In this document: in pieces, positions 1-64,000 of the stretch
How the letters are laid out: every line of letters begins with the position of its first letter
How positions within the stretch are numbered: the first letter of the stretch is position 1
Source: a virus
Virus record (IMG/VR): IMGVR_UViG_3300028534_000022
Coordinates: 10,697 to 74,696 of that record
Length of the DNA stretch: 64,000 nt
Reading direction: 5' to 3' (one strand)
Notes under the pieces: generated by a model
The model's database searches: none
What the model was told of the DNA's origin: nothing
Seen by the model: the letters and a program-made list of their open reading frames with translations, nothing else
Position numbers and translations under genes: made by a program

Positions 1-498
1 GTATTTGATCAAAGAGTAACCCATCATCTGTCTGGACAAGGTTGTCCTTATTGTAATTTATCTAAAGGAGAGACATTAATAATGTCTATATTGTGTAAAT
101 ATAATATAGATTATGTATCGCAATACCAGATAGAGAATTATATGTATGATATACATATTGTAGGTACAGATATTTTAATCGAATATGATGGAGAACAACA
201 TTTTAAACCAGTTACTAGATTTGGTGGATTAAAAAGATTTAAAAAACAGGTTAAAAGTGATCTTAGAAAAAATAAAGTGGCTAAAAAGAATAACTACACA
301 CTAATACGTATTCCATATACAAAATATAATGATTTAGAAAAACATTTAATTATATCGATATCTAGATATTATAAATACATATATGATGGAGTATTGTATC
401 GTGATTTTTTAGCACTTTATAGATTCTTAAAAATTAAAAAGAACATCCCTGTAAGAGATTTAGATAAATATAGACTAATTAGGCTCATACCACAGTAA
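1..498 (+). CDS. Intron-encoded putative homing endonuclease (Zn-ribbon plus DUF559/Vsr-like nuclease), 5'-truncated by the window
   Basis: Frame 1 is open from base 1 (VFDQRVTHHLSGQGCPYCNLSKGE...) into the listed ORF; motifs HLxGxGCPxC and YDI...LIEYDGEQHF...DxxKN...LIRIPY; ends just before the group I intron core. Confidence 0.8.
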   Translation, partial: VFDQRVTHHLSGQGCPYCNLSKGETLIMSILCKYNIDYVSQYQIENYMYDIHIVGTDILIEYDGEQHFKPVTRFGGLKRFKKQVKSDLRKNKVAKKNNYTLIRIPYTKYNDLEKHLIISISRYYKYIYDGVLYRDFLALYRFLKIKKNIPVRDLDKYRLIRLIPQ

Positions 499-898
499 TG
501 TAGTATGATATTCTATCTAATTGCGGGAAACCCCTTAGAGCTCTATAGTACTACTTACAGCTAGAAATAGACTGTAATACCTATACCAGTAATGGAAGTT
601 ATAGGCATAGTAAAAACCTATAGAGATTGGGCAACCGACGCAGCGAAGCACCTTAAACAGCGAGAGCTATCCTATACGGAGCGTGTGAGTTCAACGACTA
701 TCCCCTAACCAGGGAGTAGGGCTCAAGCGAGTGGGTATAGAATCCCTTAAATCGAAATGGTAGACACCCTAGCTATGTATATAGTGGGTGAAGATATAGT
801 CTATTCTAACATGAAAGTGTTAGCTGATTAGTTCTACTTAACAGTAGTATAAAGCAACTAATCGTGTATGTAGTAGCGATACATACAGAATATAAAAG
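1..898 (+). ncRNA. Group I intron (3' part; IA-like with P7 extension) in the RNAP beta gene
   Basis: P element TAATTGCGGGAAAC at 518-531, Q at ~633-648, R GTTCAACGACTAT at 689-701, S GAAGATATAGTC at 790-801 (P7 GACTAT/ATAGTC); P3 TCTATC(512-517)/GGTAGA(759-764); P9 CTAACAT-GAAA-GTGTTAG; probable omega-G at 898, just before AAA GGG GTG (KGV). The 5' end lies upstream of the window. Confidence 0.88.
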
Positions 899-1837
899 AA
901 AGGGGTGATTGTAAATATACTTAAAAAAGAGGATATGCCTAGGGACCCCGTCACTGGGATACATGCAGATATCATAATGGACCCCACGAGTATTTCGGGC
1001 CGAATGAATGTATCTAGACTTTACGAACAATACTTCAATGGTTTTAGTAGAAAGACTAAATATTTAGTAACAAATGCTATCAATAGTTATACTGGTGCAG
1101 AGTTACCTAATAGTGAAAAGATAGAAATACTAAAACCAGAAGAATCACTAGGTGTATTTACATTAGTGTTGGAATTATTGTCGTATATAGATAACGAACA
1201 ATACAAGGCATATAAATCTCTCTATGATGAAAAGAATATTTACAACATCAATAAGATTCTGTTAGAAATATTAGAGAAAGAGTTGTTCATACAGTATACT
1301 GTAAGTAATCGTAAGAAAGCTTACCAGATAGTTAAAGAACTAAAAGATACCAAATTTGCTCCTGATATAGTGTATCCTGAATATACTATTAACGGAAAGA
1401 AAGTACCTGGAAGAGGTAAAGTCATTATTGCGCCTCTTTATATTATCTTGTTATTCAAAACAGGTGACGAGTTCCTAAGTTGTGCTAGTGCGAAAACTAA
1501 TCATTATGGTTTTCCAATAAGTGCTGGTAAGAATACTAAGTATAACTTACCATGGAGGAACAGCCCTGTCAAAATAGCTAGCGAGACTGAGGCGAGATTG
1601 TTCTCAGCTTATTCTGGTCCGGAAGTGATAGCTGAATTAAAGGATAGAGCAACGAGTAAAGACACTCATGCAGAGGTCTATAAGAACATTTTAAATGCTC
1701 AAACACCCACTAATGTCGATAGATTAGTAGATAGAAGCAAAATGCCATTTGGTAATGACGCTTCGTTGCAACTAGTCAACAGTGTATTCAATTGTGCTGG
1801 TGTTGAGATAGATTATGTTCCAGAAAATTTAACCTAA
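899..1837 (+). CDS. rpoB: RNA polymerase beta subunit C-terminal part, 3' exon (phiKZ gp71-73-like non-virion RNAP)
   Basis: KGVIVNILKKEDMP...ADIIMDPTSISGRMNVSRLYE matches the RpoB HGxKGV..EDMP..D.I.NP..VPSRMN motif; PVKIASETEAR resembles GQRFGEME; no own start or RBS, follows the intron. Confidence 0.85.
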   Translation, partial: KGVIVNILKKEDMPRDPVTGIHADIIMDPTSISGRMNVSRLYEQYFNGFSRKTKYLVTNAINSYTGAELPNSEKIEILKPEESLGVFTLVLELLSYIDNEQYKAYKSLYDEKNIYNINKILLEILEKELFIQYTVSNRKKAYQIVKELKDTKFAPDIVYPEYTINGKKVPGRGKVIIAPLYIILLFKTGDEFLSCASAKTNHYGFPISAGKNTKYNLPWRNSPVKIASETEARLFSAYSGPEVIAELKDRATSKDTHAEVYKNILNAQTPTNVDRLVDRSKMPFGNDASLQLVNSVFNCAGVEIDYVPENLT

Positions 1838-1869
1838 ATATTCTCAAAGTAACCAAAGAAACAGTAGTT

Positions 1870-1894
1870 TAGAGCCGTTGTAATCACGGCTCTA
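1870..1894 (+). terminator. Hairpin terminator after RNAP beta
   Basis: TAGAGCCG-N9-CGGCTCTA followed by a T-run. Confidence 0.6.
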
Positions 1895-2000
1895 GACATA
1901 ATTATTTTTTTTTTGTTAAAGCGCAGAGAAATTTTTTTAAAGTACTATTATATAATATTATTTTAAAAAGAATAATAAAATAACTCCTTAAGGATACAAA

Positions 2001-3113
2001 ATGAACCAAGAAACAAAGAGTAGAGAGAAAGTATATGTTCCAAATGAACCAGAAACAAAAGCTATTAAATACAAAGATAGCATCGGTAAACATGTTGGTA
2101 ACTTCATAATCCTAGATACTGTAGGAGATTCCAAAGTAAAAGCCTTATGCACACTCTGTAGTAATGACCAATATATAACACGCTGGCACAAAATCAAAAC
2201 AGGACACTCTACTTCATGCGGTTGTAAACACAAACTAAAGAATCCTGAATCGCACATAGGTAAAAAATACAATATGTTAACAGTTACCAGAATCAATCCA
2301 AATAAAGATAAAGATGGTGCTGTTCTTGCTGATGTTAAATGTGATTGCGGTAACTTATCCACTAAAAGATTAAACACCGTCATCAGAGGCAAAATAAAGA
2401 GCTGTGGCTGCTTAAACAAAACAAGAGATGGTCTTAGTAGTTCAGGAGATACAAAACGTTTTATGGACATCTGGTACCAAATGATGAAACGTTGTTATCA
2501 AAAAGGAGGACATGTAACCGATAACCCTAAACTACAGTTTTTAAATAAAGAACAACCACACCCTAGATATAAAGACTATGGTGCTCGGGGTATCTATGTA
2601 GATAAAAGATGGCATGATCCTAAAACATTTGTATCGTGGTATACTAGAAATATAAGAGACCATGAAACTATGGATAGAATAAATAATGATGGTCCTTATG
2701 GTCCAGATAACTGTATGAGCAATACTATACTTAGACAAAATTTTAATCAGCGTGTTAGGAAAGATAATAAATATGATTATAAAGGAATAATTAATAACGG
2801 ACATTCATTTGGATGGACTGTAGGGTTAAATGGTAAAAAGTATAAAAAAGAAGGATATAAGTCAGCAGAAGATGCATTGTTAGATAGAAATCTATTTATA
2901 GTAGAAAATGATTTTCCTAATCCAATACAACCTATTAAGAAGAAACACGAATTAAAAACACAATACAATAGCAGAACTGATGGTTATCATTTAGCAGCAT
3001 TAAATGGATTAGATATATTCGCTATGAGTAATAGGTTTTACAGTAAAAGACACAATAAGACCTTAGTTAAAACATTAGAGTTAATGACAGAAGCAAGTAA
3101 TAAGAAAGTATAG
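2001..3113 (+). CDS. Free-standing HNH-like homing endonuclease with Cys-rich DNA-binding repeats and AP2-like C-terminus
   Basis: Two CxC...KSCGC repeats; IWYQMMKRCY, YKDYGARGIYV, TMDRINNDGPYGPDNC motifs typical of phage HNH/AP2 endonucleases; RBS AAGGA. Confidence 0.75.
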   Translation: MNQETKSREKVYVPNEPETKAIKYKDSIGKHVGNFIILDTVGDSKVKALCTLCSNDQYITRWHKIKTGHSTSCGCKHKLKNPESHIGKKYNMLTVTRINPNKDKDGAVLADVKCDCGNLSTKRLNTVIRGKIKSCGCLNKTRDGLSSSGDTKRFMDIWYQMMKRCYQKGGHVTDNPKLQFLNKEQPHPRYKDYGARGIYVDKRWHDPKTFVSWYTRNIRDHETMDRINNDGPYGPDNCMSNTILRQNFNQRVRKDNKYDYKGIINNGHSFGWTVGLNGKKYKKEGYKSAEDALLDRNLFIVENDFPNPIQPIKKKHELKTQYNSRTDGYHLAALNGLDIFAMSNRFYSKRHNKTLVKTLELMTEASNKKV

Positions 3114-3138
3114 TATAGAGCAGTTGCTCTATACTATA
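3109..3138. terminator. Bidirectional hairpin between convergent genes
   Basis: 13-bp stem TATAGTATAGAGC/GCTCTATACTATA with a 4-nt loop, overlapping the stop codon. Confidence 0.65.
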
Positions 3139-3140
3139 TA

Positions 3141-4592
3141 CTATTTTTTCTTTTCTTTTTTAGTATTTAAAAATACTTTGTTACTAAAGAAGTTACACCA
3201 GATAGAATAATCTTCAGTGGCTCTTGTCTCTATAATTACATGGTATTCGATAACACCTGGCTGTAACTCATGTGTTAACAATGTAACAACTGGGTCTAAC
3301 TTTTCTAATTTTTTAAGTTGGTTACGGTTAATGATATCTTTACCTAACTGTAAAGGTATAGTAGCTTGTATGCCTGTTTTAGTAGTATAATCTACTGTTA
3401 CATATTTTAAAGTATTATCAATAGTAATAGTTGGTACACCTTTTTCGTTAGGTTGAAAAAACATACCAGTAATATCGGTATAGATAGCTTGTGTTTTAAC
3501 TTTATCTCGTTCTCTATAATCGGCTATATGTTGCGATAGCATAATAACTTTCTCTAGTGCTTGTTTAGCTAACCCTGGAGGATAAACTTCAGTAACAATA
3601 GGTTCACCTTCTAATGCTGACAGATAGCGTCTTCCTCTATAATTAAAAGAGAATATATCGTTACCAAAAAGTTTGTGGTAATGGTAAACAAACTGACTGT
3701 ATAATACATCTAAGTTAACGGATGAAATAAGGTTAATACCCTTTAAGTGTTTCATATATTCAGTCATAACATTTTCTATTTCAGGTATTTTGTTCTTAGG
3801 CATAACTAGACCAAAAGAAGCTTCATGTGATTTCTTACCTGGCTCAACATCTGTTTTGTAGTTAAGTATTGCATACATCGGTATTTCAGTTTGACCATTA
3901 AGGAAAAACAATTGCTTATATGGAATAAGAGGATGTTTCTCTATTTTAGGTTTCCAATATTTACCAGTAGTAGCTTTAATAACAATGTCATTCTTACTAT
4001 TGCGTGTACTTAATTCTCTTCCTAGATAAGCCAATCTATCTGCTAAGTTATTACCTAAAGAAGTAGAGTGTCCTAATACTTTGGTAACAGCAATATCTAA
4101 ACCATTAGCTTTAGCGTAGTTAATAGCGTTCTCCATCATTTCCCAGTACTCTACATTTTTAGTAACCGTTAAACGCCATTCTGGGTCTTTTAATAACTTA
4201 TCATATATATGGATAGCATACTTACTATCTGTTTTAATTATAAGTGATTTAACTGTATTGGTAGTAGATGAATAATTTACAACATAGTTAATAGCTTCTA
4301 TAATACCAACTACTTCCGCAGTATTATTGGTGCCAACACCATCATGTGTTGTGTATCCATCCATATAAAATGTGGGAATAACTGTTTGATATTCTAGTTT
4401 AGCAGCATTGTTTGTTTCAAGATAACCTAAGTTAGAAATAATATAATTGTTCGGTTTATCTCCTGATTTCTTCCCTATACTATTTTCACCATACATATAA
4501 CCATGTAATCCAGCGCCCCAATAGCCAGGATTCGGGTACGCGCTTCCGTCAACGTAAAATATCGCGTGATATAATTCTTCTTCTTTAGACAT
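3141..4592 (-). CDS. rnhA: RNase HI domain protein with long C-terminal extension (phiKZ-type)
   Basis: FYVDGSA.PNPG, TNNTAE, IKTDSKY, KVLGHS..LGNNLADRLA give the RNase H D-E-D-H-D set; start moved to MSKEE at 4592 (RBS AAGGAA). Confidence 0.85.
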   Translation of the reverse strand: MSKEEELYHAIFYVDGSAYPNPGYWGAGLHGYMYGENSIGKKSGDKPNNYIISNLGYLETNNAAKLEYQTVIPTFYMDGYTTHDGVGTNNTAEVVGIIEAINYVVNYSSTTNTVKSLIIKTDSKYAIHIYDKLLKDPEWRLTVTKNVEYWEMMENAINYAKANGLDIAVTKVLGHSTSLGNNLADRLAYLGRELSTRNSKNDIVIKATTGKYWKPKIEKHPLIPYKQLFFLNGQTEIPMYAILNYKTDVEPGKKSHEASFGLVMPKNKIPEIENVMTEYMKHLKGINLISSVNLDVLYSQFVYHYHKLFGNDIFSFNYRGRRYLSALEGEPIVTEVYPPGLAKQALEKVIMLSQHIADYRERDKVKTQAIYTDITGMFFQPNEKGVPTITIDNTLKYVTVDYTTKTGIQATIPLQLGKDIINRNQLKKLEKLDPVVTLLTHELQPGVIEYHVIIETRATEDYSIWCNFFSNKVFLNTKKEKKK

Positions 4593-4642
4593 AATAATTT
4601 CCTTAATATTTATCAATGGAAAGTAGGTGATTAAAATTATAT

Positions 4643-4670
4643 ACAACTAGCTACAATTGTAGCTAGTTGT
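4643..4670. repeat. Perfect 28-bp palindrome
   Basis: ACAACTAGCTACAA|TTGTAGCTAGTTGT, overlapping the stop of 4663..4989. Confidence 0.85.
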
Positions 4671-4989
4671 AGTTACTTGTAAACAGTTCATAGTAGTTAC
4701 CTGCTTCAGTATAGTTAAGTATATTGATCTCTTTAAAATCACCTTTATAGTCAGTAGAACACACTAAACCATTGACTACGATATGTGGATAATGCAATTC
4801 CACAGGAACATCAAGATGTGTTAATAATCCTATAAAATCAAATTTATACTTATCTGCTATATTGGGATCAATAGTTATTGTTCTATCGATATAGTTATTC
4901 TTTAAAACAGGTACAACACTGTTCCATTTATTTATTAAATCCTTAGTTAATGGAAAATCATTATTTCTAGATAGGTCTTGTATTGTCAT
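4663..4989 (-). CDS. Hypothetical protein
   Basis: 108-aa ORF with RBS AAGGA, co-oriented with neighbours. Confidence 0.7.
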   Translation of the reverse strand: MTIQDLSRNNDFPLTKDLINKWNSVVPVLKNNYIDRTITIDPNIADKYKFDFIGLLTHLDVPVELHYPHIVVNGLVCSTDYKGDFKEINILNYTEAGNYYELFTSNYN

Positions 4990-4998
4990 AAGTAATCC

Positions 4999-5835
4999 TT
5001 ACATGAATTCTAAACATTCACACTTCAAACAAGAATCAACTTTTTCTTTATAGCAAGCACCACAGCGTTTACAAACATGAAAGTTTTCCATCTTTTTAAA
5101 TTTCAACTTAGGTTGTTTATCTTGTTCTAAATTACTACACGGAACACATAGTTTCTTAGAAGAAAGAATTTGTTTTGCTGATTTAGCTTTAAATAAGCAT
5201 TTACATTTTCTACATTTAAATTTAGTAACAGGCATTTCTTTTAAAATGTCGCCATCTGGTAATTCTGCATCAGCCTTAGGGACAACATTTTCAATACCAA
5301 TACCTCCTCTTAAACCATACATACTTATATGGTTACGCATATCTACTGTGCCGAAACTGTTAATAAGTAATGATAATATGCTACATGCTTTACCGTTAAG
5401 TTTGTAGTGTAACATAGGACGCAATACTTTAGACATAAATTTCATATGGTGATTACTATAACATTGTCCATTTGAAAATATAATGTATTTATTATCACAA
5501 ATAACATCATAATCACAATTATTTAATTTACAATATTCTTCAGGACTATAGTATTTTGCTTTACTAACATTATAGGGATCTTTTTCATCTTTAACTATAA
5601 TTAAAGTTTCTTTATTTTTATCAGAATAAAAGGCAGCTCCAACAATACGGAAAATATTCATCGATTTATTTCTACCGATAGTATATTGTCTATTGCCCTT
5701 TTCAGACATAATATTTCCGTGTTTATTAACTACTTCACCATCACGTGTAACATACGCAGTTGTACCAGGCACATTAGTATACTCTTTGTGATAAGCATAA
5801 AGCTTATCACCTACAATACGTACATCTTTAGACAT
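4999..5835 (-). CDS. Hypothetical protein: degenerate NUMOD4/HNH-like N-terminus and C-terminal multi-Cys zinc-ribbon domain
   Basis: Start MSKDV at 5835 with RBS AAGGAGGT, overlapping the nrdA stop; C-terminal CxxC x4 (CRKC, CVPC, CKRC, CLKC) paralogous to 57737..58126. Confidence 0.7.
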   Translation of the reverse strand: MSKDVRIVGDKLYAYHKEYTNVPGTTAYVTRDGEVVNKHGNIMSEKGNRQYTIGRNKSMNIFRIVGAAFYSDKNKETLIIVKDEKDPYNVSKAKYYSPEEYCKLNNCDYDVICDNKYIIFSNGQCYSNHHMKFMSKVLRPMLHYKLNGKACSILSLLINSFGTVDMRNHISMYGLRGGIGIENVVPKADAELPDGDILKEMPVTKFKCRKCKCLFKAKSAKQILSSKKLCVPCSNLEQDKQPKLKFKKMENFHVCKRCGACYKEKVDSCLKCECLEFM

Positions 5836-8329
5836 GACAACTACCTCCTTCACATCCAGACATTTCTTCTTCTTCAATTACTTGCGGTAACTCAGCAATT
5901 TCATTTTCTTCATTATCGTTTTTATCTTTAGTTTTAAAGTTAAGGTAATAAAGTGTTTTGTGTCCGTAATAGTTAGCCACTATTAATTCTTCTAAGAATA
6001 AACTACGTTTAATCTTATTATTTACATATTTTAATAAGTTATGATATTGGTTAAGACTCATTGCCTGGTCCATGAACTTTTGTGCTACCGCTACAAATTT
6101 GAAATAATCAATATTGTTAAAATCATCACCCCATACAGTTGTATAATATTGCCCATACTCTTTATATCCGGGAACAATTTTAGGCAATCCTGACTTTTTA
6201 GCAATTAGTCCTCTTGGTGGTTCAATACCTGGTGTAGAGTTACTAGGAATACTGCTTGTTCCAAAAGGAGCATTAGCCATAAGTGTACTATGTCTAATTC
6301 CCCATATTTTTAACTCTTTACGTAAATCTTCCCATGGTAATCCTAAATGATTGTGCTCCGCTAACTCATCTACACTTTTACGGTAAGTATCTATAGGTAA
6401 AATACCTTGACTATATTTAGTATCACGATATAACATACATGGACCAAAATCTTTAGCTAACTGAATAGATGTTTTAGTCATATAGAATGCACAAATTTCT
6501 ACTCTGTCATGAAGTAATTGTCTACCTTCTTTTGTATTATAGAATACTTTATTTTTAGCTAACATATGAAATACGTCTGAAAAACCAATTCCGATTGTGC
6601 GACGCATCTTAGCGGCTTTTTCTGTCTGAGGTAAGTCATAGTCCATATAATCAATAAGTTCGTCTTCTAGACGTACTAAATACTCGCTAGCTAATGGTAA
6701 ATCTTTTACTTCACAATGCCCTAAGTTAATACCACCTAAAATACAAACACCTATCTCGCTTAGATTAATATTTCCTTCTAAATCAAAATAATCATAAGCT
6801 TGTGTTTCATCCACAGGAGCATTTACATCGCTTGATGCGAAAGTAAATAAATCATTCATGCGATTTAATTTACACATATATTCATCATCTTCAGGAGTTA
6901 AGTAATACATCTCTCTACGCAGATCATAATACTCTATTTCGTCTCTTTCTGACTTAAACTTAATATTGCGTTTAATATTAATAACATCATAAATAGGATA
7001 ACTAGGAACGGTGATTTCTAAACAAAGGTTACTATTCTTAATAGGGATGCGCCACATGCCTTGTTCTGTTACATTATCTGCAAACATAACATATTCTCTA
7101 GCCTGCAATGCTCTTTCATCTATGAAAGTATGTAATAAACGTTTAGCACTAATAATAGTTTTTCTATCTTCAGGAACAGTTCTTTCGTATTCTTCATAAC
7201 GTTTCTTAAATTCATCGTAATCACCAAGGTAATTAGCTAAGTCAGGAACATCATTCATATAGAATAGTGTTATATTTTCATTATTAGCATAACGTTCAAA
7301 AAAGAAATCGTTAAATACAATAGCATGATCCATATCTCTAATACGTGTATCTGTAGTACCTTTAGCATTACCTAGAACCATAAATAGTTCTATTTCTCTA
7401 TGGAAGAAATAATAGAAAGATGTAGTACTACCATCTCTATCTGGTTGTGTAAATGCTTTAGTATTTTTTTCACACCCTTTAAGTATTTGGAAACTACCCG
7501 TATGCTTCATTCTTCCTTCATCGATATCAGCACCAAGTCCCCTAATATCTCCGCCATTTAAACCGATACCAGCACCACCAGCAACCAATATCAAAATAGC
7601 TCTATTAGCATTAGCAATAGTGTATTTGGTATCTCCAGTATGAATAAGTACACAAGAGATAAATCTTCTAAACTTAGTACGTAGTTGTTTAATCAATGGT
7701 GTAGGTAAACTAACTTTATGCGTGGATAGAAGGTCATAACCTATCTTAATCCATTTCTTTCTAGTTTCATTATCATACTTATCTTTATACGTAGCAAAAG
7801 CAAAGATGTTGATTAAAAGATACATCTCTTGAGGTGTTTCCATAATCTTACTATGTTTCTTAATAAGATAACTATCTACGTTAGTTTTTAATCCACCATA
7901 AGTAAATAAATCATCACGGTCATAATCTATAAAAGTATAAATTTCTGCTAATTCTTCTTTGGTATAGTTTTCTTCTAAATACTCACCATCATATACACCA
8001 CTATCGATATTGCGTTGTACCATAGTAGCTAAATTAATAGGGTTATAATCACCATATACTTTTTTACGTAGATCTTGGTTAAGTAGTCTAGCTGCAGGAA
8101 TATCATAATCAGGTTCTTCATAAACCATATTAGCTGTTGTTCTGATTAATACATCTTGAATATCTTTTGATTTAGTTTTATCTACTATCTCAGCACTAGC
8201 AGCCATTTCTATATCTGACATAGATAAGTTAGGAAAACCTCTTAATGCGAATTCTAAGTGTTTATGGTATTTTTCTGGATTAAGTGGTTCATAACTACCA
8301 TCTCTTTTTTCGATCATAATTTTATTCAT
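5828..8329 (-). CDS. nrdA: Ribonucleotide reductase class Ia alpha subunit with ATP cone
   Basis: IEKRDGSYE ATP cone; SCVLI; NSNLCLEI (catalytic C/E); CILGGINLG; RTIGIG; APFGTSS; KTLYY; C-terminal CEGGSC. Confidence 0.95.
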   Translation of the reverse strand: MNKIMIEKRDGSYEPLNPEKYHKHLEFALRGFPNLSMSDIEMAASAEIVDKTKSKDIQDVLIRTTANMVYEEPDYDIPAARLLNQDLRKKVYGDYNPINLATMVQRNIDSGVYDGEYLEENYTKEELAEIYTFIDYDRDDLFTYGGLKTNVDSYLIKKHSKIMETPQEMYLLINIFAFATYKDKYDNETRKKWIKIGYDLLSTHKVSLPTPLIKQLRTKFRRFISCVLIHTGDTKYTIANANRAILILVAGGAGIGLNGGDIRGLGADIDEGRMKHTGSFQILKGCEKNTKAFTQPDRDGSTTSFYYFFHREIELFMVLGNAKGTTDTRIRDMDHAIVFNDFFFERYANNENITLFYMNDVPDLANYLGDYDEFKKRYEEYERTVPEDRKTIISAKRLLHTFIDERALQAREYVMFADNVTEQGMWRIPIKNSNLCLEITVPSYPIYDVINIKRNIKFKSERDEIEYYDLRREMYYLTPEDDEYMCKLNRMNDLFTFASSDVNAPVDETQAYDYFDLEGNINLSEIGVCILGGINLGHCEVKDLPLASEYLVRLEDELIDYMDYDLPQTEKAAKMRRTIGIGFSDVFHMLAKNKVFYNTKEGRQLLHDRVEICAFYMTKTSIQLAKDFGPCMLYRDTKYSQGILPIDTYRKSVDELAEHNHLGLPWEDLRKELKIWGIRHSTLMANAPFGTSSIPSNSTPGIEPPRGLIAKKSGLPKIVPGYKEYGQYYTTVWGDDFNNIDYFKFVAVAQKFMDQAMSLNQYHNLLKYVNNKIKRSLFLEELIVANYYGHKTLYYLNFKTKDKNDNEENEIAELPQVIEEEEMSGCEGGSCHV

Positions 8330-8338
8330 AATTTACCT

Positions 8339-9505
8339 CTACTTTCTTCTAAATAATTTACTAATTTTACTAACCACATCTTCAACATCAGCTATGTCGT
8401 CATCAATAGCATTAGTTACATAATTAAGTACATTTTCTTTTTGTGGTAGCTTTTCTTCTTCATCATTAACCACATAATCTTCTACCCATTTGATAGGATT
8501 AACTGTGACGATAGAACCACCTAATTGATTAGCATCTGGGGTTAGACCAATAGCTAACATACGTCTAACTACTAAATAGTTCATATATTGTTTCATAATG
8601 GTAGCATTCATTCCTAAGTAAGAACCTTTAGAGAATAAATAATCCGCCCAATCACACTCTTCACGATATGCTTGATAGTATCTCTCCTTTATGCGAGGGA
8701 TGAGTTTTTTAAATGTTTCGCTAAATCCTTCATCTTCATTACGTTTAAAGAGCTTAAGTGTATGCTGAGTTAAATTAAGGTGTTCATTCTCATCGCGACA
8801 AATAAAGATTAAATCTTCTTTAAGTTCTTGCATATAGCCAGTAGTGTGTTCGATAGCCCAAATACTACTAAAGAAAGGATAAAATCTAATACCTTCTAAG
8901 ATGTTAACTTCTACCCACGCCATAATGAAATCAGATTCAATCTCCTCAATCTCTTCAGGTGTTAATGTTAAATCGTTTTGATTATAATAAATCCATTTAA
9001 TTACAGACTTATAACACTTGTTATAAACACTAGAAATACTATCAGCAATCTTAACTAATTCAGGGTCTGTAAATGATTCATCAAAAACTTCAGCAGGATC
9101 CTTATAAAAGGCTCTTAAATGTTTAGTATATGTTCTACTATGTTTATTAACTTCAAAATGATTCCATGTTGTGATAGCTGCTTCCATCTCTGGTAAGTTA
9201 GAAACTTGTGCAAACATAAACGCAGGGCCTCTACCATTTAAACTATCTAAAAAGATAGCTCTTTGTAAGCCTTTACGTGTAACAAATCTTTGTGAATCCT
9301 CTAAATTTAGTTCATGATCACTAATGTCATTCTTGATGGTTACTTCATCCCAGTTCCAATCATTACCTTGTTGTTTATTATTGTTTTTATCATACCATGG
9401 GTATTTCATAACATCGAAACGTTGTGTATTTTTATCTGTTCCGAAGAATGCTCTCTGTTGTAAAAAATCTGTTTGTTTATTACTGTATAAACTGTAATCG
9501 CTCAT
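8339..9505 (-). CDS. nrdB: Ribonucleotide reductase class Ia beta subunit
   Basis: FLDSLNGRGP, E..HSRTY, NILEGIRFY, RDENEHL; adjacent to nrdA. Confidence 0.93.
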   Translation of the reverse strand: MSDYSLYSNKQTDFLQQRAFFGTDKNTQRFDVMKYPWYDKNNNKQQGNDWNWDEVTIKNDISDHELNLEDSQRFVTRKGLQRAIFLDSLNGRGPAFMFAQVSNLPEMEAAITTWNHFEVNKHSRTYTKHLRAFYKDPAEVFDESFTDPELVKIADSISSVYNKCYKSVIKWIYYNQNDLTLTPEEIEEIESDFIMAWVEVNILEGIRFYPFFSSIWAIEHTTGYMQELKEDLIFICRDENEHLNLTQHTLKLFKRNEDEGFSETFKKLIPRIKERYYQAYREECDWADYLFSKGSYLGMNATIMKQYMNYLVVRRMLAIGLTPDANQLGGSIVTVNPIKWVEDYVVNDEEEKLPQKENVLNYVTNAIDDDIADVEDVVSKISKLFRRK

Positions 9506-9568
9506 AAGTTACCTTTCTATTTTATTCATTCTTGTCATTCTAAATAGTGTACTACAAAATAGTTATAA

Positions 9569-9588
9569 ACACATATTATTAAAATAGA
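9569..9588 (+). promoter_or_regulatory. Putative phage early promoter
   Basis: ACACATATTATTAAAATAGA; related motif at 16843, 19098, 50878, 53662, 56959 and 63329, each at the head of a + strand gene run. Confidence 0.6.
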
Positions 9589-9606
9589 TTACATAAGGAG
9601 TAAACA

Positions 9607-10248
9607 ATGGTAAGTGTACCAATCAATAGGTATGATAATTTAGGTAAGTATATCGATACTTGGGAATCTGAAACTATGGCAGCTAAAAAGCTTAATATGT
9701 CGTTATCTGTTATTAACAGAGTTGTTAAAGGTAGTCGTAAAAGTTGTAAAGGCTATATCTTTAAAAAAGCTAATGAGTATCCAGCAGGTAAAGATTTAGA
9801 TATCTATATTAAAACTAAAGAAGTATTAGTTGTAGATATTAATACTAACCAAATAGTGAGTAGACACGATGATGCTGCTGCAGCAACTAAAGAATTAGGA
9901 CTTAAATCAGTTCTTGACGTATATAAAAAATGTGATAAGATTATTATATACAATAAAGACTACTATCTTATTCGTAATAGTAACAATTTAAAAGAAGAAA
10001 TGGAATGTAAGTGGCGTAAAATACTGAAACACAGTAAACGGTTACGTATGTATATTAGTCAAAATGACTGTAAGGTAAGAGTAATGACTTATCAGACACG
10101 TGGAGAGGCTTGTAGTAAATTAAATATAACCAGACATGCACTTAACAAGATACTTAAAGATCCTTTAAATAAAGAAAATCAATTTGAGATAGTAGAAGAG
10201 TGTAGGTTAGTAGACTTTGGTTATGTTAAACCGATTAAATGTAATTAA
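9607..10248 (+). CDS. NUMOD1-repeat DNA-binding protein (no nuclease domain visible)
   Basis: PINRYDNLGKYIDTWESETMAAKKLNM..SVINRVVKGSRKSCKGYIFK is a NUMOD1; two further degenerate copies follow. Confidence 0.7.
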   Translation: MVSVPINRYDNLGKYIDTWESETMAAKKLNMSLSVINRVVKGSRKSCKGYIFKKANEYPAGKDLDIYIKTKEVLVVDINTNQIVSRHDDAAAATKELGLKSVLDVYKKCDKIIIYNKDYYLIRNSNNLKEEMECKWRKILKHSKRLRMYISQNDCKVRVMTYQTRGEACSKLNITRHALNKILKDPLNKENQFEIVEECRLVDFGYVKPIKCN

Positions 10249-10265
10249 TAAAATAAAGGAAATAC

Positions 10266-10730
10266 GTGAAAGAAGTTAAAACAATAAAAGATACTTTAGA
10301 AGAGTTAAATATTACTCCTAAATATAAGAAATTAGACCAAGATACCGCAATTAATATCATTACTCTTTTATCTATGGTATCGTCTGGACAAATAACAGAA
10401 AAATCAATTTTAGAAGTATTACATACGGATAGCAAATACTTTCTATTACAAGTATTTTGGAAAAGAATTGAGGCTTTAAATCTTGCCGATAAAGTTAGTT
10501 CAACGGTATTGATAGGTATTGATTTATTAGAAATTTCTACACCTGCTGAATCAGTAATTGCTGTTATCGATATTGTTGCATACGTTGAGAAAAACAATAT
10601 AACACAAGTTACTTTAGAAGAACTATTCATGTGTATCTATCCTGATGGATTCTACGATAAAGAAACAGTTGTTAAAATTATAGACAATGTATTAAAACCT
10701 AAACGTTGTACATTTTCTGAAATATATTAA
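10266..10730 (+). CDS. Hypothetical protein
   Basis: GTG start with RBS AAGGAA. Confidence 0.7.
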   Translation: MKEVKTIKDTLEELNITPKYKKLDQDTAINIITLLSMVSSGQITEKSILEVLHTDSKYFLLQVFWKRIEALNLADKVSSTVLIGIDLLEISTPAESVIAVIDIVAYVEKNNITQVTLEELFMCIYPDGFYDKETVVKIIDNVLKPKRCTFSEIY

Positions 10731-10742
10731 AAAGGAACATAA

Positions 10743-11327
10743 ATGGAAAACAAAGAAGTAGAAGTAATGGAGCCAGTTGACACTAACGCTATCGATGCTG
10801 AGAAGTTAAAAGAACATCAAAAACAGGTAGATAAAGGTATTCGTGTTATTCGTGATGAGATTAAAGAATTGTCTAACGCTAATCGTAAATTACGTACAGC
10901 TATTAACGAAACAGTTAGCTATGATGCAGCAGCTAGATATTCGTCGATTAAAGATACCAATGCTTTAAAGATTAGCTATTGTTTATTTGTTATGGATAAA
11001 CTTAAAAGTTTTAAAAACTTTAAACTTATCATTAATCATTCTGGTTTTGTTAGTGGGACAACAACACTTTTAACAGACACCAATAATCGTGAATTAAATG
11101 CATTCATTAAGAGTCTTAATGAGCGTATTGAAAATGAATTTTATGCTATCCCTAACGATACAAAAAGAAATGCTTTAAAAGAAGTTAAATGTGGGTTATG
11201 TGGTAACAAAACATTAATGCTTTATCGCAGTAAAGATTTGATAATGGAACCGATTGTTCCTGTGGTCTGTAGAACATGTAGTGCAAAGAGTGCTATTGAA
11301 TTTAAACCAAGCGATACTGAAGCATAA
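10743..11327 (+). CDS. Hypothetical protein, coiled-coil N-terminus and C-terminal zinc ribbon
   Basis: RBS AAGGAA; CGLC...CRTC. Confidence 0.7.
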   Translation: MENKEVEVMEPVDTNAIDAEKLKEHQKQVDKGIRVIRDEIKELSNANRKLRTAINETVSYDAAARYSSIKDTNALKISYCLFVMDKLKSFKNFKLIINHSGFVSGTTTLLTDTNNRELNAFIKSLNERIENEFYAIPNDTKRNALKEVKCGLCGNKTLMLYRSKDLIMEPIVPVVCRTCSAKSAIEFKPSDTEA

Positions 11328-11365
11328 CGCTTCGGTATTGTTAAACAAAATGATTGGAGTAAACA

Positions 11366-11719
11366 ATGGGTAAATGTAAAAAACATTATGATTTAAAAGG
11401 TAAACGTTTCGGTTATTTAATTCCTTTACGTAGAGTTAGTAAAGAAAATGAAATTACTGTATGGAAATGTAGATGTGAGTTTTGCGGTAATACTACTAAT
11501 GTTAGATATACTAACTTATTAAGTGGTAACACTAAACGTTGTCAAAAGTGTAAGGGTAGAAAGTTTGATATCAAACAATCTAAAAAGATTCTTAAAGAAA
11601 AAGAATCAGGTATGACTTTAGTTAAACTAGCTGAAAAATATAATGTCAGTCGTTATGCCATTACTAACGCTATCATGTTTGCTCAAAGTCAACTTAGTAA
11701 GAAGGAAAAAGATGTATAG
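11366..11719 (+). CDS. Small DNA-binding protein: homing-endonuclease-type Cys module plus HTH
   Basis: DLKGKRFGYL...WKCRCEFCGN..V....L..G..KRC..C; C-terminal TLVKLAEKYNVSRYAI HTH. Confidence 0.65.
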   Translation: MGKCKKHYDLKGKRFGYLIPLRRVSKENEITVWKCRCEFCGNTTNVRYTNLLSGNTKRCQKCKGRKFDIKQSKKILKEKESGMTLVKLAEKYNVSRYAITNAIMFAQSQLSKKEKDV

Positions 11720-11846
11720 TTATAAAATTATCTATAAAGAAAAGGTTCTTGATCGTAAATTAGAACTACTGGAAGCCAATAACCGTTTACTCTATTATCT
11801 TAATAATGGATTAAATAATGCGGAATTACGAATAATTCCAGAATAG
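11712..11846 (+). CDS. Small hypothetical protein (44 aa)
   Basis: ATG at 11712 with RBS AAGGAA, overlapping the upstream stop. Confidence 0.5.
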   Translation: MYSYKIIYKEKVLDRKLELLEANNRLLYYLNNGLNNAELRIIPE

Positions 11847-11854
11847 GAGTAAGT

Positions 11855-12172
11855 ATGTCCGAAGTAAAACTTAGCATGACTGAAATGTTTGCAATAGCAG
11901 AAGAAGTTTTAAAACAAACACAAGAGGAAACAAAAATTCCTATTAAAATAGAACCTGAACATATTGATAAAAATGGTGTTATGGATATTATTTATGTTAA
12001 AGATGATTTAGATAATATTATATTGGAAGTATTTAAGATAGTTAAGAATCCCTTTGCTTCTAACCATATATGCCGATATGAAAGTAGTGATGTTGAATAT
12101 ATCAAAAATAAGATATTGAAAACATTAGAAAGCCAGTCTTATTTAGACTTAAGAAAAAATATAGAAAAATAA
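11855..12172 (+). CDS. Hypothetical protein
   Basis: RBS AGGAG, operon context. Confidence 0.7.
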   Translation: MSEVKLSMTEMFAIAEEVLKQTQEETKIPIKIEPEHIDKNGVMDIIYVKDDLDNIILEVFKIVKNPFASNHICRYESSDVEYIKNKILKTLESQSYLDLRKNIEK

Positions 12173-12183
12173 AAGGATAACAA

Positions 12184-12633
12184 ATGAAAATTAGATATGG
12201 CGAATATGTAGGTTTATGTGGTATGCAATGTGAGGTTGTTAAAAGTAATTTAGACGAAGCTCTAATTAAGCTTAAAGAAAACATGGATAGTTTAGTTATT
12301 AACCATGCAGATATCCATAATGGACTTAATGATATTGACGTAATAAAATATTTCGATATTAAAGATATTATAGACGAATATATTATTAATGGACATAGTG
12401 TGACATATGATATGGTTACAGATACCATACTATCTTTCCTAAGTTACATTGAAGAAGGCGCACTTATTAAATATACGTATGATGTGATTCCTAATAGTTT
12501 CTTATTAGAAGTAGATGATATTTATCTAGATAGAGTAAATCATATCCGTAAAAATCTTACACGCATGAAAGATACAACAACTGAACTTATTAAATTAAAA
12601 GTTAAAACGATTAATGGAGAAAGCAATGAATAA
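12184..12633 (+). CDS. Hypothetical protein
   Basis: RBS AAGGA, operon context. Confidence 0.7.
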   Translation: MKIRYGEYVGLCGMQCEVVKSNLDEALIKLKENMDSLVINHADIHNGLNDIDVIKYFDIKDIIDEYIINGHSVTYDMVTDTILSFLSYIEEGALIKYTYDVIPNSFLLEVDDIYLDRVNHIRKNLTRMKDTTTELIKLKVKTINGESNE

Positions 12634-13030
12634 GATAGAAGAAAAACTAGAAGCTATCGATAACAGATTAACAGAGTTAAATAGCATTATTGATAATATT
12701 AAAAATGAACTAGATCTTTATGAAGAAGATAGAGATTTAGAACTAGAGAATGCATTATCGTGCTATGAAAAAGAAAGAGATGAACTTGGTCTAATGTATG
12801 ATGTAATCAGCGACTTAGAAGCAAATGATTCTTTTACCGACAATGAAACACTTAATGAATTACTAATTCAACTACGTATAAAAGAAAATGAACTAGTAAG
12901 TATGGAAAATCAAGAAGAAGTAAATATAACAGAAGTAACATTATTATCTTCTATTATTGCTTCTATACGTGCAGAAATAACAAAAATGATAAATCAAGAA
13001 AAAGAGAATATCACTACCAAGGATAAGTAA
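12626..13030 (+). CDS. Acidic coiled-coil hypothetical protein
   Basis: RBS GGAG before MNKIEE; heptad-like Leu/Glu pattern. Confidence 0.65.
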   Translation: MNKIEEKLEAIDNRLTELNSIIDNIKNELDLYEEDRDLELENALSCYEKERDELGLMYDVISDLEANDSFTDNETLNELLIQLRIKENELVSMENQEEVNITEVTLLSSIIASIRAEITKMINQEKENITTKDK

Positions 13031-14106
13031 TGAGCATAGTAATACATCCGATATTACCTGCCCAGATATATAAGTTAGTTAAAGATCCAAAAACAAAAAA
13101 CTATTACTTAGAGCCAGATGCTGAACGATTCGTATTGCCTCCTAAAATCTACGGTAATACACTATCTTATGCTGAAAAATTCTGGAACTCTTTTACTAGA
13201 AGTACTTCTAGTATGGGAGTTATGTTCGTAGGTGATAGTGGTGCAGGTAAAACAGTATTATCAGAAACATTATCTAATATAGCTTTAGATCATGGTTATA
13301 TGGTAGTTATGATAACCAATATACATGTCGACATCAATACTATTAACTTTCTTAATGGTTTAAATAGATGTGTGTTGTTCTTCGACGAGTTTGGTAAGAA
13401 CGTTCCTTATCACATACAAGAGAAGATGTTGACTATGATGTCTTCTTCTAGTAACGGTAAGAAACTTTTTATCATAACAGAAAATGAAAAAAGAGATATA
13501 TCTAAATTTATACTCAATAGACCAGGCAGAGTAAGATATAGTATTTACTTTACTAAGTTAGAGAAATCTATTATTAGAGAGTATGCTAACGATGTTGGGT
13601 TAGAAGAAGAATGGATTAACATGATAGAATCTCTTTATGATAAGAGTGTAGTTTTTAGTTTTGACCATTTACAAGCAATTATTAGCGAACACCAAATGTA
13701 TCCTGAGATGACTCTAGATGAAATATTAGATATTATGAACTTAGAGTTATTCACCGGTGGTAAAATGGTTATGGTTAAATCTGTAGTAAATAAAGAAACA
13801 AGTAAAGAAGTAGAGTTTGAAAAGATACATATGAACTTTGAAGTATTCCGTAATGGAATAACTAGAAGTGGTATTAATGTTTATATTAAAGAAGACGGAA
13901 AACGGATACCTCTTAACCTGGAACAAAGTCTTTTAGAAAGTACAGATAATAACCTCATGGTTTTTACAGTACAAAACAGATATACGGTAACCATACAAAT
14001 AGTAAATAGCTTAGACGAGGAGTATGTAGCTTCAAAACAAAATACTACTAATACCAATAGTGGTGATGATATATTTAATCAACCACCACCAAGACCAATA
14101 TTTTAA
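13030..14106 (+). CDS. AAA+ ATPase
   Basis: Walker A GDSGAGKT, Walker B VLFFDE, arginine-finger region NRPGRVRY. Confidence 0.88.
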   Translation: MSIVIHPILPAQIYKLVKDPKTKNYYLEPDAERFVLPPKIYGNTLSYAEKFWNSFTRSTSSMGVMFVGDSGAGKTVLSETLSNIALDHGYMVVMITNIHVDINTINFLNGLNRCVLFFDEFGKNVPYHIQEKMLTMMSSSSNGKKLFIITENEKRDISKFILNRPGRVRYSIYFTKLEKSIIREYANDVGLEEEWINMIESLYDKSVVFSFDHLQAIISEHQMYPEMTLDEILDIMNLELFTGGKMVMVKSVVNKETSKEVEFEKIHMNFEVFRNGITRSGINVYIKEDGKRIPLNLEQSLLESTDNNLMVFTVQNRYTVTIQIVNSLDEEYVASKQNTTNTNSGDDIFNQPPPRPIF

Positions 14107-14122
14107 CAGGAGTAAACAAAAA

Positions 14123-14632
14123 ATGTTTAAAAAGCAAGGACAAGAAGTTTTAAAAGTTATGAAAGTAGCTGCAGATATGAAAGGTGAAGATATGGTAGTT
14201 CTTCACGATTTAACAGGTAAGGTTTATTTCTTAGATAAAAATGAACCTATGAAACATCCTGAAGTAGGCACCATACTCTATGCATGGGTAGTTAGCGATA
14301 AAGAAAAAGCAGGTTATGTACGCATAACTATTGATGGTATGTTGATTAACGATTACATCAAAAACATACCTAACTTAAGAGATAAAGATTACTATACTAT
14401 AGCGGATGAAAATAAGAGACCTGATTCACTCTATTTCGCTGCGCAAATGTTTAATAGTGATTCTAATTTTAAATCTAAATTAAGAGGTAAGTCTTTTAAC
14501 TTAGGTAAACATCAAGCTTATGTTAATGAGCATTATGAGAAGTTTAGAACCAACAATCTTACTGAAAGAGATATTAAGAGAAAAGCTATAGTAGATAGTT
14601 ATCTATTATCAGAAATATCATTAATGCAGTAA
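14123..14632 (+). CDS. Hypothetical protein
   Basis: Start MFKKQ with RBS AGGAG. Confidence 0.65.
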   Translation: MFKKQGQEVLKVMKVAADMKGEDMVVLHDLTGKVYFLDKNEPMKHPEVGTILYAWVVSDKEKAGYVRITIDGMLINDYIKNIPNLRDKDYYTIADENKRPDSLYFAAQMFNSDSNFKSKLRGKSFNLGKHQAYVNEHYEKFRTNNLTERDIKRKAIVDSYLLSEISLMQ

Positions 14633-14633
14633 C

Positions 14634-14665
14634 TATACAGTATAGCTTATAAGCTATACTGTATA
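14634..14665. terminator. Perfect 32-bp palindrome at a convergent junction
   Basis: TATACAGTATAGCTTA|TAAGCTATACTGTATA, followed by a T-run. Confidence 0.75.
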
Positions 14666-14673
14666 TCTCTTTT

Positions 14674-15222
14674 TTATTTTATTTTAGTTTCCATAACTAT
14701 AGCTACTTTGTTATATAGTTGTTCTAATGTACCATTGTTTTTAATAACAACATCTACATTTAGATCTTTTACTTCAGTTTCACTATTATGGTTATTTGTT
14801 TTTATCTTTTCGATATTATCTCTTTCTACTCTAATACTTAACATATCTAGATTCATATCTTTCATACTATCTAGTTCTATATGTTTTCTTAGGTCAGAAA
14901 CAACAACATAACTATATCCTTTTTTAAGCATTTTACGAATAGCGCATTGTACATATTTAGCAAATACTTTTTCATCAACAGCCCTCATAGTATCTGCTAG
15001 CTCTTGTAAGAAGACCCTCACGTTAATTTTACCATAAAGTAAGGTATTGGTATCCTTATAGTGATTTAACTCGTCTAAGGATACTTTAAGTAACTTACAG
15101 GCTTCTTTTTTTAACAAATAAGCAAACTGTAACTTAATACCATTAGGATAGTTTTCTATAATGTAATCACTAACGGTATCTTTACCATGTTTAGCTTCAC
15201 CAGCAACACATATTAACTGCAT
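14674..15222 (-). CDS. Deoxynucleoside monophosphate kinase (T4 gp1-like)
   Basis: N-terminal GEAKHGKDT P-loop, FAYLLK, R.FLQ, VVSDLR, HNSE. Confidence 0.85.
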   Translation of the reverse strand: MQLICVAGEAKHGKDTVSDYIIENYPNGIKLQFAYLLKKEACKLLKVSLDELNHYKDTNTLLYGKINVRVFLQELADTMRAVDEKVFAKYVQCAIRKMLKKGYSYVVVSDLRKHIELDSMKDMNLDMLSIRVERDNIEKIKTNNHNSETEVKDLNVDVVIKNNGTLEQLYNKVAIVMETKIK

Positions 15223-15794
15223 GATGCTTTCTCTTCTTTTTCGATTAGTAAAACTACTTGGTTATACAAATCTTCTAAATCTCTAAAAACATCTATATGT
15301 TCATCAGGAATAGCATCAATCATTAATTTACTTAAAATTCTAATCTCTTTTAAAGCACTACCAGCTAGTCTTAATTTTAAAAAATGTTTTAAATCATCTA
15401 GATACAATGTTAGATATAAATTACAGTAATACCCTTCTGGCAATGCTGGTTTAATAACGTCATTGCTTTTACCCATAACAACTAATTTACGTAACTCTTC
15501 TAATGATTTTACTGTAGCAATATTTACATCAGTATCGTTACCTAATTCTACATATTTGCTAGCTCTTTCAAAATCACAAATTACTTCATCTAGTTCTTGG
15601 TAAAATGGCTCTTCATTCTTTAAATCTTTTTTAAGTGTATATCTACTACTCTTAACAGTAAGACTCATAGTTCTGTGTCTAGCTATTTCTTGTAATACAT
15701 ATCTAGGAATATCTTCTAACTTAAATGTATAACTAATATGTTCTGGTAATAAATATGGGTCTAACTTAATGTAGTCTGTACATGTTGCTCTCAT
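15213..15794 (-). CDS. thyX: Flavin-dependent thymidylate synthase, catalytic part lacking the N-terminal segment
   Basis: EIARHRTMSLTVKSSRYT (RHRx7S motif); LPEGY...LRLAGSALKEIR; resembles Campylobacter/Helicobacter ThyX. Confidence 0.9.
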   Translation of the reverse strand: MRATCTDYIKLDPYLLPEHISYTFKLEDIPRYVLQEIARHRTMSLTVKSSRYTLKKDLKNEEPFYQELDEVICDFERASKYVELGNDTDVNIATVKSLEELRKLVVMGKSNDVIKPALPEGYYCNLYLTLYLDDLKHFLKLRLAGSALKEIRILSKLMIDAIPDEHIDVFRDLEDLYNQVVLLIEKEEKASCS

Positions 15795-16268
15795 TTATGC
15801 TTCCTTTACTATTAAATAATGATATGGTTCAGGTATAACTTGTTTAAGTATATCTAAATTAATACGTTCATCTGTTACTATAGATTCGATAACGGCTCTA
15901 ATGTTACTACTCACAAAGTAAACTTCCTTATTGTTATCTTTTTCAGTTGTTACTCTGCTATAGCAGTTCTCTTTAAATGGTTCAACCAGTATCTTATCAT
16001 TAGTAACAAATACAAATCTTAAGTGTTCTAATGTACTACCATGTTTCATCTTATTACCTATTTTATCTATAAGCACTTTATCTTTAGGACCTAGCGGCGT
16101 ACTTACCCATTCATCATTTTCATTTATGTAACCAATATCATCTCCTAATTCAATAGTGTCTGCTTGGTCACATGTATCGTGACACATACGTATAGCTAAT
16201 GCTGTCTCTTTAGGTTCAGTATATGCTAATACTGTATACAATGGTTTATTAATTTTTATGTTATACAT
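15795..16268 (-). CDS. ThyX N-terminal-like protein (no RHR motif)
   Basis: AIRMCHDT...GPKDKVLIDKIGNKMKHGSTLEH resembles the Campylobacterota ThyX N-terminus (AxRTCW...GxKDKELIxRVGNxxxHxSTLEH); its stop TAA abuts the thyX ATG in frame. Confidence 0.75.
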   Translation of the reverse strand: MYNIKINKPLYTVLAYTEPKETALAIRMCHDTCDQADTIELGDDIGYINENDEWVSTPLGPKDKVLIDKIGNKMKHGSTLEHLRFVFVTNDKILVEPFKENCYSRVTTEKDNNKEVYFVSSNIRAVIESIVTDERINLDILKQVIPEPYHYLIVKEA

Positions 16269-16269
16269 T

Positions 16270-16780
16270 ATTCTTCCTCTCTATCTAGTAGCTTGTATTC
16301 AATTATGAATTGAATATAAAAAAGATATATCTAGCCACTACAGTATTTGTTATTATTTTATTAAAATAATATATTTTGCTATCTATGCTAATATAGGTAT
16401 GTATTCTATTTATTAAATATTAAATATGTATAGCTACTATAGTTACTGTATATGTATTATTAATTAATTAAAGATAGCATGCTATGTATAGCTATCTATT
16501 CTTTCTATATAAATAATAATTATAACTATGTATATATTATATGAGAGATAATAATCTCTCCAAGTACTCAGTTGCGTATAGGACTACTACCTGATGACCA
16601 GAGCAGGATCTCTGGGGGATAGGATAGGACAGAGCAGATAGAGATACTAGGCACCAGATGGCGCACCCCCTATACACAACGAGCTACTTGCCTTTCTTTT
16701 TGGAAGGTAGGGGGAGGGCCGCAGGCCCGTGGGGGAAGGAAACCTTTTTCTTTGTTCCGATATTCTCGAGAGTTTGAGCA
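16270..16780. other. ~510-bp non-coding region: very AT-rich stretch followed by a GC-rich structured element (candidate origin or ncRNA)
   Basis: No credible ORF; divergent gene junction; several hairpins between 16543 and 16750. Confidence 0.45.
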
Positions 16781-16823
16781 TTTACAATATGTTAGTAGCT
16801 ATAGTGGCTACTAACATATATAG

Positions 16824-16883
16824 GTGTTCCATTTTTTTATAAACATATATCATAAAGATAGAACATATAAGGAGTAAGCAATG
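16824..16883 (+). promoter_or_regulatory. Promoter+RBS module, copy 1
   Basis: 54 bp identical to 50859-50912 (59/60 to the ATG); contains ACATATATCATAAAGATAGA and AAGGAG; preceded by a hairpin. Confidence 0.7.
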
Positions 16884-17399
16884 AGTAATGTAAAAGGACC
16901 ACTGATAGATGGGTTCGCTATCCACTGCGGTGAATGCGATAGAGTTATAACTCTTAAAGATGACATATACACTATAGGTTGTTGGCAAGGCACGTATGAT
17001 GAAACAGCAGAAGCTATAGATGCCGAATACAAAGGAGCAGCTAGAGATGAATATATAGCCAAACTAAATGAAGCTATAGATATGTTATGGTTAACTGATG
17101 AGCTACACGAACAGTTAAAAGATGATAAAGATTTAAGCATAAGAAAAGCTCTAGCGGCATATACCGATAAGCACCATCATCAGTATAAAGATGATCCTTG
17201 TTATGAAGTCAGAGAAATAGTAGCTAAATATAGTGATAAATATCACTATAAGCTTAAAGATGATCCTAGTTGGTCTGTTAGATTAGCTGTAGCTAAATAC
17301 AGTGATCGCTATCACGAGCAGTTGAAAGATGATCCTGATCGGGTAGTCAGAAAAGCTGTAGCTAAATATAATAATAAAAAAAAAAATAAGAATACATAA
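16881..17399 (+). CDS. HEAT-like repeat protein
   Basis: Four ~24-aa repeats LKDDxxxxVRxAVAKY. Confidence 0.7.
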   Translation: MSNVKGPLIDGFAIHCGECDRVITLKDDIYTIGCWQGTYDETAEAIDAEYKGAARDEYIAKLNEAIDMLWLTDELHEQLKDDKDLSIRKALAAYTDKHHHQYKDDPCYEVREIVAKYSDKYHYKLKDDPSWSVRLAVAKYSDRYHEQLKDDPDRVVRKAVAKYNNKKKNKNT

Positions 17400-17647
17400 T
17401 GGACGTAAATAAGTTTTTAAAGTTAATGGAATCTAATGATGTAAATCATATAGAAACCGTTACAGTTAACACTAAGGAGCTCTACAACCTCTTAAAAGCA
17501 AAAAGAGATGCTGAGGCTAAGGTAGAACAATTAAAGTACGAGAATGAGCTCTTAATGCTACGTAACGTAGACTTAAAACAAGAGTTAACAAATCTGCGTA
17601 TTCAAAAGAGTATAGTACACGTAAGTGGAATAGATATCAAAGTATAA
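17399..17647 (+). CDS. Hypothetical coiled-coil protein
   Basis: Coupled start (TAATG). Confidence 0.65.
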   Translation: MDVNKFLKLMESNDVNHIETVTVNTKELYNLLKAKRDAEAKVEQLKYENELLMLRNVDLKQELTNLRIQKSIVHVSGIDIKV

Positions 17648-17656
17648 AGGAAAATA

Positions 17657-19039
17657 ATGAATACAAAATTAATCACACTAAATGAGTTAAACGAAACAAT
17701 GCATACAATGGATGTAGTATTTACAGATATCGCTAAAATAAAATATGATGAAGCGCATAAAGATAACGTGTCTATTAATGAATATTATACATTAGTGCAT
17801 GATCTAACTGATGGTAAATATATTGTTTTAGATATTATTAAAAACACTATTAAAGAAGAGGCTATTCAGGAAAATGTTGCAGAGCCAGTAACAGAACAAG
17901 TTGCAGAGGATGAACCAACATTAAACATCAACATACATGTTGGTGATATGCTATATGCGGTAGAAAAGAACTATATTAAACAGCTTGTTAATACGGAATC
18001 ATTACAAGAGTATACACTTATTTTAGATAAAGTATTCGTTACTGTAAGTGATATTTTAGATATTAAATACCCCAAAAAGACAATGCCAGTAACACTAAAA
18101 GGCATTAATGGTGAAGAATTTATTAGCTTAGTTAATAGATTAAATACATACATTAAGGAATCGGTATCTTTAATGTGTGAATTAAACGATAACAAATGTG
18201 TTAACAAGATCATACATGATAAGTTGGTAAGCATGAGTAAATCAAGTACTTTAAATGTTAAAATATTTGGTACATTTATGTTAAATGTACTAGATGAGTT
18301 ATCGATTATTAGTGATAGCAAAGATAGTACCGAAAAACAAGAAAAGGAAGAAACAATGGATAACAATAATCCGTGGAAAGTATATTTTGAAAATATGCAG
18401 AAAGCACAGCAAGAAACTAAAATAGATATCGATGAATGGAACGGTAAAGTAATGAATGATGTTACCGGTAAAAAAGATTCATTAGAAGAAAATACAATTA
18501 CAGCTTTGAATGATTTAATGGAAGCTATATTTAGTAATGATTTCGAAGAGGATGATACAGAAAGTGATTTTACTATAGGAGATTACGATTCTTTAGATAT
18601 TAAAGAAAAGAGTGATTTATTCGTATCCGCCTTAATAAATGAACATGTTGCTCCGAATACACCAGAAGAGATCGAGGAACTTATCTTTGAAATTAGTAAA
18701 AAGATAGACGAGCTTAATGTGTTAACATCTAAACCAGAACCTAAACAAGTTGTTTATATTGTTCCAACATTGAAACAAGCTAGATTATATTCGTACATAG
18801 AAGAACAACTTAAACGTTTAGCTACTGTTGATAATAGTGATGGTATACTAAATAACACGATTTTGTGTTTAGTTAAACAAGTAATTGCTGAGCATGAAGG
18901 TTACTTATACCGCACTGTTGCACAAACATCTAACAGCCATATTCCTGTTAGATTGCTTACATTTATGAACGATAAAATAAATACATGGACTACATCCAGT
19001 AATGAAGGATGTATTTTATCAGTTGAAGATATTGATTAA
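17657..19039 (+). CDS. Hypothetical protein
   Basis: 460-aa ORF, RBS AAGGA. Confidence 0.75.
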   Translation: MNTKLITLNELNETMHTMDVVFTDIAKIKYDEAHKDNVSINEYYTLVHDLTDGKYIVLDIIKNTIKEEAIQENVAEPVTEQVAEDEPTLNINIHVGDMLYAVEKNYIKQLVNTESLQEYTLILDKVFVTVSDILDIKYPKKTMPVTLKGINGEEFISLVNRLNTYIKESVSLMCELNDNKCVNKIIHDKLVSMSKSSTLNVKIFGTFMLNVLDELSIISDSKDSTEKQEKEETMDNNNPWKVYFENMQKAQQETKIDIDEWNGKVMNDVTGKKDSLEENTITALNDLMEAIFSNDFEEDDTESDFTIGDYDSLDIKEKSDLFVSALINEHVAPNTPEEIEELIFEISKKIDELNVLTSKPEPKQVVYIVPTLKQARLYSYIEEQLKRLATVDNSDGILNNTILCLVKQVIAEHEGYLYRTVAQTSNSHIPVRLLTFMNDKINTWTTSSNEGCILSVEDID

Positions 19040-19070
19040 CTCTAGTAGAGACTATAGTCTCTACTAGAGT
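19039..19070. terminator. Perfect 32-bp palindrome followed by a T-run
   Basis: ACTCTAGTAGAGACTA|TAGTCTCTACTAGAGT. Confidence 0.75.
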
Positions 19071-19097
19071 AATATTTTTTTTTTCAATAATTTTTAG

Positions 19098-19117
19098 ACA
19101 TATATTATTTAAATAGA
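19098..19117 (+). promoter_or_regulatory. Putative early promoter
   Basis: ACATATATTATTTAAATAGA. Confidence 0.6.
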
Positions 19118-19206
19118 CCTATGACGGTTAATTAAATACAAGAAGGATAGAAGATGAAATTGGATGTTAAGCTTATGGATGTAAAGATATAGATGAAAAC
19201 GGAGTT

Positions 19207-19683
19207 ATGTTAACACATACACACATGGATAGATTAGTATATTTCGTAGATAAGAAAGATACACATATAGGAATCTACATTGAAGCTCAAGAGAAAAATA
19301 AAACCGTACCAGTTGTTATCGTGGCTAATAAACCAACTTACTCTTTTGTTGTAAGTGTTAAATCTTTAGTTGTTGAACTATATGAAGAGATACGTATAGA
19401 GTTATTTGGTAATGATATTAATGTAGATAATATCTTAAAAATCATTAATGAGCAAGAAGGTTATTATTCTAATCTTAAAAATATGCTGAAGCTTTATGAG
19501 GATGACATAAATAAATATAATGTAAGTAGAGAAGGAACATTAGAGTTCTTACAAACACTCTTTGAGAATACTAATAACATTGATCGTCATAATGATGATA
19601 GTGCATATAGTTTTATTCTTAAAATAATTAAGATGTTAGAAATTTTAGATTTACAGTATAGTGCTATTCGTAGATGTGTCTAA
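19207..19683 (+). CDS. Hypothetical protein
   Basis: RBS GGAG. Confidence 0.7.
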   Translation: MLTHTHMDRLVYFVDKKDTHIGIYIEAQEKNKTVPVVIVANKPTYSFVVSVKSLVVELYEEIRIELFGNDINVDNILKIINEQEGYYSNLKNMLKLYEDDINKYNVSREGTLEFLQTLFENTNNIDRHNDDSAYSFILKIIKMLEILDLQYSAIRRCV

Positions 19684-19692
19684 GGATAACAT

Positions 19693-20043
19693 ATGGGGCT
19701 TAATGAATCTAACGAAAAAATAGTAAGAAAAGATTTTATAGCAGTAGTTGTTCTTTATGATAAAGATAAAAATGAATTAATGTACAATTCAGTTTATTTT
19801 ATCGGTAACGGAGAATATTATCCGTCATATTCTGAAGACCACATAAGGTCATTATTGGAATCATTACAAGAACAAGCGGTTAGTACTTTTGGTAACTTGT
19901 ATCCTGTGGATATTGACACAGTTATTGATTTAGAAGGAAATGTGTTATGGACAGTAAAAGAAGAAGAGGAAGAAAATAAAAATGAAGAATCAAGCGATCC
20001 CTATACGAGAATACATGAGGTTCACTCCGAAAGAACTACTTGA
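19693..20043 (+). CDS. Hypothetical protein
   Basis: RBS AAGGA; 3' end overlaps the RNAP beta-prime start. Confidence 0.65.
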   Translation: MGLNESNEKIVRKDFIAVVVLYDKDKNELMYNSVYFIGNGEYYPSYSEDHIRSLLESLQEQAVSTFGNLYPVDIDTVIDLEGNVLWTVKEEEEENKNEESSDPYTRIHEVHSERTT

Positions 20044-21997
20044 TGTTTATCGTACTGATACTAAAGTAGTTTTTGAGGATAACGAAATTATCTTTATGAC
20101 ACATAAAGAAATTATTCATACTAGATATATTCTAGATTTACTTGTACCTTATCCTGAAGTTAAAATTACTTCTGGTTATGCGATTAGTAGATATTATACA
20201 AATGGTATCTTTACAAGCAAAACAATCAATAAGTGTTATGAGTTTATCTTACAGGATATTGTGGAAAATGTTTTTAAAGTAAAGAATGATTTTAGTCAAT
20301 TGAGTAATTTACAAAAACATATGTTTGATATATTGAATGTAATCTATAATGATATAGGTTGTGAACATATTAATTATAGTACGAGTACTAATATATTAGA
20401 CTATGTAGAGATACAATCTGATGAAAGATTATTGAGTGCTATTGATGTAGTTAGAGAAAAGAGAGATGTTGACTCTATCAATAATGCATATGATGTTTTA
20501 GATAATATTCTTACTAATGACCCTAACTATAAACATAACGCTATCGCTAAAGCTTATGTAGGCGGTATGGTTAACCCTAACCAAATTAAACAGTTATTAG
20601 GTCCGCGGGGATATGTTACAGAAATAGATGGTAGTCTTTTTAAATATCCTATTGCTAGTTCATTTACACTGGGATTAAGCAATATGTATGATATGGCAAT
20701 TGAATCTAGAAGTGGTGCAAAAGCATTATTCTTAAGTAATAAAGCAGTACAGGATAGTGAATATCTAGCAAGAGAACTACAACTTGTTACTATGGTCGTA
20801 CAACATTTAGAAATGACTGATTGTGGTAATAAAGAATATGTTTCTTGGTATGTAAGACCTGCTACTGATGAAAGTAAAGGTGACTTACACAATCTTGTAG
20901 GTAAACGTTATCTTGATGAAAATACTAATACTGAAAAGATTATCGGTAGTAACGACACACATCTTATTGGTACTAGTATTAAATTAAGAAGTGCTATTAA
21001 GTGTAAACTTAAAAATAGTAAACATATCTGTAGTGCTTGTTTTGGTGAATTATCTTATGGTATTCATGACCATAGTAATTTAGGACACTATTGTACATCA
21101 ACAGTTACACAGAAAATCACACAATCTATTCTTAGTACAAAACACTTGACTAGCTCGGCAACTACTAACAGTATTAAGTTAGAAGGAGATGCTGTTAAGT
21201 TCTTTACTATTAAAGAAAAGAATGGTATAGCGTTTAGAGCAAATGTACTAGGTAAGAAACAAAGTAAGATGTATATCATCATAACACAACAAGAAGCATT
21301 CGGTATTAAAGATATTGTTAACGTAAAAGATATACCTAAGATAGAAGCTACTCGTGTTAGTAGAATAGAATCTCTTAACATAGTAATAGAGACAAGAGCT
21401 GGTAGAGAGTCGTATATTATACCTATTAAAGATGGTGGTAAGTATGGTTCGTTTACACATAAGTTCTTAGAGTATATTGTTACTAACGGTTATAAGCTCG
21501 ATGATAATGATAGATATATTATCGATGTAAGTAACTGGACATATGCAGCACCTATTATCGTGATGCCTGAATTAGAGTTTAGTTTCTTAGAACTTGCTAA
21601 AAATGTTAAAGCATTGCTTAAACGCATTAAAATAAGTAAGGGAACTAAATCAGTTGAAACTCCTGAGACTATGTTACAAAAACTATTCGATATGTTAAAT
21701 AGTAAACTAGATATTAATATTGCTCTTTTAGAAGTAATGATATATGCATTTACTATTAAATCTTATGAGACTAAAAACTTCGAATTAGCTAGAGGTGTAA
21801 GAGAACAAGAGATTGTTGGTATTACCGACATCATGCCTAATAGAAGTTTAGGTGGTTTATATGCTTGGGAATATGTTGTTAAGAGTATTACTAACTCTTC
21901 ATCGTTTAGAAAATTCCACAGAGTAAATCATCCATTAGACGTCATGGTTAAACCGAATGAGGTATTAGCTGAAGAAGTTTATAAGAAGGGACAATAG
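19982..21997 (+). CDS. rpoC: RNA polymerase beta-prime C-terminal subunit (phiKZ gp74-like)
   Basis: QLLGPRG..PIASSFTLGL; bridge-helix-like ESRSGAKAL..SEYLARELQL; TDCG; RSAIKC...ICSACFG Zn site; trigger-loop-like TQSILSTKH; followed by an SF2 helicase as in phiKZ gp74-gp75. Confidence 0.88.
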   Translation: MKNQAIPIREYMRFTPKELLDVYRTDTKVVFEDNEIIFMTHKEIIHTRYILDLLVPYPEVKITSGYAISRYYTNGIFTSKTINKCYEFILQDIVENVFKVKNDFSQLSNLQKHMFDILNVIYNDIGCEHINYSTSTNILDYVEIQSDERLLSAIDVVREKRDVDSINNAYDVLDNILTNDPNYKHNAIAKAYVGGMVNPNQIKQLLGPRGYVTEIDGSLFKYPIASSFTLGLSNMYDMAIESRSGAKALFLSNKAVQDSEYLARELQLVTMVVQHLEMTDCGNKEYVSWYVRPATDESKGDLHNLVGKRYLDENTNTEKIIGSNDTHLIGTSIKLRSAIKCKLKNSKHICSACFGELSYGIHDHSNLGHYCTSTVTQKITQSILSTKHLTSSATTNSIKLEGDAVKFFTIKEKNGIAFRANVLGKKQSKMYIIITQQEAFGIKDIVNVKDIPKIEATRVSRIESLNIVIETRAGRESYIIPIKDGGKYGSFTHKFLEYIVTNGYKLDDNDRYIIDVSNWTYAAPIIVMPELEFSFLELAKNVKALLKRIKISKGTKSVETPETMLQKLFDMLNSKLDINIALLEVMIYAFTIKSYETKNFELARGVREQEIVGITDIMPNRSLGGLYAWEYVVKSITNSSSFRKFHRVNHPLDVMVKPNEVLAEEVYKKGQ

Positions 21998-22022
21998 TCC
22001 TTTCTTTTTTTAAAGGAAAAAT

Positions 22023-23558
22023 ATGAACGATAAAATTACTATCATAGTTAGGAGGCTTAACTATGTAGTTAAACTACCTAGTATGCAATATAAGTATCTT
22101 ATAGAGACTATGTTAGTTAGGTTATCTACATATAGTTTTAAGTGGGACTACAAAAAGAAACGTAATGTACGGTTACGTGATAAAATATTTGCTACTGAAG
22201 ATAACATGAGAATGGAGTATAGATTTAATATCAATACTCTTAAGAACTTTATGTTATTATTAGGTAATAACTATATCAGTAAAGACAAACTCAACATTGT
22301 TTTCGAAAAAGAGTGTTATCCTGCTAAGTTAAATTGTGATTTAGCAGAACATATTACTACCAGAGATTATCAAAATGATTATATCGATTTACTCTTAAAG
22401 GGTAAAGATACTAAACCATATATGTTAGTAGACCTTTTTACTGGTTATGGTAAAACAACATTGTCTATGGCTGCTATCACAACTATTAAACAACGTACTA
22501 TGATATTGGTATTACCTAAATATATTGATAAATGGATATCTGATGTTAAAGCTAACACTACAGTAAAAGATAAAGATATTTATGTTGTTAAAGGTGGTGA
22601 CAGTTTAAATAAACTAATATTAGCAATAGAACAAGGAGCTACCTATGATTTTATTATTGTAGGTATTAGAACTATATATAACTATATTAAGTCTTATGAA
22701 ACTAGATTATACGATAGTGAATTTAGTTATGAAAGAACTCCTGATGAACTTATGGAAGCTTTAGGTGTTGGTGTTATTCTTAATGATGAAACACACCAAG
22801 AGTTTCATGCTGTTTATAAATGTTGTCTCTATTTTAACCCATGTAGGTTTATTGGCTTATCGGCTACACTAGATAACAACGATAAAAATCTAGTTAGAAT
22901 GTATGACACTATGTTCCCTAAAGATTGTCGTATATCTGGATTAGTGGAATATAAGCACTATGTTGAATCTTATAATATAGCATACAGAATACGTAATACT
23001 AAACGTATACAGTATCAAAGACAACAAGGCTATAACCATACATTATTAGAAGCAAGTATTATGCGTAATAGTGTATTATTAAAAGACTATGTTAATATGA
23101 TAACTTACTATGTTAAAGAGGGTTATTATAAAAGAAGAGAAGAAGGAGACAAAGCATTAATATTTGTTGCTAGTGTTAAGTTTGCTACTCTCTTGAAACA
23201 ACATATGGAAGTAATTTTTGAAGATATAGATGTTAGAAGATATGTTGAAGATGATCCTTATGAAAATCTTATGGATGGCGATCTAATAATTTCTACCCCC
23301 AATTCTGCTGGTGTGGCAGTGGATATTCCTGGACTTATTAGTGTATATCAAACAGTTGCTATTAAATCATTACAAATGAATAAACAAACATTTGGTAGAT
23401 TACGTAACTTAAAAGGTAAAGAGATGAGATACTATTCTTTTTATTGTAAAGATATACCTAAACATAAAGATATGATTCGAGTTCGTAAAGAAATATTATT
23501 ACCTTTTAGTAAACATTGGTATGAAGATGAGTATAGTAAAACATTAGAAGTAGTATAG
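22023..23558 (+). CDS. Superfamily 2 DEAH-type helicase (phiKZ gp75-like)
   Basis: Motif I LFTGYGKT, II DETH, III SATL, V STPNSAGVAVDIPGL, VI QTFGRLR. Confidence 0.88.
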   Translation: MNDKITIIVRRLNYVVKLPSMQYKYLIETMLVRLSTYSFKWDYKKKRNVRLRDKIFATEDNMRMEYRFNINTLKNFMLLLGNNYISKDKLNIVFEKECYPAKLNCDLAEHITTRDYQNDYIDLLLKGKDTKPYMLVDLFTGYGKTTLSMAAITTIKQRTMILVLPKYIDKWISDVKANTTVKDKDIYVVKGGDSLNKLILAIEQGATYDFIIVGIRTIYNYIKSYETRLYDSEFSYERTPDELMEALGVGVILNDETHQEFHAVYKCCLYFNPCRFIGLSATLDNNDKNLVRMYDTMFPKDCRISGLVEYKHYVESYNIAYRIRNTKRIQYQRQQGYNHTLLEASIMRNSVLLKDYVNMITYYVKEGYYKRREEGDKALIFVASVKFATLLKQHMEVIFEDIDVRRYVEDDPYENLMDGDLIISTPNSAGVAVDIPGLISVYQTVAIKSLQMNKQTFGRLRNLKGKEMRYYSFYCKDIPKHKDMIRVRKEILLPFSKHWYEDEYSKTLEVV

Positions 23559-23676
23559 TCTCAACGACTATGCTGCTATTTTTTCTTTTTTTCTTTTTCA
23601 GTGATGGTTAGGAAACTAATCTAACTAGACATGTGCACATTTCTAGAAAAAATAAATAAACAAATAAGGATTTTAA

Positions 23677-24315
23677 ATGGCTGGTATGGTAAGAATAACT
23701 AGCACAGGTGAAATTATTATTGGTACTAAAACATTAGTTATCGATAATTTAGTTTTTAAAGCACCTGATGACATAGTTGATATAGATGGTAGTTCGGTAC
23801 TTAATAGAGCTGGCATTGTTAGCTTAACTGATTTTAATACGCTAACAGATAAGGTTACGCTTAATGAAGAAACTATTCCGCTAAAAGCAGATAAAAGTTA
23901 TGTAGATGGAATACTGTTAAATAAAGCAGATATTTCTGAAGTAATCTTAAAAAGTGACTTAAGTACAATACAAACAGAAACACCAATTATTAGCGGGTCT
24001 ACTAGTGTTAATGAATTTAGTACAGTTAATTATACTATAGATAATTATAATAGTACTTTTATTTATTTAATAACATGTGATAATGGTGAAGTTACACTAA
24101 ACAACGATGGAACATTTGATGTAACATTTGGTGAAGTAATTAGTGATGCTATAGCTACCATTGAAGCAAAAGCTATTGAACCAGGTATGTTGACGAGTAA
24201 TGCAGTAACATTGAATGTTAATGTAATCAATATTCCGTTAGTAGATGACCAAGTATTAATTAATCCTGACTTTACGACATATGTTGGTAGTAGTTCGGGA
24301 TTTGTAACAATTTAA
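23677..24315 (+). CDS. Putative virion/fibre adaptor with C-terminal Ig-like domain (paralog of 29006..29641)
   Basis: Shares PIISGxTSxxExxTVxxTIDN...G..S...D..LIN with 29006..29641; precedes an FG-GAP protein. Confidence 0.6.
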   Translation: MAGMVRITSTGEIIIGTKTLVIDNLVFKAPDDIVDIDGSSVLNRAGIVSLTDFNTLTDKVTLNEETIPLKADKSYVDGILLNKADISEVILKSDLSTIQTETPIISGSTSVNEFSTVNYTIDNYNSTFIYLITCDNGEVTLNNDGTFDVTFGEVISDAIATIEAKAIEPGMLTSNAVTLNVNVINIPLVDDQVLINPDFTTYVGSSSGFVTI

Positions 24316-24326
24316 GGAGATATTAG

Positions 24327-27300
24327 ATGTTAAAAAGTATAAAAAAATATTCTGAATTTACAGAAACAATAACTACACAAGAAGAAATTGATAGTGATTG
24401 GGGACTAGTAGCAAGTACTAATCTAACAGTGAAAAGTGAAGAAGTTATATTAGATAATAACGCAACAACAAATACTTCTTTAGTAACATTAGATCCGTAT
24501 GGAATAAATAAATATACGGATATATCAGTAATCTCTGATACGGGCGTTTCGGAAATAAATATTGCAGACAGTGTTATTGGTAATTTTAATTCTGTTAAAA
24601 GTAATACTATGACTGCTAGTGATGCTCAAGATAACAGTAGTTATGGTCGTAATGTTACATTAACTAGTGACGGATTAGTAATGGTTGTAGGAGCATTTAC
24701 TTATGACACAACAGCAGGTACAGATGCAGGTAAAGTATACACATATAAGAGAGCTACTATAGATGATACATGGACTGAAGTTAACCAATTAACAGCTAGT
24801 GATGCTGCTGATAGTGATCGTTTTGGACACAGTGTAGCTCTATCTAGTGATGGTCTAATATTGGTAGTAGGTACACATACAGCAGATACAGCAGGTACAG
24901 ATGCAGGTAAAGTATACACATATAAGAGAGCTACTATAGATGATGCTTGGGTAGAAGTTAACCAGTTGACAGCTAGTGATGCACAAAATTATGATTATTT
25001 TGGTATCTCTGTTGCTATATCTGATGATGGTTTAATATTGGTAGTAGGTGCACCTGGTGAAGATACTGCTGTAAATTATGGAGGTAAAGTCTATACATAT
25101 AAAAGAGCTACTGTAAATGACACATGGACTGAAGTTAACCAACTAACAGCTAGTGATGCTGCTGATAGTGATGAATTTGGATTTTCAGTATCTGTAAATT
25201 CAGAGGGATTAATACTGTTAGTTGGTGCGTGGCGTAAAGATGGAACATATCTAAATGAAGGTAAAGTCTACACATATAAAAGAGCTACTATAGATGATGC
25301 TTGGACTGAAGTTAACCAGATAACTCCTTCAAATGTTGCTGCTGACGATTATCGTTTTGGGGTAGCAGCAAGTATTTCTGATAATGGATTATTGGCAATA
25401 ATTTCCAATTATACGGTTAATGTTAATACTGCTACACCTAGCACAGTAACATTATATAAAAGAGCTACTATAGATGATGTATGGACAGAAATAACAGTGT
25501 TACAAAATGATACTGGTAGCGCTAGTTTCGGAGTAACATTATCTTTAGCATATGGTTCAAAAATACTGGCATTAGGTGATCAACTTATAAATAATGGTCA
25601 AGGTGAGGTATATATGTATAAAATAGGATATCAATTTACAAAAGATATTACCTCTTTAAATTTAACCACAGCACCTACTAAAGCTTTTGTTAAAAAAGAT
25701 GTTAACCTATATATTGATTTAGAAGCTAATAAAAATGAGGTAGTTAATAATTCAAATACTTTTTATTTAAATATTAAAGATACTACTGCTACTGACGGTA
25801 CTAATATTATTACTGATTATGATGAAAGATTATTACCTGGAACTACATTAACTATCGATACTGTAAAAAATAATATTGTTGGTATTACTGGTGGTGAAGT
25901 TGATTTAACACAAATAATAGAAGTTAACCAGTTAACAGCTAGTGATGCTGCTGATAGTGATTATTTTGGTATATCTGTAGCATTATCTTCAGATGGGTTA
26001 GTATTAACAGTAGGTGCTAGAGCGGAAGATACAGCAGGTACCGATGCTGGTAAAGTATACACATATAAAAGAGCTACTATAGATGATACATGGGTAGAAG
26101 TTAACCAGTTAACAGCTAGTGATGCTGCTGATAGTGATTATTTTGGTAGTGGCGTCGCTCTATCTAGTGATGGTCTAATATTGGTAGTAGGTGCACATGC
26201 AGCAGATACAGCAGCTACTGATGCAGGTAAAGTCTATACATATAAAAGAGCTACTATAGATGATACATGGGTAGAAGTTAACCAGTTAACAGCTAGTGAT
26301 GCTGCTGATAGTGATTATTTTGGTAGTGGCGTCGCTCTATCTAGTGATGGGTTAGTATTAGTTGTAGGTGCGGCTAGTGAAGATACTGCTGATACAGATG
26401 CTGGTAAAGTCTACACATATAAAAGAGCTACTATAGATGATGCTTGGACTGAAGTTAACCAACTTACAGCTAGTGATGCTGCAGCTAGTGATCATTTTGG
26501 CTTTAGCGTAGCTCTATCAGGAGATGGTCTAGTAGCTATGGTAGGTGCTTATACTGAAGATACAGCAGGTACCGATGCTGGTAAAGTCTATACGTATACA
26601 AGAGCTACTATAGATGATGTATGGACTGAAGTTAACCAACTAACAGCTAGTGATGCTGCTGATAGTGATCAATTTGGTATATCTGTAGCGCTATCTAGTG
26701 ATGGTCTAGTGTTAGTTGTAAGTGCTTATGCTGAAGATACAGCAGCTAGTGATGCTGGTAAGGTATATGTCTATAAAAGAGCTACGATAGATGATGCTTG
26801 GACTGAAGTTAACCAACTAACAGCTAGTGATGCTCAAGATAGTGATTTATACGGTAGAAGTGTTGGTCTATCTGGTAATGGACTAGTATTAGTAGTAGGT
26901 GCTTATACTGAAGATACCGCAGCTAGTGATGCAGGTAAAGTATACACATATAAACATAATCGTAATGATTTAATATTAGATATTACTAACCACGGTTTAA
27001 CTTCTAAACCAACAAAAGCTTATTTAGAAGGCGGAGAATATACTAAATCGTTTAATAGCGTAATCACAAGTAACACACAAACAGTATTCTTTTCAAAACC
27101 AACAGTTAATCTTAATGATAAAATCTATTTAGATTATATAGAAGTAAATGTAGATAGTGTAGAAAATAGTTTGGTTTCCGATTTAACGCAAATAACAGAA
27201 GTTAACCAGTTAACAGCTAGTGATGCTACTGCTAATGATTATTTTGGCGTAAGTGTGTATTTATCAGGAGATGGGTTAGTATTAATAGTAGGCGCATATG

Positions 27301-28484
27301 GTTCTGATACAGCAGCTACTGATGCAGGTAAAGTCTATACATATAAAAGAGCTACTATAGATGATACATGGGTAGAAGTTAACCAGTTAACAGCTAGTGA
27401 TGCACAAGCTAGTGATTATTTTGGTAGTGGCGTCGCTCTATCTAGTGATGGGTTAGTATTAATAGTGGGTGCGATATATGAAGATACTGCTGATACAGAT
27501 GCTGGTAAAGTCTATACATATACAAGAGCTACTATAGATGATGCTTGGACTGAAGTTAACCAACTAACAGCTAGTGATGCTGCTGCTAATGATCAATTTG
27601 GTATATCTGTAGCATTATCTTCAGATGGGTTAGTATTAACAGTAGGTGCTAGAGCGGAAGATACAGCAGGTACTGATGCAGGTAAAGTCTATACATATAA
27701 AAGAGCTACTATAGATGATACATGGGTAGAAGTTAACCAGTTAACAGCTAGTGATGCTGCTGCTAATGATCAATTTGGACAGTCTCTTGATCTATCTAGT
27801 GATGGTTTAAATATGGTAGTAGGTGCATATTTACAAGATACAGCAGGTACAGATGCTGGTAAAGTCTATACATATAAAAGAGCTACTATAGATGATGCTT
27901 GGACTGAAGTTAACCAGTTAACAGCTAGTGATGCTGCTGCTAGTGATCAATTTGGTGTAAGTGTTTCTATAAATACAGATGGTACTGTGTTAGTAGTCGG
28001 CGCATATAGCGTTGATAACTTAGATGCTGATACAGGTAAAGTATATTTATATCAAAGAGTTACGATTAACGATGCTTGGACAGAAGTTAACCAATTAACA
28101 GCTAGCGATGCAGTTGCTAGTGATAATTTTGGTATAGATGTCGCAATCTCATCTGACGGAAAAACATTGGTAGTAGGTGCTCATTGTTCCGATACTGCAG
28201 CTACTGATGCTGGTAAAGTATATGCTTATAAATTAGGTACTATTACAAGAAATATAGTTACACATGTAGATATCGGAAAACAACCAAAAACCATTATTGT
28301 ACCTAATAGAGGAGTATTAGTGGATCTGAATTATAAATCTTATGATTCAGTTAGTAACGGGTTAAAATATACTTTTAATGATTACTACAAACAAGGTAGA
28401 GCTATTTCTCGCAAACTAACAGCTATTGAACCAGATACATATCTAGTAGAACCATTAACATCTACACTACAAAAAGTACAATAG
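24327..28484 (+). CDS. Large FG-GAP (integrin-alpha-like) repeat protein, three blocks of six repeats; putative receptor-binding protein
   Basis: 18 copies of a ~58-aa unit EVNQLTASDAxxxDxFGxSVALSSDGLVLxVGAxxEDTAxTDAGKVYTYKRATIDDxW. Confidence 0.8.
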   Translation: MLKSIKKYSEFTETITTQEEIDSDWGLVASTNLTVKSEEVILDNNATTNTSLVTLDPYGINKYTDISVISDTGVSEINIADSVIGNFNSVKSNTMTASDAQDNSSYGRNVTLTSDGLVMVVGAFTYDTTAGTDAGKVYTYKRATIDDTWTEVNQLTASDAADSDRFGHSVALSSDGLILVVGTHTADTAGTDAGKVYTYKRATIDDAWVEVNQLTASDAQNYDYFGISVAISDDGLILVVGAPGEDTAVNYGGKVYTYKRATVNDTWTEVNQLTASDAADSDEFGFSVSVNSEGLILLVGAWRKDGTYLNEGKVYTYKRATIDDAWTEVNQITPSNVAADDYRFGVAASISDNGLLAIISNYTVNVNTATPSTVTLYKRATIDDVWTEITVLQNDTGSASFGVTLSLAYGSKILALGDQLINNGQGEVYMYKIGYQFTKDITSLNLTTAPTKAFVKKDVNLYIDLEANKNEVVNNSNTFYLNIKDTTATDGTNIITDYDERLLPGTTLTIDTVKNNIVGITGGEVDLTQIIEVNQLTASDAADSDYFGISVALSSDGLVLTVGARAEDTAGTDAGKVYTYKRATIDDTWVEVNQLTASDAADSDYFGSGVALSSDGLILVVGAHAADTAATDAGKVYTYKRATIDDTWVEVNQLTASDAADSDYFGSGVALSSDGLVLVVGAASEDTADTDAGKVYTYKRATIDDAWTEVNQLTASDAAASDHFGFSVALSGDGLVAMVGAYTEDTAGTDAGKVYTYTRATIDDVWTEVNQLTASDAADSDQFGISVALSSDGLVLVVSAYAEDTAASDAGKVYVYKRATIDDAWTEVNQLTASDAQDSDLYGRSVGLSGNGLVLVVGAYTEDTAASDAGKVYTYKHNRNDLILDITNHGLTSKPTKAYLEGGEYTKSFNSVITSNTQTVFFSKPTVNLNDKIYLDYIEVNVDSVENSLVSDLTQITEVNQLTASDATANDYFGVSVYLSGDGLVLIVGAYGSDTAATDAGKVYTYKRATIDDTWVEVNQLTASDAQASDYFGSGVALSSDGLVLIVGAIYEDTADTDAGKVYTYTRATIDDAWTEVNQLTASDAAANDQFGISVALSSDGLVLTVGARAEDTAGTDAGKVYTYKRATIDDTWVEVNQLTASDAAANDQFGQSLDLSSDGLNMVVGAYLQDTAGTDAGKVYTYKRATIDDAWTEVNQLTASDAAASDQFGVSVSINTDGTVLVVGAYSVDNLDADTGKVYLYQRVTINDAWTEVNQLTASDAVASDNFGIDVAISSDGKTLVVGAHCSDTAATDAGKVYAYKLGTITRNIVTHVDIGKQPKTIIVPNRGVLVDLNYKSYDSVSNGLKYTFNDYYKQGRAISRKLTAIEPDTYLVEPLTSTLQKVQ
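24600..28240 (+). repeat. ~174-bp coding tandem repeats in 3 blocks (approximate bounds)
   Basis: Recurring GAAGTTAACCA(A/G)(T/C)TAACAGCTAGTGATGC and GGTAAAGT(A/C)TA(T/C)AC(A/T)TATAA(A/G)AGAGCTACTATAGATGA. Confidence 0.85.
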
Positions 28485-28533
28485 TTATAAGGTAATCCCT
28501 ATAACTTAGATTTAATATATAAGGAAATTCATT

Positions 28534-28923
28534 ATGGTAAAATATGAAATAATTAATAAACAAAAAGGCATGCTTGTTACTAAAGCAGTTAAAGCTGTTA
28601 TGGACGATACTCCTAAAACAGATAAAAAATATCGAGTTAGAAAAGAGATCAATGAGAAAGTATTTGATTTAGATGATTCAGTTGCTGATAATTCTAAAAT
28701 GATTTCATTACTCACAACAGTACTTTCACGTATCTACGACGTATTACCAGATACTGAAAAAGATAATCTTAATGCTGATGACAGAGCAATGATCGAATAT
28801 ATGTTTTCTAAGTTTAAAACTACTAACACTAGAGCAGATGTACAGTTCGCTACTGAAGGTGTTAGTCTTATTGACAAATTACTCGATAGACAAGCAGATA
28901 TAGGAACTATAGTACAACAATAG
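28534..28923 (+). CDS. Hypothetical protein, possibly a fibre chaperone
   Basis: RBS AAGGAA; follows the FG-GAP gene. Confidence 0.6.
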   Translation: MVKYEIINKQKGMLVTKAVKAVMDDTPKTDKKYRVRKEINEKVFDLDDSVADNSKMISLLTTVLSRIYDVLPDTEKDNLNADDRAMIEYMFSKFKTTNTRADVQFATEGVSLIDKLLDRQADIGTIVQQ

Positions 28924-28942
28924 TACTATTTAGAAATACAAT

Positions 28943-28977
28943 GTCTATTACTCGCAACTATATAGCGAGTAATAGAC
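28943..28977 (+). terminator. Hairpin
   Basis: GTCTATTACTCGC-N9-GCGAGTAATAGAC. Confidence 0.55.
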
Positions 28978-29005
28978 TTATTATAAATGATTATGAGGAA
29001 TAATA

Positions 29006-29641
29006 ATGTATGAATTATATTTAACTACAAATAATGAACTTTATTCAAATCAAAAGTTTGTTGATGTGGACAATATACTACTTTATATAGACGGGGTGTT
29101 TTACGACCTTAACAATGTTGATGTTAGTAATAACATTGGTTTTGTACCCACTACAGCTTATACCGAATTAGTTGGTCGTGTAGATAATAATACTTTATTG
29201 TTAGCACAAAAGATAGATACTATAGAATTTGATCAACTAGCTTCTCTTAAAGCTAACTTAGAAGATATTGTCACTGCTGACTATTTGAACGAATTAATGA
29301 CTCCTAAACCTATTATTAGTGGTCCTACTAGTATTGTTGAGAAAACTACTGTAACATTAACTATTGATAATTTTGTATCTACACAAACTTATTATATTAG
29401 TACAGATTACGGTACATATACTTTTGATACTAGTAACGGAACTATAGAATTTACAGCTATAGGAACAGACTTAGATATCACTGCTAATATTAAAGTACAA
29501 ACTATTGAAGAAGGTAAACTACTTAGTTTTCCTACGTACTATAATTTCACGATAGAACCAGTACCATTTACTGCTGACCAATATCTTATTAATTCTGATT
29601 ACGAAACAAATGAAGAAGATAGTACAGGTATTGAATATTAA
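29006..29641 (+). CDS. Putative virion/fibre adaptor with Ig-like domain (paralog of 23677..24315)
   Basis: C-terminal half aligns with 23677..24315. Confidence 0.6.
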   Translation: MYELYLTTNNELYSNQKFVDVDNILLYIDGVFYDLNNVDVSNNIGFVPTTAYTELVGRVDNNTLLLAQKIDTIEFDQLASLKANLEDIVTADYLNELMTPKPIISGPTSIVEKTTVTLTIDNFVSTQTYYISTDYGTYTFDTSNGTIEFTAIGTDLDITANIKVQTIEEGKLLSFPTYYNFTIEPVPFTADQYLINSDYETNEEDSTGIEY

Positions 29642-29651
29642 AGGATATTTT

Positions 29652-29795
29652 ATGTTAGAATATATTGTTTCTCTCTATTACAAGATGCTAACATTTTTTA
29701 GTAAAAGAGAGAGTATAAATGAAAATGTTAATGATGAAAAAGTCATTAACGAAACAGATTGCCCTATGCATCTGTATCAAGAAGATAAGGATTAA
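29652..29795 (+). CDS. Small hypothetical protein (47 aa)
   Basis: ATG at 29652 with RBS AAGGA; fills the gap between adaptor and FG-GAP gene. Confidence 0.45.
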   Translation: MLEYIVSLYYKMLTFFSKRESINENVNDEKVINETDCPMHLYQEDKD

Positions 29796-29798
29796 TAC

Positions 29799-32700
29799 AT
29801 GAAAAGTATGATAGATAATGCTACATATGTAGAAAATATAACTGAACAAGAAGTTACTGAAAAAGCATGGACTAAGTTTGGAGAAAGTACAGTAACTCAT
29901 GACCCAGGAAGATTAGGGTTTAGAAGTTGTGCTAAAATTTTAGATAGTACTGACCCATTTGGAGATGGTAGTTTAACTAATAAGTATTTGTTTTTTAACG
30001 ATACTACTACTGATTTAACAGGTAATCGTGATTTATCTTTAGTTGGTGATGTAGCGTTAATAGATTCTATTTATGGTAAAGGTATAAATTGTTTAAGTCC
30101 GGATACCAGCCCTACTAGCGATTATTCAAATCTGGATATAAATTTTTTTAATGACAATGATTCATTCAGCATACATATTGTATTTATGGTTAATAGTTGT
30201 TCTTCCGGATTAACTAATTCAATATATTCAAATTATAATTGTGATATCCAAGTATATACTGGATTAATATTCTACGACGACTTAATGTTGCGATATAGTT
30301 ATTGGGATAGAAATACATCTAGTACAGCATACCATAATATCTTACCTCATGCTTTAGAATTAAATAAAAAATATGTAGTGACGGTAACTACAGATAAACA
30401 AACTAATACAAATACATTATATGTTAATGGTATGTTGGTCGATAAAGTTGTACATAGTGCTATTGCTAATAATTTAAGTCAAACACCAAGAATTTTTGGA
30501 TGGGAGAATAACTGTGATAATAATAATCATATTAGTGCTGATGTAGTTATCTATGAATTAGAGCTCTATAATAGAGCATTAACACACGAAGACCATCTTA
30601 AATTATTAACACAGGTGTTAAGTACTGAAGAAAAAGTAAATACAATTTACCCAGTAACTAAAGAGATACCTTCTTCTATTTACGAGAATATGCTAGTTGC
30701 TAATACCAATAATAGTATTTTAAATATGAAAGTTGATAGTGTTGAAAGAGATATCTTTACTATAGTCGAAAAACAACAACTTACTGCCAGTGATGCTCAA
30801 GATAGTGATTTATATGGCGCATCTGTAGCCATATCTAGTGACGGATTAGTATTAGCAGTAGGTTCTAATTATGAAGATACAGCAGGTACAGATGCAGGTA
30901 AAGTATATACCTATAAAAGAGCTACTGTAAATGACGTATGGACTGAAGTTAACCAACTTACTGCCAGTGATGCTCAAGATAGTGATTTATATGGCGTATC
31001 TGTAGCCATATCTAATGATGGGTTAGTGTTAGTAGTAGGAGCATATACTGAAGATACGGCAGGTACTAATGCAGGTAAAGTATACACTTATAAGAGAGCC
31101 ACTATAGATGATACATGGACTGAAGTTAACCAACTAACAGCTAGTGATGCTCAAGATAATGATAATTTTGGTAGCAGTGTATCTATGTCTAATAATGGTT
31201 TAGTAATGGCTGTAGGCGCATATGGCGAGGATACTGCTGTAAACTTAGCTGGTAAAGTCTATACATATAAAAGAGCTACTATAGATGATACATGGGTAGA
31301 AGTTAACCAACTAACAGCTAGCGATGCCCAAGATAGTGATGAATTTGGTAAATCAGTAGCACTATCTAATAATGGTTTGGTATTGACCGTAGGTGCGTAT
31401 TATGAAGATACGGCAGGTACTAATGCAGGTAAAGTATACACTTATAAAAGACCTACTGTAAATGACGTATGGACTGAAGTTAACCAACTAACAGCTAGTA
31501 ATGCTGGGGCTGGTGATTATTTTGGTTCATCTACTGCATTATCTGGTGATGGGCTAGTGTTAGTAGTTGGAGCAAATGGTGAAGATGATGCGTCAGGGGA
31601 TGCTGGTAAAGTATACACTTATAAGAGAGCTACTATAGATGATGCTTGGGTAGAAGTTAACCAACTAACAGCTAGCGATGCACAAGATAGTGACTATTTT
31701 GGTGTGAGTGTTTCTATAAATGCAGATGGCGCTATCTTGGTAGTAGGTGCGAAAAATAAAGATGTAGCCGGCACTAACACTGGTAAAGTTTACGAATATC
31801 GCATAGGCGATTTAGTAATAGCTGATATTACAACATCTAATACAAATAATGAAGTAATCATAGATGCTTTCGAAGATAATGATTTACATTTATTAATGAC
31901 TTTAGAAGATACTAAAGATAGATGTATTAGTATTCCTAATAATCAGCATTTAGATATTGTTGCTGTAAATGATCCGTATAATAATATTATTACTGTTAAT
32001 ACAGATATAGATATTAATACAGGAATGAATGTTATGGCTGATGGAGTAAATCAGTCTTTAACTAATGTTACATTTAAGGAAGTCGATTTTAATACTATTA
32101 CTGAAATAAGTCAGCTATACGCACTAGATACATCAACTAACGATCAATATGGGTCTGCTGTATCTATTACTAACGATGGATTAATTATGTTGGTAGGTGC
32201 ATATGGTAATGATTCAATAGATAATGATACTGGTAAAGTATATGAATATCAAAGAAAATCGATTTATGATAGCTGGGTAGAAGTTAACCAACTAACAGCT
32301 AGTGACGCTACTGCTGGTGATTATTTTGGTACATCTGTATCAATATCTAATGACGGCTTAGTGTTAATTGTTGGCGCATCATATGAAGATACTGCAGGTA
32401 GTAACGCCGGTAAAGTATATACCTATAAAAGAGCTACTGTAAATGACGTATGGACTGAAGTTAACCAACTAACAGCTAGTGATGCTCAAGATAATGATAA
32501 TTTTGGTAGACGTTTATCCTTATCTAGTGACGGATTAGTATTAGTAGTAGGAGCATATTTACAAGATACTGCAGCTACTGATGCAGGTAAAGTCTATACT
32601 TATAAGAGATCTACTATAGATGATACATGGACTGAAGTTAACCAACTAACAGCTAGTGATGCTGCAGCTAGTGATGGGTTTGGTCATGGGTTAACATTAG

Positions 32701-34631
32701 CAAATAATGGGTTACTTATGATCGTTGGGGCGTATAATGAGGGTAGTGGAGCAGGTAAAGTTTATGAATATCAGAGAGTAAGCATAAATGACGCATGGAC
32801 TGAAATAAGACAAATGACTGCTCTGAATAGTGGCGGTGATGATCGTTTTGGTATAGGTGTGGCTGTTTCTGAAAATGGATTAGTAATGGCGGTAGGCGCT
32901 GATTATGCTGACGATAATGGAACTAATGCTGGTAAAGTATATGTGTACCAAAGATCTACAATAACAGATAATTGGACAGAAGAACTAAGAATGACTGCAG
33001 CAGACGGACAAGCATCTGATTATTATGGTCAAGGAGTTGCTGTTGGTTTAGATGGAAAAATATTAATTGTTGGTTCTATGGGTGCAGATACAACAACTAC
33101 TGATACCGGTAAAGTATATGAATACCGATCTAATGGTGTTTATGATTTAGATTTAACTAACCATAACCTTACTAATAATCCTAGATTACTCTATATTAAT
33201 GGTGGCTTAGAATTTAATTTAAAATCAATTACCAGTACAGAAGCTATAGGATATGTAGATTACCGTAACTATAAAGGTATTGCTAATAAACACAATTACC
33301 TTACTACTGGAGATACTTTAAATATTGATGGTAAAGATATAGTTCTTACAAATACGGTATCTAATATAGGTGAAATTTTATTTGATACTATTACTGAAAT
33401 AAGACAACTAACTGCTAGTGATGCCGGAGATGGTGCACAATACGGTGCTAGTGTAGATATTTCTGATGATAAATTAATGTTATTTATAGGTGCAACATTC
33501 GGTGTTTCTGATGGTGTCGATACAGGTAAAGTATACGAATATCGTCGCTCTACTATGGATGATGATTGGGTAGAAATCAGTAATTTTTGCGCATCCGATA
33601 GCGCATCCGGAGATAATTTTGGGTCAGCTGTTAATATAACGAATAATGGATTAATCTTATTAGTAGGTGCCGCTAACCATAGTGGTGATAATGGTAAAGT
33701 CTACGAATACCAAAGACCAGATATAGATTCTGATTGGACAGAAGTTAATGTTTTAAATGCAAGATCAACAGATGAAAGATTTGGTAAAAGTATAGATAGT
33801 ACTCCAGATGGACTCACATTGGTAGTCGGAGCTAAATACTATGATTCCGGAATTGGTAGAGTATATACATATTATAGACAAACTATCAATGACGAGTGGA
33901 CATTTGATGAAACAATTTCTTCAACTAGTACAAATATGGAATATTTCGGAGATGATGTTGCTATTAGTAGTAATGGTATGGCATTAATTATTGGCGCGCA
34001 TTATAACAATAGTACTCGAGGTATAGCATATAGTTATGTTAAAGATGATACATGGACTAGAATTAATACTATTTTACCTTCAGATATATCATCAGAAGAT
34101 AGATTTGGTATGGGTTTAGATATGTCATCTGATGGATTATTATGTGCGATTTCTTCACTTACTGAAGATACTGCAGCTAGTAATGCTGGTAAAGTATACT
34201 TTTTTAAACGAGACAGGATAGATTCTAGCTGGAATGAATTTATGACAATAACTGCTAGCGATGCTCAAGATAATGATTATTATGGTATGGGTGTAGCATT
34301 ATCTAGCGACGGGCTTGTATTAGTAGTAGGAGCATTTTTACAAGATACTGCAGCTAGTAATGCAGGTAAAGCATATATATATCAAATGGATTATATTGAA
34401 GATATTACTGTAACTTATGATGATTTAGGATATACTCCTATTAAAGCAAAAGTTCCTAATAGACAAACATTAATTCCTATTAGTAACAAACTATATGAAT
34501 TAACCAATATTAAACATACTTATGGTGAATTCATTAAAGGAGGTAGAGCAGTTCAACGTACACTTATCATGTCTAAAAAAGATATGGTAGTTAAAGAACC
34601 ACTTTCTACATTATTATATTATCAAACATAA
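29799..34631 (+). CDS. LamG/concanavalin-like domain plus 3 x 6 FG-GAP repeats; putative receptor-binding protein
   Basis: N-terminal DPFGDGS...FSIHIVF...LYVNG...IYELELYNRALT (LamG-like); 18 FG-GAP units; C-terminus GRAVQR...EPLS paralogous to GRAISR...EPLT of 24327..28484. Confidence 0.8.
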   Translation: MKSMIDNATYVENITEQEVTEKAWTKFGESTVTHDPGRLGFRSCAKILDSTDPFGDGSLTNKYLFFNDTTTDLTGNRDLSLVGDVALIDSIYGKGINCLSPDTSPTSDYSNLDINFFNDNDSFSIHIVFMVNSCSSGLTNSIYSNYNCDIQVYTGLIFYDDLMLRYSYWDRNTSSTAYHNILPHALELNKKYVVTVTTDKQTNTNTLYVNGMLVDKVVHSAIANNLSQTPRIFGWENNCDNNNHISADVVIYELELYNRALTHEDHLKLLTQVLSTEEKVNTIYPVTKEIPSSIYENMLVANTNNSILNMKVDSVERDIFTIVEKQQLTASDAQDSDLYGASVAISSDGLVLAVGSNYEDTAGTDAGKVYTYKRATVNDVWTEVNQLTASDAQDSDLYGVSVAISNDGLVLVVGAYTEDTAGTNAGKVYTYKRATIDDTWTEVNQLTASDAQDNDNFGSSVSMSNNGLVMAVGAYGEDTAVNLAGKVYTYKRATIDDTWVEVNQLTASDAQDSDEFGKSVALSNNGLVLTVGAYYEDTAGTNAGKVYTYKRPTVNDVWTEVNQLTASNAGAGDYFGSSTALSGDGLVLVVGANGEDDASGDAGKVYTYKRATIDDAWVEVNQLTASDAQDSDYFGVSVSINADGAILVVGAKNKDVAGTNTGKVYEYRIGDLVIADITTSNTNNEVIIDAFEDNDLHLLMTLEDTKDRCISIPNNQHLDIVAVNDPYNNIITVNTDIDINTGMNVMADGVNQSLTNVTFKEVDFNTITEISQLYALDTSTNDQYGSAVSITNDGLIMLVGAYGNDSIDNDTGKVYEYQRKSIYDSWVEVNQLTASDATAGDYFGTSVSISNDGLVLIVGASYEDTAGSNAGKVYTYKRATVNDVWTEVNQLTASDAQDNDNFGRRLSLSSDGLVLVVGAYLQDTAATDAGKVYTYKRSTIDDTWTEVNQLTASDAAASDGFGHGLTLANNGLLMIVGAYNEGSGAGKVYEYQRVSINDAWTEIRQMTALNSGGDDRFGIGVAVSENGLVMAVGADYADDNGTNAGKVYVYQRSTITDNWTEELRMTAADGQASDYYGQGVAVGLDGKILIVGSMGADTTTTDTGKVYEYRSNGVYDLDLTNHNLTNNPRLLYINGGLEFNLKSITSTEAIGYVDYRNYKGIANKHNYLTTGDTLNIDGKDIVLTNTVSNIGEILFDTITEIRQLTASDAGDGAQYGASVDISDDKLMLFIGATFGVSDGVDTGKVYEYRRSTMDDDWVEISNFCASDSASGDNFGSAVNITNNGLILLVGAANHSGDNGKVYEYQRPDIDSDWTEVNVLNARSTDERFGKSIDSTPDGLTLVVGAKYYDSGIGRVYTYYRQTINDEWTFDETISSTSTNMEYFGDDVAISSNGMALIIGAHYNNSTRGIAYSYVKDDTWTRINTILPSDISSEDRFGMGLDMSSDGLLCAISSLTEDTAASNAGKVYFFKRDRIDSSWNEFMTITASDAQDNDYYGMGVALSSDGLVLVVGAFLQDTAASNAGKAYIYQMDYIEDITVTYDDLGYTPIKAKVPNRQTLIPISNKLYELTNIKHTYGEFIKGGRAVQRTLIMSKKDMVVKEPLSTLLYYQT
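30770..34390 (+). repeat. ~174-bp coding repeats, second gene (approximate bounds; third block divergent)
   Basis: Same unit as 24600-28240 in blocks 1-2, degenerate in block 3. Confidence 0.8.
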
Positions 34632-34644
34632 TATAATCAATACA

Positions 34645-34676
34645 TACTACAAGTCCTTCATTGAGGACTTGTAGTA
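34645..34676 (+). terminator. Hairpin terminator upstream of the lysis/TCS block
   Basis: TACTACAAGTCCT-N6-AGGACTTGTAGTA. Confidence 0.65.
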
Positions 34677-34714
34677 CTATTTCTATTTGTCTATATTTTA
34701 TTTAAGGAAATAAT

Positions 34715-35404
34715 ATGATTAAGTATTTATATTGGTTATTTGTTTTATTCATGGTGGTTTTTAGAAAACTAACTGGATTGATTATGGTATGGTTCACATT
34801 GCCATTTAGGAGTTATGCTAGGAATACTATTTATTCTTATCATTTAGAAAATGATATCTTTTTAAAACGTTTATGGGAAAGAAGACCTAAAAAAGTTGTT
34901 ACTGGATTATGGGAATTAACATGGTCACCGCACCCAGTTAAAGCTAATACTAGGTTTATACATACTAGAAAAGTTAGTATAGTAGAGTACTATTTAGTAC
35001 TTTGGTTATTATGGGGTTGGTTAGACGATGATGCTAATGAGGATACATATGATAAAGGATTTAACCAAACTATAATAAATCATAAACGTAAAAAATGGAT
35101 TCCTAATTTTATAATTAATAAATTACAAAAAGCAGTAGATAAAGCTAAAGTGTGTCCAGTAGAAGGTAATTCTTTTGATTTAGGTGACACAAGAGGTTAT
35201 TATCCTTTATTTGAATTTTGGTCTACACTTTTATGGACTAACCGTAATACTGCTTATAATTTTAATTATAAATTCCATGAAATATCTAATAAAAAGTTAG
35301 TATGGTCTATTAAAGTAAAAGGTGGGTTAATAGGATGGCGTGAGGGTACTAAAGTACAAGGCATTCAAACATACAATTTTGAAATATATTATAAGGAAAA
35401 ATAA
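34715..35404 (+). CDS. Putative membrane protein (Trp-rich, WTNRNTAYNF motif)
   Basis: Hydrophobic N-terminal and central segments; first gene of the lysis-like block. Confidence 0.6.
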   Translation: MIKYLYWLFVLFMVVFRKLTGLIMVWFTLPFRSYARNTIYSYHLENDIFLKRLWERRPKKVVTGLWELTWSPHPVKANTRFIHTRKVSIVEYYLVLWLLWGWLDDDANEDTYDKGFNQTIINHKRKKWIPNFIINKLQKAVDKAKVCPVEGNSFDLGDTRGYYPLFEFWSTLLWTNRNTAYNFNYKFHEISNKKLVWSIKVKGGLIGWREGTKVQGIQTYNFEIYYKEK

Positions 35405-35919
35405 TGCACAAAACAAATCGGTCTACTGATACATTAATCTATTTTGGTGTAACACAAGGAGTATCTTTTTATTCTAAAATCATCAAATGGTTTCAATGGG
35501 GTAACCCTAATGTACATGTCTTTTATCTACCTGAAGAAGGTTATAAAGAAATAGATCCAGTTATTATAGAATCAATGGCGGGCTATGGTGTACATGAAGA
35601 TAAACTTTCTAAATCACATACACCGGGAACGATATATACTGTTTTTTCTTTACGGGTTACTAAAAAACAAAAAGAAGAGTTTGAACAATTCTTACGTTCT
35701 AAAATTGGACTTAAATACGATTATCGCGGTTTACTAGGTTTTGGTATCAGAGTGAATACCAATATCAAAGATAAGTACTTCTGTTCTGAACTAGTATATG
35801 AAGGATTACAATCTGTAGGAGTTAATCTTTTTAGAACACTTAAACCAGAACAAGTTTTCCCTTCTTTATTTATAGAGTCAATCTTACTTAAAGAAGAATA
35901 CAAAACCAATACAATATAA
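35404..35919 (+). CDS. Permuted papain-like amidase (YiiX/YebB-like NlpC/P60)
   Basis: His (NVHV) precedes Cys (IGLKYDY...YFCSELV), the permuted order. Confidence 0.75.
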   Translation: MHKTNRSTDTLIYFGVTQGVSFYSKIIKWFQWGNPNVHVFYLPEEGYKEIDPVIIESMAGYGVHEDKLSKSHTPGTIYTVFSLRVTKKQKEEFEQFLRSKIGLKYDYRGLLGFGIRVNTNIKDKYFCSELVYEGLQSVGVNLFRTLKPEQVFPSLFIESILLKEEYKTNTI

Positions 35920-35928
35920 GGATACAAC

Positions 35929-36459
35929 ATGGGAAGAAAAATTACATTAGAAGAATCTAAGAACATTAGACTATCTGAAAACTTTACTTTAGACGAGTTT
36001 ATATATTCTGAAGTAGCTGAAAAATATGGTATTGACAATAGTATGCCTGAAGCATATTTACCACATATACAGTATTTAGTAACAACGGTATTACAACCGG
36101 TTAGGGATAAATTTGGTCCTATCAAAGTTCTCTCCGGTTATAGATCGCCGGAACTATCAACACACCCTAAAATAGGTAGTTCAAAATACTCTAACCACTG
36201 TTTTGGATATGCTGCTGATATTGAACCATACGATACTAACATACCATTAACTGAAGTGTTACGTTATATTCACGCACATTTAGACTATAAAGAACTTATA
36301 GCTGAACACTTTCCGTCAGGATGGGTGCATGTAGCAGCACAGAAATATAACAACAAACACGTTTTAAAATTAAAAGATAAAACACACCACTATACTAAAG
36401 TAAGTATTGATTTTATTAATACTCTTTATCCAAGAAATAAAACAACGAGGGTAGCATAG
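35929..36459 (+). CDS. Peptidase M15A endolysin
   Basis: LSENFTLDEF, LQPVRDKFG, SGYRS, SNHCFGYAADI, WVHV. Confidence 0.88.
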   Translation: MGRKITLEESKNIRLSENFTLDEFIYSEVAEKYGIDNSMPEAYLPHIQYLVTTVLQPVRDKFGPIKVLSGYRSPELSTHPKIGSSKYSNHCFGYAADIEPYDTNIPLTEVLRYIHAHLDYKELIAEHFPSGWVHVAAQKYNNKHVLKLKDKTHHYTKVSIDFINTLYPRNKTTRVA

Positions 36460-36482
36460 CTATCCTCCTATAAGGAATAGCT

Positions 36483-36992
36483 ATGTCTGATAAAGAAAAA
36501 ATAAATGTTGAAATAGAAAACATCATAACTGAGTTAACACATATTAAAGATAAACTTTATGATTTACAAGAATCTACATCTAGTGAAAATATATTTAAAG
36601 ATTTAGTTAAACTAAATAACATAGAAACTGAGCTATATGAAATACTTATTTTACTCTATTCTAATAACAAAGCAGAATTAGATTTAGTAAAACATAACCA
36701 TATGACTCACAGTAGCAAAATTGTAGATAGTTCTATTAATATTGCTAATAAGATATCTTTGCTTAAAAAAGATTTAGATCACTTAGAGACTAAAGTAGAA
36801 GAACATACAACACAATTAAGTAAACTTAATACTAGTAGTAAGAAAAATACATTAAAAGTAGTTTTAATATTTTTCGGTATGGGACTCATTACTTTTATTA
36901 TATTTATGTTTTCTATTCATTACTTCCCAGAAGAAACATCTAAAATGCTAGAATTTATATTATCGGCATTAGATACAAAAGCATTAGCTTAA
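36483..36992 (+). CDS. Coiled-coil protein with a single C-terminal TM helix (holin-like candidate)
   Basis: Heptad N-terminus; TM VVLIFFGMGLITFIIFMFSIHYF; follows the endolysin. Confidence 0.55.
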   Translation: MSDKEKINVEIENIITELTHIKDKLYDLQESTSSENIFKDLVKLNNIETELYEILILLYSNNKAELDLVKHNHMTHSSKIVDSSINIANKISLLKKDLDHLETKVEEHTTQLSKLNTSSKKNTLKVVLIFFGMGLITFIIFMFSIHYFPEETSKMLEFILSALDTKALA

Positions 36993-37005
36993 TTAAGGAT
37001 ATACA

Positions 37006-37683
37006 ATGTTATTCAATTTTAGTAAGATCACGAATCTATTTTCATCAGATGCTAAATCTGAAGTTAAAAAAACTACTAATAAGAGAGAGACGATAGAGGA
37101 TATTTTTGACTCTAAAGATTATTCAGTTGATTTTAAAGTTAATCAGTTAGACCTCAATACATTTGAAGATCCAATCATAATAAATTCAGACAAAGAAAAG
37201 ACCCTACTTATATTAGACGACATAGAAGAGTCAGACTATCTATTCAATATTGATTTCCGTATAATTAAAGAAAAATATGGATATGATATCTTTAAGGAAT
37301 TAAAGATAGTTAAATGTTACGGTAAGCAAGCAGGATTTATAGCAAAAAAATATCTATCTAATCCAGACAATAAAGTAGATTATGCTATATTAGATATTAC
37401 ATTAGGTAATAGTTTAAAACTAGCTGACGGTAGTTATATAGAGTATGATGGCATAGATATAGGTTTACAAATATTAGAACAAAACCCAGAAGCTATTATT
37501 AGGTTCCTAACTGCACATACTCTTAATAGACGTAACCCAATGATGATGGAGTACTTTAATAAGTTTGAAAGTAATACTAATAAACTTATTGATGATTTTT
37601 ACATAAATAAAAATGGTGATAGACCTAACAAATACGCTGTGATGCTAGGTATATTGAAAGAAGATCAAAATGGAAAAGATTAG
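37006..37683 (+). CDS. Stand-alone response-regulator receiver (REC) protein with N-terminal extension
   Basis: LLILDD (beta1), AILDITL (phospho-acceptor Asp), DGIDI, FLTAH (Thr), YINK (Lys); overlaps the kinase start. Confidence 0.8.
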   Translation: MLFNFSKITNLFSSDAKSEVKKTTNKRETIEDIFDSKDYSVDFKVNQLDLNTFEDPIIINSDKEKTLLILDDIEESDYLFNIDFRIIKEKYGYDIFKELKIVKCYGKQAGFIAKKYLSNPDNKVDYAILDITLGNSLKLADGSYIEYDGIDIGLQILEQNPEAIIRFLTAHTLNRRNPMMMEYFNKFESNTNKLIDDFYINKNGDRPNKYAVMLGILKEDQNGKD

Positions 37684-39091
37684 TTTAGCACTCATATTTA
37701 CTACTAAAAATATAAAAAACTATATAAAAAATATATCTTTAAGTTTAATTATTGTTTCTTTATTCGAAATATGGATTTTACACCTTATATATATGAATAG
37801 AGTAGACCATTTAAAAAATGAAACTATTTCTCTTTTAAAAGAGAGTGATTATGATTTTCATTTAGTTTGTAATATTACTAATTGTAAATATATAATTTAT
37901 GATAATGTAATATATCTAGTAAAGGATAATGCTAAATTAATAAAAACTATAGATTATAATTTAGAAAGTAACATGATACCAGGTATATGCTTTACTAAAG
38001 AATGGTATACAGTAATGCATTTAGGATATATAGATAAGCATAAAATAATACTCGTTATAGACGATATATTATATCTTAAAAATATAATACGTGCATTATA
38101 TTATAATATACTTATGTTAATACTTATATTCACAGTAACTTATTTTAGTTATATTTATTATTTAGAGAAATCTAACCTAGTAGAAAAAAGAACATATGAA
38201 TTAGAGCTAGAAGGTACATTACAGAGAACTTTAACTGAATCAGCACACCATGAAATGATGATGCCGTTAGCAGTAATAAAAACATTATTTAACGATTTTA
38301 TAAGACAGTTATATCCTTGTTCTATTAACGATAACGGTATATGTAGTTACATTACCAATAAATCTCCGTGCCAGAACTGCGCGCATAGAAATAGTAAGTA
38401 TACTAGAAAAGTTGATACTTTAGTCATCAACTATTTTAATAAGATTAATTTAGCTATAGAACAACTGGAATCTGTATTATCACAAATGTCAGAAACAAAA
38501 CATATCAAATATTCTAATGGTAACAAAGGAATATATGAATTACTTAATAATGCAGTACAAACTATTAATAGTAGTAGTGTACAGAAGTTAACTCTTAATA
38601 TGCGTAAAGAAGATAAAGAACTATTAAATAACTATGCAGTTAATAAGCCATTAACTAATGGTGACGTATTAAATATTTTTAGTAATCACATTAACAATAG
38701 TAAAGAAGCTAAGGCTACTATTATTAAAGTTAAAGCATTACTACACAAAGATAATAAAGTTGTTATTTATCTGGGAGATAACGGAATAGGTATACGTGAT
38801 AAATACGGACACATTATAGATACTGATACAGTATTTAAAAACGGGTTTAGTACTAAAGATAAAGCTGGTAATGCTATAGTGGTTGAAGCTACCTGGTTAA
38901 ATAAAATTAAAGATATATTAGATACATTATTTGGTAGTAAAAGAACTACTAAATCTGTAAGAGGTGTAGGTTTATTCATAAATAAAAATATACTTAATAA
39001 AGCAGGTGGTGATGTTGAGCTAGTAGATACTAGTGAAAATGGTACCGTTTTTAAACTAACAATACCTGTTAAAAAGAAACATTTAGAATAA
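37670..39091 (+). CDS. Membrane-bound sensor histidine kinase
   Basis: Two TM helices flanking ~95 aa; H-box AHHEMMMPL; N-box SNHINNSKEA; G1 DNGIGI; F VFKNGFSTK; G2 GVGL...GGDVEL...GTVFKLTIP. Confidence 0.9.
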   Translation: MEKISLALIFTTKNIKNYIKNISLSLIIVSLFEIWILHLIYMNRVDHLKNETISLLKESDYDFHLVCNITNCKYIIYDNVIYLVKDNAKLIKTIDYNLESNMIPGICFTKEWYTVMHLGYIDKHKIILVIDDILYLKNIIRALYYNILMLILIFTVTYFSYIYYLEKSNLVEKRTYELELEGTLQRTLTESAHHEMMMPLAVIKTLFNDFIRQLYPCSINDNGICSYITNKSPCQNCAHRNSKYTRKVDTLVINYFNKINLAIEQLESVLSQMSETKHIKYSNGNKGIYELLNNAVQTINSSSVQKLTLNMRKEDKELLNNYAVNKPLTNGDVLNIFSNHINNSKEAKATIIKVKALLHKDNKVVIYLGDNGIGIRDKYGHIIDTDTVFKNGFSTKDKAGNAIVVEATWLNKIKDILDTLFGSKRTTKSVRGVGLFINKNILNKAGGDVELVDTSENGTVFKLTIPVKKKHLE

Positions 39092-39120
39092 CATAGTTAC
39101 GATAATCGTAACTATGTTAT
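39088..39120 (+). terminator. 16-bp-arm palindrome closing the lysis/TCS block
   Basis: ATAACATAGTTACGAT-A-ATCGTAACTATGTTAT, overlapping the stop. Confidence 0.7.
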
Positions 39121-39185
39121 ATTTTATATTGTTCCACTTAAATGAATGTTTTGATAAGTATATAATATAATACAAAGGAAAAAAT

Positions 39186-41633
39186 ATGGCAATAAGATAT
39201 TCAGAAACAGAATCAGATATACGTAGTATCTGGCGCTACGATAAAACAGATGACGCACATACCATCATAGGGTATACTTCTACGGATTACGATATTATAC
39301 CATTAGATAGTGAAGTAGGGGATGGTATAGTTTTTGCATTATATAATTATTATACTGGAAAAATACGAAAAATAAAATTTTTAGTAGATTCTAATGTAGT
39401 GGCAGATAACATACAAGGAGTGTGGGAATATTATACAGTTATCGACACTAATAGTTATGCTAACAGTGAAGAAAATTGGAAACCACTACAAAATGTAATA
39501 GATTCTGGTAATAATTTTACAACTAACCAAGATGGTGTTATAGAAGTGGAATGGGACGTTCCTGAAGACTGGGATAATTATTGTAACCCAGGGGGTGATA
39601 CATCTTGGTATTCGTTTAATATACGCTATCGTATAACCGAAATTGACAATATCACAGAAACAGGGAGAATAACAAATACTAAATGTTTCGGAAATAACAT
39701 AGAAGTAATCGATCAAGATTTTCGTATGGAAGATTTATATCAAGCAGATATTGAAAATGGGTGGGGTAAGATAACTCGTAACGGATATAGTGATTATATT
39801 TTAAACTGTGGATTACATATAGATAGTACTTCTAATTTTATTAGTCAAGAAGAAACTATTACATTTATACATAATCACTGCATTGTTAATAATGGTCGTT
39901 GTACTTTAGGAATTATAAATGCTGTAGGTATGCCAGATAAAGGAACTACTATTCGTTTTGAAAGTGCTAATGCAGATTTTTCTGCTTGTTATTTAGGCAT
40001 AAATTATTCACAATACTTAGGGTTAACTATACAATTTCCACAAGAACCAAGAAGCATTAGACAACATGGTTTTTGGGGCGGAGGAATAGGTGACTTTCCA
40101 GAACAAACTATTATGGGTGGAAATTTTTATAATTTTAGAAATTATAAATTTTCACATCCGTCAAACTTAATAAAGGGCTTAACTTATTATAATGCACATA
40201 CCGAACCAGCAGGAGCTATTATTGATGGAATTAAAGTAGTCGATAGTGGTTATGGTATTCGACCCAATACGTTATCAAATTATATAATTGTTCATAGAGT
40301 TAATTTCGAAGGAACAACTAGGGCGAATACTAATCCATGGAGAGTCAGCGGAATTGAAGATTGGTGGAATGGGTATGTGGATTCTGTTTTTAACGAAGAT
40401 CTACCTTTATCAAGATTTTATCAAAATAGTACTGATGATAATTCCTATGTTAATAATTATCGGGTTATTGACTTTAAAAGTTTTATAACGCAAGTAAAAG
40501 ATACTGAACTAAATGTATTAAACGATGTTAATGTTTGTGTATACAATAACAGATTTGAAGAAGTATTAAATGCTAAAACCAATAACGATGGATTCGCTAG
40601 TGAATATCGCGGAACAGTAAACAGTATTGACGGAAATAAAATAACATTTAATGATTTTAAAGATACGTCAACAGATGCTATGCGGTATTATGAAATATAT
40701 GTAACAAATGGTCCAGCATATAAAGATAAACGCATAATCATGTATTCTACAGAAAATACGCTAACTACTGCAGAAAGTCTATCAAGCATACCTGAAGAAA
40801 ATGATAGATTTATAGAAGTACCGTATATTAAATATAGATGGCAGCGTCCGGCAAAAGATCAAACTAGTGGATATGGTTATTCAGATATTGAATATCAAGG
40901 AGATTTTAAAATAAGATACCGTAAATATGGATATTTGTTTATGTCTGTAACTGAAGATTTTAAAAATCCTGTAAATAGTATTATTACTTTATTTAACAAT
41001 AACGACATAATACTATCATTAGAAGATGCTCTAAATATATCAGGAATTACTGTTACTTTAGAAGATGACCCAATTATTGAAAATGATAAAGAATATAGTA
41101 TTACTATTGATTGCGGGAATAATACGTTAAATGACGCATGGCATTATTTGCAAGCATTTTTTTCACAACCAAATAATATTTTTTACCACAATATGTTAAA
41201 AAGGAATGAGGATATTTTCTATACTGAAGGTGGCTATTATAATAATGGAGATAGTTCTATTTTTAAAGGTGTAAGAGTTATTAATTATAGCGATGGAATG
41301 TTAAATAAAGTACAAAGTGATGATGGTAGTTATTATTATTTACCAGTTATTGTAAAAATAATTTTTGAAATCACTGAACCTTTAGTCGATTATGAGTATA
41401 GGATTTATGAAGTTCCTGAAAAAGGATCATTAGAAGGTTCTGTAGAATTACAAGGAATAGAAAGCACAAGTGATTTAACACATACATACGTATACGAATA
41501 TGTCGAAAATAAAAATATAGCAATACAAATATTACCACATGATAATGATTATCTTGAAACTATTATTTATACCACGCTTAATGATAAAGACCAAAATATA
41601 TCTATAGAAATGAAACGAGATGAATATAACTAA
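39186..41633 (+). CDS. Putative virion structural protein (beta-rich)
   Basis: 815 aa, Asp/Asn/Tyr-rich, heads a co-oriented structural-like cluster. Confidence 0.55.
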   Translation: MAIRYSETESDIRSIWRYDKTDDAHTIIGYTSTDYDIIPLDSEVGDGIVFALYNYYTGKIRKIKFLVDSNVVADNIQGVWEYYTVIDTNSYANSEENWKPLQNVIDSGNNFTTNQDGVIEVEWDVPEDWDNYCNPGGDTSWYSFNIRYRITEIDNITETGRITNTKCFGNNIEVIDQDFRMEDLYQADIENGWGKITRNGYSDYILNCGLHIDSTSNFISQEETITFIHNHCIVNNGRCTLGIINAVGMPDKGTTIRFESANADFSACYLGINYSQYLGLTIQFPQEPRSIRQHGFWGGGIGDFPEQTIMGGNFYNFRNYKFSHPSNLIKGLTYYNAHTEPAGAIIDGIKVVDSGYGIRPNTLSNYIIVHRVNFEGTTRANTNPWRVSGIEDWWNGYVDSVFNEDLPLSRFYQNSTDDNSYVNNYRVIDFKSFITQVKDTELNVLNDVNVCVYNNRFEEVLNAKTNNDGFASEYRGTVNSIDGNKITFNDFKDTSTDAMRYYEIYVTNGPAYKDKRIIMYSTENTLTTAESLSSIPEENDRFIEVPYIKYRWQRPAKDQTSGYGYSDIEYQGDFKIRYRKYGYLFMSVTEDFKNPVNSIITLFNNNDIILSLEDALNISGITVTLEDDPIIENDKEYSITIDCGNNTLNDAWHYLQAFFSQPNNIFYHNMLKRNEDIFYTEGGYYNNGDSSIFKGVRVINYSDGMLNKVQSDDGSYYYLPVIVKIIFEITEPLVDYEYRIYEVPEKGSLEGSVELQGIESTSDLTHTYVYEYVENKNIAIQILPHDNDYLETIIYTTLNDKDQNISIEMKRDEYN

Positions 41634-41667
41634 TATGCATCCAATAATTGTATTATAAGGAAGAATA

Positions 41668-43110
41668 ATGGCGATAATTGATTTATCTAATTATACAACT
41701 ACGTTAAAACAAAGTAGTGAAGGAAGAACAGGAACACCTGACGGCAATATTTATTTTGATATTGCTAACGGGACAATAGAATTTCTACCCTATGAAGAAG
41801 TAGAACAAATTGATTTTGGTAATGGGTTAGTAGATAACCCACTGACAAGACAAGACGGTATAAAATTTGAAGCAATATATGCTTTTGAAAATCAAGAAAG
41901 AAATACTGATGAAGAATTAAGAAAACATGATAGGTGGACTCTTGGTTCATTTAAAGCTTCTGGCGCCTATAGATTCGTCAATGGAAGAACCCCTGCCACT
42001 GAAACAGATCGTAAAATTATACGTAATTCCGGATGGATAGAATATGCTTTAGATAAAACTATAAATAAAATTTATTTTGGTAATAAGGGATTATCTAATA
42101 TTTATCCAGAATCTTTACCGTACTATCATTTTAGTACAACTACTAACGCTATTGATTTTAGTAAACCTGGACAAATTAACGAAGCTATATTGGTATATGA
42201 TAAAGATACCGTTGATAACAGATTTAATTCTGAAATCATCAGCATAAGAACATATGGCATGATACATGATAGAAAATATACCGATATTGATTTAGGTATA
42301 GATGAGTTAGGTGGTTACTCTGTAGGTATAGCACTAAATGAATATCCACACCCTACAACTAATCCAGAGACTATGCCGTATAGTGATGTTTGGGAATCAC
42401 CTACAGGAGTATGGGAAACAATGCGTTTAGAAAAGTTGAGTGATCCACTTATAGTAAATGAATTTGCTGAAGATGAAGGAACTTTTAGTTGGATATTATA
42501 TAATGATAATAATGCTACACTAGACGAGTGTATAGCCTGGTTAGATGCTGCAAGTATGTCCGCTACTGATATTGATTCGGGTGATGAAACAAATACTATA
42601 GGACGAATAGCAGATACTTGGTATTATTATGGTGATGATGGAAATATAATTACTAGATCAGGAACAGATAATCTAGGTGTATATATAACCAATATACCTT
42701 TAGAGGATCGTGGCCGTATTAAATTTACGTCAGACGATAAAAGCATTAAAAGCTATGAATTCCTAGTAAACATAATTATTAATATTGGCGAAGATGCCAA
42801 AAACGATACTAATGCATGGTACCAATTATTTAGTGCTGTTAATTTTAATACAAATAACCCTATTACAGTTAAAGATAATTTAGGTAACGATGTAAAAGGA
42901 TTAGCTTCTTCTGTGAATGAAAATAATCAAGTAGTATTTTTCTTTCCTTACGATACTGATACAATATTAGGTGAACCAGGAACAGATAAAGATTGTGTAT
43001 TCTTATGTGAGGGAGACGGCGGGGTTACTCAAGCAAAATTAACTCTAACTATCACTCGTACAAAAACACTTATTTTTAATTGTATTCCAGCAATAGAAAA
43101 TAATGAGTAA
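41668..43110 (+). CDS. Putative virion structural protein
   Basis: 480 aa; N-terminus DGNIYFD...G...AIYAF resembles that of 43441..43977. Confidence 0.55.
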   Translation: MAIIDLSNYTTTLKQSSEGRTGTPDGNIYFDIANGTIEFLPYEEVEQIDFGNGLVDNPLTRQDGIKFEAIYAFENQERNTDEELRKHDRWTLGSFKASGAYRFVNGRTPATETDRKIIRNSGWIEYALDKTINKIYFGNKGLSNIYPESLPYYHFSTTTNAIDFSKPGQINEAILVYDKDTVDNRFNSEIISIRTYGMIHDRKYTDIDLGIDELGGYSVGIALNEYPHPTTNPETMPYSDVWESPTGVWETMRLEKLSDPLIVNEFAEDEGTFSWILYNDNNATLDECIAWLDAASMSATDIDSGDETNTIGRIADTWYYYGDDGNIITRSGTDNLGVYITNIPLEDRGRIKFTSDDKSIKSYEFLVNIIINIGEDAKNDTNAWYQLFSAVNFNTNNPITVKDNLGNDVKGLASSVNENNQVVFFFPYDTDTILGEPGTDKDCVFLCEGDGGVTQAKLTLTITRTKTLIFNCIPAIENNE

Positions 43111-43444
43111 TGAAGGATACAAAATGATTACAAAATTACGTGCATCTAAAATAAGTATTGAAACACCTAAAGAAGGTGCATTAACATGGATACATATTAC
43201 CGTACAACAAGTTATTAAAAATGATGATGGTGTTATAATAAATATAATTCCGCGATATGATTATATTAGTTTCCCCTTACAAAATATAGGTACCAATATA
43301 TACGAAGCTATAGAACCATTAAATGGTGAAAAAATAGAAGCAAGCGGATATGGCATAGCTTCTTTAATAGCAGAAATAGTTACAAAAACCTTAGTAGAGA
43401 AATATAATGGAACAATAACCCCGGAAGGAGATGTGATATTATGA
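43103..43444 (+). CDS. Hypothetical protein
   Basis: Overlap-coupled ORF in the cluster. Confidence 0.65.
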   Translation: MSNEGYKMITKLRASKISIETPKEGALTWIHITVQQVIKNDDGVIINIIPRYDYISFPLQNIGTNIYEAIEPLNGEKIEASGYGIASLIAEIVTKTLVEKYNGTITPEGDVIL

Positions 43445-43977
43445 TTGATTATATCGACCCAACTAATAGGTTGATTTATTTAGATTCTACCACGGTGGAC
43501 GCAACCATACAACCAATAGATATATATAGGGAAATGAGATCATTGCGCGCTATAAATGAGAGTTTACGCAATTATGATGTTTTCTTAACTATGCGAGGCG
43601 GTGAAAAAAAGAATCTGGATGGAAGTAAACGAACAGAACGTTACATGGTTTTATTAAACGGAACATTTATTGTTCCGTATGATACTTCACACACATTAAC
43701 TATCGATGGTACCATAATTAGTGATTCCGGTTTAGAAGGAGCACAATGTTTTAACAGAGTTAATCTTTCTGATGATGTAGAGGTAGATATAAACTATGTT
43801 CCGAAACAAGTAGAGGTTATAACAATGTTTATAGAAAATCCAGATGTTAGTGTTCTTAATTCAAAAATAGATGAAGTTGCTTCTGATGTACGTGAGATTA
43901 AAGTTGTTCAGGGTGAAAATATGGCTGAAACTGAAACACTTATAATTTCTACAAACGGAGTTAAGTTAGTGCTATAA
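43441..43977 (+). CDS. Putative structural protein with C-terminal coiled coil
   Basis: ATGA overlap; IDPTNRLIYL..DIYREMR..GG module. Confidence 0.6.
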   Translation: MIDYIDPTNRLIYLDSTTVDATIQPIDIYREMRSLRAINESLRNYDVFLTMRGGEKKNLDGSKRTERYMVLLNGTFIVPYDTSHTLTIDGTIISDSGLEGAQCFNRVNLSDDVEVDINYVPKQVEVITMFIENPDVSVLNSKIDEVASDVREIKVVQGENMAETETLIISTNGVKLVL

Positions 43978-44047
43978 TAAATAGTATTAACTGAAATACA
44001 TTAGCTGTTATAGCTATACATAATAATATATTAATATAAGGATAAAT

Positions 44048-45331
44048 ATGAGAAAAGTAGGAATACCATTTAACCCCGGAGTAGCGGTTGATCCTGATTT
44101 AACTGGGCTAGCAGATACTTTTACTGCGAAATATAGACTTGAAGGTTCTTCTGATGCGTTTACTGATATTTCAGGAACATTTACAGAAGAGTATCCAGGA
44201 TTCTATACAATCCCACTAACAATTAATGCTCCTGGTAGTTATTTAATTAAATTTGAGTCTACTGATTCACGTATCGGTAATCATGAAGGATATGTACAAG
44301 TTGCTAATACATCACTTGACGATATCCAAACTGCAATTGATTCATTGCAAGCAGATTTATCTGCAGTTAAAACACAAGTTGATCTTCTAGATGAAAATGA
44401 ACTTAACAACATTCATGAAGAAGTTTCTTCATTAACAACTACTGTTGAAACAATCAACAAGTTACTTAGCGATACTACTGATTACTATTTTGAATTAAAC
44501 GGTGATGAAACTAGTATCGTTACAACAGGAACAACAATTACAGGTTCTACATCAGGTGCTAGCGGTACTGTTCAAGCTGTTGCTTATGATAGCACTAATG
44601 ATCTTACTAAAGTAACTGTTACGGATACTACTGGTGCATTTCAAGTAGGTGAAACTGTTACTGATGGTACTAATACTACTGCAGGAACTATTCAGGTAGT
44701 TACTGAAAACATCATTAACTCAGTTTATGAGTTCGTAGAAAACATTAATAAAGCACTACTTGAAGGTGGTTCATCTTTAGACATCTTAAGAACATTCTCT
44801 CTTGATGTAGAGCATCTCATTCTTGGTGATGCTACTTTAGAAGATGGTTCAACTTGTCCTACTGTTGGTAAAGGTTTAGTTAATATTTTTGATGAATTAT
44901 CATCAACGCACACCGACCTTACAGCACTTAAGGCATTAGCTGAAGATGCTGCTGTTGGTTTTGGTGCAATTAAAGGTGCTATTGATGCAGGTGTTTCATC
45001 TATTGAAACAAAAATCGATGCACTTACAGATGAAACAAATTCTAGTTCTTTAGCATCTAAATTAAACACAATTAATACTATTGTTACTAATAATAGCGAT
45101 ATTCTCGGAGATGCTACATTTGGTAATGAAGCTATTAAAAATGCCATCGATGCGTTATCTTCTGGAAATACTACAGGTACTGATGAAATTAAAGCAATCT
45201 TAGAAGATAGCACTAATGGTCTAGCTGCCATTAAAACGGCTATTCTTGATAAGCTTACTGTTATGGATGGAAAACTTGACCAGATCATTACTACACAATC
45301 AGCTACTGTCGCTACAAGAGTTATTCTTTAA
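44048..45331 (+). CDS. Putative fibrous virion protein (coiled coils flanking a beta insert)
   Basis: Long heptad stretches; codon style (CTT/GCT/ACT) like the capsid gene. Confidence 0.6.
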   Translation: MRKVGIPFNPGVAVDPDLTGLADTFTAKYRLEGSSDAFTDISGTFTEEYPGFYTIPLTINAPGSYLIKFESTDSRIGNHEGYVQVANTSLDDIQTAIDSLQADLSAVKTQVDLLDENELNNIHEEVSSLTTTVETINKLLSDTTDYYFELNGDETSIVTTGTTITGSTSGASGTVQAVAYDSTNDLTKVTVTDTTGAFQVGETVTDGTNTTAGTIQVVTENIINSVYEFVENINKALLEGGSSLDILRTFSLDVEHLILGDATLEDGSTCPTVGKGLVNIFDELSSTHTDLTALKALAEDAAVGFGAIKGAIDAGVSSIETKIDALTDETNSSSLASKLNTINTIVTNNSDILGDATFGNEAIKNAIDALSSGNTTGTDEIKAILEDSTNGLAAIKTAILDKLTVMDGKLDQIITTQSATVATRVIL

Positions 45332-45366
45332 TAATTAATTAAAGAGTACTCTTAAAGGAGTCTAAT

Positions 45367-45669
45367 ATGGCTGGACAATATAGAAATGATTTAGTAGCTG
45401 ATGTTACTATGGGTGTCTCTGATGTACTTAATGTACGTGCCGGACAAACTATAACAGATTATCATCCTGAACGATTTAGAAAAATCATTATTCGTAAAGA
45501 CCCTGTTACAGGTGCGGCGGGTCTTCTGGTACACATGTACAATAACCAAGCTTTACCTATAACAAGTGATGACTTAATCGTTACAGAAGATACTACAGCG
45601 CTAAATGAACAATTTCCATATAATAATGTAATTATTTTCGGCGGTAATACCCTTACTGTTGAGAGTTAA
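45367..45669 (+). CDS. Hypothetical protein
   Basis: RBS AAGGAG. Confidence 0.7.
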   Translation: MAGQYRNDLVADVTMGVSDVLNVRAGQTITDYHPERFRKIIIRKDPVTGAAGLLVHMYNNQALPITSDDLIVTEDTTALNEQFPYNNVIIFGGNTLTVES

Positions 45670-45675
45670 TTTTAA

Positions 45676-45709
45676 TACTACAGTAGAGCTATTATGCTCT
45701 ACTGTAGTA
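45676..45709 (+). terminator. Hairpin
   Basis: TACTACAGTAGAGC-N6-GCTCTACTGTAGTA. Confidence 0.65.
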
Positions 45710-45793
45710 CATTATATTTTTAAGTCTAATTTCATTGACTAAAGCGGTAATCGCTATTCTATAAAGGAGAGAGTTAGAAATAACCACAATATT

Positions 45794-46150
45794 ATGAATA
45801 TATGGCCAGAAGATACAGAAAAAGTAATAACAATAATAGCTAAAGAAACAGATACGATTAACGTTTATGGTAGATTAAAAAATACAACTGACGAGTATAG
45901 TGAAATAACAGGAACATTAACCTACAGAGGCGAAGATACTTGGGAACTATTAACAAGTTTTGCTAAAGGTGAATATCTATTAAAAATAGTAATCAGTAAT
46001 GATGCTGTAGTTACACCTATTTATGTTGATCTATCCGTAGTTACTATTGAACGATTTGATTTAACAGTAAACCAGAATCTTATTAAAGAACAATTAGTAA
46101 CGATAGACGATAAAATAGTTACTGAAAATAGTTGGAAAGTGGTAGGATAA
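45794..46150 (+). CDS. Hypothetical Ig-like protein
   Basis: Beta-rich N-terminus, short coiled-coil C-terminus. Confidence 0.6.
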   Translation: MNIWPEDTEKVITIIAKETDTINVYGRLKNTTDEYSEITGTLTYRGEDTWELLTSFAKGEYLLKIVISNDAVVTPIYVDLSVVTIERFDLTVNQNLIKEQLVTIDDKIVTENSWKVVG

Positions 46151-46151
46151 T

Positions 46152-46925
46152 ATGCGTGTTAATAATATATTCAATTGTAACGACCCAATAAAACTAACTC
46201 TTTTTTCTTCCATTAACAATATAGTCATATTTAAATATATTATAGGTACCGAAAAGACTACAGTAGATTTTGCTACTACCGTTGTAGATGAGTTTAAATA
46301 TATTGATTTAGTAGCACCTGATGAAGATTGTTACCTTATTGTAAAATATAATAGCGGAACAGAATTTTTAAGGGTAGGTAATCCTCCCGTAGTCTTATTT
46401 GTAAATTACTATACTTCTGAAAATATCACTATGCCATACACACAATACGATTATGATTCAAACATAGTTAAAGAAGGAACGCTAGAAAGTATAGGTGACA
46501 ATTTATACGTTACCTTAGTGGACAACCCAATTCCTGGTTTTTATGTAACTCTGAATAAAATAATTAGTGTCACTATTCCTGAAAAATATAGTATGGGTGG
46601 TGATATGAACGGTACCATTACATTAGAAAGGGATTCATGGCAATTAGTAGCTATACCTAAAACAGGTAATGTTGCTACTGACTTTATAGACAAACTTTCT
46701 GAACAAGAAGGAGTACCAGGAACTGAATTAGTAACAGTTTGTTCAGCATACCCAGGACATGTTAATAAATTTTTAACATATATTCCTGGATTTACTAATT
46801 CTACAAGTGAACATAACTTCCAATTAATCTATGAAGATGGTGACTCTTTAGAAATAACTGGATTTTGGGTAAAAACAAAAGCATGGACACATACTGAAAA
46901 CAACATAGTGTTTGATTGGACATAA
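46152..46925 (+). CDS. Putative structural protein
   Basis: C-terminal ~110 aa aligns with the C-terminus of 46935..48581 (NG.ITL...IP...K.LTY.PG...DW). Confidence 0.6.
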   Translation: MRVNNIFNCNDPIKLTLFSSINNIVIFKYIIGTEKTTVDFATTVVDEFKYIDLVAPDEDCYLIVKYNSGTEFLRVGNPPVVLFVNYYTSENITMPYTQYDYDSNIVKEGTLESIGDNLYVTLVDNPIPGFYVTLNKIISVTIPEKYSMGGDMNGTITLERDSWQLVAIPKTGNVATDFIDKLSEQEGVPGTELVTVCSAYPGHVNKFLTYIPGFTNSTSEHNFQLIYEDGDSLEITGFWVKTKAWTHTENNIVFDWT

Positions 46926-46934
46926 GGATAAGCA

Positions 46935-48581
46935 ATGGCTGTTAATAAACAATTCTCAGGTAATCTTGTAGATATTAATTTACAAGAAATTACTGAAGCT
47001 AGGTACAGAGGGTACCATACACCAACGGGTAGTTGGTCTGATTGGTATTATACAAAAGGAATAGCACAATATAATATTAATCTTGGGGATTCTAGTTGGT
47101 TAACTCAAGATGGCATTTTTAATCTAGATGATGAAATTTTATTAGTATTTGAAACATTAGAAACTGAACCAGAAAATAGAATATTTTCTTCGTTTAAGCT
47201 TAAACTAAGTACGGATGACCTTTATGTATTTGATGTACAATTAAGAGCTACACAACCTCCGGTTATTGTAAATAACTGGTATTTAAAAAGTGAATTAGAG
47301 GGAACAAATACTTTTCTATTAGAAAGTATCGGTGAGTACATCAATATAGGCCGAGTAAACAATCCGGTAACTGCAGTAGTAGAACCAAATACATATTATT
47401 CCTGGACTTATAATGATATACTATTAGAACATATAGAAACATATTGTGGTTATAATATATTTAAAGAATATATTGGAATAGAAACAATATTGTATAGATG
47501 GGAATCGGAATATCTTACTGAAAATATTTATTTGTATAACGATCCTAGCGACTATTCTTTGGGATATGATGAAGTAGTAGTTACAGCTGTGAATATGGTA
47601 GGATTAAGTGTCTCTGATAGTAAAAAAATACAAATACGTTATAATATACCGGAATCTAGTTTAACATGGACGCCTGATGCTCCTTCGATATTAGATACTT
47701 TATTAATTACTGCGACAAATAAAGATGTTGATAATGTTAGAAAAAAAATAGAATATTTAAAAGACGATATTGTTGTACAAATAGATAATTCTCTAAATTA
47801 TAGCTGGGAACAAAATATCGGAACAACTTATGTACCTGAATTTAAATTAAGCACTTTGATATATTGGAATGACGGATTCTATGATTTGATAGAAAGAAAA
47901 GATTATGTTGTAGGCATGACAAATTTACCTTTTACTTTTGATATAGAAATAACCAATAATGATAATATTTACGAGTTCATTATACATGACATAAATGATC
48001 CCGACGGCAATATAAATGAAATTTCTTATAGTATCAGTTTAGAATATATGTTGCCGTATAATAGTGTTTTTACAAATATATACACTAGCGATTTTAATAC
48101 AAAAATTAATTATGAATATGTATTTGAATTACCAGGTACATATAAGATAACGGTAATAGGAAAAGATAAATATGGCGATACCACTATTAATAGTAAAATA
48201 TTCAGCATTGATAGTTTAGTAGAAGAATGCAGTATTAATGGTATTTTAACACTTATTCCAGAAACAACAATATTCACATCTATACCTTTATCAAATAAAA
48301 AAATATCTACTTATTTAAACGATAAGTTAATACCTGAGTTAAATAAGTATGGAACTGAATTAAATATTAGTGACGTCATATCTTATGTTACAACATATGA
48401 TAATATTAATAAAAAATATTTAACATATAAACCAGGGTATAGTCGAAGTAACGGATTAGATGATTTTGATTTAATTAACATCGATAATAGTTTACGTGGA
48501 ATAATCATTGTTACTAAAAATTATACTAATTTAACTAGTGGAAATCTAATAACAATAGATTGGAAAGAGATACTATCATGA
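46935..48581 (+). CDS. Putative structural protein with PKD/Ig-like modules
   Basis: PGTYKITVIGKDKYGD PKD-like strand pattern; shares domains with flanking ORFs. Confidence 0.6.
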   Translation: MAVNKQFSGNLVDINLQEITEARYRGYHTPTGSWSDWYYTKGIAQYNINLGDSSWLTQDGIFNLDDEILLVFETLETEPENRIFSSFKLKLSTDDLYVFDVQLRATQPPVIVNNWYLKSELEGTNTFLLESIGEYINIGRVNNPVTAVVEPNTYYSWTYNDILLEHIETYCGYNIFKEYIGIETILYRWESEYLTENIYLYNDPSDYSLGYDEVVVTAVNMVGLSVSDSKKIQIRYNIPESSLTWTPDAPSILDTLLITATNKDVDNVRKKIEYLKDDIVVQIDNSLNYSWEQNIGTTYVPEFKLSTLIYWNDGFYDLIERKDYVVGMTNLPFTFDIEITNNDNIYEFIIHDINDPDGNINEISYSISLEYMLPYNSVFTNIYTSDFNTKINYEYVFELPGTYKITVIGKDKYGDTTINSKIFSIDSLVEECSINGILTLIPETTIFTSIPLSNKKISTYLNDKLIPELNKYGTELNISDVISYVTTYDNINKKYLTYKPGYSRSNGLDDFDLINIDNSLRGIIIVTKNYTNLTSGNLITIDWKEILS

Positions 48582-49234
48582 ATAACACAGTAATAGCCAT
48601 AGGAGCTACTGATAAAAACGAACAATACATAGATATAGGTTTTCGTATATCGTTGCCTGACGATGCCTATACTACAGATTATTACAATACTGTTAATGGT
48701 ACTATTGTTTTAAATACCGGAGATTATAATTTTTTAAATTCTGCATTGGTTAAAAATAAAAAAATCATAATAAGCGGAAGTATACTAAATTGTAGTTATT
48801 GTAAATTCCAAAAAGAATACATTGTGTCAGACACTAATGAAATAATTTTAAATCTAAAATTAATGTATGATTTTATAGCAGTATCTAATTTACGCACATT
48901 AAAACGTACCGATAATGAATATTTGTTTATACATAATATGGATATTCATACGATAGATAGTTTAACTATTTATGATATAAGTTATGACCCGGTTGTATTA
49001 TCACATGGCATTACCGAGGTTAAAAATGTGAATATAACAACAATAAGCAAAACATATGGGTCCGGATTAATTGTTAAATTCAATGTTGCTGGAATATACA
49101 CTATAAAAGTATATAGTAAAAATAAGTATGGAGATATCACAAATACTGATATTGTAAAAATTAATATCGGTATTAATAGTGCTAACACAAATAGTACTGA
49201 TAATAATAAAATAAATTATATTGAATGGGAGTAA
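48560..49234 (+). CDS. Putative PKD/Ig-like protein
   Basis: AGIYTIKVYSKNKYGD parallels PGTYKITVIGKDKYGD. Confidence 0.55.
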   Translation: MERDTIMNNTVIAIGATDKNEQYIDIGFRISLPDDAYTTDYYNTVNGTIVLNTGDYNFLNSALVKNKKIIISGSILNCSYCKFQKEYIVSDTNEIILNLKLMYDFIAVSNLRTLKRTDNEYLFIHNMDIHTIDSLTIYDISYDPVVLSHGITEVKNVNITTISKTYGSGLIVKFNVAGIYTIKVYSKNKYGDITNTDIVKINIGINSANTNSTDNNKINYIEWE

Positions 49235-49237
49235 ATT

Positions 49238-49759
49238 ATGCGTTATTCTAAGAATGAAAATAGTATTCTAGTGGGTAACTTTAGTACTGGTACCGAAGTA
49301 ACAATAAGAGTATTATCGCTGGATACCAATGAAGAACTTATTCTTGATACAAATAAATGTATAGAACACGATGATCAACAAGGTCTTTATATGTGGTCTA
49401 CTAAAAATATAAATTATAGTAATAAAATAGATCATTACGCTAATTTAGTTTATATTATGTCTAATGGGGTAGATAATGATACTATGGGGAAATTTACTTA
49501 TAGCGGATATTTGGATGACAATAATGATTTAATCAATACAAAATTAGATATGCTAATATCGTTTAAAGAACAATACGATAGATTAGAATCTAAAATCGAT
49601 ACTTTGGTGGAATCTATTGAAAAAATAGATATATTAAACAATAAGACAGATCAAATTTTAGAATTTGAAACAAGATTCAAAAATGTGCAAGAACAACTAA
49701 GTATTGAATATCAGGACATAATGACTACATTAAGCAATATAGACGCAAAATTAACATAA
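49238..49759 (+). CDS. Hypothetical protein with C-terminal coiled coil
   Basis: RBS GGAG; heptad C-terminus. Confidence 0.65.
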   Translation: MRYSKNENSILVGNFSTGTEVTIRVLSLDTNEELILDTNKCIEHDDQQGLYMWSTKNINYSNKIDHYANLVYIMSNGVDNDTMGKFTYSGYLDDNNDLINTKLDMLISFKEQYDRLESKIDTLVESIEKIDILNNKTDQILEFETRFKNVQEQLSIEYQDIMTTLSNIDAKLT

Positions 49760-49770
49760 TAGGATAACTC

Positions 49771-50730
49771 ATGATAATTTCCAGAATAACAGAATTAGAC
49801 TTACCTTCAACGGTTACGCATATAGCTACTGATTGGCAGATAGCTACAGATTTACTTTTTAACGATGTAATATTAGAATCAATAGAAGACCATGATAACT
49901 TAACGCACATAGTGTTTCCGGATCAATTAGATCCAGAAGTTAAATACTATGGCAGAGCTAGGGTACTATTATCTACAGGTTATACTGAATGGGGTAACAT
50001 TCATGTATTTGTTGCTAAAGATATTAACGATATAGCACAAGATTATGATTATCCTAGTTTAGTATCAGTACCACGCATAACTACCGATAGTAATTATAGT
50101 AACCACATACCTACTATGTTTACTATCTACGCAGATGGGTTTTCAGTTATCGGTACTGGAATACATACAGCTACTAGTTGGTTTATTACAGATAATGACG
50201 ACAACATTATATGGTCATCACTTATGGATACCAATAATCTTAATAGTATTATTTTTGGTAAACAAATATTAAAAGAAAATAGTGTATACAGAATAAATGC
50301 AGTATTTCATACTTCTAGCGACGACTCATCTCCTGTAGCTACTAAAACTATTTTAGTCAATACTCCAGATAGACAAATCTATCTTTTAACTAATTTAAAT
50401 AGTTTAGATTTAGGCATAGATAATGTAGTCAATATCAAATACATTCCTTATTTAGAATCAGTAACATATGAGATTTACCACATAAGAGATTTGTATTTAG
50501 AAACAGTATTATTAAATACGGTGAGTAAAGATCCACTAACGACATTTACTATTCCAGCTAATACATTAGAATTGAATGAGTATTATATATTAAAAATAAC
50601 ACCTATAGCAGATGGAGTTACTTTAAATACCAAATATATAGTATTTACAACATACAATGCAACAATATCTAAAGCTGATGGTCCTACTAGTGATAGCAAT
50701 ATTGTAGAGACGGTTCCTGCTGACGGTTAA
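49771..50730 (+). CDS. Putative virion protein with FN3/Ig-like repeats
   Basis: Two H.AT(D/S)W.I.D...I..S..D..NL modules. Confidence 0.6.
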   Translation: MIISRITELDLPSTVTHIATDWQIATDLLFNDVILESIEDHDNLTHIVFPDQLDPEVKYYGRARVLLSTGYTEWGNIHVFVAKDINDIAQDYDYPSLVSVPRITTDSNYSNHIPTMFTIYADGFSVIGTGIHTATSWFITDNDDNIIWSSLMDTNNLNSIIFGKQILKENSVYRINAVFHTSSDDSSPVATKTILVNTPDRQIYLLTNLNSLDLGIDNVVNIKYIPYLESVTYEIYHIRDLYLETVLLNTVSKDPLTTFTIPANTLELNEYYILKITPIADGVTLNTKYIVFTTYNATISKADGPTSDSNIVETVPADG

Positions 50731-50822
50731 TAAAAATAATTGATGTGACTATACCTACAGCTCCTGTTCATGGTAATGATAAATATTATTTTGATGCCAC
50801 ACATTGTAACAAATTTGGTTCA

Positions 50823-50860
50823 ACTATATACTAGTAGCATGTATGCTACTAGTATATAGT
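50823..50860. terminator. 18-bp-arm palindrome
   Basis: ACTATATACTAGTAGCAT-GT-ATGCTACTAGTATATAGT. Confidence 0.7.
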
Positions 50861-50918
50861 GTTCCATTTTTTTATAAACATATATCATAAAGATAGAACA
50901 TATAAGGAGTAAACAATG
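50859..50918 (+). promoter_or_regulatory. Promoter+RBS module, copy 2
   Basis: Near-identical to 16824-16883. Confidence 0.7.
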
Positions 50919-52463
50919 GTTTTAGAAATAACAGAACAAGTCAACTTATTGACTAACAGAGAGTTAATGGAAAGATTTCCGGTATTAGTAGACTACGGAT
51001 ACGATTCGACTTACAAAGACACCAACATGATAACTAGAAATAATAAGATTAGATTCTTATTAACGCTTTATGCTATGTATCAAGATAAGAATTATAGTTT
51101 ATTAGCATCAAAAGATATTTTTGAAAAACTAGATGATTTAATTATGAGACACAAGAGCTACGATAGTGTTTATTTTTTAAATATGTTATCTGATTATTAT
51201 GGTGCTGTATTTGGTAACAACATACATGTCGAACATGATTTATATGTTTATGTAAGTTATACTCTAACTATAACATTAACCACAATAGGTGATTTTGTTA
51301 GTTATTATCATAATGTGAATAACATACATATTGATATGGGTAATGTACATTATAATAAAACGCCTTTTTATATAGAGCTAGATGAACACCATATGACATA
51401 TTTAGATATATCAAATGGTAGTAATGATCGAAAAACTATTTTACAAAAGTATAATAGTTTGAAGAAAGACAAATCAAAAAGATTGGCTACGATAAACAAT
51501 GCTCTTGAATCTTTAAAGAAATATGACAATTCTGTAATTGGTGATAATGTTTTTAAATATATGGTTTACAAACTTCTTGATGAATATATAACGATTAATC
51601 CTGGATATGTGTTATTTTTAGTTTATGTTATTAATCTAGATATGAATTATAACTTATCTAACACTCTTAAATCAGAAGATATAGTAGATATTGAATTTGT
51701 ATTTATTGCTAACAATAAAAGATACAAAAAATATGGGTTGTGGGATGATAAAGATTTAAAGATAGAACTAATCATAAGTAGAAAAGATGGCACTAAAGAG
51801 GAAGTCAGTATCGTAGACTTATTAATGTCTAAATCAGATACTAAAAATAATATTAAAAGAGCGCAAGAATGTTTAGGCGAGCATAACCCAAATGATTTAG
51901 CAGATATGGATCCTGAAGCTATATTCAATATGTTTCTAAAGGAATCATATACGGACATACAGGAGTCACCGAATCTCGAAGAAGATTTAAAAGAGTGGTC
52001 AGAAAAAACAGGATTTAAATTCAGTAATCCAAAAGAAGAAAACTTAAATAAAACAGGAGAAGAAAACATGGATACACAAAACAAAGCAACTAAACCTTTT
52101 GAGGTAGAAACAAGAATTATCATCAAGAAGAAAACACAAGACGATTATATATATAGTCCTAACGAACTTAACGTACCGGAATATAATGGTATTAAATACC
52201 CTGTAGCTATCGGGGTACATGATAAGACAGGAAAGTTATTAGGGTACCTTGGTAAAAACGGTGATTTAATAACTAACGTAACTATTGGTATCACATATGC
52301 GCCGCAAGGAGCTATTTCTTCACAAGCTATGCCACATCAACAATTTGGAGGCATGTCCGGTTCACATGTTCCAACGCACCAATCAGTAATTGGTTATAAT
52401 GAATTATTGTTAGTGCGTGCATTAGAGTTCCATAAAATCATAGGAGAAATACAAAATGTCTAA
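50916..52463 (+). CDS. Hypothetical protein (probably early)
   Basis: 515 aa, downstream of the early-type promoter. Confidence 0.75.
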   Translation: MVLEITEQVNLLTNRELMERFPVLVDYGYDSTYKDTNMITRNNKIRFLLTLYAMYQDKNYSLLASKDIFEKLDDLIMRHKSYDSVYFLNMLSDYYGAVFGNNIHVEHDLYVYVSYTLTITLTTIGDFVSYYHNVNNIHIDMGNVHYNKTPFYIELDEHHMTYLDISNGSNDRKTILQKYNSLKKDKSKRLATINNALESLKKYDNSVIGDNVFKYMVYKLLDEYITINPGYVLFLVYVINLDMNYNLSNTLKSEDIVDIEFVFIANNKRYKKYGLWDDKDLKIELIISRKDGTKEEVSIVDLLMSKSDTKNNIKRAQECLGEHNPNDLADMDPEAIFNMFLKESYTDIQESPNLEEDLKEWSEKTGFKFSNPKEENLNKTGEENMDTQNKATKPFEVETRIIIKKKTQDDYIYSPNELNVPEYNGIKYPVAIGVHDKTGKLLGYLGKNGDLITNVTIGITYAPQGAISSQAMPHQQFGGMSGSHVPTHQSVIGYNELLLVRALEFHKIIGEIQNV

Positions 52464-53613
52464 TCCAGTAATACCTAATGATATACAGAATATGTATATC
52501 TTAGATATGGAAGAAATAGAATCAATACAAAAGGGAAATAAAATGAAACAAAAAATATATGCTACGTCTGTAACGACTTTACCAAATTTTGGTCCTTATC
52601 TCGAAACCGGAGTTTTAGTTACTGATTTTAGAAAAGGTGCCTGTATAGCCACAATATATATTGGCAAAATATTAAATTTCCAAAATGATTTAACATTAGT
52701 ATTACGACATATTGACCACACATATTCTGGTAAACCAAACAATTATGACCGTGATAAAACGTTAGCTGAAGCAATACAAGTTATACCTGGAACAATATCT
52801 GGCTTAGAGGAATTAGTATATTTATCAGAATTTAATGCGACTATAGCTGAATTTCTCGCTACGTACGAATTATGTATTCCTGAAGAAAATAAAAATACTG
52901 ACTACCAATGCGATACACACGAAATAACTTTACCTGGATACACAGAAATAGCATGCCGTAACCATGTAAGTTTTACAGAATGTGAAGGTAATAGTATGTA
53001 TAAGTGGTTAAACCCATATATTGGTCTTAGCGATACAGGACTTAAGTTTGAGTATTATAACAAAACATGTATTACACAAATTGAGTTAAAAGGTACTTTT
53101 GATACTTGGTTATTGCAAATAGCTACAGGCATTATTGACGGGAAAACTCCTAACAAGCAACAAATCGATATGTTGGAAGATGCTTTTAAAGAGCAGTACC
53201 ATAGTGATCTGCATTATATAAACTTAGACAGAATGTATGTTCCGGCTAATGTGAACGACGATATCATTGCTGCGACATATAACAAAAGATTATGGTTAGG
53301 CGATAAAGATGAAATTAGTTTAATGGATAAAGCTTATTTTATTTATGCGATGTATAAAACACAACACTATGTTCCTGCGGAAGCAAAACATAATATCCTA
53401 TCTAAAATAGATCCTAAAGATATTCTTAACGGTAAACGTAAACTATGTTACAGTAGTAATAAAATGGATATTGTTATAGATAATGGATATATCTGTTTAT
53501 ATAACAATAAGACACAAAAACGATATCAAGCTAAACTTAAAGTGGTTACTAAAAATAACAAACCTAAAGTAGAGTATGATATTCATAGGGCTAAAGTTAA
53601 AGATGATACATAG
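52456..53613 (+). CDS. Hypothetical protein
   Basis: 385 aa, overlap-coupled. Confidence 0.7.
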   Translation: MSNPVIPNDIQNMYILDMEEIESIQKGNKMKQKIYATSVTTLPNFGPYLETGVLVTDFRKGACIATIYIGKILNFQNDLTLVLRHIDHTYSGKPNNYDRDKTLAEAIQVIPGTISGLEELVYLSEFNATIAEFLATYELCIPEENKNTDYQCDTHEITLPGYTEIACRNHVSFTECEGNSMYKWLNPYIGLSDTGLKFEYYNKTCITQIELKGTFDTWLLQIATGIIDGKTPNKQQIDMLEDAFKEQYHSDLHYINLDRMYVPANVNDDIIAATYNKRLWLGDKDEISLMDKAYFIYAMYKTQHYVPAEAKHNILSKIDPKDILNGKRKLCYSSNKMDIVIDNGYICLYNNKTQKRYQAKLKVVTKNNKPKVEYDIHRAKVKDDT

Positions 53614-53632
53614 AGCCATTGCTCTATGTATC
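53605..53632 (+). terminator. Hairpin plus T-run
   Basis: GATACATAGAGC-CATT-GCTCTATGTATC. Confidence 0.65.
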
Positions 53633-53661
53633 TATTCTATTTTTTTTTTAATTAAATATAA

Positions 53662-53681
53662 ACATATATTATTTATACAGA
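53662..53681 (+). promoter_or_regulatory. Putative early promoter
   Basis: ACATATATTATTTATACAGA. Confidence 0.55.
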
Positions 53682-53699
53682 ACAATAAGAAAGAGGAGA

Positions 53700-53761
53700 A
53701 CAATATGAATAACATTCCGACTAACAATAAACAATATGAATAACATTCCGACTAACGATAA
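53700..53761 (+). repeat. 31-bp tandem duplication spanning the start codon
   Basis: ACAATATGAATAACATTCCGACTAAC(A/G)ATAA x2. Confidence 0.9.
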
Positions 53762-54908
53762 AGAGTTATGGAAACCTATTAAAGGATATCCTAAATACTA
53801 TATTTCTAACCAAGGAAGAATTTGGTCAGAACACACTAAACAATTTATTAGACCTCATTTACGTAATAAGAAAGAAGATTCTTATTTAAAGGTAGGCTTA
53901 ACTAATGAAGAAGGTCCTAAGACTTTAGTTTATCATAGGTTATTAGCAGAAGCATTTATTCCTAACCCAGAGAACAAATGTTGCGTTAACCATAAAGATG
54001 GTAACAAACTTAATAATAACTTAGATAACCTAGAATGGGTTACCTATAGTGAGAATAGTATTCATGCTGTAGAAACAGGCTTATCACCCATTGGTTCTGA
54101 TAGAACTACCGCTATATTATCTGATGATGACATATTAGAAATAGCTGAAGAACTTAAAAAGGGTAAACGTAGCTTTTCATCTATAGCAAGAGACTATAAT
54201 GTAGACTCATCTACAATAAGACATATATATAATAAACGTAACTGGAGTCATCTTTTAAAAGATATAGACTTTAATAACAGCATGCAAAACTTTGAACAAT
54301 TAGACAAACAAGATGTCTATGAGATTGCTGAAACCTTTTTAAAGACAGGTATGTCTAATAAAGAAATAGCTAAACGTTATGGTGTTAGTGATACAACTAT
54401 CGGACGCATACGTAGAAGAGAGATACATACTGATGTTACTAACAAAATACAAGGAGATTTCTTTAAGAAGTTTAGAGAAGCGGAAGCTATCCGTAAACCT
54501 GGTAATACTCTTTTAACTAGAGATCAAGTTATTGAAATCTGTGAAAAGTTAAGTCAAGACAATGTTAACTTAAGTAAGATAGCTAGAGAGTATGGTCTTA
54601 AGAATAGTGATAGCATTGCGGCTATTTACAACGGTGAAACTTGGAGAGAGATTAGTCAGAACTATAAATTTGGTAAACTAGCTAAAAAGAAGACAACCGA
54701 TGAACAGTTACATCGAGTTATTAAGTACTTTATGGAGACTAACCTTATGAATACTGAGATAGCTAAGTTAACAGGAGTACATAAAGATGTTGTTAAGAAG
54801 ATGAGAAACAGACAAGCGCATAAACATATAACAGAATCGCCTGAGTATAAAGATTTAGATTTTAAGAAAAACATGAAACCTAGAAAGCCAAGAAAGAGTA
54901 ATATGTAG
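53736..54908 (+). CDS. NUMOD4-HNH homing endonuclease with C-terminal HTH repeats
   Basis: WKPIKGYPKYYISNQGRI (NUMOD4); HRLLAEAFIPNP..VNHKDGNKLNNNLDNLEWVT (HNH); four IA..YGV-type HTH repeats. Confidence 0.9.
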   Translation: MNNIPTNDKELWKPIKGYPKYYISNQGRIWSEHTKQFIRPHLRNKKEDSYLKVGLTNEEGPKTLVYHRLLAEAFIPNPENKCCVNHKDGNKLNNNLDNLEWVTYSENSIHAVETGLSPIGSDRTTAILSDDDILEIAEELKKGKRSFSSIARDYNVDSSTIRHIYNKRNWSHLLKDIDFNNSMQNFEQLDKQDVYEIAETFLKTGMSNKEIAKRYGVSDTTIGRIRRREIHTDVTNKIQGDFFKKFREAEAIRKPGNTLLTRDQVIEICEKLSQDNVNLSKIAREYGLKNSDSIAAIYNGETWREISQNYKFGKLAKKKTTDEQLHRVIKYFMETNLMNTEIAKLTGVHKDVVKKMRNRQAHKHITESPEYKDLDFKKNMKPRKPRKSNM

Positions 54909-54930
54909 TAGCTTATGTGCTACTACATAT
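54901..54930. terminator. Bidirectional hairpin at a convergent junction
   Basis: ATATGTAGTAGC-N6-GCTACTACATAT followed by a T-run. Confidence 0.65.
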
Positions 54931-54942
54931 AGTATTTTTTTT

Positions 54943-55806
54943 TTAGAAATCGAATTCGTCACTACCGGCATCAGCTAATTCATTAAGTTTATCATCATCT
55001 TTACTGTTTAAATTTTCTTTAATCGGAGCACCTTTAGGGAATGGTAATGTAAAATACATTTTATCATCATCCAGAATACCAGGAGTACGGTGTTTTCCTC
55101 TTTGTACTGTTAAATATGGCTTTCGTTGTATCCTCGCGATGTGTAGGTATAATTCTCCGTCTGGCACGGTATCGAGCGTTCTCACGCCTTCAGCGTAACC
55201 TTTATTAGCTACTTCTTTTACAAAGTTAACATCAGGAACTCCGTTCCTTATTAATTGTTTAGCGTCACTAGAAAGTTGATGCGGAGTAATACAAAGGATA
55301 CCTTTAGAAGAACACACGTTACGTACTCTATTAAATAAATCTTTCACATCTACTCCGTGTGGACCGCTAACACATCCTGTTGTTGGTAATTTAAATAAAT
55401 AATCTATAAACAACGCGTGTATCTCGAATCCTTCTGCTTCATATTCCAATAATTTATTAAATAAATTTTTATAAGTCCAATCAGAAGGATTAACTCTTAA
55501 AATTTTAATATTGTACCCATTAACAGTTAATTTTTCTCTAATGTATTTAGCCACCTCTTTAGTTGTTACTGTTGACAAATCAGGTAACACATCATGTTCA
55601 TTATAGTATAGATATTTATACATAAAGTCCAACATAATATCGGCATCATCTTCAAATGATAAAAATATCATTAAGGGTTTTTTAGTAGGATCTTTCATCA
55701 TTGGTTTATTGTGTACCGGTAATTGTAAAAAAACACTTCTAGTAAAACCTGATTTATATTTATGTTGTAATGCATAGAATATCCAGAATTCCCCTTTTCT
55801 AAATCC
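54943..55806 (-). CDS. dnaB: DnaB-like replicative helicase, exon 2 (phiKZ gp118-like)
   Basis: GFRKGEF..YALQHKYKSGFT (Walker A region), FIDYL, ITPHQLS, DGELYLH, TVQRGKHR. Confidence 0.88.
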   Translation of the reverse strand, partial: GFRKGEFWIFYALQHKYKSGFTRSVFLQLPVHNKPMMKDPTKKPLMIFLSFEDDADIMLDFMYKYLYYNEHDVLPDLSTVTTKEVAKYIREKLTVNGYNIKILRVNPSDWTYKNLFNKLLEYEAEGFEIHALFIDYLFKLPTTGCVSGPHGVDVKDLFNRVRNVCSSKGILCITPHQLSSDAKQLIRNGVPDVNFVKEVANKGYAEGVRTLDTVPDGELYLHIARIQRKPYLTVQRGKHRTPGILDDDKMYFTLPFPKGAPIKENLNSKDDDKLNELADAGSDEFDF

Positions 55807-56224
55807 CGTAGTGTTCACCAGGTATCGCTACTACCTAGCAGTTCTCTCATGAACTTCTCTAGCTTTCGCTAGAAGACCAGACTATATCTTCATCCTTAGC
55901 GTTACATATGTAACCTAGTAGGATGGATAATATTTCGATTTAAGGGATTCTATACCCACTCGCTTGAGCCCTACTCTCCCTACGGAGATAGTCGTTGAAC
56001 GTTCCTCATAACAAGGCTTCGCTGCTGATTGTCCATTATAACTGACCTTAGCCTCTCGACATAGTCTATCTAATATATTTTTTCTGCTTTCGCAACATTC
56101 ACACTTACTATTTCTAGTTATGTTGTAGTTATATTAGCTTTAGGAGTTCCCAGCAATTAATTATCTTGTAACATAGTATATTACTATACTAAGCGGCAGT
56201 ATTGTATTTAGTAATACAATGTTT
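55807..56224 (-). ncRNA. ORF-less group I intron (418 nt) in the DnaB-like helicase gene
   Basis: Minus strand: P AATTGCTGGGAAC, Q AATCAGCAGCGAAG, R GTTCAACGACTAT, S GAAGATATAGTC; P3 GATAAT/ATTATC; P9 CTAGC-GAAA-GCTAG; 5' exon ends in U, intron ends in G; removal gives in-frame TQG|GFRKGEF. Confidence 0.9.
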
Positions 56225-56872
56225 ACCTTGTGTCAGAGTATTTAGCTCTTTCCAACCAGTTATAAGCTTTGTACCACCTTCACTATTTCCCTTTACTTTA
56301 TCTAAAGTAACAGACATACTCTCTTCATCAGACATATCTATTTCATCTACAATACCTGGGTCTTTAGATTTAGTAACCATAGTTAATGCTTCTATATTAG
56401 TCGCTAACTTACTAGCATACTCTTGTATACTTTCATCTACTAGTTTACCAGCAGATAGTTTGTAAGAAGCAGCAGAGATTAGCTTTTTGAGTTGTTCTTC
56501 TTTGTAGTAGTTATTTAAAGTGTTTCTTAACGATAAGATAGTTCTCTTAAGAGAAGGTTTACTTAACTCTACGTTAATAGCTTTATCCACTACTTTAAGT
56601 AAGTTCTCGTTGTCTTTAATAATGAGTTCTAATGATTGTAGTAAAGACTCTTTATCATAGTTGTCAGGATTGTTAATCATGTCCTGTAATAGGTGTTTTA
56701 AGTTCTCTAAGATATCAGATTCACCACCATGGTAGAGTTTAGTGGCGGTAGAGTTCATTACTTCTAATACCGTTCTTACTAGTTCTTTACTAGTGTCAAT
56801 TTCGTTACTACCTAATTCGTTTTCTCGGTGTAGTAGTGTTATAGCTTTTATTAGTACGTCTATAGCTAACAT
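56225..56872 (-). CDS. dnaB: DnaB-like replicative helicase, exon 1
   Basis: Start MLAIDV at 56872 (RBS AAGGAA); ends ITGWKELNTLTQG; spliced product 503 aa. Confidence 0.85.
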
Positions 56873-56958
56873 ATATTTCCTTTTGTAGATAGTTATTATC
56901 TTGTTTGTTCTATAGAAATAGTGTTTTGTAAAAATATTAAAAATGTAAAATAATACAA

Positions 56959-56978
56959 CCATATATTATTAATATAGA
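56959..56978 (+). promoter_or_regulatory. Putative early promoter
   Basis: CCATATATTATTAATATAGA; 19 bp identical to 63330-63348. Confidence 0.6.
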
Positions 56979-57022
56979 ATAAGTAACCAAGGTTATTTAT
57001 AATATAACTACAGGAGTAAGTA

Positions 57023-57733
57023 ATGGCAGAAATGTTAAAAATAGTAACAACAGATAGTGTAGCGATGGCAGTTAACGATCCAAAAAAAGTTAGTATTGAT
57101 GATCCGGTATTAATATACCTTGACGTAGATAATACAACACTATATATAGATACTTATGCATTTAGAAACGTTAGTAAAGATAAGTTGGAGAAATACAGTG
57201 AAGTTATTGAAAAGTTAAAACCTAATTACCGGTTAGCTTTTTCACCTACACTGGTTGAGTATTTGAATAAATCCTTTATCTTTTCAGAAATGGATGTTTT
57301 TGATTTAATGGATACCCTACGTGAGATAGCTAGAGATGATCTGAAAGAAGATATTGTTGGTATTAAATATATTTTAATCAATACTTATCTAAAAATGAAT
57401 GAAGATGATGGTGCTAGTGAAACTACTAAAGATGAAGTTAAAACAAATAATGACATAGTGAAAGAAGCTAATGATATTGTCGAAGGTGAGCTAGATTTAG
57501 TAAGTATGTTACAAAGTGGAATTATTAAACCTGATGAGGATTTAGTATCTGTATATAAAAAATCCATCAAAGGAATTAGAGGAGTGACTCCATTAGAGAT
57601 ATGTGTTATTACATATAATGATTTAATTATGTATATGCATGATCGAGATAAAGATACTGTACGAGGACGCAAGTTAACACTACTTAGTTTAATACTAGAA
57701 GAGTTAGAGAAGATAGATAACCTACAGGAGTAA
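57023..57733 (+). CDS. Hypothetical protein
   Basis: RBS AGGAG. Confidence 0.7.
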   Translation: MAEMLKIVTTDSVAMAVNDPKKVSIDDPVLIYLDVDNTTLYIDTYAFRNVSKDKLEKYSEVIEKLKPNYRLAFSPTLVEYLNKSFIFSEMDVFDLMDTLREIARDDLKEDIVGIKYILINTYLKMNEDDGASETTKDEVKTNNDIVKEANDIVEGELDLVSMLQSGIIKPDEDLVSVYKKSIKGIRGVTPLEICVITYNDLIMYMHDRDKDTVRGRKLTLLSLILEELEKIDNLQE

Positions 57734-57736
57734 ATA

Positions 57737-58126
57737 ATGGCAAAGGTAATACCTGAACGTAAAGTTAGTAAAAATAGCAAAACTAGAAGAGTTAACAAAT
57801 TTGACGATGGTCAAGTTATGGAACGCTATATAGAGGAATCACCACTTAGTAAACTAGAAGTTACTAAGTTTAAATGTAAACACTGTGACCTAACATTTGG
57901 TGCTAAAAATATAGCTGAAGTAGTTCGTTGTGGTAAAGTATGTGGTCCGTGTAAACGAATAGTTGGTAGTCCTGGGTATAGAAAAGAAGATGCTCCTAGT
58001 AAAATAGAAGTACCTAAATTCAAAAGAACTCAACACTACACATGTAAACGTTGTGGCGCTACATATATAGAAAACAATACTAAATGTGTGCTATGTGATT
58101 GTATTGAATTCTTAGATAAACTATAG
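57737..58126 (+). CDS. Multi-Cys zinc-ribbon protein
   Basis: CKHC, C..CGPC, CKRC, CVLCDC; paralog of the C-terminus of 4999..5835. Confidence 0.7.
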   Translation: MAKVIPERKVSKNSKTRRVNKFDDGQVMERYIEESPLSKLEVTKFKCKHCDLTFGAKNIAEVVRCGKVCGPCKRIVGSPGYRKEDAPSKIEVPKFKRTQHYTCKRCGATYIENNTKCVLCDCIEFLDKL

Positions 58127-58165
58127 TAGTACTATATTAGTTGAAAATAATTAAGGAGTCCACCC

Positions 58166-58726
58166 ATGTCCAGAATCTATACTATAGATACCGCTAACCT
58201 AGTAGAAAGATTTACTAAAAGATTATATGTAGCATCTAATGTAGATGAGATCATTATTCTTTTAGAGAATAAGTTAACTGCGCGTAACAATCAGTTGAAT
58301 GCATGTAAACGTGAATATAAAGATCTTGAAGAGAAGTATTTAGCATTAGAAGATGTTAAGAACAAAGCTTTAGAGAATCTTAAAGCAGTTCAAAAAGTTG
58401 CTAGTAAGTGTGCTGAAGAAAAAGCATCTTTAGAAACAGTTAACCAAAATCTTATTAAAGATAATACTAAGCTAAAAACTGAATTAGAAGAACTTAAAGA
58501 AAAGTTAGCTAAATTAGAAAGCGAAGTAGAAACTTTAGAAGACCAACCTGTTTGTGATGTTAATGGTAAAATCACATTTACAGATGAAACATTAGAAGAG
58601 ATGTTACATCTATTACAGAATGGTTCTACATATACTGAACTATCTGAAAAATATGGCGTTTCTAGAAGCACTATCTCTAGAAGAATTAAAGAAAAATATC
58701 CTAACATCAAAGAGTTGTTAGCTTAA
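58166..58726 (+). CDS. Coiled-coil protein with C-terminal helix-turn-helix
   Basis: Long heptad region; GSTYTELSEKYGVSRSTISRRI HTH. Confidence 0.7.
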   Translation: MSRIYTIDTANLVERFTKRLYVASNVDEIIILLENKLTARNNQLNACKREYKDLEEKYLALEDVKNKALENLKAVQKVASKCAEEKASLETVNQNLIKDNTKLKTELEELKEKLAKLESEVETLEDQPVCDVNGKITFTDETLEEMLHLLQNGSTYTELSEKYGVSRSTISRRIKEKYPNIKELLA

Positions 58727-58731
58727 TATAA

Positions 58732-58759
58732 ACTTAGAGTAGCTATAGCTACTCTAAGT
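58732..58759. terminator. Perfect 28-bp palindrome plus T-run
   Basis: ACTTAGAGTAGCTA|TAGCTACTCTAAGT. Confidence 0.7.
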
Positions 58760-58848
58760 ACTTCTTTCTTTTTTTGTTGTTGTATGAGTAGAGATAATCT
58801 CTACATCATATTACTGGCCAGTGATATGTAATTTAAAGGAGCAACTAT

Positions 58849-59463
58849 ATGTTTAATAAAAAAGAATATAGTGGTAAGAATGTTATTTTTTTACCTAATT
58901 ATATAGTTAGTGCATTAAAAGCACACAATATGACACTTAGTGATTTTGAAAACATTATGATTTATAGTGTTGACAAACCAGAATTAATTAAAACACTTTT
59001 AGACAAAATGTCTAAATATGATTTAATGGATTTCTATGTTAGCAATATGGTACTTAACAATGCGTTGTTTGGTGAAGATAGTCATGGTAGTTTTCATGAC
59101 GCTATTAAATGGGAAATTCCTGCTATCATAGAGAAAGAGTTACATGTTAATAGATTAAAAACTACACCGTACAATGAAATGCGCGAACGTTATAAAGATG
59201 TTATAAATAACTTAAGTGATAGTAAATGTATATTAATGAGTAGTAATAATGAAAACGAACCATTCACTTTTGAAACTAGTGAACAAACGCTATTTGTTAT
59301 TCTACACAATGGATTTACTGATTTAACTGTAAAAGGTAACCGTACTGTGTTGCATGATTTCATGCGTGTATTAGTAAACAAAATGTTTAATGTATTTGGT
59401 GATGAACACACAATGAGTCATAGCTTATATAAAGCTTACTTAAAAAGTTGTTTGAATAACTAA
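58849..59463 (+). CDS. Hypothetical protein (position of phiKZ gp119)
   Basis: RBS AAGGAG; directly upstream of the capsid gene; assignment by synteny only. Confidence 0.65.
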   Translation: MFNKKEYSGKNVIFLPNYIVSALKAHNMTLSDFENIMIYSVDKPELIKTLLDKMSKYDLMDFYVSNMVLNNALFGEDSHGSFHDAIKWEIPAIIEKELHVNRLKTTPYNEMRERYKDVINNLSDSKCILMSSNNENEPFTFETSEQTLFVILHNGFTDLTVKGNRTVLHDFMRVLVNKMFNVFGDEHTMSHSLYKAYLKSCLNN

Positions 59464-59535
59464 TGTGTTCCAAATGTAAGACTACTGGTCTATAAGCAAA
59501 ACTTAAATTTAAATCTATTCTAAAGGAATAATAAT

Positions 59536-61716
59536 ATGGCTGATAAAAAACAGTTAGTATCTAGCATCCTAGGTACTCTAAACTCACAAGTAAACGGAAG
59601 CGGTCTTGCTGCTCGTCCAGAAATCGCAACATTTGCACTCGGAACTGAATCTATGGATTCTTCTGCTGCTGAAACTGCTAAAGTTTCTCTTGACAAACTA
59701 CAAGACATTGTAGATGCTACTATCGATAGTATTGTATCACAAGAATCTTACGCTGGTGTTACATTTACAGACGCACAACTTCAAGCTGCACGTAGTATTG
59801 CTGGTCTTGCACTAGATCCTGTTGCTGCAACTAAAAGTTTAACTAAACTTAAGCCTGCAACTACTGATGCATCTGCAAACGTTGTTAACCCACTTGAAAT
59901 TGGTGTAGAAGATATCATTGATCCTGTTTCTCTTTCTGCAGAAGCATTCGACGGTGAAGCTATTAACAATGCACTTTATTTCTCTGTAACATATAACCTT
60001 ATGGCTGCAACTCAAGATGCGTTTGGTGAAGCATTCTTCCCAACTATCACTATTGACCCAACTGTAAGTGGTGCAACTATTGAATCTGAGTATATCTCTC
60101 TTTATAACGAAATTGAAAGAGAAATCACTGGTACTCCAGATGGTGACAAATTTAACAAAATTCCAATTGTAAAAGCTATCTATGATAACGAGCTTTTCTC
60201 AACTGATAAAAACAAAGTAGTTCCTGTTCTTAGACCAGAGTCTGCTGACCTATTTATCGAAGATCTTTCTTTCGTAGACAAATCAAATGGTGAAGAAGTA
60301 ACTACTGCTCCTGTTAAATTTGGTAAAAAATTCTCTTTACTAGGTGTTTCACAAACTGATAGCATGCTTGCTAAAGGTGTAATGGATAACACTGATGCTC
60401 TTGACAGACGTATGGTTGTTAAAGATGTATACTATGCTGTAGCTGGTAAAGATGCTGATGGTAATGATATTACTGAGTATTTCAAATTTGCTGCTGAAGC
60501 ACTTCCACACTCTAACTTTACATATAGTACACAAGATCACAACAAAGATCTATCACTATCTTTCAACACTAACTCTGTATATGTTAACACATCTACAACT
60601 ACAACTGCTACAGGTGCAGCTTCAACTATTCTTGCTGGTCTTCCTGCTGGACACACAGTTGTTCTAAGTGTTGTAATGCATGGTGATGCTAATACTCAAC
60701 GTGGTGATGTTGTTGTATATGGTAACCAAATCGAAGTTGTTGAAGTAAGAGATGCTGCAGGTAACAAACTACCAACTGCATCTGCTGACTATGCTGCTAT
60801 CGTAGCTGCGTTCAATGGTAAAACTACACTTGCTGGTTATACTCTTGAAGCATACAGAACTAACTCTAACCTCAGAAACCGTGGTCAACTTATCACTTCT
60901 GACAGATATGTTCAAATCTATACAGTTCCATTAAGAAGCGGTATTACTGTACTTGCTCCTATTAACAATGCAACTGGTAACGACAATGATGCTTCTAAGA
61001 TCAATTCACAAATTACTGTAGCTGGTATTCGTACTTCAGTACATGCAGTTAAAACACTTGTTGAATATGCTGATCAACTTATGAACATCACTGCAAATGG
61101 TACTATTGCTGATGCTACTACACTAGGTGTAGGTAGACACCATGTTAATGCATACTACAATGAAACAGATATGGATATGTCTACATATGTAGATTCTATC
61201 AAATCTACAGATAGACTTGATGATATTCAAGCTACACTTCTTAACCAAATTAAGAATGAAGCTGTTAAAATGGGTATCGAATCTAACTACTTCATTGCAC
61301 ATAACGTTCTTCGTGGTAATGTTGGCGGTAAGAAAACTGTACTTGTTGGTACAGATCCAAAAATCGCACAATATATCACTAACAACGGTGGTACTGAAAT
61401 CGATCTAGGTGATGATCTTGTTGCTAAAATCGTTTCAACTCCAAATGCTCTTATGAAAGGTAAAATCGTATTATCATTCGGTGTATTTGATGCTGACAGA
61501 AACACTGTTCCAAACCCACTTAACTTTGGACAACTATTCTGGTCACCAACAATCACAACTGATGTAGTACGTACAGTAAGTGGTTCTACAGTAAGAGAAC
61601 TTACTACTATGCCAAGATTCTTGCATGTAGTGAACCTACCCGTCATTTCTGTTGTAAATGTGTCTCAACTCGACGGTACATTAGGTAAAGTTAACGTAAA
61701 CTTTAAAACAGTATAA
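59536..61716 (+). CDS. Major capsid protein (phiKZ gp120-like)
   Basis: 726 aa; SAE|AFD..YNL.A.QD.F.EAFFPT; R.RGQL..; C-terminal P.F.H.VNLPV; divergent from DnaB as in phiKZ; high-expression codon style. Confidence 0.85.
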   Translation: MADKKQLVSSILGTLNSQVNGSGLAARPEIATFALGTESMDSSAAETAKVSLDKLQDIVDATIDSIVSQESYAGVTFTDAQLQAARSIAGLALDPVAATKSLTKLKPATTDASANVVNPLEIGVEDIIDPVSLSAEAFDGEAINNALYFSVTYNLMAATQDAFGEAFFPTITIDPTVSGATIESEYISLYNEIEREITGTPDGDKFNKIPIVKAIYDNELFSTDKNKVVPVLRPESADLFIEDLSFVDKSNGEEVTTAPVKFGKKFSLLGVSQTDSMLAKGVMDNTDALDRRMVVKDVYYAVAGKDADGNDITEYFKFAAEALPHSNFTYSTQDHNKDLSLSFNTNSVYVNTSTTTTATGAASTILAGLPAGHTVVLSVVMHGDANTQRGDVVVYGNQIEVVEVRDAAGNKLPTASADYAAIVAAFNGKTTLAGYTLEAYRTNSNLRNRGQLITSDRYVQIYTVPLRSGITVLAPINNATGNDNDASKINSQITVAGIRTSVHAVKTLVEYADQLMNITANGTIADATTLGVGRHHVNAYYNETDMDMSTYVDSIKSTDRLDDIQATLLNQIKNEAVKMGIESNYFIAHNVLRGNVGGKKTVLVGTDPKIAQYITNNGGTEIDLGDDLVAKIVSTPNALMKGKIVLSFGVFDADRNTVPNPLNFGQLFWSPTITTDVVRTVSGSTVRELTTMPRFLHVVNLPVISVVNVSQLDGTLGKVNVNFKTV

Positions 61717-61729
61717 GCCCAGTATCCTA

Positions 61730-61754
61730 GGAGTTTCCTAGGGTACAGCTTACC
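61730..61754 (+). terminator. Hairpin after the capsid gene
   Basis: GTATCCTAGGA-GTT-TCCTAGGGTAC (approximate bounds). Confidence 0.55.
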
Positions 61755-61880
61755 TTTTTGACCGCTATGTGTTTTAACACAAAGGTTATTCTGCCTCTAT
61801 TTTTTTTTACCGCAGGGTCACTTTTTTTCACCTTTTTTTAAAATAGTATGTTTATATGATATTTTAAAAAAGGTAAACAT

Positions 61881-63290
61881 ATGCGTATAAAAGAATTAAT
61901 AACTAAAATGACTAATAGCGGATATCGTATAACTAAAGATGGTAACGTATATAATAAATACGGAAATAAACTCACGGTATTGTGTATAAATAATTATCCA
62001 TATGTTAAATTAAAAATAGATGGTAAGCAATATAAAAAACGATTAGACATACTAGTAGCTACTTTGTACGTACCTAATCCAAATAACTATAAATACATTA
62101 AACATAAAGATGGTAACACTATGTCATGTTATGCTAAAGGATTAGCTTGGTCCGAATATAATATCAGAACATTATACCGTAATTACACTAAAGAAAAATA
62201 TAAACAACACCCAGATTACCCATATTACTATTTCGGTATAGATGGCAATATTTATCGTCCATCTAAAAGAAAAAATGGAAAATTGATTAAATTAAAAACT
62301 TATGACTACGGTACATATAGAATGCTATCTGTAATAGATAAAAACAATAATCGTGTAAATATACGTATGCATAGGATTATAGCTGAACTCTTTATTCCTA
62401 ATCCAAATAATTTACCTATGGTAAACCATATAAATGGTAAAAAAGATGATAACAGGGTAGAAAATTTAGAATGGGTTACTGCTAGTGAGAATACACAACA
62501 CGCATTTGATACAGGGTTACATCGACATAAGTATTTGGAAAAACTTAGTGATACAATAAAAAAGAATATAATTAAAAGAATAATGAGCGGAGAAAGCAAT
62601 AAAGATATAGGTAAACGTTATGATATAAATCCTAAAGAAATAAGATATATTAGAGAAAAGCGTAAATGGTTAGATGTATGGGAAATGGTTTATCCTGGTA
62701 TTGAGAGGAATAATATTCCTAAGAAAAGACACATATCTATACATAAATCTATTATTATTAAAAGAAAAGATATCATTAGAGCAATATTGTCTGGTGAAAC
62801 TAATAGAAGTATTACTAGTGTGTATGGTATAAGTAATGAAATGTTAAATAGTGTAAGAAGAAAAGATAGCTGGAAAGAATTGTGGGATTTGCCAGAATTT
62901 AAAGATAAGGAAATTCCTTTAAGTGTAGGTAAGAGTGACATATCTATTGAATACAGAAAAGAAGTTATAAAGCTAATCTTAGAAAACAAACTTAATGATA
63001 CTGAAATAGCTGAAAGATATGGGTTAGCAGCAGTTACTATTAGCGGTATACGTAATAAAACTAGATGGAAAGAAGTATGGGATAAATACTTCCCGGATAG
63101 TAATCCTTATGATAAAAGATATAGCCTAATGAAAGACATAGTAGACGGTAAGTTAACTAATGTAGAAATAGGCGAGAAATATGGTGTTAGACCTAAATAT
63201 GTATCTGAGATACGTGGTGTTAGAGTACATACTAAACAATGGAAAGAATGGTTCCCTGAATATTACAATAAAAGAATAACTACTAGCTGA
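61881..63290 (+). CDS. HNH homing endonuclease (degenerate plus intact HNH modules, HTH repeats)
   Basis: RMHRIIAELFIPNPNNLPMVNHINGKKDDNRVENLEWVT; earlier degenerate copy RLDILVATLYVPNP..HKDGN; repeated IGxxYGI..WKxxW HTH units. Confidence 0.85.
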   Translation: MRIKELITKMTNSGYRITKDGNVYNKYGNKLTVLCINNYPYVKLKIDGKQYKKRLDILVATLYVPNPNNYKYIKHKDGNTMSCYAKGLAWSEYNIRTLYRNYTKEKYKQHPDYPYYYFGIDGNIYRPSKRKNGKLIKLKTYDYGTYRMLSVIDKNNNRVNIRMHRIIAELFIPNPNNLPMVNHINGKKDDNRVENLEWVTASENTQHAFDTGLHRHKYLEKLSDTIKKNIIKRIMSGESNKDIGKRYDINPKEIRYIREKRKWLDVWEMVYPGIERNNIPKKRHISIHKSIIIKRKDIIRAILSGETNRSITSVYGISNEMLNSVRRKDSWKELWDLPEFKDKEIPLSVGKSDISIEYRKEVIKLILENKLNDTEIAERYGLAAVTISGIRNKTRWKEVWDKYFPDSNPYDKRYSLMKDIVDGKLTNVEIGEKYGVRPKYVSEIRGVRVHTKQWKEWFPEYYNKRITTS

Positions 63291-63328
63291 CATAGGTTAG
63301 CTAGTAGTAGGTTCCTATTTTATTTTAA

Positions 63329-63348
63329 TCATATATTATTAATATAGA
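63329..63348 (+). promoter_or_regulatory. Putative early promoter
   Basis: TCATATATTATTAATATAGA, after the hairpin at 63281-63306. Confidence 0.6.
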
Positions 63349-63410
63349 TGTACTAGTGACATTTAACTATATAATTTAAATCATTTAACCTAGAAAGGAA
63401 CTATACTAAA

Positions 63411-64000
63411 ATGATAATCACCCCCAAAACGATTAGCACAGCTTTCTACTGTGTTGAACTAGAGAACTTAGTCCCGCATCGTATCATTAATCAGTACATT
63501 ACTAATGATGACGAAGCATTAGAAGCTCCTGATAAAGAGCTACACGTTTTTACAACTATGCCTAACTCAGATATGTTTATGTTAGATAGATATAATAACT
63601 ACAGAGGTATACGTAAACGCACTAACTTAACTAACTTAGGTCTTATGTTGGATATGCCTACATATGAGGATAAGAATAGTGCTAAATATAGCATGTATGA
63701 CTTCCACGGTATTTATATTGTAGAACGCATTTTCTTCTATGTAGAAAATAGTACTTTATTCCACGAAACATTAGAACATATCTTAGTTAGCCAAAATATT
63801 GAGATAGGAGCTGTTAACTTAGAAGAGATTAGAACTGCTTTTCAGGCGTATCCTAATAACCATAAAAGACACGAAATGAGGCTAATACATTTTATTCCAC
63901 ATAGTCTCATGGTTAAAGATGTATCTGTTTACCACAAACGTACAGATATGGTTTTTACTGTAAATAAACCTAATGATGAGTTAGTACACCCATATAGCAA
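63411..64000 (+). CDS. Hypothetical protein, 3'-truncated by the window
   Basis: ATG at 63411 with RBS AAGGAA; frame MIITPKTIST... open to the window end; not in the supplied ORF track. Confidence 0.7.
   Translation, partial: MIITPKTISTAFYCVELENLVPHRIINQYITNDDEALEAPDKELHVFTTMPNSDMFMLDRYNNYRGIRKRTNLTNLGLMLDMPTYEDKNSAKYSMYDFHGIYIVERIFFYVENSTLFHETLEHILVSQNIEIGAVNLEEIRTAFQAYPNNHKRHEMRLIHFIPHSLMVKDVSVYHKRTDMVFTVNKPNDELVHPYS

Follow-up and report, generated by a model that had tools for sequence, protein, structure and literature searches.

Two paralogous anchor and multi-propeller gene sets in a jumbo phage fragment are candidate virion adhesion fibers

Within the window, by which we mean the whole stretch of 64,000 nucleotides of viral DNA analyzed here, one region carries two paralogous gene sets, each consisting of a small anchor (adaptor) protein and a giant propeller protein. 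The interpretation that we favor, with modest confidence, is that the region encodes two paralogous virion adhesion fibers, most likely peripheral fibers of the tail or baseplate, for which a receptor-binding or adhesion role is plausible. A first-pass annotation of this DNA had proposed two adaptor plus giant-protein cassettes, and the ORFs sit exactly where it had placed them. The features of the region are as follows.

23549..23577, plus strand: terminator-like hairpin with a T-run, just 3′ of the helicase gene; upstream cassette boundary
23677..24315, plus strand: anchor/adaptor protein A (P0001, 212 aa)
24327..28484, plus strand: giant propeller protein 1 (P0002, 1385 aa)
24327..24461, plus strand: P0002 N-terminal junction motif (aa 1-45), conserved; directly after the adaptor module in fused relatives
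24600..25625, plus strand: P0002 propeller block 1 (aa 92-433), six FG-GAP_2 units, the last two degenerate
25626..25916, plus strand: P0002 spacer 1 (aa 434-530), low-confidence fold in the monomer model
25917..26966, plus strand: P0002 propeller block 2 (aa 531-880), predicted 24 strands, equal to six four-stranded blades (AF2, pLDDT ~96)
26967..27194, plus strand: P0002 spacer 2 (aa 881-956)
27195..28247, plus strand: P0002 propeller block 3 (aa 957-1307), six units
28248..28481, plus strand: P0002 C-terminal domain (aa 1308-1385), conserved, with a G-R-A-I/V-x-R ... V-E-P-L motif
28534..28923, plus strand: small conserved protein P0003 (129 aa), between both cassettes
29006..29641, plus strand: anchor/adaptor protein B (P0004, 211 aa), P0001 paralog
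29652..29795, plus strand: 47-aa ORF between adaptor B and giant protein 2; a gene call in L009, missing in L006, and doubtful
29799..34631, plus strand: giant propeller protein 2 (P0005, 1610 aa)
30129..30593, plus strand: P0005 LamG / concanavalin-A-like domain (aa 111-265, PF13385)
30765..31811, plus strand: P0005 propeller block 1 (aa 323-671), six units
32100..33146, plus strand: P0005 propeller block 2 (aa 768-1116), six units
33393..34403, plus strand: P0005 propeller block 3 (aa 1199-1535), six units, more diverged
34404..34628, plus strand: P0005 C-terminal domain, paralogous to that of P0002
34645..34676, plus strand: terminator-like hairpin with a 14-bp stem, just 3′ of P0005; downstream cassette boundary

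A gene for a multisubunit RNA polymerase beta subunit and a CheckV estimate of 28% completeness at 75 kb identify the contig as a fragment of an uncultured phiKZ-like jumbo (giant) phage. The phage represents a distant branch of the phiKZ group, probably with Campylobacterota-like hosts in vent-type habitats. A blastn search with the flanking RNA polymerase (RNAP)-helicase segment found no match in phages. The reverse transcriptase domain RVT_1, a mark of diversity-generating retroelements, was not found in the 75-kb contig, which is only ~28% of the genome.

Terminator-like hairpins flank the cassette on both sides, and the order RNAP, helicase, adaptor(s), giant protein, and lysis genes is kept in four related contigs (L006, L007, L009, and L018); in another contig, L016, an adaptor is followed by the N-terminus of a giant protein. 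P0003 is 66% identical to its L006 counterpart and yielded no match in Pfam or PHROGs and no usable match in an ESM Atlas look-up; that it is an assembly factor is a guess. The neighbors of the cassette are non-structural, namely RNAP, helicase, an amidase/endolysin, and a two-component sensor kinase, with the lysis genes coming after the cassette.

This setting, together with the fact that the majority of FG-GAP_2 proteins are cellular surface proteins, would suit a rather unlikely alternative, in which the products are not virion components at all and act on or in the host during infection, for example in envelope remodeling, superinfection exclusion, or a role tied to the lysis or two-component genes. 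However, inspection of the N-termini by eye revealed neither a signal peptide nor a membrane anchor in the giant proteins but apparently typical signal peptides at the start of bacterial homologs, P0014 and P0099 among them, a difference that fits assembly into virions inside the cell. The gene pair also occupies ~11 kb of genome and is conserved together with the adaptor, whose domain occurs mostly in multi-domain, fiber-like phage and metagenome proteins.

Both giant proteins belong to the FG-GAP_2 family (PF14312), which matched P0002 at 714.3 bits (E 1e-220) and P0005 at 613.5 bits (E 3e-189), in each case over 16 stretches and against a Pfam cut-off of 23. By using a unit HMM built in this analysis (unit length ~59 aa), we counted 6+6+6 units in each protein, or 18 per chain and 36 in total, as the first-pass annotation had reported. 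Its claim of paralogous C-termini was likewise borne out (37% identity, E 3e-18, P0002 versus P0005), and the C-terminal motif of P0002 is common to P0005, P0007, P0011, P0016, and P0025. The repeated spacer that it described holds in part: a similar short motif, D-I/L-T-x3-L-x3-P-x-K/A, follows every propeller, but the remainder of each spacer differs. The LamG domain assigned to the second giant protein was recovered as Laminin_G_3 on aa 111-265, at 28.6 bits versus a cut-off of 27.6 (E 1.9e-6), when aa 1-330 were scanned alone; the match is not listed when the whole of P0005 is scanned. Relatives P0008 and P0016 also match Laminin_G_3. IMG/VR scans seeded with the C-terminal domain and with one block returned no confirmed relatives, and an ESM Atlas look-up with the C-terminal domain gave no usable match.

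The number of blades per block was assessed by structure prediction. An AF2 model of one block (P0002 block 2) has 24 strands at pLDDT ~96, and on this basis each block is predicted to be a closed six-bladed propeller, in agreement with the proposal made from the repeat count. The model superposed on PknD with a Z of 25.8 (2.5 Å, 249/254 residues), on tectonin-2 (5FSB) over 226/226 residues at 2.7 Å, and on NHL with a Z of 27. A sequence search of solved structures with one block found nothing at E<=0.01.

Alternatively, a six-unit block plus part of the adjoining spacer could make up a seven-bladed integrin-like propeller, with six being an artefact of repeat detection. Seven is the norm in the FG-GAP_2 family, the best Foldseek match of the block model is an integrin alpha-subunit propeller (E 3e-16), and rigid alignment ranks integrin alpha4 first (Z 28.4, 3.6 Å over 314 aligned residues), tied to within ~1.5 Z units with six-bladed folds. 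We judge this reading very improbable, given that the model has exactly 24 strands and that complete six-bladed domains superpose on it at 2.5-3.2 Å. The flanking spacers have pLDDT <50 in the AF2 monomer model and no blade-like pattern, and the gaps between blocks (76-97 aa) contain no unit even at E<=10 with the unit HMM. Moreover, the spacers of homologs with seven-unit blocks are equally long (~90 aa), which means that a decayed blade does not account for the spacer. The spacers and termini are poorly modeled by AF2, so that a fiber-like shaft is putative.

The six-bladed propeller remains the preferred fold, and its place in the family can be seen from 117 homologs, among which blocks of 7 units (99 times) and 14 units (48 times) outnumber those of 6 (26 times) and 21 (4 times). 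Because seven is the usual block size in this set, six marks a small, mostly phage-linked sublineage, and the six-unit blocks are found mostly in the closest, phage-linked relatives. The description of the blocks as strict sixes applies to both window proteins but not to their clade, which includes 6+6+5 (P0007), twelve contiguous units (P0008 and P0011), and 6+4 (L009). The last is a nearly identical contig from another assembly in which the first giant gene is 1632 nt shorter and encodes an 841-aa form, the missing stretch lying between two identical 70-nt repeats; given this difference and the short-read assembly, the exact copy number is not fully secure. The diverged relative L006 independently has 6+6+5 and 6+6+6.

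Within one block, blades reach up to 92% DNA identity and carry the same conserved residues throughout. This regularity bears on whether the propellers might be virion-borne enzymes (polysaccharide lyases or sialidase-like depolymerases, for instance) instead of lectin-like modules that bind passively. Many of the six-bladed fold matches are hydrolases or lyases (sialidases, phytase, and lactonases), the LamG region of P0005 weakly matches sialidase N-terminal and trans-sialidase lectin domains, and an enzymatic role has been discussed for phiKZ gp131 too. Nevertheless, near-identical blades are more readily reconciled with a series of equivalent binding sites than with a single asymmetric active site, and no enzyme family was matched by sequence, which makes catalysis quite unlikely. 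Differences among blades concentrate at unit positions 14-16, 18, 21, 37-39, and 43. Non-synonymous difference is mildly enriched in the presumed top-face loops (0.38 versus 0.35 in the bottom loops), and this contrast is weak, so we make no strong claim that variability marks a binding face on these putative binding propellers.

The two adaptors are paralogs (31% identity, E 6e-23). P0001 comprises an N-terminal beta domain (aa 1-40), helices (aa 50-98), an Ig-like sandwich (aa 100-185, nt 23974-24231), and, at the C-terminus, a conserved tail (aa 186-212) modeled as disordered. The Ig-like domain that the first-pass annotation had assigned to the small proteins is supported by prediction: aa 100-185 form a seven-strand Ig-like beta-sandwich at pLDDT ~96, with a VIA Z of 8.7 to intimin D00-D0 and a PKD domain and Foldseek matches to cadherin, Ig, and PKD domains, which indicates a generic fold (Big/PKD/filamin-type). 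Neither the adaptors nor P0003 match Pfam, P0004 has no PHROGs match, and P0001 has only two weak ones, phrog_8401 'beta-propeller repeat protein' (E 2.6e-4) and phrog_12519. A search of solved structures with the adaptor profile gave nothing meaningful, and tblastn with both adaptors and one fused adaptor N-terminus found no match in 50,697 cultured phage records; P0258 aa 1-560 matched such records solely through a different domain (aa 261-433).

In relatives, the adaptor module is the N-terminal part of larger proteins, some headed by FG-GAP repeats (P0025, the 958-aa protein of L008, P0069, and P0067) and others by LamG (P0155, P0189, and P0258). The motif that opens the split giant protein lies directly after the adaptor module in these fusions (P0025 206-245, E 2e-10; L008_958 222-259; P0155 203-242). 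Fusion of the anchor module to the start of the giant protein in other phages suggests that anchor and giant protein act as one functional unit. Prediction of a complex between adaptor aa 95-212 and the first 100 aa of the giant protein scored 0.00, giving no verdict either way. The neighbors of the fused L008 homolog fall in PHROGs families of unknown function only, and the genomic contexts of P0076 and P0074 are uninformative.

An N-terminal adaptor module with varied heads is the usual layout of phage receptor-binding proteins. Ig-like and lectin-type modules are also typical of decoration proteins, and the Ig domain was also matched in fold by phage neck whiskers, by Ig domains of the tail tube, and by the phi29 prohead, among others. 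These matches, and the finding that no recognized tail or baseplate gene adjoins the cassette, are consistent with decorations on the capsid, neck, or sheath (Hoc/BAM-like) through which the particle would adhere to environmental polymers, biofilm, or mineral-mat matrix, a role distinct from that of primary receptor-binding fibers. We regard such a role as improbable, since a conserved anchor plus an exchangeable head, present as a paralog pair, is more typical of receptor-binding proteins, and since the location before the lysis genes parallels that of the phiKZ fiber cluster.

For the favored adhesion fibers, we infer the virion location, the oligomeric state, the anchor-giant contact, and the ligand, and propose the following arrangement. 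The small anchor would consist of its N-terminal beta domain, a helical stretch that is probably oligomerizing, the Ig-like domain, and a conserved docking tail. It would hold a giant chain of three six-bladed FG-GAP_2 beta-propellers separated by spacers of ~80-95 aa, with the conserved C-terminal domain as a possible closure; the second fiber would carry the LamG domain as an additional lectin-type module. The many near-identical blades may provide multivalent binding of low affinity and high avidity to a structure, probably a glycan, that recurs on the host surface. The two paralogs may provide two specificities. More tentatively, the cassettes could represent a new type of receptor-binding fiber, in which a split, exchangeable anchor docks giant chains with three closed six-bladed FG-GAP propellers and blade-level recombination between near-identical repeats, as in the 1632-nt variant, retunes avidity or host range; if the chains are trimeric, each such fiber would display at least nine propellers.

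Host choice of a jumbo phage is set by its tail fibers, which are its least understood part. To our knowledge, six is not a known blade number for the FG-GAP repeat family, which we know only in seven- and eight-bladed forms. Confirmation of the six-bladed fold would extend the family beyond these forms and would offer a compact, highly repetitive scaffold for the study of multivalent binding. For the present, practical value is limited, as the phage is uncultured and its ligand hypothetical.

Several known systems resemble the proposed fibers in part. The integrin alpha propeller shares the FG...GAP repeat logic and the same strand order, but it has seven blades and only 15-17% identity. Integrin alpha-type propellers carry a Ca2+ hairpin (DxDxDGxxD) between the FG and GAP strands, which are the first two strands; as read from the sequence, this hairpin is absent from the phage unit consensus, which has a short S-S-D-G-L turn instead. 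Closer in sequence are bacterial FG-GAP_2 multi-propeller surface proteins (for example from Cerasicoccus, Winogradskyella T9SS, and Sulfurimonas), which belong to the same repeat family at 35-50% identity and have several propellers per chain with spacers of ~90 aa. Unlike the phage proteins, they have seven units per block and signal peptides or sorting domains (T9SS, Ig, cadherin), and the junction motif, C-terminal domain, and adaptor seen in the phages are all missing from them. Among cultured phages, FG-GAP_2-type repeats occur in cyanophage S-TIM5 gp054, an S-MbCM6 structural protein, and Vibrio phage nt-1 ORF127, several of which are annotated as virion structural; these are single propellers of ~400 aa in T4-like or other myoviruses, with 31-36% identity and neither an adaptor nor a triple tandem. 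Tachylectin-1, AAL, and RSL are six-bladed propeller lectins, and the six-bladed lectin tectonin-2 (5FSB) resembles the phage blocks in its six-fold closed ring, predicted here, of near-identical blades, an arrangement giving one sugar site per blade. The phage propellers have no sequence relationship to such lectins and are likened to them by predicted fold alone.

The first-pass annotation had called propeller adhesins atypical for phage fibers, which overstates the case, as a virion structural annotation exists for the S-TIM5 FG-GAP protein and two other phages have a propeller in a receptor-binding protein or in fibers. The receptor-binding protein Gp45 of Staphylococcus phage phi11 is trimeric and has a five-bladed propeller proposed to hold the GlcNAc receptor, so a propeller can act as a phage receptor-binding module (PMC4901313); it differs in having one five-bladed propeller per chain, in belonging to a siphovirus, and in having no sequence relation to the proteins described here. 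The other phage, phiKZ, is the type phage of this lineage. Its fibers are assembled from gp131 paralogs, and host binding has been proposed for the seven-bladed propeller at the end of gp131 (PMC13250141); the C-terminal domain of gp131 is PDB 4GBF, as cited in PMC4901313. It was not until 2026 that these fibers were located in a cryo-EM map, with the propeller tips remaining unresolved (PMC13250141).

The likeness to phiKZ gp131, gp133, gp134, and gp135 is the most extensive. Both phages are jumbo phages with a multisubunit RNA polymerase, both have tandem paralogous fiber or candidate fiber genes with a common N-terminal attachment part that includes a helical bundle, and in both a distal beta-propeller is proposed for host binding; the lysis genes follow gp131-135 in phiKZ as they follow the cassette here. 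When all 36 window proteins were compared with phiKZ gp122-146 by phmmer, no match had an E below 0.009 and the cassette proteins had none at all, so the link to the phiKZ fibers rests on analogy and position. In contrast to gp131, with its one seven-bladed propeller that is non-FG-GAP_2 as far as tested, each chain here has three predicted six-bladed FG-GAP_2 propellers, and its attachment part is encoded as a polypeptide of its own. Within the phiKZ group, this distant branch appears to rely on another propeller family, with several propellers per chain and two proteins per unit, and the anchor module recurs with LamG heads in other phages.

The five consecutive genes considered here all lie on the plus strand. 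Because terminator-like hairpins stand directly on both sides, the cassette looks like a transcription module of its own; a palindrome is also present 3′ of the first giant gene.

Features of the five-gene cassette
23549-23577, terminator-like hairpin directly 5′ of the cassette
23677-24315, + strand, P0001, adaptor (anchor) protein A, 212 aa
24327-28484, + strand, P0002, giant protein 1, 1385 aa
28534-28923, + strand, P0003, small protein between the two adaptor-giant pairs, 129 aa
29006-29641, + strand, P0004, adaptor protein B, 211 aa
29799-34631, + strand, P0005, giant protein 2, 1610 aa
34645-34676, terminator-like hairpin directly 3′ of the cassette

The first-pass annotation had described two pairs of a small and a giant gene, with three blocks of six FG-GAP units in each giant protein, paralogous C termini and a LamG domain in the second, and this description was correct nearly throughout. 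Both pairs (P0001/P0002 and P0004/P0005) were recovered, and both giant proteins overwhelmingly match Pfam FG-GAP_2. A unit HMM trained on the regular repeats counted 18 units of ~59 aa in each, arranged as three contiguous runs of six, and found zero units in the inter-block stretches (76-97 aa) even at E<=10. The final ~80 residues of the two proteins are 37% identical, and a LamG/ConA-like domain occupies residues 111-265 of P0005. The spacers had been called a repeated element, which holds for a similar short motif after every block but not for the remaining spacer sequence.

We then considered whether each block closes as a six- or seven-bladed propeller. AlphaFold had been proposed as a means of counting blades, and an AF2 model of P0002 residues 439-960 (spacer, block 2, spacer), based on an alignment of 26 six-unit modules, predicts six: the block (pLDDT ~96) has precisely 24 strands, which follow one another in regular sets of four. 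No partner strands precede its N-terminal strand (E-V-N-Q-L), and in the sixth unit the block stops once the third strand is complete, as would be expected if a ring of six blades closes in 'velcro' fashion. In a rigid structural search the model aligned with six-bladed PknD (249/254 residues, 2.5 Å, Z 25.8), the TRIM71 NHL domain (Z 27.1) and tectonin-2 (226/226 residues at 2.7 Å), as well as with the complete six-bladed propellers of sialidases, phytase and lactonases. Seven-bladed integrins reached a comparable score (Z 28.4) but with a larger deviation (314 residues, 3.6 Å), and in Foldseek they stood at the top of the ranking with an rmsd of 6-9 Å. That the spacer represents a decayed seventh blade was rejected because homologs with seven units per block carry spacers just as long as those of the window proteins. 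Six closed blades per block is thus the best-supported reading of the model. The low-confidence spacers and termini might, speculatively, be shaft segments that fold only within an oligomer.

Six-unit blocks are a minority among the homologs parsed. When 5.8 billion proteins were searched, thousands with FG-GAP_2 repeats came back, most of them surface proteins of cells, and among the best 117 of these thousands the unit HMM found blocks of seven (99 blocks), 14 (48), 21 (4) and six (26) units. Six-unit blocks concentrate in the closest relatives (P0007, P0008, P0011, P0013, P0016, P0024, P0025, P0067, P0069 and P0074), and a conserved N-terminal motif and C-terminal domain are common to the window proteins and many six-unit relatives. 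The strict sixes noted at first pass apply to both window giants (6+6+6), but the relatives vary, with a last block of five units in P0007 and P0016 and twelve contiguous units in P0008, P0011 and P0013. Separately, FG-GAP-like repeats are also present in a hypothetical protein (~3,690 aa) of the cultured 469-kb Sinorhizobium phage Phosso (PV764938.1, 57900-68978); the protein is 25% identical to P0002 over 90% of the P0002 sequence, and this phage could offer a tractable system for propeller-string proteins.

Note that the repeat number is subject to an assembly caveat. A near-identical contig from another assembly (L009, ENA ERZ27262685) shares ~18 kb with the window and departs from it there at just two places, a single-base indel at 17376, within the ORF at 16881-17399, and an in-frame deletion of 1632 nt in the P0002 gene. 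Both ends of this deletion fall in a 70-nt segment that blocks 2 and 3 share without a mismatch (26061-26130 and 27693-27762), and the product left is 841 aa long with 6+4 units. Because the P0002 blades are 70-92% identical in DNA, the shorter form may be a genuine recombination product or may result from assembly collapse.

The two adaptors are paralogs (31% identity, E 6e-23). An AF2 model, from an alignment of 23 sequences, bears out the Ig-like fold previously attributed to them.

Predicted regions of the adaptor (AF2)
aa 1-40, small N-terminal beta domain
aa 50-98, helices
aa 100-185, Ig-like sandwich, confident (pLDDT ~96)
aa 186-212, tail, conserved but disordered in the model

Fold searches gave generic matches only (Ig, PKD, invasin, filamin), and the Ig-like domain has no Pfam family. 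Searching 1.84 billion representatives with a profile recovered 442 relatives, among which the Ig-plus-tail part is widespread and at times tandem; 14-21 tandem copies of the Ig-like domain are present in the metagenomic proteins P0128 (3456 aa), P0131 (3096 aa) and P0215 (1911 aa). Full-length adaptors (189-214 aa) fall into four clades, of which A and B are of the window type and C and D of the type found at locus L007. Since P0001 clusters with P0006, and the separate clade B contains both P0004 and P0009, the duplication that gave A and B is probably older than the split between the window phage and its diverged relative L006.

In other contigs the whole adaptor module forms the N-terminal part of larger proteins with FG-GAP heads (P0025 and a 958-aa protein of locus L008) or LamG heads (P0155, P0189, P0258). 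A profile HMM covering residues 1-45 of the split giant proteins matches fused proteins directly past the adaptor module (P0025 206-245, E 2e-10; the L008 protein 222-259; P0155 203-242; P0242 156-197). This signal of gene fission or fusion suggests that adaptor and giant protein function as one unit.

The full five-gene arrangement is repeated in L006, from a different metagenome, in the order 212-aa adaptor (46% identity), 1303-aa protein, 130-aa protein, 214-aa adaptor and 1622-aa protein. P0003 is 66% identical to its L006 counterpart, well above the flanking adaptors (46%); family and fold searches with P0003 gave no match, and a role in fibre assembly is conceivable. Adaptor B is separated from giant protein 2 by a gap that a 47-aa ORF (29652-29795) occupies; this ORF has a gene call in L009, and the corresponding gap is absent from L006. 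In the L006 ortholog of the second giant protein (P0008, 11986-16854), LamG is placed after propeller 2 and before propeller 3, not at the N terminus, and propellers 1 and 2 are nearly contiguous, with almost no spacer. Window and L006 thus display domain reshuffling inside this one orthologous gene. A sister group of these phages instead carries two different adaptor genes in tandem (L007 6784-7983; L018 5672-6841; L019 280-1485) ahead of a single giant gene, whose product has 12+6 units in L007 and which is not assembled in L018 and L019; at locus L016 an adaptor is followed by a giant N terminus. Two adaptor types occur in every genome seen, whatever the giant gene number, which hints at a hetero-oligomeric fibre base.

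The IMG/VR contig containing the window (75.3 kb, GC ~30%, completeness ~28% by CheckV) carries the gene for a beta-type subunit of a phage multisubunit RNA polymerase. Because its best relatives, at 25-30% identity, belong to Burkholderia, Ralstonia, Erwinia and Pseudomonas jumbo phages, the window phage is assigned by sequence as a distant phiKZ-like jumbo phage. In related contigs the polymerase subunit and a helicase always lie upstream of the cassette; cell-wall hydrolases lie downstream, with a spanin in addition in L007.

We regard the two gene sets as candidate virion-borne adhesion fibres, a reading that we somewhat favor. It draws on the architecture of conserved anchor and variable head, the two paralogous sets, the added lectin-type LamG domain, the position of the cassette ahead of lysis genes, and, as read by eye, no evident export signals, unlike the cellular homologs. 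The near-identical blades also point this way and suggest repeated, putatively equivalent binding sites. Variable unit positions cluster (14-16, 18, 21, 37-39, 43-45), mostly in what we take, by analogy with integrin topology, to be 'top' face loops; because, taken as a class, top loops exceed bottom loops in variability only marginally, we put no weight on this pattern for function.

Phage fibres with propellers, proteins that string several propellers together and the FG-GAP_2 repeat family itself had all been described before. What appears new is the predicted occurrence of six-bladed blocks in a normally seven-bladed family, with three such predicted propellers per chain in two paralogs, together with a putative separate anchor protein, backed by fused relatives, and the apparent reuse of this anchor with LamG heads. 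Propeller adhesins had been considered atypical of phage fibres, a view that goes too far given precedents that also favor the fibre reading: phiKZ fibres consist of gp131 paralogs, whose propeller is proposed to make first host contact (PMC13250141), the phi11 RBP contains a propeller (PMC4901313), and cyanophage FG-GAP proteins carry virion protein annotation. Downstream of its fibre genes gp131-135, phiKZ encodes an endonuclease, a spanin and the gp144 lysin, and lysis genes likewise follow the window-type cassette.

What the first reader, a model, noticed from the sequence alone, without database searches (positions are those of the whole stretch)
34715..39091. Phage-encoded two-component system embedded in a lysis-type operon
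Six tightly packed co-oriented genes lie between two hairpins: membrane protein, permuted NlpC/P60 amidase, M15 endolysin, coiled-coil+TM holin-like protein, REC protein and a two-TM sensor kinase. All phosphotransfer residues appear intact (H-box His, N/G1/F/G2 boxes; DD, D, T, K). The REC protein has no DNA-binding output, implying action by protein contact. Hypothesis: the phage senses a periplasmic cue (superinfection, envelope state, density) and sets lysis timing, or cross-talks with host two-component systems. A cognate kinase-receiver pair tied to lysis genes in a lytic jumbo phage is not something I know to be described.
Basis: partly seen in the sequence, partly recalled or inferred. 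Interest (0 to 1): 0.85.

Follow-up and report, generated by a model that had tools for sequence, protein, structure and literature searches.

The report
Jumbo-phage two-component system beside lysis genes
An uncultured phiKZ-like jumbo phage from a hydrothermal-vent-type habitat carries its own complete sensor-kinase/receiver pair plus a conserved membrane partner, in one operon with its cell-wall-cutting enzymes; this undescribed, virus-specific cassette recurs next to lysis genes in many big phages, so it may set the time of host bursting.

Summary
Six co-oriented genes (34715-39091) lie between two terminator-like hairpins, with gaps of at most 23 nt. They encode a membrane protein, a C92 papain-like amidase, an M15 peptidase, a tail-anchored helical membrane protein (ccTM), a stand-alone receiver (REC) and a two-TM HisKA-type histidine kinase (HK).

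REC gets no Pfam hit. Its model, Foldseek hits, a profile search and 19 of 75 relatives all say receiver. All phosphotransfer residues are conserved family-wide.

ccTM-REC-HK is a virus-specific cassette. REC sits directly upstream of HK in 24 of 24 loci, and ccTM precedes REC in almost all. Relatives often add a small secreted Cys protein and a probable outer-membrane barrel. No cellular homologue and no paper were found.

The lysis link is partly supported. Twelve of about 28 loci, in several separate lineages, have lysis-type genes within four genes: M15_3, T5-type M15C, GH108, C92, and in some a 3-TM holin or spanin-like pair. In other genomes the endolysin lies 18-95 kb away. ccTM is REC's fixed partner, not a recognisable holin.

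Best reading (about 0.5): a phage-owned envelope sensor that sets lysis timing through REC~P acting on ccTM. Phosphotransfer and output are untested.

The scan noted this cassette and theme before on other DNA (e1-3280471, e1-5375828).

The parts
34645..34676 (+). Terminator-like hairpin upstream of the block: 14-bp stem, 4-nt loop, T-rich tail. Its stem begins TACTACA, like the hairpin at 45676-45709.
34715..35404 (+). g1, 229 aa. N-terminal TM at about 7-26 plus a domain of about 200 aa. phrog_9573 (unknown function), DUF7338-like. Homologues in Vibrio phages ICP1 and GR7B are annotated hypothetical. Role unknown; it could be a lysis membrane component, untested.
35404..35919 (+). g2, 171 aa. 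Permuted papain-like (NlpC/P60 superfamily) Peptidase_C92, with an FCSELV Cys motif. The family recurs beside endolysins or the cassette in L002, L016, L024, L025, L034, L036 and L047.
35929..36459 (+). g3, 176 aa. Peptidase_M15_3 (phrog_894 endolysin). Zn-ligand motif SNHCFGYAAD...WVHV present. No signal peptide or TM, so it should need a membrane lesion to reach the wall.
36483..36992 (+). g4 (ccTM), 169 aa. Helical cytoplasmic domain of about 120 aa, one C-terminal TM (127-145), then Pro and a short tail. No Pfam or PHROG family. It is the positional orthologue directly upstream of REC in almost every related locus, and the proposed output partner of REC.
37006..37683 (+). g5, 225 aa. Stand-alone divergent receiver: a low-confidence N-terminal 60 aa, then a (beta-alpha)5 REC at 64-222. 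It has D71/D72, phospho-acceptor D130 (nt 37393-37395), T169 and K202, and a family-specific 11-residue beta-hairpin insert after D130. No output domain.
37670..39091 (+). g6, 473 aa histidine kinase. TM1 is at 22-40. A periplasmic alpha/beta domain of about 75 aa (59-132) carries a conserved CX4C (C67, C72). TM2 at 147-165 runs straight into DHp helix 1 with no HAMP. The H-box is at H193-H194-E-x3-P199 (nt 38246-38266). A Cys-rich DHp loop spans 217-237 (nt 38318-38380). The CA domain has N343, D370-x-G-x-G374, F389 and G432-x-G434.
39088..39120 (+). Terminator-like hairpin overlapping the HK stop codon (15-bp stem, 3-nt loop, ATTTTATATT tail).

Best explanation
Shown or strongly indicated by sequence: the phage encodes its own classical two-component pathway. 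The inner-membrane HisKA-type kinase has a small periplasmic Cys-containing sensor domain. It should autophosphorylate on H194 and pass the phosphoryl group to D130 of the stand-alone receiver encoded just upstream. The two genes overlap by 14 nt.

Inferred: the receiver has no output domain, so it acts by contact. Its most likely target is the cytoplasmic helical domain of the tail-anchored membrane protein g4 (ccTM), encoded directly upstream of REC in nearly every relative. ccTM in turn modulates membrane-lesion formation as an antiholin or holin regulator. That would control release of the signal-less M15 peptidase and the C92 amidase made from the same operon.

The phage would thus couple the time of lysis to a periplasmic or envelope cue such as superinfection, envelope or redox state, or density. 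Relatives extend the sensor outward with a small secreted Cys protein and a probable outer-membrane barrel.
For: 1. Both proteins are genuine and under selection for phosphotransfer. The REC model has pLDDT 80 and every top Foldseek hit is a REC domain. The REC profile hits PDB receivers, aligning D130 to the RR468 acceptor, and 19 of 75 relatives hit PF00072. The HK profile and model hit HK853 and other HisKA kinases. Catalytic residues are near-invariant.

2. The pair is cognate. In 24 of 24 loci REC is upstream on the same strand, mostly overlapping or within 14 nt. REC and HK pairwise distances correlate at r = 0.87.

3. ccTM lies directly upstream of REC in essentially all loci. It keeps the same architecture despite 10-25% identity, including an HK-less locus (L036).

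4. Lysis genes recur beside the cassette in separate lineages and with unrelated enzymes:
- C92-M15_3 in W, L024 and L025.
- Divergent M15_3 in L016.
- GH108 + PG_binding_3 plus a GTA_holin_3TM holin directly upstream in L010 and L012.
- GH108 directly upstream in L033.
- C92 plus a GH108-like gene in L036.
- An M15-like gene in L037.
- A T5-type L-Ala-D-Glu peptidase plus a spanin-like pair in L044.
- C92 flanked by small multi-TM proteins in L047.
The HK tree places these in at least three well-separated clades.

5. M15 has no export signal, so a regulated membrane step is needed.

6. The block is bounded by terminator-like hairpins, with no room for internal promoters between genes.
Against: - There are no biochemical, expression or phenotype data. 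No RNA run holds the sequence.
- In about half of the loci no lysis gene lies nearby. In four larger genomes the recognisable endolysin is 18-95 kb away.
- ccTM matches no holin or antiholin family.
- No holin is identified in this window.
- Phage genomes are modular, so lying in the same late region as lysis genes could be partly historical.
- The H-box lacks the usual Thr/Asn at H+4 (it reads HHEMMMP). The meaning of this for kinase-phosphatase balance is unknown.
- AI notes from the same scan that reach a similar reading are not independent evidence.
Confidence: 0.5

Rival explanations
1. Envelope or superinfection sensor with a non-lysis output. The same HK-REC-ccTM pathway, with a secreted protein and outer-membrane barrel in relatives, monitors the host envelope. 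It then drives superinfection exclusion, envelope maintenance during the long jumbo-phage cycle, or control of virion or receptor-related proteins. Proximity to lysis genes would only reflect a shared late or envelope-related genome region.
For: - The conserved core includes periplasmic and probable outer-membrane components: f4/f9 proteins with signal peptides, and f2 with DUF3373 hits and a C-terminal Phe.
- Half of the loci lack nearby lysis genes.
- In this window the block lies between giant FG-GAP fibre-like proteins and other large, probably structural, genes.
Against: Lysis-type genes lie within four genes of the cassette in 12 of about 28 loci, with three unrelated hydrolase families. 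This is far above the few per cent expected for a random position in a genome of 200-270 genes (my estimate). A holin directly precedes ccTM in L010 and L012.
Confidence: 0.2
2. Host-directed receiver. REC~P, or unphosphorylated REC, acts on host or phage cytoplasmic machinery rather than on ccTM. It could act as a CheY-like motor or chemotaxis modulator, a phosphate sink for host two-component systems, or a CpdR-like adaptor of a ClpX-type unfoldase.
For: - The closest structural and sequence relatives are single-domain receivers: CheY, Spo0F and RR468.
- A ClpX-like AAA+ gene with a ClpX zinc finger lies divergently next to the cassette in L011, L013, L018 and L019.
- L036 has REC and ccTM but no kinase, which suggests host kinases can feed some members.
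Against: - The ClpX neighbour is confined to one clade.
- ccTM, not ClpX, is the universal neighbour.
- The family-specific hairpin insert and the invariant G149, D151 and H171 point to a dedicated partner rather than generic cross-talk.
Confidence: 0.15
3. ccTM is itself the hole-former (an unconventional tail-anchored holin), gated directly by REC~P. g1 would be an accessory protein.
For: - ccTM is a small membrane protein encoded right after the endolysin in W, L024, L025 and L033.
- No other holin is recognisable in this window.
Against: - It has a single C-terminal TM with a tail of only about 20 aa, unlike known holin classes.
- A genuine PF11351 holin coexists with it in L010 and L012.
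- It has no family match.
Confidence: 0.1
4. Inert or decaying cargo: a captured bacterial two-component system with no function in infection, or a pseudo-kinase/pseudo-receiver pair.
For: REC escapes Pfam. The H+4 phosphatase residue is absent from the H-box.
Against: - All catalytic residues are conserved across 19 HKs and 75 RECs at 25-45% identity.
- The family has 263 clusters at 50% identity, and the nearest Atlas clusters are viral.
- No cellular homologue turned up in 185,579 species genomes by pattern scan.
- Gene order is strictly conserved.
Confidence: 0.03

Closest known systems
HisKA-type two-component systems with single-domain receivers (HK853-RR468 of Thermotoga maritima; also CheY, Spo0F, DivK, CpdR)
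   Same: - DHp H-box (H-E-x3-P) and a CA domain with N, G1, F and G2 boxes.
- A (beta-alpha)5 receiver with DD, D, T and K.
- Adjacent, co-inherited genes.
- A receiver without an output domain, so presumably acting by protein contact.
- HK853 and RR468 are the best solved matches.
   Different: - It is encoded by, and apparently restricted to, large phages.
- The receiver has a 60-aa N-terminal extension, an 11-residue hairpin insert after the acceptor Asp, and the invariants G149, D151 and H171.
- The kinase has no HAMP, carries a Cys-rich insert in the DHp hairpin, and has Met instead of Thr/Asn at H+4.
- It has a fixed tail-anchored membrane partner gene.
T4 lysis inhibition (periplasmic antiholin RI and cytoplasmic RIII acting on holin T)
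   Same: A phage-encoded device that reads a periplasmic or envelope cue and would change holin triggering time. Its components are encoded with or near the lysis genes.
   Different: There is no sequence or fold relation. T4 uses direct protein binding, not His-Asp phosphotransfer. The link to a holin is inferred here, not shown.
LytSR (and CidR) control of the holin/antiholin-like cid/lrg genes in Staphylococcus and Streptococcus (for example PMC3507848)
   Same: A two-component system tied to holin-like membrane proteins and murein-hydrolase activity.
   Different: That system is bacterial, not viral. LytR is a LytTR DNA-binding regulator acting on transcription, whereas this receiver has no DNA-binding domain.
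cREC domains of jumbo phages (Iyer et al. 2021, PMC7824862)
   Same: A divergent receiver-fold protein found in jumbo phages that escapes standard annotation.
   Different: cREC is described as never associated with histidine kinases and as linked to NAD+/ADP-ribose enzymes. The family here sits directly upstream of a kinase in 24 of 24 kinase-sampled loci; only L036, found through REC, lacks one. It has no such NAD+/ADP-ribose neighbours.
Phage phiCDHM1 agr locus (agrB, agrD, agrC kinase; recalled from Hargreaves et al. 2014, not checked here)
   Same: A phage-borne sensor histidine kinase.
   Different: That is a temperate Clostridioides phage with a host-derived quorum-sensing kinase and no receiver. 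It has no lysis-gene context.

Membership tests
Two-component system: HisKA-class histidine kinase | DHp helix with a phospho-accepting His in an H-E-x-x-x-P H-box | tested here: met
   H193-H194-E195-x3-P199. H194, E195 and P199 are 19/19 in relatives. They align to the HK853 H-box. The model shows a two-helix DHp hairpin.
Two-component system: HisKA-class histidine kinase | GHKL ATP-binding CA domain with N, G1 (DxGxG), F and G2 (GxG) boxes | tested here: met
   PF02518 E 1.1e-8, above the cut-off. N343, D370, G372, G374, F389, G432 and G434 are all 19/19. Foldseek top hits are HisKA kinases.
Two-component system: HisKA-class histidine kinase | Thr/Asn at H+4 (phosphatase motif E-x-x-T/N) | tested here: not met
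   The window has HHEMMMP, with Met at H+4, and so do close relatives. A distant clade has HHELNTP. This bears on phosphatase activity, not on kinase membership.
Two-component system: HisKA-class histidine kinase | ATP-dependent autophosphorylation and His-to-Asp transfer | not testable with these tools
   Needs biochemistry.
Receiver (REC, CheY-like) domain | (beta-alpha)5 fold | tested here: met
   The AF2 model has pLDDT 80 and shows beta1-alpha1 through beta5-alpha5 at residues 66-213. The top 50 PDB hits and the Swiss-Prot hits are REC domains.
Receiver (REC, CheY-like) domain | Acidic pair, phospho-acceptor Asp, Thr/Ser and Lys at the canonical positions | tested here: met
   D71/D72, D130, T169 and K202 are conserved in 70-75 of 75 relatives. 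D130 aligns with the acceptor of RR468.
Receiver (REC, CheY-like) domain | Match to Pfam PF00072 above the cut-off | tested here: not met
   There is no hit for the window protein even at E <= 1. Of 75 family members, 19 match at E <= 0.01. It is a divergent subfamily.
Cognate (paired) kinase-receiver | Conserved adjacency and co-evolution | tested here: met
   24 of 24 loci are adjacent on the same strand. The distance correlation is r = 0.87.
Holin (for g4/ccTM) | Membership of a known holin family, or holin topology with a charged C-terminal tail | tested here: not met
   No Pfam or PHROG holin match. It has a single TM at the C-terminal end. It coexists with a PF11351 holin in L010 and L012.
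Holin (for g4/ccTM) | Forms lethal membrane lesions that release endolysin | not testable with these tools
   Needs expression assays.
M15 (LAS-type) peptidoglycan peptidase / endolysin (g3) | Family profile match and H-x(3-6)-D...H zinc ligands | tested here: met
   PF08291 E 1.4e-10, above the cut-off. phrog_894 endolysin E 1.7e-27. The motif residues are present in the sequence. Activity was not tested.
Peptidase_C92 (YaeF/YiiX permuted papain-like) (g2) | Family profile match | tested here: inconclusive
   25.5 bits against a cut-off of 27. The L024 orthologue carries PF05708 in the precomputed hits. phrog_1128 E 9e-20. The substrate, wall or lipid, is unknown.
cREC of jumbo phages (Iyer 2021) | Never linked to histidine kinases; linked to NAD+/ADPr enzymes | tested here: not met
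   It is linked to an HK in all 24 kinase-sampled loci, though the REC-sampled L036 lacks one. It has no NAD/ADPr neighbours.

The most novel reading that the evidence does not exclude
Receiver domains paired with a tail-anchored helical membrane protein are a widespread, unrecognised class of phage lysis regulators, in effect a phosphorylation-gated antiholin. In jumbo phages such as this one the phage supplies its own envelope-spanning sensor: an outer-membrane barrel, a periplasmic Cys protein and an inner-membrane kinase. That would make a two-component equivalent of T4 lysis inhibition, letting the virus time the burst in response to superinfection or envelope or redox state.
Probability: 0.35. 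Interest if true: 0.85.

Novelty: new variant of a known kind. Interest (0 to 1): 0.75.

Why it matters
Lysis timing is the main life-history decision of a lytic phage. The only well-understood sensory control of it is T4-type lysis inhibition. A phage-owned His-Asp phosphorelay wired to lysis genes would be a new regulatory principle.

It would also show that viruses run complete bacterial-type signal transduction for their own ends. And it would give function to a large set of 'hypothetical' viral proteins: at least 263 receiver clusters at 50% identity.

It is directly testable with standard kinase assays, two-hybrid tests or co-folding, and plasmid lysis assays. The kinase's periplasmic CX4C domain and Cys-rich DHp insert offer handles on the signal.

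Even if the output is not lysis, a conserved virus-specific envelope-sensing cassette in phiKZ-like phages is new biology. These phages otherwise isolate their DNA from the host.

Tried and rejected
- Cultured-phage records: megablast of the block and tblastn of HK and REC gave no match. No cultivable model was found.
- Cellular genomes: a pattern scan of 185,579 species genomes with the HK alignment gave only weak generic CA-domain hits in Mucilaginibacter-type MAGs. A host-derived origin was not traceable.
- Pfam and PHROG on REC: no hit. Fold and profile evidence was needed instead.
- cREC (Iyer 2021) was considered and rejected, because that family is defined by the absence of kinases.
- g1 homologues in ICP1 and GR7B: neighbours are all hypothetical, so this was uninformative.
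- L009 candidate lysis cassette (197 aa plus three small TM proteins upstream of ccTM): no Pfam, PHROG or PDB support. I left it uncounted.
- f2 and f4 homologues in the window or its contig: none. The contig is only 28% complete, so absence from the phage is not shown.
- Broader REC-based locus retrieval failed because the alignments were too diverse. A back-translated AILDITLG DNA pattern gave only four true loci of 12.
- RNA evidence: no RNA run holds the sequence, so co-transcription is untested.
- The Pfam C92 model missed known C92 genes in whole-record scans. The genome-wide hydrolase distances are therefore lower-bound evidence.
- Atlas search for ccTM gave only weak helical-hairpin look-alikes, some of them DHp-like. 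There is no conserved His, so a phosphotransfer role for ccTM was rejected.

Full report
**What is there**

The window is most of a 75.3-kb IMG/VR contig judged 28% complete. It has about 30% G+C. It carries split multisubunit RNA-polymerase beta genes (phrog_3295, phrog_3015), ribonucleotide reductase, a 726-aa major head protein (phrog_3231) and several HNH genes. So it is a fragment of a phiKZ-like jumbo phage. The only run that holds the stretch almost fully is an 'epibiont metagenome'. Small shares occur in hydrothermal-vent metagenomes. One relative sits on a 165-kb contig binned with an Arcobacter MAG. A Campylobacterota host is plausible but not shown.

All are on the + strand, with junctions from a 14-nt overlap to a 23-nt gap. 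Two strong terminator-like hairpins bracket them, at 34645-34676 and 39088-39120. The block is therefore operon-like. No RNA data exist to prove co-transcription.

**The enzymes and membrane proteins**

- g3 is a Peptidase_M15_3 / phrog_894 endolysin with its zinc-ligand motif. It has no signal peptide or TM.
- g2 is a permuted papain-like Peptidase_C92. It scores just under Pfam's cut-off here and is called in the 81%-identical relative.
- g1 has an N-terminal TM and belongs to phrog_9573 / DUF7338-like viral proteins of unknown function. Its homologues in Vibrio phage ICP1 are uninformative.
- g4 is helical with one C-terminal TM (127-145) and matches no family.

**The kinase**

g6 has two TMs (22-40, 147-165) and PF02518 above the cut-off. 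An alignment of 19 relatives at 27-81% identity keeps H194-E195-x3-P199, N343, D370-x-G372-x-G374, F389 and G432-x-G434 in all 19.

The family profile finds HK853 and other HisKA kinases in the PDB, with the H-boxes aligned. The AF2 model (pLDDT 76) shows these elements in order:
- TM1;
- a periplasmic helix-plus-beta-sheet domain of about 75 residues;
- TM2, continuous with DHp helix 1, with no HAMP;
- a poorly modelled Cys-rich loop (217-245);
- DHp helix 2;
- a CA domain.

Its Foldseek hits are histidine kinases. Two oddities stand out. C225 and C237 in the DHp loop are invariant, and the periplasmic C67-x4-C72 is largely conserved. Also, H+4 is Met rather than Thr/Asn (HHEMMMP). From general knowledge of HisKA kinases this predicts weak phosphatase activity. 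That is an inference only.

**The receiver**

- With nine homologues, AF2 gives pLDDT 80 and a clean (beta-alpha)5 fold at residues 66-213, after a disordered N-terminus.
- The top PDB and Swiss-Prot Foldseek hits are all receiver domains: CheY, ComE, ArcA, DesR, Spo0F, RcsB and others.
- An exhaustive profile search finds 263 clusters at 50% identity, nearly all 190-310 aa.
- A profile of 75 of them hits PDB receivers (RR468, E 1.3e-4) with D130 on the acceptor Asp.
- 19 of the 75 hit PF00072 on their own.
- D71, D72, D130, T/S169 and K202 are kept in 70-75 of 75.

Family hallmarks are an 11-residue beta-hairpin insert after the acceptor Asp and the invariant or near-invariant G149, D151 and H171. 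The nearest Atlas clusters are viral and unnamed. There is no output domain.

**The conserved unit**

The HK alignment pulled 20 IMG/VR loci, many on contigs of 126-272 kb, several with terminal repeats or estimated complete. Further assemblies came by exact protein look-up.

In 24 of 24 loci with a full-length kinase, REC lies directly upstream on the same strand, mostly overlapping or within 14 nt. In L014 two genes are inserted between them. REC and HK pairwise distances correlate at r = 0.87. This is what a cognate, co-inherited pair looks like.

Directly upstream of REC is always a protein of about 150 aa with the g4 architecture: helical N-domain, K-rich linker, one C-terminal TM, Pro, short tail. 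Two apparent exceptions, L010 and L013, were ORF-calling artefacts. L021 has a shorter version.

Downstream of HK, many relatives add two genes. One is a protein of about 90 aa with a signal peptide, Cys pairs and a GW(L/I)R motif. The other is a protein of about 390 aa that hits DUF3373 in two members and ends in Phe, and so is probably an outer-membrane barrel. The window, and the part of its contig that is held, lack these two.

A pattern scan of 185,579 species genomes found no cellular counterpart.

**Is it tied to lysis?**

Evidence for a link:
- The window's arrangement (C92-M15-ccTM-REC-HK) is kept at 81% and 47% HK identity (L024, L025).
- L016 has M15 divergently upstream and C92 three genes downstream.
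- L010 and L012, in the other half of the HK tree, have a GH108 + PG_binding_3 endolysin divergent from a PF11351 3-TM holin. That holin is immediately followed by ccTM-REC-HK.
- L033 has a GH108 endolysin directly upstream.
- L034 has C92 two genes downstream.

Sampling through distant REC family members, independently of the kinase, gave three further cases and one more with C92:
- L036: C92, a GH108-like PG_binding_3 protein, one gene, then ccTM-REC, with no kinase.
- L037: a divergent M15-like peptidase (BLASTP against g3 E 2e-4, motifs aligned), then ccTM-REC-HK.
- L044: a spanin-like overlapping TM/lipoprotein pair, a T5-type L-Ala-D-Glu peptidase (PDB 2mxz, E 4.7e-14), and a small TM protein, then ccTM-REC, a periplasmic protein and HK.
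- L047: C92 flanked by small multi-TM proteins, four genes upstream.

That makes 12 of about 28 loci. They fall in at least three well-separated clades of the HK tree and involve three unrelated hydrolase families. For a genome of 200-270 genes with one or two endolysins, chance adjacency is a few per cent per lineage. This is my estimate, not a tool result, and modular phage genome organisation inflates the true null.

Evidence against:
- In L004 the M15 and GH108 genes lie 48 kb away.
- In L008 the M15 gene lies 95 kb away.
- In L017 and L020 the GH108 gene lies 18 kb and 25 kb away.
- In L002 the C92 and GH108-like genes lie 7-8 kb away.
- Several complete genomes have no hydrolase that I could recognise.

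So the link is frequent and recurrent, but not obligatory.

**Mechanism proposed**

Shown by sequence: there is a complete, conserved, virus-specific HisKA kinase plus stand-alone receiver plus fixed membrane partner.

Inferred: the kinase reads a periplasmic or envelope cue. REC~P binds the cytoplasmic helical domain of ccTM. ccTM then modulates hole formation, and with it the release of the signal-less M15 and C92 enzymes.

ccTM is unlikely to be a phosphotransfer protein, because it has no conserved His. It is also unlikely to be the primary holin, because it coexists with one.

The alternatives are a non-lysis envelope output, host-directed action including a CpdR/ClpX-like route suggested by a ClpX-like neighbour in one clade, ccTM as an unconventional holin, and inert cargo. 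They are weighed in the rival explanations.

**Comparison and novelty**

By defining features, the pair is a member of the classical HisKA/REC two-component kind. All sequence features are met except the Pfam REC threshold and the H+4 residue.

What is new is the owner (large lytic phages), the divergent receiver subfamily, the fixed tail-anchored partner, the optional periplasmic and outer-membrane accessories, and the recurrent lysis-gene context.

Full-text searches found no paper describing phage kinase-receiver cassettes or receivers in lysis cassettes. The jumbo-phage survey of Iyer et al. describes only kinase-independent cREC domains. The 'Receiver domain' of N4 gp63 is an unrelated usage.

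Earlier notes of this scan report the same cassette in other genomes (e1-3280471, e1-5375828) and the wider theme of receivers with membrane-anchored coiled-coil partners beside lysis genes (e1-3425433, e1-3263929, e1-4036006). These are AI notes. I used them as leads and re-derived the relevant points here.

**Verdict**

It is a new variant of a known kind and of high interest. The decisive work is ordinary biochemistry and lysis assays.

Noticed in passing
window 38318-38380 (HK residues 217-237); also residues 67-72 (nt 37868-37885): The loop between the two DHp helices holds a Cys-rich insert. C225 and C237 are invariant in 19 relatives; C217 is kept in 12/19 and C234 in 7/19. The periplasmic domain has a largely conserved CX4C. 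These could be metal or redox inputs. The loop is poorly modelled (pLDDT below 50).
   Followed up: partly
window 38246-38266 (HK H-box): The H-box reads HHEMMMP. The Thr/Asn at H+4 that HisKA kinases use for phosphatase activity is Met in the window's clade, but T in a distant clade (HHELNTP). REC has an invariant His at T+2 (H171) and Thr at D+2 (T132). This suggests an unusual phosphoryl-group lifetime.
   Followed up: no
window 34645-34676 and 45676-45709: Two terminator-like hairpins share the stem start TACTACA...TGTAGTA (14-bp stems). This may be a repeated phage terminator or regulatory hairpin family.
   Followed up: no
L011:5146-6297, L013:5616-6794, L018:5431-6606, L019:5467-6705 (all on the - strand): In one clade a ClpX-like AAA+ protein (AAA_2, ClpB_D2-small, ClpX zinc finger) is encoded divergently, right next to the ccTM-REC-HK cassette. 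This recalls the CpdR-ClpX adaptor logic.
   Followed up: partly
L036:4267-7624 (159.5-kb contig): A kinase-less version: C92, a GH108-like PG_binding_3 protein, a 316-aa protein, ccTM and REC, followed by a 1511-aa protein. Some family members may depend on host kinases.
   Followed up: partly
L044:2359-6451: An apparently complete lysis region next to the cassette. It holds an overlapping TM/lipoprotein (spanin-like) pair, an HD-domain-like 200-aa protein, a small TM protein, a T5-type M15C endolysin and an 84-aa coiled-coil TM protein. Then come ccTM, REC, a 203-aa Cys-rich protein with TMs at both ends, and HK.
   Followed up: partly
L002:14258-16956: A diversity-generating retroelement (bAvd, RVT_1 reverse transcriptase, DUF4376 target-like gene) lies 4 kb downstream of the cassette on the 165-kb contig binned as Arcobacter sp.
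   Followed up: no
window 29799-34631 and 24327-28484: Giant FG-GAP-repeat proteins lie directly upstream of the block. The 1610-aa one has 16 FG-GAP_2 stretches at E 3e-189 and a sialidase/LamG-like N-terminal part. They are probably receptor-binding fibres.
   Followed up: no
loci around the cassette (tally): SmpB (tmRNA partner, E 2e-51) and actin-like ALP_N genes occur within five genes of the cassette in two relatives each. These are unusual phage cargo.
   Followed up: no
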